Shown here in pieces: positions 1 to 6,256 of a DNA stretch of 6,256 nucleotides. Positions within the stretch are counted from its first letter, which is position 1. Each line of letters starts with the position of its first letter. Below the pieces are notes generated by a model, which had not been told where the DNA came from, made no database searches, and was given only the letters and a program-made list of their open reading frames with translations. The stretch lies in IMG/VR virus record IMGVR_UViG_3300020041_000046, positions 1-6,256 of that record; one strand, written 5' to 3'. The DNA is from a virus. Position numbers and translations under genes: made by a program.

Positions 1-121
1 CGCACTAGTCACCGTAAAATGAGCGTTAAAACAAAGCAAATGCTCAAGAAAACGCATAAGAGAATGGTTCATAATCCAATAGCATTAAGAACGTAACCAA
101 GAGCGGCAGATACGGCGCCAA
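1..121. repeat. Terminal redundancy copy A, identical to 6136-6256. It is an artefact or signature of a circular genome linearised with overlap. It carries the first 24 codons of the M15 peptidase gene (72->1, minus strand) and the 3' part of the 27-aa peptide gene.
   Basis: Base-by-base comparison by eye found 1-121 equal to 6136-6256 with no mismatch. It is a direct repeat, not inverted. The reading frame of the 5899-6207 ORF continues seamlessly across the implied junction. Confidence 0.97.
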
Positions 122-152
122 TAATAATTTTCCAAATATTATTACTTTTCAT
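69..152 (-). CDS. Hypothetical 27-aa single-pass membrane peptide (MKSNNIWKIIIGAVSAALGYVLNAIGL), a holin-like or membrane-anchor candidate
   Basis: This is the 3' part of track ORF 69..293, starting at the internal ATG at 152-150. That ATG overlaps the stop of orf64 (ATGAAAAGTAA). Its own TGA overlaps the peptidase ATG (ATGA at 72-69). It has a Lys-containing N-terminus followed by about 20 uninterrupted hydrophobic or small residues. The stretch 73-141 is covered by no other ORF. The peptide is very short, so coding status is not certain. Confidence 0.4.
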   Translation of the reverse strand: MKSNNIWKIIIGAVSAALGYVLNAIGL

Positions 153-336
153 CAGATTGAGATTTAAGTTCAACGAAATTATTTTCTTCTTTAATTGAAT
201 CCACAATAACAATAAGACCCAACGGAGAGACTCGCTCAGAATAATTTCCAAGACCATCCAGAGAATTGACAATATAAGGCGGCATAACATCACGACCAGT
301 TTGTTTTTCCTTAAGGGAAATAATAAATTTCAACAT
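142..336 (-). CDS. Hypothetical 64-aa protein, the first gene after the intergenic region
   Basis: It has an ATG start at 336-334 and a TAA stop at 144-142. Composition is balanced and charged (K/E/D/S/G/P), unlike the Leu/Ile-rich off-frame ORFs. It sits at the head of the co-oriented gene string and its stop overlaps the next start. I recognise no family motif. Confidence 0.55.
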   Translation of the reverse strand: MLKFIISLKEKQTGRDVMPPYIVNSLDGLGNYSERVSPLGLIVIVDSIKEENNFVELKSQSDEK

Positions 337-360
337 AATTATAAATTTTAAATGTTAATA

Positions 361-389
361 ATTTAATGAGTTGGTTTCTACAGGGGCAA
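361..389 (-). promoter_or_regulatory. Weak sigma70-like promoter candidate for the gene string: TTGCCC, 17 nt, TTAAAT on the minus strand
   Basis: The minus strand reads TTGCCC (389-384), then a 17-nt spacer, then TTAAAT (366-361), about 25 nt upstream of the orf64 ATG. It lies in a roughly 27% G+C tract (hand count, 337-470). Both hexamers are imperfect, and the host may not use sigma70-type consensus. Confidence 0.2.
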
Positions 390-483
390 AAGAAGACATT
401 ATTTTTGAATAAACAAAATATTTCGGAGTTTTTTTTATTCTACAGTTGGGTGTGAGTTGTGCGTTTATGGACAAGGAAAACCG

Positions 484-506
484 AATTTGAGATGATAACT
501 CAAATT
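484..506. repeat. Perfect 8-bp inverted repeat (hairpin) AATTTGAG / CTCAAATT with a 7-nt loop
   Basis: 484-491 aatttgag is the reverse complement of 499-506 ctcaaatt. The loop is atgataa (492-498). Confidence 0.6.
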
Positions 507-572
507 TCCTCCGGACACAACCAGGGGCTTCGCTTAATTAACAAGTGGATGTATACAAAGGTGTATAGGCAC

Positions 573-594
573 GGCAGGTCAGATAGAACCTGCC
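573..594. repeat. 7-bp GC-rich inverted repeat (hairpin) GGCAGGT / ACCTGCC with an 8-nt loop
   Basis: 573-579 ggcaggt pairs with 588-594 acctgcc. The loop is cagataga. TTT follows on the plus strand. Confidence 0.55.
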
Positions 595-610
595 TTTGCG
601 CACCTACGTG

Positions 611-665
611 CTAAAATACCGGAGCGGAACGCTCCTATAAGGAAGTCGCTCCGCTCCGTTTTTCG
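611..665. terminator. Intrinsic-terminator-like hairpin flanked by an A-tract and a T-tract, so possibly bidirectional. It lies downstream of VP2 in viral sense.
   Basis: The 9-bp stem is cggagcgga (620-628) paired with tccgctccg (650-658), with a 21-nt loop. On the plus strand it is preceded by aaaata and followed by ttttt. On the minus strand the same hairpin is followed by GTATTTTAG. It lies about 120 nt past the VP2 stop. Competing small hairpins exist (see findings). Confidence 0.4.
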
Positions 666-681
666 ATCAGGCCTTACGCAG

Positions 682-710
682 GCGGCGGGTGTATATCGCT
701 CAAACGCCGC
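682..710. repeat. 6-bp all-GC inverted repeat GCGGCG / CGCCGC with a 17-nt loop
   Basis: 682-687 gcggcg pairs with 705-710 cgccgc. An outer weak pairing of 669-673 with 715-719 is possible if a G-T wobble is allowed, and TTTT follows. Confidence 0.45.
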
Positions 711-779
711 GATGGGCTTTTAGTTTACCTACCGCTATAGATTATAGTATTACGAGAACCATAATCGTTACGATAGATA

Positions 780-1847
780 TTAGAAACCAGAACGAAAAGA
801 GCCAATTACATTACCAGAGCCAGAAGCAATAGAACCAAGACCACGGGATACAGATTCCCAATAATGAGTACGGCCTTGTTTACGAGCCAAATCGGCACCA
901 TATTCATATAACTTTTGCCGAGCCTTAGCGGTATTATACTGAATATGCTTACGTAATTTAACGTTAGCGGAATCATAAGACACATCACGATACTGTAACT
1001 GATAAGCAGCATTCGAAGCCTTAATCAAAGATTCAGAAGTACGCTCAGCAATTTCATTAGAAATCTTTTGACCAGAAGACTGAGCAGCAATTAGGATAGC
1101 ACGCTGAATTTCGGCCTGAATTTGTTTCTCCGTAAGAGCACCGTTTAATTGAAGGTTTACCAAGGTCTGACCTTTTATAAATAAGTCAGACTGTTGCTGT
1201 GTATCAAGATAACGGTTTAACGTACGTTGAGCATCAGAGTTCAAAAGAATCTGAGTCTCCTGAGCAGCAGATAGACGTTCAGCAAACCGAAGATTTTTCA
1301 ATTCTTGAGCCTCTGTAGACTGGTCCAAAGAAGCAGAGATACGACCAGTCTCCTTATTCCAATAACCAGACTCACCGATAGCCAAATTCTTCCAATTTGT
1401 CAGACCTTTATAATAATCAGCAATTTGAGGAGTAATAGCATCAATATTATTAGATTCTGATTGCGCCTTTTTCGCTTGAGCAAGGGAAGCCAAACTATTA
1501 AAGACATTAGAAAAATTAGGCCTAAAAGCCTGCATAGATGGAACTGGAGCGGCAGTAGCGGCAGCACCGCCAGAGGCGGGAGACTTAGAGCCAGCCATGG
1601 CAGCAGAACCATTTAAAAATGGATTCAAACCACGAGAAATCATAGCATCCGGAGAATTAAAGGCATTATTCATATTCCACATTCTCTCTTGCCAGTCACG
1701 CTGAAGCTTAGCTTGCTCGGCATTAAACGAATTTTGTTCACGCATCATACGGAGGTTAACCTTATTCTGATGATTTTGATTAATCGCGCCTATCACATTG
1801 TCGGTAAGATTACCGACAGTGGAGGCGATAGCATCGAATAGACCCAT
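780..1847 (-). CDS. VP2: Microviridae VP2-type minor capsid / DNA pilot protein (355 aa)
   Basis: It has an ATG at 1847-1845 and a TAA at 782-780. The N-terminal block ...NLRMMREQNSFNAEQAKLQRDWQERMWNMNNAFNSPDAMISRGLNPF... matches the conserved REQxxFNxxExxKxRxWxxxMxNxxxNSPxxxxxRxxxAGLNP-type signature I recall for gokusho/alpavirus VP2. Next come a Gly/Ala/Ser linker and a long Gln/Leu-rich region that is probably coiled coil. Its position after the capsid and scaffold-position genes fits. The start overlaps the upstream stop (TAATG). Confidence 0.85.
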   Translation of the reverse strand: MGLFDAIASTVGNLTDNVIGAINQNHQNKVNLRMMREQNSFNAEQAKLQRDWQERMWNMNNAFNSPDAMISRGLNPFLNGSAAMAGSKSPASGGAAATAAPVPSMQAFRPNFSNVFNSLASLAQAKKAQSESNNIDAITPQIADYYKGLTNWKNLAIGESGYWNKETGRISASLDQSTEAQELKNLRFAERLSAAQETQILLNSDAQRTLNRYLDTQQQSDLFIKGQTLVNLQLNGALTEKQIQAEIQRAILIAAQSSGQKISNEIAERTSESLIKASNAAYQLQYRDVSYDSANVKLRKHIQYNTAKARQKLYEYGADLARKQGRTHYWESVSRGLGSIASGSGNVIGSFRSGF

Positions 1848-2290
1848 TAAGCACTAGGTGCAGGGGCGGACGCATCAGGAGCGGGCTCTGCACTTGGCTC
1901 TGCCAACATAGATTCAGCGAACTTGGATAATTCAGAATATTGAGACGCCAATTCAGACAGTACGACTTGACGTTCGGACATTGTCTGACAATGGCGAGAG
2001 ATAACGCACGCAAAACGCTCTTCGTCCGTCAAACCATCCATAAAGGTAGATTGCGTAGGATGCATCTGCGCCAATATATTATTAACATTCATGTCACCAA
2101 GCAGACGACGGTACTTTTCCTGATTCAAAAGAATCTGTGTCATATCGCATTGAATCAGATCACCGTCAGGAGTCTCATCATACATAACCGAATCATAAAC
2201 AGAAGCCTGATAACACGGATTACCTTCCTTCAACTCAGGAACATACGAATTCTTTTCAAAATTCTCATTTTTATAAGCAAAACTTCTCAT
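1847..2290 (-). CDS. Hypothetical protein in the position of the internal scaffolding protein (VP3-like), 147 aa from the ATG
   Basis: The track ORF 1847..2299 begins with TTG at 2299-2297 (rc of caa). The first ATG is at 2290-2288 (MRSFAYKNENF...), which I prefer. The protein is acidic with a Pro/Ala/Ser-rich C-terminal tail (AEPSAEPAPDASAPAPSA). Its size and its location between VP1 and VP2 match the roughly 150-aa VP3 of gokushoviruses, but I see no diagnostic motif. Confidence 0.7.
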   Translation of the reverse strand: MRSFAYKNENFEKNSYVPELKEGNPCYQASVYDSVMYDETPDGDLIQCDMTQILLNQEKYRRLLGDMNVNNILAQMHPTQSTFMDGLTDEERFACVISRHCQTMSERQVVLSELASQYSELSKFAESMLAEPSAEPAPDASAPAPSA

Positions 2291-2301
2291 AACAAACAAA
2301 T

Positions 2302-4044
2302 TTAATAAGGCAAACCATTCCTATCCAAATTCTGAACAGCATAAACTTGAAAATTAACATTACATAACAACTGGTCGTAAGCAACGGAACAATTCGGACC
2401 TGAAACCTGAGGCTCAAAAATAGAGTTCAATTGCTGAGGACGAACTTTCATTGACTGATAAGACCAAGTACCGGAAGAGGTAAGAACGTCCCAGCCATCA
2501 ATAGGAGCAGCCCAAGACTGATACGCCATACCAGAACGGAACGCAGCATGGACAGTATCAATATTAGTCTTCCATTGCCAATACCGAAGATTATAACCAA
2601 GAGCACCAGAAACCTTACGACCAGGATTATTTTGAAGATTCAGACCAAGGACAGGCTGCATACCCAACTGGTCGAACGCAGGTTGGGGGAAGTCAGAAAC
2701 AACCGTAACAGTCAACTGCGGATTCTGGCCGGTCAGATTCCAATCAACCATAGGAACAGCATGATATACACACATAATAACTTGATGTTCAGCGCCACAA
2801 TCATAAGTCAACGTATGACCAGACTGAGAACTTACGCCTTTACCAGCGATTACGGCTTGAGAGTTAGCAGAGTCCAGATTGGTATTCAAGACTTCATTAA
2901 TATTGATCACGTTGGACCAACCACCAATATAATGAGCGTGATTACCCATGTATTCAGGAGCTTTAACGCCAAACTGGGCTGCCATTTGGTCTGAATAGTC
3001 CTTGCTAGAGAATTGAACTACCTCTTTCCAACGCTGGAGATATTCCGTCGCACGGATTGAAAGGGCGGAAAGGTCAGAGTTAATATTCACAAACCGAGAA
3101 GAAGAACCAGCATTAGACGCATAAGAAACAATAGAAGTTGAACCAGAAGGATTGACTAACGAAGAGTTAGAATCCGATGCAGCAGAAGAAACAACAGCCA
3201 TTGCACGATTAGACGGAGCAGAAGGAAGGAAAGTAGACGGTAGCACAGCAACCGAGCCATACTGGCTATTCGGAAGCATACCCATAAAGTAATCTTTCGG
3301 ATAATTAGCATAACGGAGCTGAAGCATCTCAGGGGCGAGGGGCAATTGAGACTTTCCGTCCCAATAATCTACATTATACGCATAAGCCAGATGCTTTTCC
3401 CATTGAGAGTCAGAGAAGAAATCATAATAAATCTTCTGATAAGCCAACAGCGGAAGAAGATTGACAGTCTGACTAGCAGAATAAACCAAAGGATTGAGAG
3501 CATCCTCAAGAGATTGAATTCCCAGATAGGCTTCGGTAATAGCGGCTTTCGCAGTGTTTGAAGGCGCAAGGAAAGAACCATATCCAAGCATGTCTAATAC
3601 CTTAGAAGCGCCATAGAGGTAAGGAAGACCGGCATCGTCAAAGACATCCTTACCATTAATCGCCTGAAGACTCAATGACAACAAGTTCAACGTCGTGTTC
3701 GGTACAGAAGTCAACATCTCGGTGTTAGAGGTATTACTAGCAGCAGAAGTCATATAATCCTGCATTTGAGTAAACGCTTGCGGCAGAGCTCGAGAAATCA
3801 AGCGTAACGGCACAGCGTAAAAGTCGTAGTATTCCTTAATACGGGTATATGCGGCCGTATTAACGGGAACAGTACGGGTAAACCAATCAGAAGAAATACG
3901 ATACTTGTTACCAGGGATAGCAATCTGCCAATAACAAGGAAGGATCTCTCCAACTTTCGCCGTAAACAATTTTTTACTAGACAAGTCAAAGGAGGAGCGA
4001 TGAACGGCAATTTTCGCTCGGTCTAGCGGATTAAAATCACTCAT
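2302..4044 (-). CDS. VP1: Microviridae major capsid protein (F/VP1 family), 580 aa
   Basis: It has an ATG at 4044-4042 and a TAA at 2304-2302. The N-terminus ...HRSSFDLSSKKLFTAKVGEILPCYW...PGNKY...RTVPVNTAAYTRIKEYYDFYAVPLRLI is the hallmark start of Phage_F-type capsid proteins (FDLS, then G-x-L-P, then P-G, then F-F/Y-V-P-x-R-L). It is one of the two largest ORFs in the genome, and its size fits non-phiX microvirus VP1. Confidence 0.95.
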   Translation of the reverse strand: MSDFNPLDRAKIAVHRSSFDLSSKKLFTAKVGEILPCYWQIAIPGNKYRISSDWFTRTVPVNTAAYTRIKEYYDFYAVPLRLISRALPQAFTQMQDYMTSAASNTSNTEMLTSVPNTTLNLLSLSLQAINGKDVFDDAGLPYLYGASKVLDMLGYGSFLAPSNTAKAAITEAYLGIQSLEDALNPLVYSASQTVNLLPLLAYQKIYYDFFSDSQWEKHLAYAYNVDYWDGKSQLPLAPEMLQLRYANYPKDYFMGMLPNSQYGSVAVLPSTFLPSAPSNRAMAVVSSAASDSNSSLVNPSGSTSIVSYASNAGSSSRFVNINSDLSALSIRATEYLQRWKEVVQFSSKDYSDQMAAQFGVKAPEYMGNHAHYIGGWSNVININEVLNTNLDSANSQAVIAGKGVSSQSGHTLTYDCGAEHQVIMCVYHAVPMVDWNLTGQNPQLTVTVVSDFPQPAFDQLGMQPVLGLNLQNNPGRKVSGALGYNLRYWQWKTNIDTVHAAFRSGMAYQSWAAPIDGWDVLTSSGTWSYQSMKVRPQQLNSIFEPQVSGPNCSVAYDQLLCNVNFQVYAVQNLDRNGLPY

Positions 4045-4060
4045 AAATAATTAATATGAA

Positions 4061-5896
4061 TTAGACCATACGGTTAAATATATTATTCGCATCATTCAGT
4101 TTCTTATGTTTAATCATATCACGGCAGTATTTCGATGAACGGTTATCCAAACACCTTTGTAAGTCGTCGCACAAATCGTTGTAATTTGCAGGTTGCGAGG
4201 CTTTAAAGGATGGTCCGACCAGACGAGAAAGAGCTGGGGAAAGTAATAATTTTCGGGAGTCATCAAAATGTAAGACGAGCGGCTTGATTCCTGCCATTCT
4301 GTCTCGAATAGTGTACGTGGAAAATGTTCCATCTTCCTCCTCCTTAACGGTCGACACTTCACATCCTGAGGCCGGTAGATAAAAATATCGCAATAAAGGG
4401 AATTCACATGTTTCTTGAATTCGCAACGAATCACACATTCGTACATAGTCCGCTTTCTTTTCATATTCTATTCCTGTTTTAATAATATAATTAATACGAG
4501 CGGAAAAAGAATCAAAATTGCCACCGATGGGAGGCAAATGCCAATTCCTAAGGAACCTACTGACATAAAGGAATAGCCGATATAATTTATTAATATAAGA
4601 TTCAATATCGACATCAGAAGAACTGCTACAGAGCCTAGTAAGGCACCGAGCGTTATGCAATATAATTTCATCTTCATCGGTCAGGTGATGATTCAATGTA
4701 AGATACTGATAATAAGCACGAACAATAGAAAGGATAGAATCGGAATTATAATCTATAATACCGAACCTTGCAATTCTTTTTGGCGAATCCGCAACAGCTC
4801 GAATAATTCTAGCAATCGCAACAGCATCGTCAAAGCGAGCACTTGAGAATCGGGGAAGTAATGTACGGATATACGACATGGGGGGAGTTGATTTAACACT
4901 AATCCCGTTGAAGTTATAGACTCGTCCATTAATGACAGAATCGATTTTTCGTTCAACCGCATGATAGACGTCTTCACCTTCCTCAAAAACCTCGCCTTTC
5001 TCAAAAAATCCAAGAGACGCTCTTTGTCGGGGTTTAAACGAGCGGCACGATCGATATAACAAGGGAGCAGAACTAAGGCTGTTAACGTAACTCGCAACGT
5101 ATGATGAAGCTCCACCACGGGCAATCTGGAAATCTGAACGACCGAGTTTCCAACTCTTATCATGACACTGTCGTAATACTTCTGAGACTTCTTTCGAGTT
5201 CGTGAATAATAAGATATGATAATGCGGGCGGAAATGGAATGGTCCGTATTCACCCACAGCGTAGAAGTGTAACGTTTCATAAGAACCTAAAACTTGATAT
5301 AAATATTTACGTAAGCGTTTAATATAGTTCTGAACATCAACATAATTCAGAAAGGGTATAAGGTTATCAACACCGTATTTTTCAGCAACGGGATATACTG
5401 AGTTGTCAACGGCCTGCGTTTTACGGATAAAACTACGAATAGCATCCATACTAAGAAACCAATTATCCTTAACAGGAACATATTCCTTGATTTCACGGTC
5501 AAACGGCACCGTGCCTTGAACTTGCGTGAAGAATACATGACGTAAAAGGGAAGAATCCTCAGGTTGATAGTCGGAAACAGGTATATAAGAGTGGCGTTCA
5601 TAACCAAAAACTTTATCCCCTGAAATACTTAAAGCATCTTCATACTCACTATGCAGAACCTCACAATTCATCAAAGGAATATGCTCATTATCATAAGTAA
5701 GCGTTACAAAATAAGAATACTTGAAAGCACTTCCGGCGGTCTTCACACGCATGGACGCTTTTTGAGCACGCTTATAAATACAGTAATCACATTGTCCGCA
5801 ATCTACAGCAATGCGCTGACCTGTGTAACGATTAGTTATAAAAGAGCGATGCTGGCAATGATCAGCAGCTTTAAGTAAATCAGGAGTAAATTTCAT
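4061..5896 (-). CDS. VP4: Rolling-circle replication initiator (HUH endonuclease, Microviridae VP4 / gene A family), 611 aa
   Basis: It has an ATG at 5896-5894 and a TAA at 4063-4061. Motif 1 is FVTLTY (aa 63-68, nt 5693-5710). The HUH motif is HYHILLF (aa 225-231, nt 5204-5224). The two-tyrosine motif is YVASYVNS (aa 266-273, nt 5078-5101), compared with phiX174 A protein YVAKYVNK. The N-terminal Cys/His cluster is C14-x-H16...C33-x2-C36-x2-C39. Confidence 0.93.
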   Translation of the reverse strand: MKFTPDLLKAADHCQHRSFITNRYTGQRIAVDCGQCDYCIYKRAQKASMRVKTAGSAFKYSYFVTLTYDNEHIPLMNCEVLHSEYEDALSISGDKVFGYERHSYIPVSDYQPEDSSLLRHVFFTQVQGTVPFDREIKEYVPVKDNWFLSMDAIRSFIRKTQAVDNSVYPVAEKYGVDNLIPFLNYVDVQNYIKRLRKYLYQVLGSYETLHFYAVGEYGPFHFRPHYHILLFTNSKEVSEVLRQCHDKSWKLGRSDFQIARGGASSYVASYVNSLSSAPLLYRSCRSFKPRQRASLGFFEKGEVFEEGEDVYHAVERKIDSVINGRVYNFNGISVKSTPPMSYIRTLLPRFSSARFDDAVAIARIIRAVADSPKRIARFGIIDYNSDSILSIVRAYYQYLTLNHHLTDEDEIILHNARCLTRLCSSSSDVDIESYINKLYRLFLYVSRFLRNWHLPPIGGNFDSFSARINYIIKTGIEYEKKADYVRMCDSLRIQETCEFPLLRYFYLPASGCEVSTVKEEEDGTFSTYTIRDRMAGIKPLVLHFDDSRKLLLSPALSRLVGPSFKASQPANYNDLCDDLQRCLDNRSSKYCRDMIKHKKLNDANNIFNRMV

Positions 5897-5898
5897 AA

Positions 5899-6207
5899 TT
5901 ATTTTCTTTTATCAATCACTTGGCGACGATTACGTGAACCAAATGAAACATGAATAAAATTAGTATAAATAATAAGTTGATCAAAAGGAGAAATATGATC
6001 AGAATAACCATGAATCATCTCAAGCAAATTATTAAAACTGGTAGACCCGTAAGGCTTGATATCAATAGCTTCGCCTATTAAATGTTGAGAATTAGGGACG
6101 CCATTACAAGCCTTATTCTGTTTAGGAGTACGCTTCGCACTAGTCACCGTAAAATGAGCGTTAAAACAAAGCAAATGCTCAAGAAAACGCATAAGAGAAT
6201 GGTTCAT
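5899..6207 (-). CDS. Minimal zinc D,D- or L,D-peptidase of the M15 (Peptidase_M15_3/M15A-like) cell-wall hydrolase family, 102 aa
   Basis: It has an ATG at 6207-6205, with an in-frame stop five codons upstream when read through the circular junction. The TAA at 5901-5899 lies 2 nt before the VP4 ATG. The sequence ...FTVTSAKRTPKQNKACNGVPNSQHLIGEAIDI... (nt 6058-6090 cover SQHLIGEAIDI) matches the family signature [ST]SGYR-x5-N-x3-GG-x3-S-x-H-x2-G-x-A-x-D-[IF]. The distal ...YTNFIHVSFG supplies the third ligand His (aa 86, nt 5950-5952). There is no signal peptide or TM segment. Confidence 0.85.
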   Translation of the reverse strand: MNHSLMRFLEHLLCFNAHFTVTSAKRTPKQNKACNGVPNSQHLIGEAIDIKPYGSTSFNNLLEMIHGYSDHISPFDQLIIYTNFIHVSFGSRNRRQVIDKRK

Positions 6208-6256
6208 AATCCAATAGCATTAAGAACGTAACCAAGAGCGGCAGATACGGCGCCAA
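6136..6256. repeat. Terminal redundancy copy B, identical to 1-121
   Basis: Same comparison as for copy A. It contains the peptidase 5' end (6136-6207) and a truncated copy of the 27-aa peptide gene (6204-6256). Confidence 0.97.

Follow-up and report, generated by a model that had tools for sequence, protein, structure and literature searches.

A conserved 27-aa membrane peptide gene, usually placed before an M15 peptidase gene, in a clade of gut microviruses: a candidate lysis component

Gene organization at the locus

The window, meaning the whole stretch of 6,256 nucleotides that was analysed, is the assembly of a 6135-nt circular microvirus genome with a terminal redundancy of 121 nt. Bases 1..121 are identical to 6136-6256; positions 72 and 6207 are thus one and the same, and the peptidase gene starts there. 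On the minus strand of this circle, the first gene past the intergenic region is orf64 (336..142, 64 aa). It is followed by the gene for a 27-aa, predicted single-pass membrane peptide (152..69; ATG at 152-150, TGA at 71-69; product MKSNNIWKIIIGAVSAALGYVLNAIGL) and by the gene for a 102-aa Peptidase_M15_3, a putative endolysin (6207..5899). On the same strand and in the frame of the peptide, an upstream ATG (290-288) defines a candidate 73-aa long form (290..69) that ends with the same transmembrane (TM) helix. A scan for sigma-70 promoters returned matches that were no commoner than in shuffled sequence.

A preliminary description of this DNA had placed an overlap of the orf64 stop with the peptide start, ATGAAAAGTAA, at 152-142, an overlap of the peptide stop with the peptidase start, ATGA, at 72-69 (equivalent to 6204-6207), and a 27-aa product between them; every coordinate and sequence was verified, and both minus-strand overlaps were confirmed in the sequence. 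Among relatives the orf64/peptide overlap was 11 nt long in 53, 14 nt in 10 and 8 nt in 2, and the peptide started with ATG in 65 of 66 and with GTG in one. This ATG is preserved while the orf64 tail residues that overlap it vary (D/N/H/Y, then E/G). The ATGA junction was present in 64 of the 66 relatives selected by the peptidase and in 107 of the 118 selected by a motif. The chaining of stops and starts had also been taken as the sign of a cassette. The overlaps are real, but close or overlapping junctions are common in the whole genome (the peptidase/Rep gap is 2 nt and the orf150/VP2 junction is TAATG), and ATGA is missing in a sister clade, where a spacer of 3-24 nt separates peptide and peptidase; taken by itself, the ATGA overlap is thus a weak sign of a functional link.

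The peptidase matched the PF08291 profile (E=1.8e-9, 38.1 bits for a curated cut-off of 23.2) and a PHROG endolysin family (E=1e-15). Its translation carries the zinc-ligand motifs, SQHLIGEAID (SxHxxGxAxD) and a later His in IHV, and both profile score and motifs place it in Peptidase_M15_3 (LAS metallopeptidases). It had been called signal-less, and indeed no hydrophobic N-terminus (maximum KD17 0.91), signal or TM segment was observed. A PDB sequence search gave no match. The gene thus belongs to a known, horizontally mobile family of putative endolysins, and a role in lysis has already been suggested for the M15 enzyme of Microviridae (PMC3394797, PMC9239249, PMC11499846). The enzyme studied here is N-terminally shorter (102 aa versus 138-158 aa in other microviruses), and a membrane partner is mentioned in none of these three papers; the literature searched yielded no description of a TM protein paired with a microvirus peptidase. 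Roux et al. (2012) noted an 'unknown ORF' adjoining the peptidase in 5 of 11 cases (PMC3394797), and Kirchberger et al. (2022) explicitly left out overprinted genes (PMC9239249). A 124-aa, N-terminally extended 'peptidase' (Dulem viruses 238, 226 and 243) was rejected; the extension is a Cys/Trp-rich, non-conserved alternative frame of the peptide ORF.

orf64 encodes a small acidic protein (pN/pS 0.30) with homologues in 2567 protein clusters at 90% identity, all on microvirus-sized contigs. No Pfam or PHROG family matched it, and no homology was detectable to orf57 and orf58, its positional equivalents in sister clades. An AF2 model (pLDDT 75) predicts three beta strands and a disordered acidic tail, and had no informative Foldseek match in PDB or BFVD. 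In this clade orf64 and the peptide co-occurred in 78 of 78 relatives that were selected by orf64 and have enough downstream sequence, a perfect co-occurrence that could point to a role of the peptide outside lysis.

The 27-aa peptide and its candidate long form

The 27-aa ORF was intact in all close relatives examined (about 190 contigs), that is, in 66/66 relatives selected by the peptidase, 118/118 selected by motif and 78/78 selected by orf64, the last count covering those found via orf64 with enough downstream sequence. Over non-overlapping codons, pS was 0.43 and pN 0.046, a ratio of 0.11 (Nei-Gojobori; like all selection statistics given here, pooled pairwise values rather than estimates from a tree-aware alignment), and pN/pS of these bases was 1.2 and 6.3 when they were read in the two remaining frames. 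Conservation and a frame-specific pN/pS rule out a chance ORF: 152..69 is a real gene under purifying selection. The proposal made in the preliminary description depended on the frame 69-152 being conserved, selected and uninterrupted in close relatives that carry the peptidase, and this was found in all 66 of them. The helix core, IGAVSAALGY, is near-invariant while the neighbouring genes diverge (peptidase pN 0.15). The peptide has no match to a Pfam or PHROG family and is annotated in none of the 15 GenBank records inspected; ORFs under the gene-finder cut-off of roughly 30 codons are systematically missed, as this locus illustrates.

The product had been described as one TM helix with a short basic N-terminus, which is borne out by a maximum Kyte-Doolittle hydropathy of 2.01 over 19 residues (residues 9-27) and by K2 and K8. 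It is predicted to be a single-pass membrane peptide, with the N-terminus presumably in the cytoplasm. Gly and Ala make up 7 of the 19 residues of the helix, and one of its faces carries a stripe of small or polar residues (G12, S15, A16, G19, N23, G26), a pattern suited to tight association of the peptide with itself or to binding of another membrane protein. By hydropathy it is, like holins, a small phage membrane protein with at least one TM domain. The short, highly charged hydrophilic C-terminal domain of holins is absent from both the 27-aa and the 73-aa forms, which terminate in ...NAIGL, within the hydrophobic helix, with no charged tail. The description of the product as a bare helix far smaller than holins applies to the 27-aa form, which is far below the holin range (about 60-220 aa), but a 73-aa form, inside this range and of class II holin size, is also plausible.

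This candidate long form results from the peptide frame staying open 46 codons further upstream, in the +1 frame over orf64 codons 16-64. The long frame was open in 66/66 relatives selected by the peptidase and in 116/118 selected by motif; it is interrupted in L159 by a stop without any ATG after it, whereas in L164 and L045 an ATG comes after the stop. For the orf64 protein as it is, and with the codon usage of the genome, the chance of the frame staying open was 0.002-0.02. At stop-prone synonymous sites, stop-making codons were used in 0 of 832 cases in the overlap, compared with 248 of 766 in the peptidase gene, and the synonymous diversity of orf64 drops from codon 16 on (median 0.18 versus 0.53, p=3e-6). 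At the codon level, the locus bears clear marks of an overprinted frame: the orf64 Asp16 codon is GAT in 127 of 129 sequences, the Pro20 codon is CCT in 129 of 129, and residue 19 varies (P/S/A/T), yet its codon is always NCG. The sister clade served as a control: only 15 of 36 genomes there have an upstream frame that runs open for 46 codons or more, and the breaks fall at many positions.

The 73-aa ORF was called by gene finders in more than 150 metagenome contigs. It matched uncharacterised proteins only; their contigs reached about 10.7 kb, most being of about 6 kb or shorter fragments, and two of the matches bear Microviridae names; no known family was found in Pfam or PHROGs. T-rich third codon positions render +1 frames hydrophobic by default, and the AF2 prediction for the 73-aa ORF, a single long helix, is uninformative on topology. 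As the upstream frame is open and constrained for 46 codons, a holin-sized, overprinted 73-aa product is plausible beside the 27-aa one, and judging from the reading frames both forms (from ATG 290 and ATG 152) are probably made. The short form is the conserved core, and two other clades that carry the peptidase have it on its own. Trypsin digestion of the 73-aa form would yield IISLNLNLNLMK, a peptide across Met47 that is unique to this form.

Distribution of peptide and peptidase among microviruses

The peptide lies directly upstream of the M15 peptidase in 72 of 75 relatives selected by orf64 (96%) and in 108 of 118 selected by motif. Nine relatives keep orf64 and the peptide (pN/pS 0.12) without the peptidase. 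Three of these nine contigs are complete circles, as deduced from their terminal repeats, and by Rep distance the peptidase-less genomes are interspersed among peptidase-bearing ones. No recognisable wall hydrolase was detected in the peptide-only genomes, so lysis there needs another explanation. In Microvirus mar63, the upstream gene is coupled directly to the peptidase, with no peptide. The placement of a membrane peptide before the peptidase, which the preliminary description had pointed out, is therefore the usual arrangement but not an obligate one. The peptide is not tied to the peptidase, which is a usual but dispensable, accessory partner, and the natural peptidase-less and peptide-less variants suggest separable modules.

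Two further clades that carry the peptidase have equivalent ORFs of 28-29 aa. In the sister clade the ORF for the peptide is intact in 36 of 37 genomes (pN/pS 0.096); in most sister-clade genomes, peptide and peptidase are in one frame, with one stop and one codon between them, and in some, such as L308, the spacer puts them out of frame. In the oral D_HF4_111 clade a stand-alone ORF of 28-29 aa is present in 7/7 loci, about 500 nt from the peptidase and next to a second TM ORF, with no adjacent orf64-like gene. An HMM built with the peptides of the present clade only had the D_HF4_111 peptide as its best outside match (E=0.0046 among 2647 ORFs). Small TM ORFs accompany the peptidase in other microvirus clades too.

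The clade is very abundant in mammalian gut samples, and its hosts are probably Bacteroidales. A search for prophages that would indicate the host found no close relative; only distant prophages (about 30% VP1 identity) were found, in Prevotella, Paraprevotella, Xylanibacter and Bacteroidales genomes, and none of them carries the peptide or the peptidase.

Possible functions of the peptide

For host lysis by microviruses outside the phiX174 group, the M15 peptidase has been proposed as an endolysin, but it has no route across the membrane; this conserved, unannotated membrane-peptide gene is a concrete candidate for the step that is missing, and one that can be synthesised. In small phages, genes for TM lysis proteins commonly lie within another gene, in its +1 frame, and may be as short as about 25-37 codons; small-phage TM ORFs were also often non-lytic when tested (178 of 293 candidates; PMC7693330). 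We tentatively favour the reading that the peptide is a membrane-acting lysis component, holin-like or single-gene-lysis-like, with the peptidase as a dispensable partner. A lysis role is the most economical reading of a selected gene that encodes a TM helix directly before a signal-less M15 peptidase, with TM ORFs in other clades as well. Late in infection, the peptide would act either on the cytoplasmic membrane itself, by damage or depolarisation, or on wall synthesis, by blocking one of its membrane steps. The signal-less peptidase, translated in the cytoplasm from the same message immediately downstream, would then use the membrane lesion to reach and cut peptidoglycan, hastening lysis. 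There is no other lysis candidate in these phages, and no membrane-active product besides the peptide is obvious in the genomes that lack the peptidase.

A more specific alternative, which we regard as rather unlikely, is that the peptide is an autonomous 'protein antibiotic' of the single-gene-lysis type, its helix blocking a membrane enzyme of peptidoglycan precursor synthesis or export and the peptidase only accelerating lysis. Among proteins of this type, phiX174 E blocks MraY and LysM blocks MurJ. Like E, levivirus L and LysM of phage M, the peptide is a tiny TM protein of a small single-stranded phage (about 6 kb), and its frame lies partly on orf64 in the +1 register, as that of E lies inside D; such embedding is typical of these genes (PMC7693330). 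Its size and single helix resemble those of LysM, which has 37 aa (PMC12506998). The peptide also persists in genomes that encode no hydrolase, and its near-invariant core beside diverging genes fits a specific protein-protein interface, although packing of a homo-oligomer would explain this conservation equally well. Against this alternative, the peptide has no similarity to the E, L or LysM families in Pfam or PHROGs and no homology to a known Sgl family, and about 96% of the relatives keep a wall hydrolase, coupled to the peptide, which known single-gene-lysis phages lack and do not need.

It is unlikely, if only slightly more so, that the peptide is a non-lysis membrane protein working with orf64 (an anchor for replication or assembly, or a factor of host takeover or superinfection exclusion), in which case its position before the peptidase would be incidental. 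phiX174 likewise encodes a small membrane protein, K, which is non-essential. Such a role would agree with the overlap and the constant association of the peptide with orf64 (78/78), with its independence from the peptidase, and with the finding that most small-phage TM ORFs were non-lytic in tests (PMC7693330). However, the D_HF4_111 peptide has no orf64-like neighbour, the peptide is retained in the sister clade although orf57 has no detectable homology to orf64, and the phages would be left with no lysis candidate.

The preliminary description had proposed a miniature holin-endolysin pair, which in its strict form is an obligate unit in which the 27-aa helix forms holes solely to release the peptidase. 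What holds of this proposal is a real TM gene before a signal-less M15 gene; the pairing is not obligate and the charged tail is missing, and we consider the strict form improbable. The resemblance to holins and pinholins (phage 21 S21-68, lambda S105/S107) lies in a small membrane protein beside a cytoplasmic muralytic enzyme and in a small-residue/polar helix face as used in homotypic packing, the stripe being suited to oligomerisation. The 73-aa candidate has the size of class II holins, and its nested starts recall the dual starts of holin and antiholin. Adjacency with the ATGA overlap in 107 of 118 relatives and the small TM ORFs near the peptidase in several clades also agree with a pair. 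However, the nine peptidase-less relatives select for the peptide where there is no endolysin, mar63 has the peptidase without the peptide, the D_HF4_111 peptide is about 500 nt away from the peptidase and next to a second TM ORF, and stop/start overlaps are generic in the genome. The core of the peptide is one helix in 27 residues, far below known holins (one-TM holin-like proteins have 79-218 aa; PMC9671378), and its starts are 46 codons apart versus 2-3 in holins. No sequence similarity to holin families was found in Pfam or PHROGs, and no holin is described for Microviridae in the literature searched.

Finally, it is most improbable that the peptide is a signal-anchor which has become detached or is fused only conditionally, with a -1 frameshift (this clade) or stop readthrough (sister clade) linking it to the peptidase to give a SAR-type endolysin: its Gly/Ala-rich helix is like SAR domains (PMC9671378) and most sister-clade genomes have both genes in the same frame, but SAR helices are fused to the enzyme N-terminus and here the peptide is a separate ORF in another frame, its stop is retained and no in-frame fusion occurs in any relative, no slippery site was recognisable by inspection of GGATTATGA, the peptide is kept in peptidase-less genomes, and the frame relation that differs between clades, with a sister-clade spacer of variable length (3 to 24 nt) that puts the two genes out of frame in some genomes such as L308, led us to reject such a fusion.

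If the peptide is, as we favour, a membrane-acting lysis component, two bolder proposals can be made, although we doubt that either applies: the nested 73-aa and 27-aa membrane proteins would form a holin/antiholin-like timer, or the 27-aa helix would be the smallest known autonomous lysis protein. A nested timer would be the first such system in a ssDNA phage, caught midway in growth by overprinting. An autonomous lysis protein would have as its target a conserved membrane step of Bacteroidales cell-wall synthesis, and, should that target be an enzyme of wall synthesis in these bacteria, the peptide would open the way to a new target for 'protein antibiotics'.

The position of orf64 recalls mycobacteriophage Ms6, in which a small chaperone-like protein, Gp1, is encoded immediately before LysA and aids the export of this enzyme (PMC9671378). 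The orf64 product is a small, acidic and soluble protein, and its gene comes first in the cassette, ahead of that of the hydrolase; orf64 is present also in the peptidase-less genomes, and is therefore not a dedicated peptidase chaperone.

Genome arrangement and conservation of the 27-aa ORF

The window holds one circular microvirus genome of 6135 nt, bases 1-121 recurring at 6136-6256. Every gene lies on the minus strand in a single tight array: orf64 (336..142), the 27-aa ORF (152..69), the gene of a 102-aa Peptidase_M15_3 protein (6207..5899; base 6207 is base 72), Rep/VP4 (5896..4061), VP1 (4044..2302), orf150 (2299..1847) and VP2 (1847..780). The non-coding region of about 440 nt after VP2 (337-779), which separates it from orf64, is probably the transcript end and an origin or promoter region; a GC-rich hairpin followed by a T-run, resembling a terminator, was seen there (621-635, minus strand), together with further inverted repeats. 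Distant VP1 relatives are prophages in Prevotella, Paraprevotella, Xylanibacter and other Bacteroidales genomes, so the host is probably a Gram-negative Bacteroidales species; both the peptide gene and the peptidase gene are absent from those prophages. Sigma-70 consensus matches in the window showed no excess over shuffled sequence, as expected for a Bacteroidales host.

The junctions read in the preliminary description, ATGAAAAGTAA between orf64 and the peptide (152-142) and ATGA between the peptide and the peptidase (72-69), are exact, as is the peptide sequence, MKSNNIWKIIIGAVSAALGYVLNAIGL. Because overlapping or tight junctions are general in this genome, these stop/start overlaps alone tell little about function. 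The preliminary description had proposed looking in relatives for conservation of the ORF with its ATGA junction and for purifying selection, and both were found. Among relatives gathered from GenBank phages and IMG/VR via the peptidase, the ORF was present in 66 of the 66 scored, starting with ATG in 65 and GTG in one, and the overlap of its stop with the start of the peptidase read ATGA in 64 and GTGA in two. The C-terminal residues of orf64 at the overlap vary (D, N, H or Y, then E or G), always in the pattern xAT-Gxx, and the peptide ATG is kept, which argues that this start codon is itself selected. On the 22 codons free of overlap with other genes, pooled Nei-Gojobori counts in the peptide frame gave a pS of 0.42-0.43 and a pN of 0.045-0.046 (ratio 0.11); the same bases read in the other two frames gave pN/pS values of 1.0-1.2 and 6.3-7.6. 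The ORF was also present in 78/78 loci with sufficient downstream sequence in a set selected by orf64, independently of the peptide. In conclusion, these comparisons indicate that the small ORF at 152..69 is a gene, and its short form is very probably translated and functional in this clade, the close relatives of the window phage.

The 27-aa ORF was annotated in none of the 15 GenBank records inspected. In three genomes (L006, L007 and L009; PP511323, PP511396 and PP511322), a 124-aa CDS labelled peptidase or hypothetical starts from an ATG further upstream in the frame of the peptidase. Its N-terminal extension is the peptide ORF read in another frame, Cys/Trp-rich and not conserved, and the start of this CDS is therefore probably mis-annotated.

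Peptide and peptidase in other genomes

IMG/VR was also scanned by motif, without recourse to the peptidase; of the 119 contigs retrieved, 118 were usable. The peptidase directly followed the peptide in 108; in nine (L098, L132, L138, L149, L157, L160, L174, L183 and L191), orf64 and the peptide were followed by about 55 nt and then Rep, and the peptidase was absent from the whole contig. Three of these nine are complete circles, as judged from terminal repeats. Their peptide is under strong purifying selection (pS 0.44, pN 0.053), and its persistence suggests that it has an activity of its own. By Rep distance the nine genomes are scattered among peptidase-bearing ones; presence of the peptidase is thus polymorphic in the population, which suggests module exchange or repeated loss. 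Position 23 of the peptide is Ser instead of Asn in eight of the nine, and in 0/108 contigs with the peptidase; the same eight peptides terminate in IGV instead of IGL. Ser23 together with a GL end was seen in one metagenome protein. In the orf64-selected set, the peptidase was found in 72 of 75 loci.

Two other clades of peptidase-carrying microviruses were compared. The sister clade (Dulem viruses 236 and 257, bajarodmic viruses 410 and 1134, and 33 IMG/VR contigs) has a peptidase about 50% identical to that of the window, and the same gene layout, although the sequences differ: a 57-aa gene terminating in SDEK lies upstream, its stop codon overlapping the ATG that opens a 29-aa ORF, MKSETKSKIWSAIIAAAVSLLTSIAQIFS, and the peptidase follows after a spacer of 3-24 nt. 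The 29-aa ORF is intact in 36/37 genomes (pN/pS 0.096). Its sequence similarity to the window peptide was not significant, so their equivalence is based on position and architecture. A disrupted small peptide ORF was seen in just one genome, L319 of this sister clade (IMGVR_UViG_3300045988_021117), which carries a stop at codon 4 together with an 8-nt duplication; this genome may be defective or wrongly assembled.

The oral D_HF4_111 clade has a full-length peptidase (144 aa, 38% identical) and a stand-alone ORF of 28-29 aa, MKK(Q/N)NVWKLVLQIAVSALTALATALGV.., with a stop four codons upstream of its ATG; it lies directly after VP2, about 500 nt upstream of the peptidase. This ORF was the best outside match of an HMM built from the window's clade alone (E = 0.0046, 2647 ORFs). 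A second conserved TM ORF of 38-40 aa (MSYKK... or MFDFNLKK...) directly follows it (3806-3928 in genome L076; also in L083, L085-L087 and L090), so that in these oral microviruses the peptidase is preceded by a tandem pair of membrane micro-ORFs, both unannotated. Small hydrophobic ORFs, unrelated in sequence, also occur near the peptidase in remoter microviruses; they were given little weight, since T-rich genomes easily yield such ORFs.

In Microvirus mar63, the upstream 58-aa gene is coupled straight to the peptidase, without a TM peptide. An alternative frame of this orf58 (L074, 4635-4757) encodes a basic amphipathic 40-aa ORF, MKRFLYELKRLLPLLKQVYPLIKSLLSACVRYLKNRRKNE, which finishes 8 nt beyond the peptidase ATG (4750), its stop codon ending at 4757; it may be due to chance or be a different partner.

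Putative role in lysis

Residues 9-27 of the peptide have a mean Kyte-Doolittle value of 2.01 (19-residue window). Gly and Ala make up 7 of these 19 helix residues, and G12, S15, A16, G19, N23 and G26 all fall inside one 100-degree arc of the helical wheel. By the positive-inside rule, K2 and K8 suggest an N-in orientation. The peptidase had been described as signal-less, and it indeed lacks a hydrophobic N-terminus. Other microviruses (L075-L081) have M15 peptidases of 138-158 aa, and those of this and the sister clades (101-106 aa) match just the C-terminal two thirds of them; in the Pfam profile, the peptidase of this clade covers positions 32-108 of 108. Judged by these alignments, the window peptidase (5899-6207) is an N-terminally trimmed version of the M15 domain.

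Microviridae are already known to carry the M15 peptidase, for which a role in lysis has been proposed (PMC3394797, PMC9239249, PMC11499846). Roux et al. noted an unknown ORF adjoining it in 5/11 cases (PMC3394797), and Kirchberger et al. state that overprinted genes were left out of their analysis (PMC9239249); no report of a TM partner of this peptidase was found in the literature. The best-supported reading is that the peptide would be a membrane protein with a part in lysis: no other obvious membrane-active product is encoded, in 96% of relatives it is putatively translated together with a cytoplasmic wall peptidase, and in architecture it resembles the small TM lysis proteins known from other tiny phages, many of which are embedded in a +1 frame and some of which have only 25-37 codons (PMC7693330; PMC12506998). 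The preliminary description proposed a holin-endolysin pair. A lysis-linked membrane peptide is retained from this as putative; strict pairing is too narrow, since the peptide exists without the peptidase (the nine contigs) and the peptidase without the peptide (mar63). The peptide lacks the charged C-terminal tail that is one defining feature of holins, and has no homology to any known single-gene-lysis protein; it was therefore placed in neither family, although these are the proteins that it putatively works most like. It might cause a general membrane lesion, as a holin or L would, or inhibit a membrane step of wall synthesis, in the manner of E or LysM. Alternatively, the peptide could act with orf64 in a non-lysis role. 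The predicted structure of orf64 is small and beta-rich, with a disordered acidic tail; structural and sequence searches both gave no informative match.

Candidate overprinted frames in orf64 and Rep

The peptide frame is open for 46 codons further upstream, in the +1 frame of orf64, to an ATG at 290; the resulting 73-aa ORF (290..69, minus strand) consists of MLCRLILSILWMVLEIILSESLRWVLLLLWIQLKKKIISLNLNLNL followed by the peptide. Where third positions are T-rich, an open and hydrophobic +1 frame is the default, and for this reason specific tests were applied to this frame. With the orf64 protein and the codon usage of the genome as givens, the probability of an open frame was 0.002-0.02 for each of eight lineages; for mar56 it was 0.19. 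At synonymous choice sites, a codon creating a +1 stop was used in 0/832 instances in orf64 versus 248/766 in the peptidase gene. Synonymous diversity per codon in orf64 drops from about codon 16, the site of the +1 ATG, with a median over codons 17-60 of 0.18 versus 0.53 in controls (Mann-Whitney p = 3e-6; all statistics given here pool pairwise counts and use no tree, so that p-values overstate independence). Asp16, the source of the +1 ATG, is GAT in 127/129 unique sequences (genome-wide GAT:GAC, 65:32). Residue 19 is P, S, A or T, yet its codon is NCG in 125/129, which preserves Arg4 (CGC) of the +1 product, and Pro20 is CCT in 129/129 (37 of 75 Pro codons genome-wide). In the sister clade, used as a control, the matching frame is broken at many positions, and just 15/36 keep it open over 46 codons or more. 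Exceptions in this clade were L159, with a stop and no later ATG, and L164 and L045, with a stop and then an ATG. The 73-aa ORF is called by gene finders in over 150 metagenome contigs, in each case labelled a hypothetical protein. Its AF2 model, one long helix, was uninformative on topology. On balance the long form is likely to be translated and functional in this clade.

A 175-aa ORF, MKRYTSTLWVNTDHSISARIIISYY..., was observed in the +1 frame of Rep/VP4 (4753-5280, minus strand) and is not merely hydrophobic. The longest +1 open stretch was 170-190 codons in 108/108 related Rep genes, and with the Rep protein and codon usage as givens, the 175-aa frame would be open with a probability of 0.027; the other three +1 ORFs in Rep (69, 86 and 116 aa) were unremarkable (0.11-0.15). 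The 175-aa ORF may be a further overprinted gene, and its position inside Rep would resemble that of phiX174 B and K, which lie inside A.

Follow-up and report, generated by a model that had tools for sequence, protein, structure and literature searches.

A 102-aa M15A-type zinc peptidase of a gut microvirus, a probable endolysin, and the conserved membrane peptide encoded beside it

What does a gene for a cell-wall peptidase do in a microvirus, and does its product serve in lysis? Protein E of phiX174 is a small membrane protein that inhibits MraY; its gene is overprinted in gene D, and the phage has no muralytic enzyme. Lysis by microviruses other than phiX174 has hardly been tested, and the clade considered here is common in mammalian gut samples. 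The window, i.e. the whole stretch of 6,256 nt that was analysed, resembles phiX174 in that a small membrane protein appears to be involved but differs from it by a predicted stand-alone muralytic enzyme.

The two ends of the window are exact duplicates (1–121 = 6136–6256). The window thus corresponds to a circular microvirus genome of 6135 nt with an assembly overlap, and the coding-strand sequence 5' of the peptidase gene resumes at position 121, running downwards. The genome has a G+C content of 40.7% and the minus strand carries every substantial ORF (Table 1).

Table 1. Features of the window.
Feature	Position	Strand	Basis or remark
Pilot protein VP2	780–1847	minus	
Scaffold-sized ORF	1847–2299	minus	
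Major capsid protein	2302–4044	minus	Pfam Phage_F, PHROG 514
Replication initiator VP4/Rep, 611 aa	4061–5896	minus	Pfam REP_ORF2-G2P, PHROG 942
M15A / Peptidase_M15_3 zinc peptidase, 102 aa, probable endolysin	5899–6207 including stop	minus	ORF, Pfam, PHROG, AlphaFold2, Foldseek, dN/dS
SxHxxGxAxDI motif, S40–I50 (SQHLIGEAIDI)	6090–6058	minus	translation, 1LBU profile alignment
Predicted zinc ligand H42	6084–6082	minus	aligned on 1LBU H154
Predicted zinc ligand D49	6063–6061	minus	aligned on 1LBU D161
FIHVSF, (W/F/H)xH motif with subfamily-specific S88	5958–5941	minus	translation, BLASTP against ST79 WVHIGL
Predicted third zinc ligand H86	5952–5950	minus	aligned on ST79 endolysin H119
R26, counterpart of 1LBU R138	6130–6132	minus	profile alignment; invariant
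27-aa single-pass membrane peptide MKSNNIWKIIIGAVSAALGYVLNAIGL, complete copy, 84-nt gene	69–152	minus	translation, hydropathy, conservation
Second, truncated 3' copy of the membrane-peptide gene, GAVSAALGYVLNAIGL then stop	6204–6256	minus	part of the terminal duplication; immediately precedes the peptidase ATG (6207)
Conserved 64-aa ORF without assigned function, at the head of the accessory block	142–336	minus	upstream of the membrane peptide

The peptidase ORF starts with ATG and ends with TAA. As had been predicted, this stop lies 2 nt ahead of the rep ATG: the minus strand reads AAA TAA TT ATG at the junction, with the rep ATG at 5896. Nearly all of 57 related loci have a spacer of either 2 or 5 nt. 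The gene had also been described as part of the core operon. Co-orientation and tight spacing make this plausible, but scans of the window for sigma-70 promoters (18 found, 15.7 expected) and for intrinsic terminators (5 found, 4.9 expected) gave numbers at chance level. A single Bacteroides-type -33/-7 match, which is not significant, lies inside or beside the capsid gene. The 64-aa ORF at the head of the accessory block is conserved, has a codon-position pattern that fits its own frame and is called by gene finders; its homologues in relatives are annotated “hypothetical protein”, and searches of Pfam and PHROG with it returned no match.

The peptidase ORF is a genuine gene, maintained by purifying selection. 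Over 56 aligned loci its variability is 0.43, 0.28 and 0.81 at codon positions 1, 2 and 3, and dN/dS is 0.16 (663 pairs, mean dS 0.87). The peptidase is found at 60% identity or more in 33 phage records and the capsid, at the same threshold, in 34; from these similar counts the peptidase appears to belong to the core genes of the clade. A search of 5.8 billion proteins gave 1627 homologous clusters (90%), and most of those listed are on contigs of 6.0–6.4 kb. A look-up by exact sequence gave no recorded contig for the window protein.

The profile of Pfam PF08291 (Peptidase_M15_3) matches the protein with 38.1 bits for a gathering cut-off of 23.2 (E = 1.8e-9; profile positions 32–108 of 108), and so does PHROG 894, “endolysin” (E = 1.1e-15). 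When the PDB was searched with the single sequence only chance matches were obtained (E about 1); the structural match emerged with a family profile and with a search by fold. AlphaFold2 was run with an alignment of the window protein, 19 microvirus homologues and 26 tailed-phage or bacterial homologues, and predicted a compact and confident fold despite the short form (pLDDT 94, pTM 0.85). The best PDB match of this model in Foldseek is 1LBU, the type enzyme of M15A (E = 9e-4, rmsd 1.8 Å over 78 columns); VanY, the RB49 L-Ala-D-Glu peptidase and LdcB match more weakly (E above 0.05). In the viral library BFVD there are 53 matches with E ≤ 0.001, most of the named ones being Peptidase M15 or M15A. 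On these profile and fold matches we assign the protein to MEROPS subfamily M15A (Pfam Peptidase_M15_3), placed in clan MD (LAS enzymes), as a single-domain, stripped-down member. The M15 identity put forward in the original prediction is thus borne out by a profile score above the curated threshold, by the PHROG match and by a LAS-type, 1LBU-like predicted fold.

The H-x6-D...H pattern and the SxHxxGxAxDI signature, also claimed beforehand, are present in the translation (H42, D49, H86). A profile built from the family alignment matches 1LBU with E = 1.4e-10 and sets R26, H42 and D49 on R138, H154 and D161. The zinc ligands of 1LBU are H154, D161 and H197, and R138 is likely to contact the substrate carboxylate (PMC13461873; for the numbering we relied on that paper and on our own count on the aligned sequence). 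For the third ligand, the BLASTP alignment to the endolysin of Burkholderia phage ST79 sets FIHVSF against WVHIGL, i.e. F84-I-H86 against W117-V-H119, and H119 is a metal ligand in that enzyme (PMC5025407). R26, D49 and H86 show no variation in 390 homologues, and among the homologues that cover it H42 differs in 4 representatives only. None of the 120 closest microvirus clusters has lost any of the three predicted ligands or R26; H42 and D49 are also kept in all 120 proteins similar to the endolysin of the tailed phage Siara.

The serine that follows the third His by two positions had been singled out as an oddity which could alter activity or specificity. This does not hold. Among the 130 of 150 listed representatives that cover residue 88, 107 have Ser, 19 Gly, 2 Ala and 2 Asp, and all 120 relatives of the Siara protein have Ser. 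Ser or Gly is thus usual in homologues, and the active ST79 endolysin reads H-I-G. Likewise 1LBU reads H195-T-H197-V-A at its third ligand, i.e. Val and a small residue after the His as in the window protein. The subfamily is further marked by an invariant F-D-Q-L-I strand (D76, Q77), and position 84 is F, W or H among homologues. From these alignments Ser88 reads as part of a subfamily signature, FDQLI...[F/W/H]xH[VI][S/G].

As to the general base, the sequence pointed to neither an acidic residue nor a His for this role, which counts against an endolysin function. The general base of 1LBU, His195 of the H195-x-H197 pair, is Phe in the window protein, and the Asp found two positions after the third His in LysPM1 is Ser. 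With the ligand set and R26 in place, we infer that the window protein is probably active.

Homologues are typically 130–150 aa long, and their alignment to the window protein starts near their residue 45–55. The 102-aa form, 30–45 residues shorter, thus has to do without some 35–45 N-terminal residues and, by this alignment, appears as a minimal catalytic core; that it is near the minimum size for the fold had been rightly noted, the comparison holding also with the 116-aa LysPM1. The absence of the N-terminal segment could mean reduced or altered activity, which counts against an endolysin function.

The closest relatives that we found outside the microviruses are the “endolysin endopeptidase” of Stenotrophomonas phage Siara (YP_010677132; 43% identity in the alignment, 48% in a tblastn segment) and bacterial “D-Ala-D-Ala carboxypeptidase family metallohydrolases”. 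Siara-type proteins and the window protein have in common the invariant residues S23, R26, N31, G36, S40, H42, G45, A47, D49, D76, Q77, H86, S88 and R94. The Siara protein is longer (146 aa) and differs from the microvirus form at F84 and Y81, which are Trp and Glu in it. Its gene is directly followed by those of a holin/antiholin, a holin, an ORF with a signal-peptide motif and an o-spanin.

The ST79 endolysin (“peptidase M15A”) is 33% identical over 82 residues. It shares the SxHxxGxAxD, FDQLI and (W/F)xH motifs with the window protein, and neither has an Asp after the third His (H-I-G and H-V-S respectively). This enzyme lyses permeabilised Gram-negative cells and degrades the E. coli wall in zymograms (PMC5025407). 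Disparities nevertheless appear: ST79 endolysin has 149 aa with an extra N-terminal segment, and it sits in a P2-type cassette between a 134-aa holin-family gene and Rz-like spanins, whereas the window has a 27-aa peptide and no spanin candidate. LysPM1 of Proteus phage Homer is a Zn-dependent, single-domain Peptidase_M15_3 endolysin of 116 aa (PMC13461873). It resembles the window protein by its H/D/H triad, F-x-H motif, conserved Arg and small single domain; it differs by D106, at +2 after the third His, for which its authors suggest a role in proton transfer (PMC13461873), while the window protein is one of the Ser/Gly subfamily, with 14 residues fewer than LysPM1. As for 1LBU, this secreted carboxypeptidase of 213 aa carries an additional wall-binding domain at its N-terminus and is not a lysis enzyme.

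We looked in the peptidase for a signal peptide, a SAR signal-anchor or a membrane segment and found none, in agreement with the original prediction: the highest 19-residue hydropathy is only 0.79, and the N-terminus forms an amphipathic helix within the predicted fold. Such an enzyme had been expected to need a membrane-permeabilising partner (or packaging into the virion), and a small membrane peptide does adjoin it. The TGA of the 27-aa peptide overlaps the ATG of the peptidase (ATGA). The peptide has one hydrophobic span, with a 19-residue Kyte-Doolittle maximum of 2.0. Of the 58 loci examined, 57 have a readable peptide, and in 55 of these 57 its gene overlaps the peptidase start as ATGA; variability at its codon positions 1, 2 and 3 (0.22, 0.07 and 0.69) fits its own frame, and dN/dS is 0.07. 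Relatives at 60–62% peptidase identity retain it, and at 47–50% an analogous peptide, MKSETKSKVWSAIIAAIVSLLTSITQIFS, ends two codons before the peptidase. In mar63 (44% peptidase identity) the peptidase is present and the membrane peptide absent, which weighs against the reading of the two as an endolysin pair.

The features expected of a holin are lacking. The peptide has no significant match to a Pfam or PHROG family, recognised holin families included, and it stops inside its hydrophobic span, i.e. has no charged C-terminal tail; both weigh against a holin role. To our knowledge it is also shorter than any holin. Matches of the membrane peptide of a relative to “holin” (E = 0.03–0.06) were discarded as hydrophobic noise. 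A search of the coding strand for an o-spanin lipobox gave no lipobox-bearing ORF, so that the spanin which a canonical lysis cassette has for a Gram-negative host is missing, which counts against the endolysin reading; the cassette features that the locus does have are a muralytic-type enzyme without signal and an adjacent small membrane protein with conserved ATGA coupling. The partner expected by the original prediction is therefore there as a conserved membrane peptide, but not with the family or tail features of a holin, and we regard it as a candidate holin-like partner of the peptidase. A very hydrophobic 31-aa ORF inside the peptidase gene (6011–5916, minus) was considered separately as an overprint of the phiX174 E kind. 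It was rejected: it is interrupted by a stop in 11 of 36 relatives, mostly has no ATG, and the third positions of the peptidase vary freely there.

We consider it probable that the peptidase is a microvirus endolysin to which the coupled membrane peptide gives access to the wall, lysis following from cleavage of stems or cross-links. Having no export signal, the peptidase would stay in the cytoplasm after its synthesis until, late in infection, the 27-aa peptide permeabilises the inner membrane and lets the enzyme reach the peptidoglycan, where cutting of the peptide stems or cross-links would make the cell burst. That lysis is the purpose of the enzyme is what the coupled gene pair and the endolysin relatives suggest to us. 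A stronger form of this proposal, which we hold tentatively and with some doubt, is that the peptide (as the 27-aa form, or as a 73-aa form that starts at 290, has three segments and two starts and is encoded as an overprint on the upstream ORF) makes up, with the M15A enzyme of 102 aa, a complete miniaturised holin-endolysin system, the smallest pair described. If true, this abundant clade of gut microviruses would resemble tailed phages in lysing its Bacteroidales hosts with two components, rather than with a single “protein antibiotic” in the manner of phiX174.

The membrane peptide, or another product, could instead be the main lysis effector, like phiX174 E or levivirus Sgl, the peptidase being an accessory that speeds the breakdown of the wall or clears debris. 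This would fit the phiX174-type microviruses, which have a single lysis membrane protein and no muralytic enzyme (also PMC3394797), and the selection values given above, which are stricter for the peptide than for the peptidase. It would also fit distant capsid relatives integrated in Prevotellaceae genomes: the peptidase was sought in these prophages and is absent from all, so that such viruses can do without it. We nevertheless judge this distribution of roles unlikely. A cytoplasmic muralytic enzyme that is retained under strong selection in a 6.1-kb genome, apparently as a core gene of its clade, points to a main role; its relatives in Siara and ST79 are the sole muralytic genes of canonical lysis cassettes; and it is the peptidase, not the peptide, that mar63 retains. 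The fold alone does not establish a lysis role, because BFVD also contains the M15A domain as a fused part of Gp5-like baseplate or tail proteins, and of very large virion proteins, in tailed phages; together with the relatives in lysis cassettes, these fusions indicate that it serves both lysis and entry in those phages. The microvirus peptidase might accordingly be packaged in a few copies as a virion-associated entry enzyme, opening the peptidoglycan locally for the DNA pilot protein. A precedent could be Gp7 of microvirus Ebor, a wall hydrolase detected in purified virions (PMC11980548), but in trace amounts only. Moreover, the peptidase is neither fused to nor overlapping the VP2 pilot protein, its sequence holds no hint of capsid targeting, and its gene lies in the accessory block beside the membrane peptide, like holin-endolysin pairs. 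A role in entry thus seems to us rather improbable.

It is very improbable that the peptidase is a catalytically dead or re-purposed remnant, e.g. a wall-binding or regulatory protein, which has lost hydrolysis together with its N-terminal third and the acidic or His catalytic residue beside the third ligand. Its shortness and the replacements at the two candidate positions (Phe for the general-base His195 of 1LBU, Ser for the Asp proposed for LysPM1) could be read in this way. But the ST79 endolysin, which is experimentally active, and that of Siara share these F/W-x-H and S/G features; conservation of the metal ligands and R26 throughout the closest microvirus clusters is unexpected for a pseudoenzyme; and the 102-aa form is still predicted to fold compactly. 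Against the endolysin reading itself, the literature searched contained no experiments on microvirus M15 peptidases.

Concerning the host, a search of reference genomes with the single capsid sequence found nothing. With an alignment as query it then found distant prophages, integrated in a Bacteroidales chromosome and in long contigs from Paraprevotella, Xylanibacter and Prevotella, with capsids at 26–37% identity. These matches support, at a distance, the “alpavirus-like” label given to the virus and suggest a Gram-negative Bacteroidales host.

That a microvirus encodes an M15 peptidase is correct but already known, having been reported since 2012. Peptidases of the M15_3 type were described in 11 human-associated microviruses (10 from gut, 1 from lung) by Roux et al. 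2012, who argued that the genes had been acquired horizontally and suggested that the products act as endolysins (PMC3394797). Microviruses have few accessory genes, and Kirchberger et al. 2022 count peptidases among these and consider them likely to act in lysis (PMC9239249), and M15 peptidases were noted in cultured roseophage microviruses in 2024 (PMC11499846). In GenBank, OP549867 encodes a 102-aa “peptidase [Microviridae sp.]” (UYL88414.1) that is 83% identical and lies between the pilot protein and Rep; the group of Microviridae records with such a “peptidase” also includes the Dulem and bajarodmic viruses. The genome of the window is one more member of the gut M15_3 Microviridae group, with no substantive difference, and given these precedents the novelty of the finding had been overrated. 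The accompanying statement that such peptidases were noted sporadically and never characterised stands for the M15 type, as far as the literature searched goes, but not for microvirus wall hydrolases in general: Ebor Gp7 was verified in 2025 to degrade peptidoglycan in a zymogram, and the same genome encodes a 45-aa membrane protein (PMC11980548). Gp7 has 146 aa, its best HHpred match is 6SSC, and it comes from a different microvirus lineage with an alphaproteobacterial host. We take 6SSC to be an Amidase_2-type enzyme, in which case Gp7 probably has a different fold.

What the present analysis adds is that the supposed anomaly at Ser88 is cleared up and that an unannotated partner peptide is pointed out. 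As a lysis module, a 102-aa enzyme with a 27-aa peptide would be very small and easy to test, and the enzyme by itself would be a compact scaffold against the Gram-negative cell wall. Roux et al. noted an adjacent “unknown ORF” in their microviruses but did not record the membrane peptide of 27 aa, and the literature searched offered no description of this small partner. The gene of the membrane peptide is unannotated in the GenBank relatives examined and uncalled on the metagenome contigs; the minimum gene length of Prodigal is 90 nt, and this gene has 84. Three Dulem virus records have a peptidase CDS that extends by 21 codons over the membrane peptide, probably from a wrong start.

Upstream of the 27-aa membrane peptide its frame continues for 46 further codons without a stop. 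Translated as a whole, this extended frame would encode a protein of 73 aa that has three hydrophobic segments and an internal second start, and the predicted frame is overprinted, in +1, on the conserved 64-aa ORF (ORF64). Given the ORF64 protein and the codon usage of the genome, the chance of an open 73-aa frame is about 0.009 in the window, and the same calculation gives 0.03–0.04 for an open extension frame in two Dulem relatives. The codon-position signal over the extension is mixed: positions -240 to -181 fit ORF64 alone, while at positions -180 to -121 the third codon positions of ORF64 are unusually quiet. In the related sequence L067 the extension frame is interrupted by stops. A dual-start, holin-sized protein encoded by the extended frame is possible but unproven.

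Relatives with peptidase identities as low as about 60% also have ORF64, there annotated "hypothetical protein". L066, L067 and mar63 (a relative with 44% peptidase identity that does not have the membrane peptide) carry at the same position an ORF of similar size with visibly similar residues. ORF64 gave no match in Pfam or PHROG.

The "peptidase" CDSs of three Dulem viruses in GenBank (L063, L064 and L065) are annotated with a start 21 codons too far upstream. The extra codons, in the peptidase frame, run across the conserved membrane-peptide gene, which is read in another frame. In these three genomes translation probably begins at an internal Met, the one aligned with M1 of the window protein.

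Coordinates of the features described in this section
Feature	Sequence	Position	Strand	Description
27-aa peptide frame with its upstream extension	window	69-290	minus	overlaps ORF 142-336 (minus)
ORF64	window	142-336	minus	64 aa, acidic, conserved; head of accessory block
Gap, VP2 to 64-aa ORF	window	337-779		443 nt
Hairpin GGAGCG-TTC-CGCTCC	window	621-635	minus	G+C-rich, then T-rich run
Rep	window	4061-5896	minus	611 aa (long)
Terminal direct repeat	window	1-121 = 6136-6256		exact, 121 nt
GenBank "peptidase" CDS	L063, Dulem virus 238	3985-4359
GenBank "peptidase" CDS	L064, Dulem virus 226	3935-4309
GenBank "peptidase" CDS	L065, Dulem virus 243	3999-4373
Capsid fragment	L070, Saccharospirillum alexandrii scaffold			scaffold of 1924 nt
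Capsid fragment	L073, Marinomonas arctica contig			contig of 1402 nt

As the sole clean stem-loop of the one long non-coding stretch, the hairpin may act as a terminator or origin element; across the genome such sites occur at chance level. The Rep proteins of the close relatives fall into two size classes, 558–559 aa versus about 604–614 aa. The additional stretch of the long Rep is its C-terminal part, and the Pfam Rep domain is limited to residues 186–272 of the window Rep.

The window is a 6135-nt circular genome plus an assembly overlap, so that it holds two copies of the peptidase gene's start and two of the membrane-peptide gene's end. Two copies each of the peptidase, Rep and capsid genes are carried by the 9417-nt ENA contig NODE_2277 (L080/L082). 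This contig does not represent a larger virus but a 6.1-kb circle assembled as a 1.5-fold concatemer.

The capsid fragments of L070 and L073, both from assemblies of gammaproteobacterial isolates, share 37–40% identity with the window capsid. They are nearer to it than most Prevotellaceae prophage capsids, which mostly show 26–32% over most of the protein, L079 alone having a 65% segment. The two fragments could be contamination, or a sign of related microviruses infecting Gammaproteobacteria. The tailed phages with the nearest relatives of the peptidase likewise have Stenotrophomonas and Pseudomonas as hosts.
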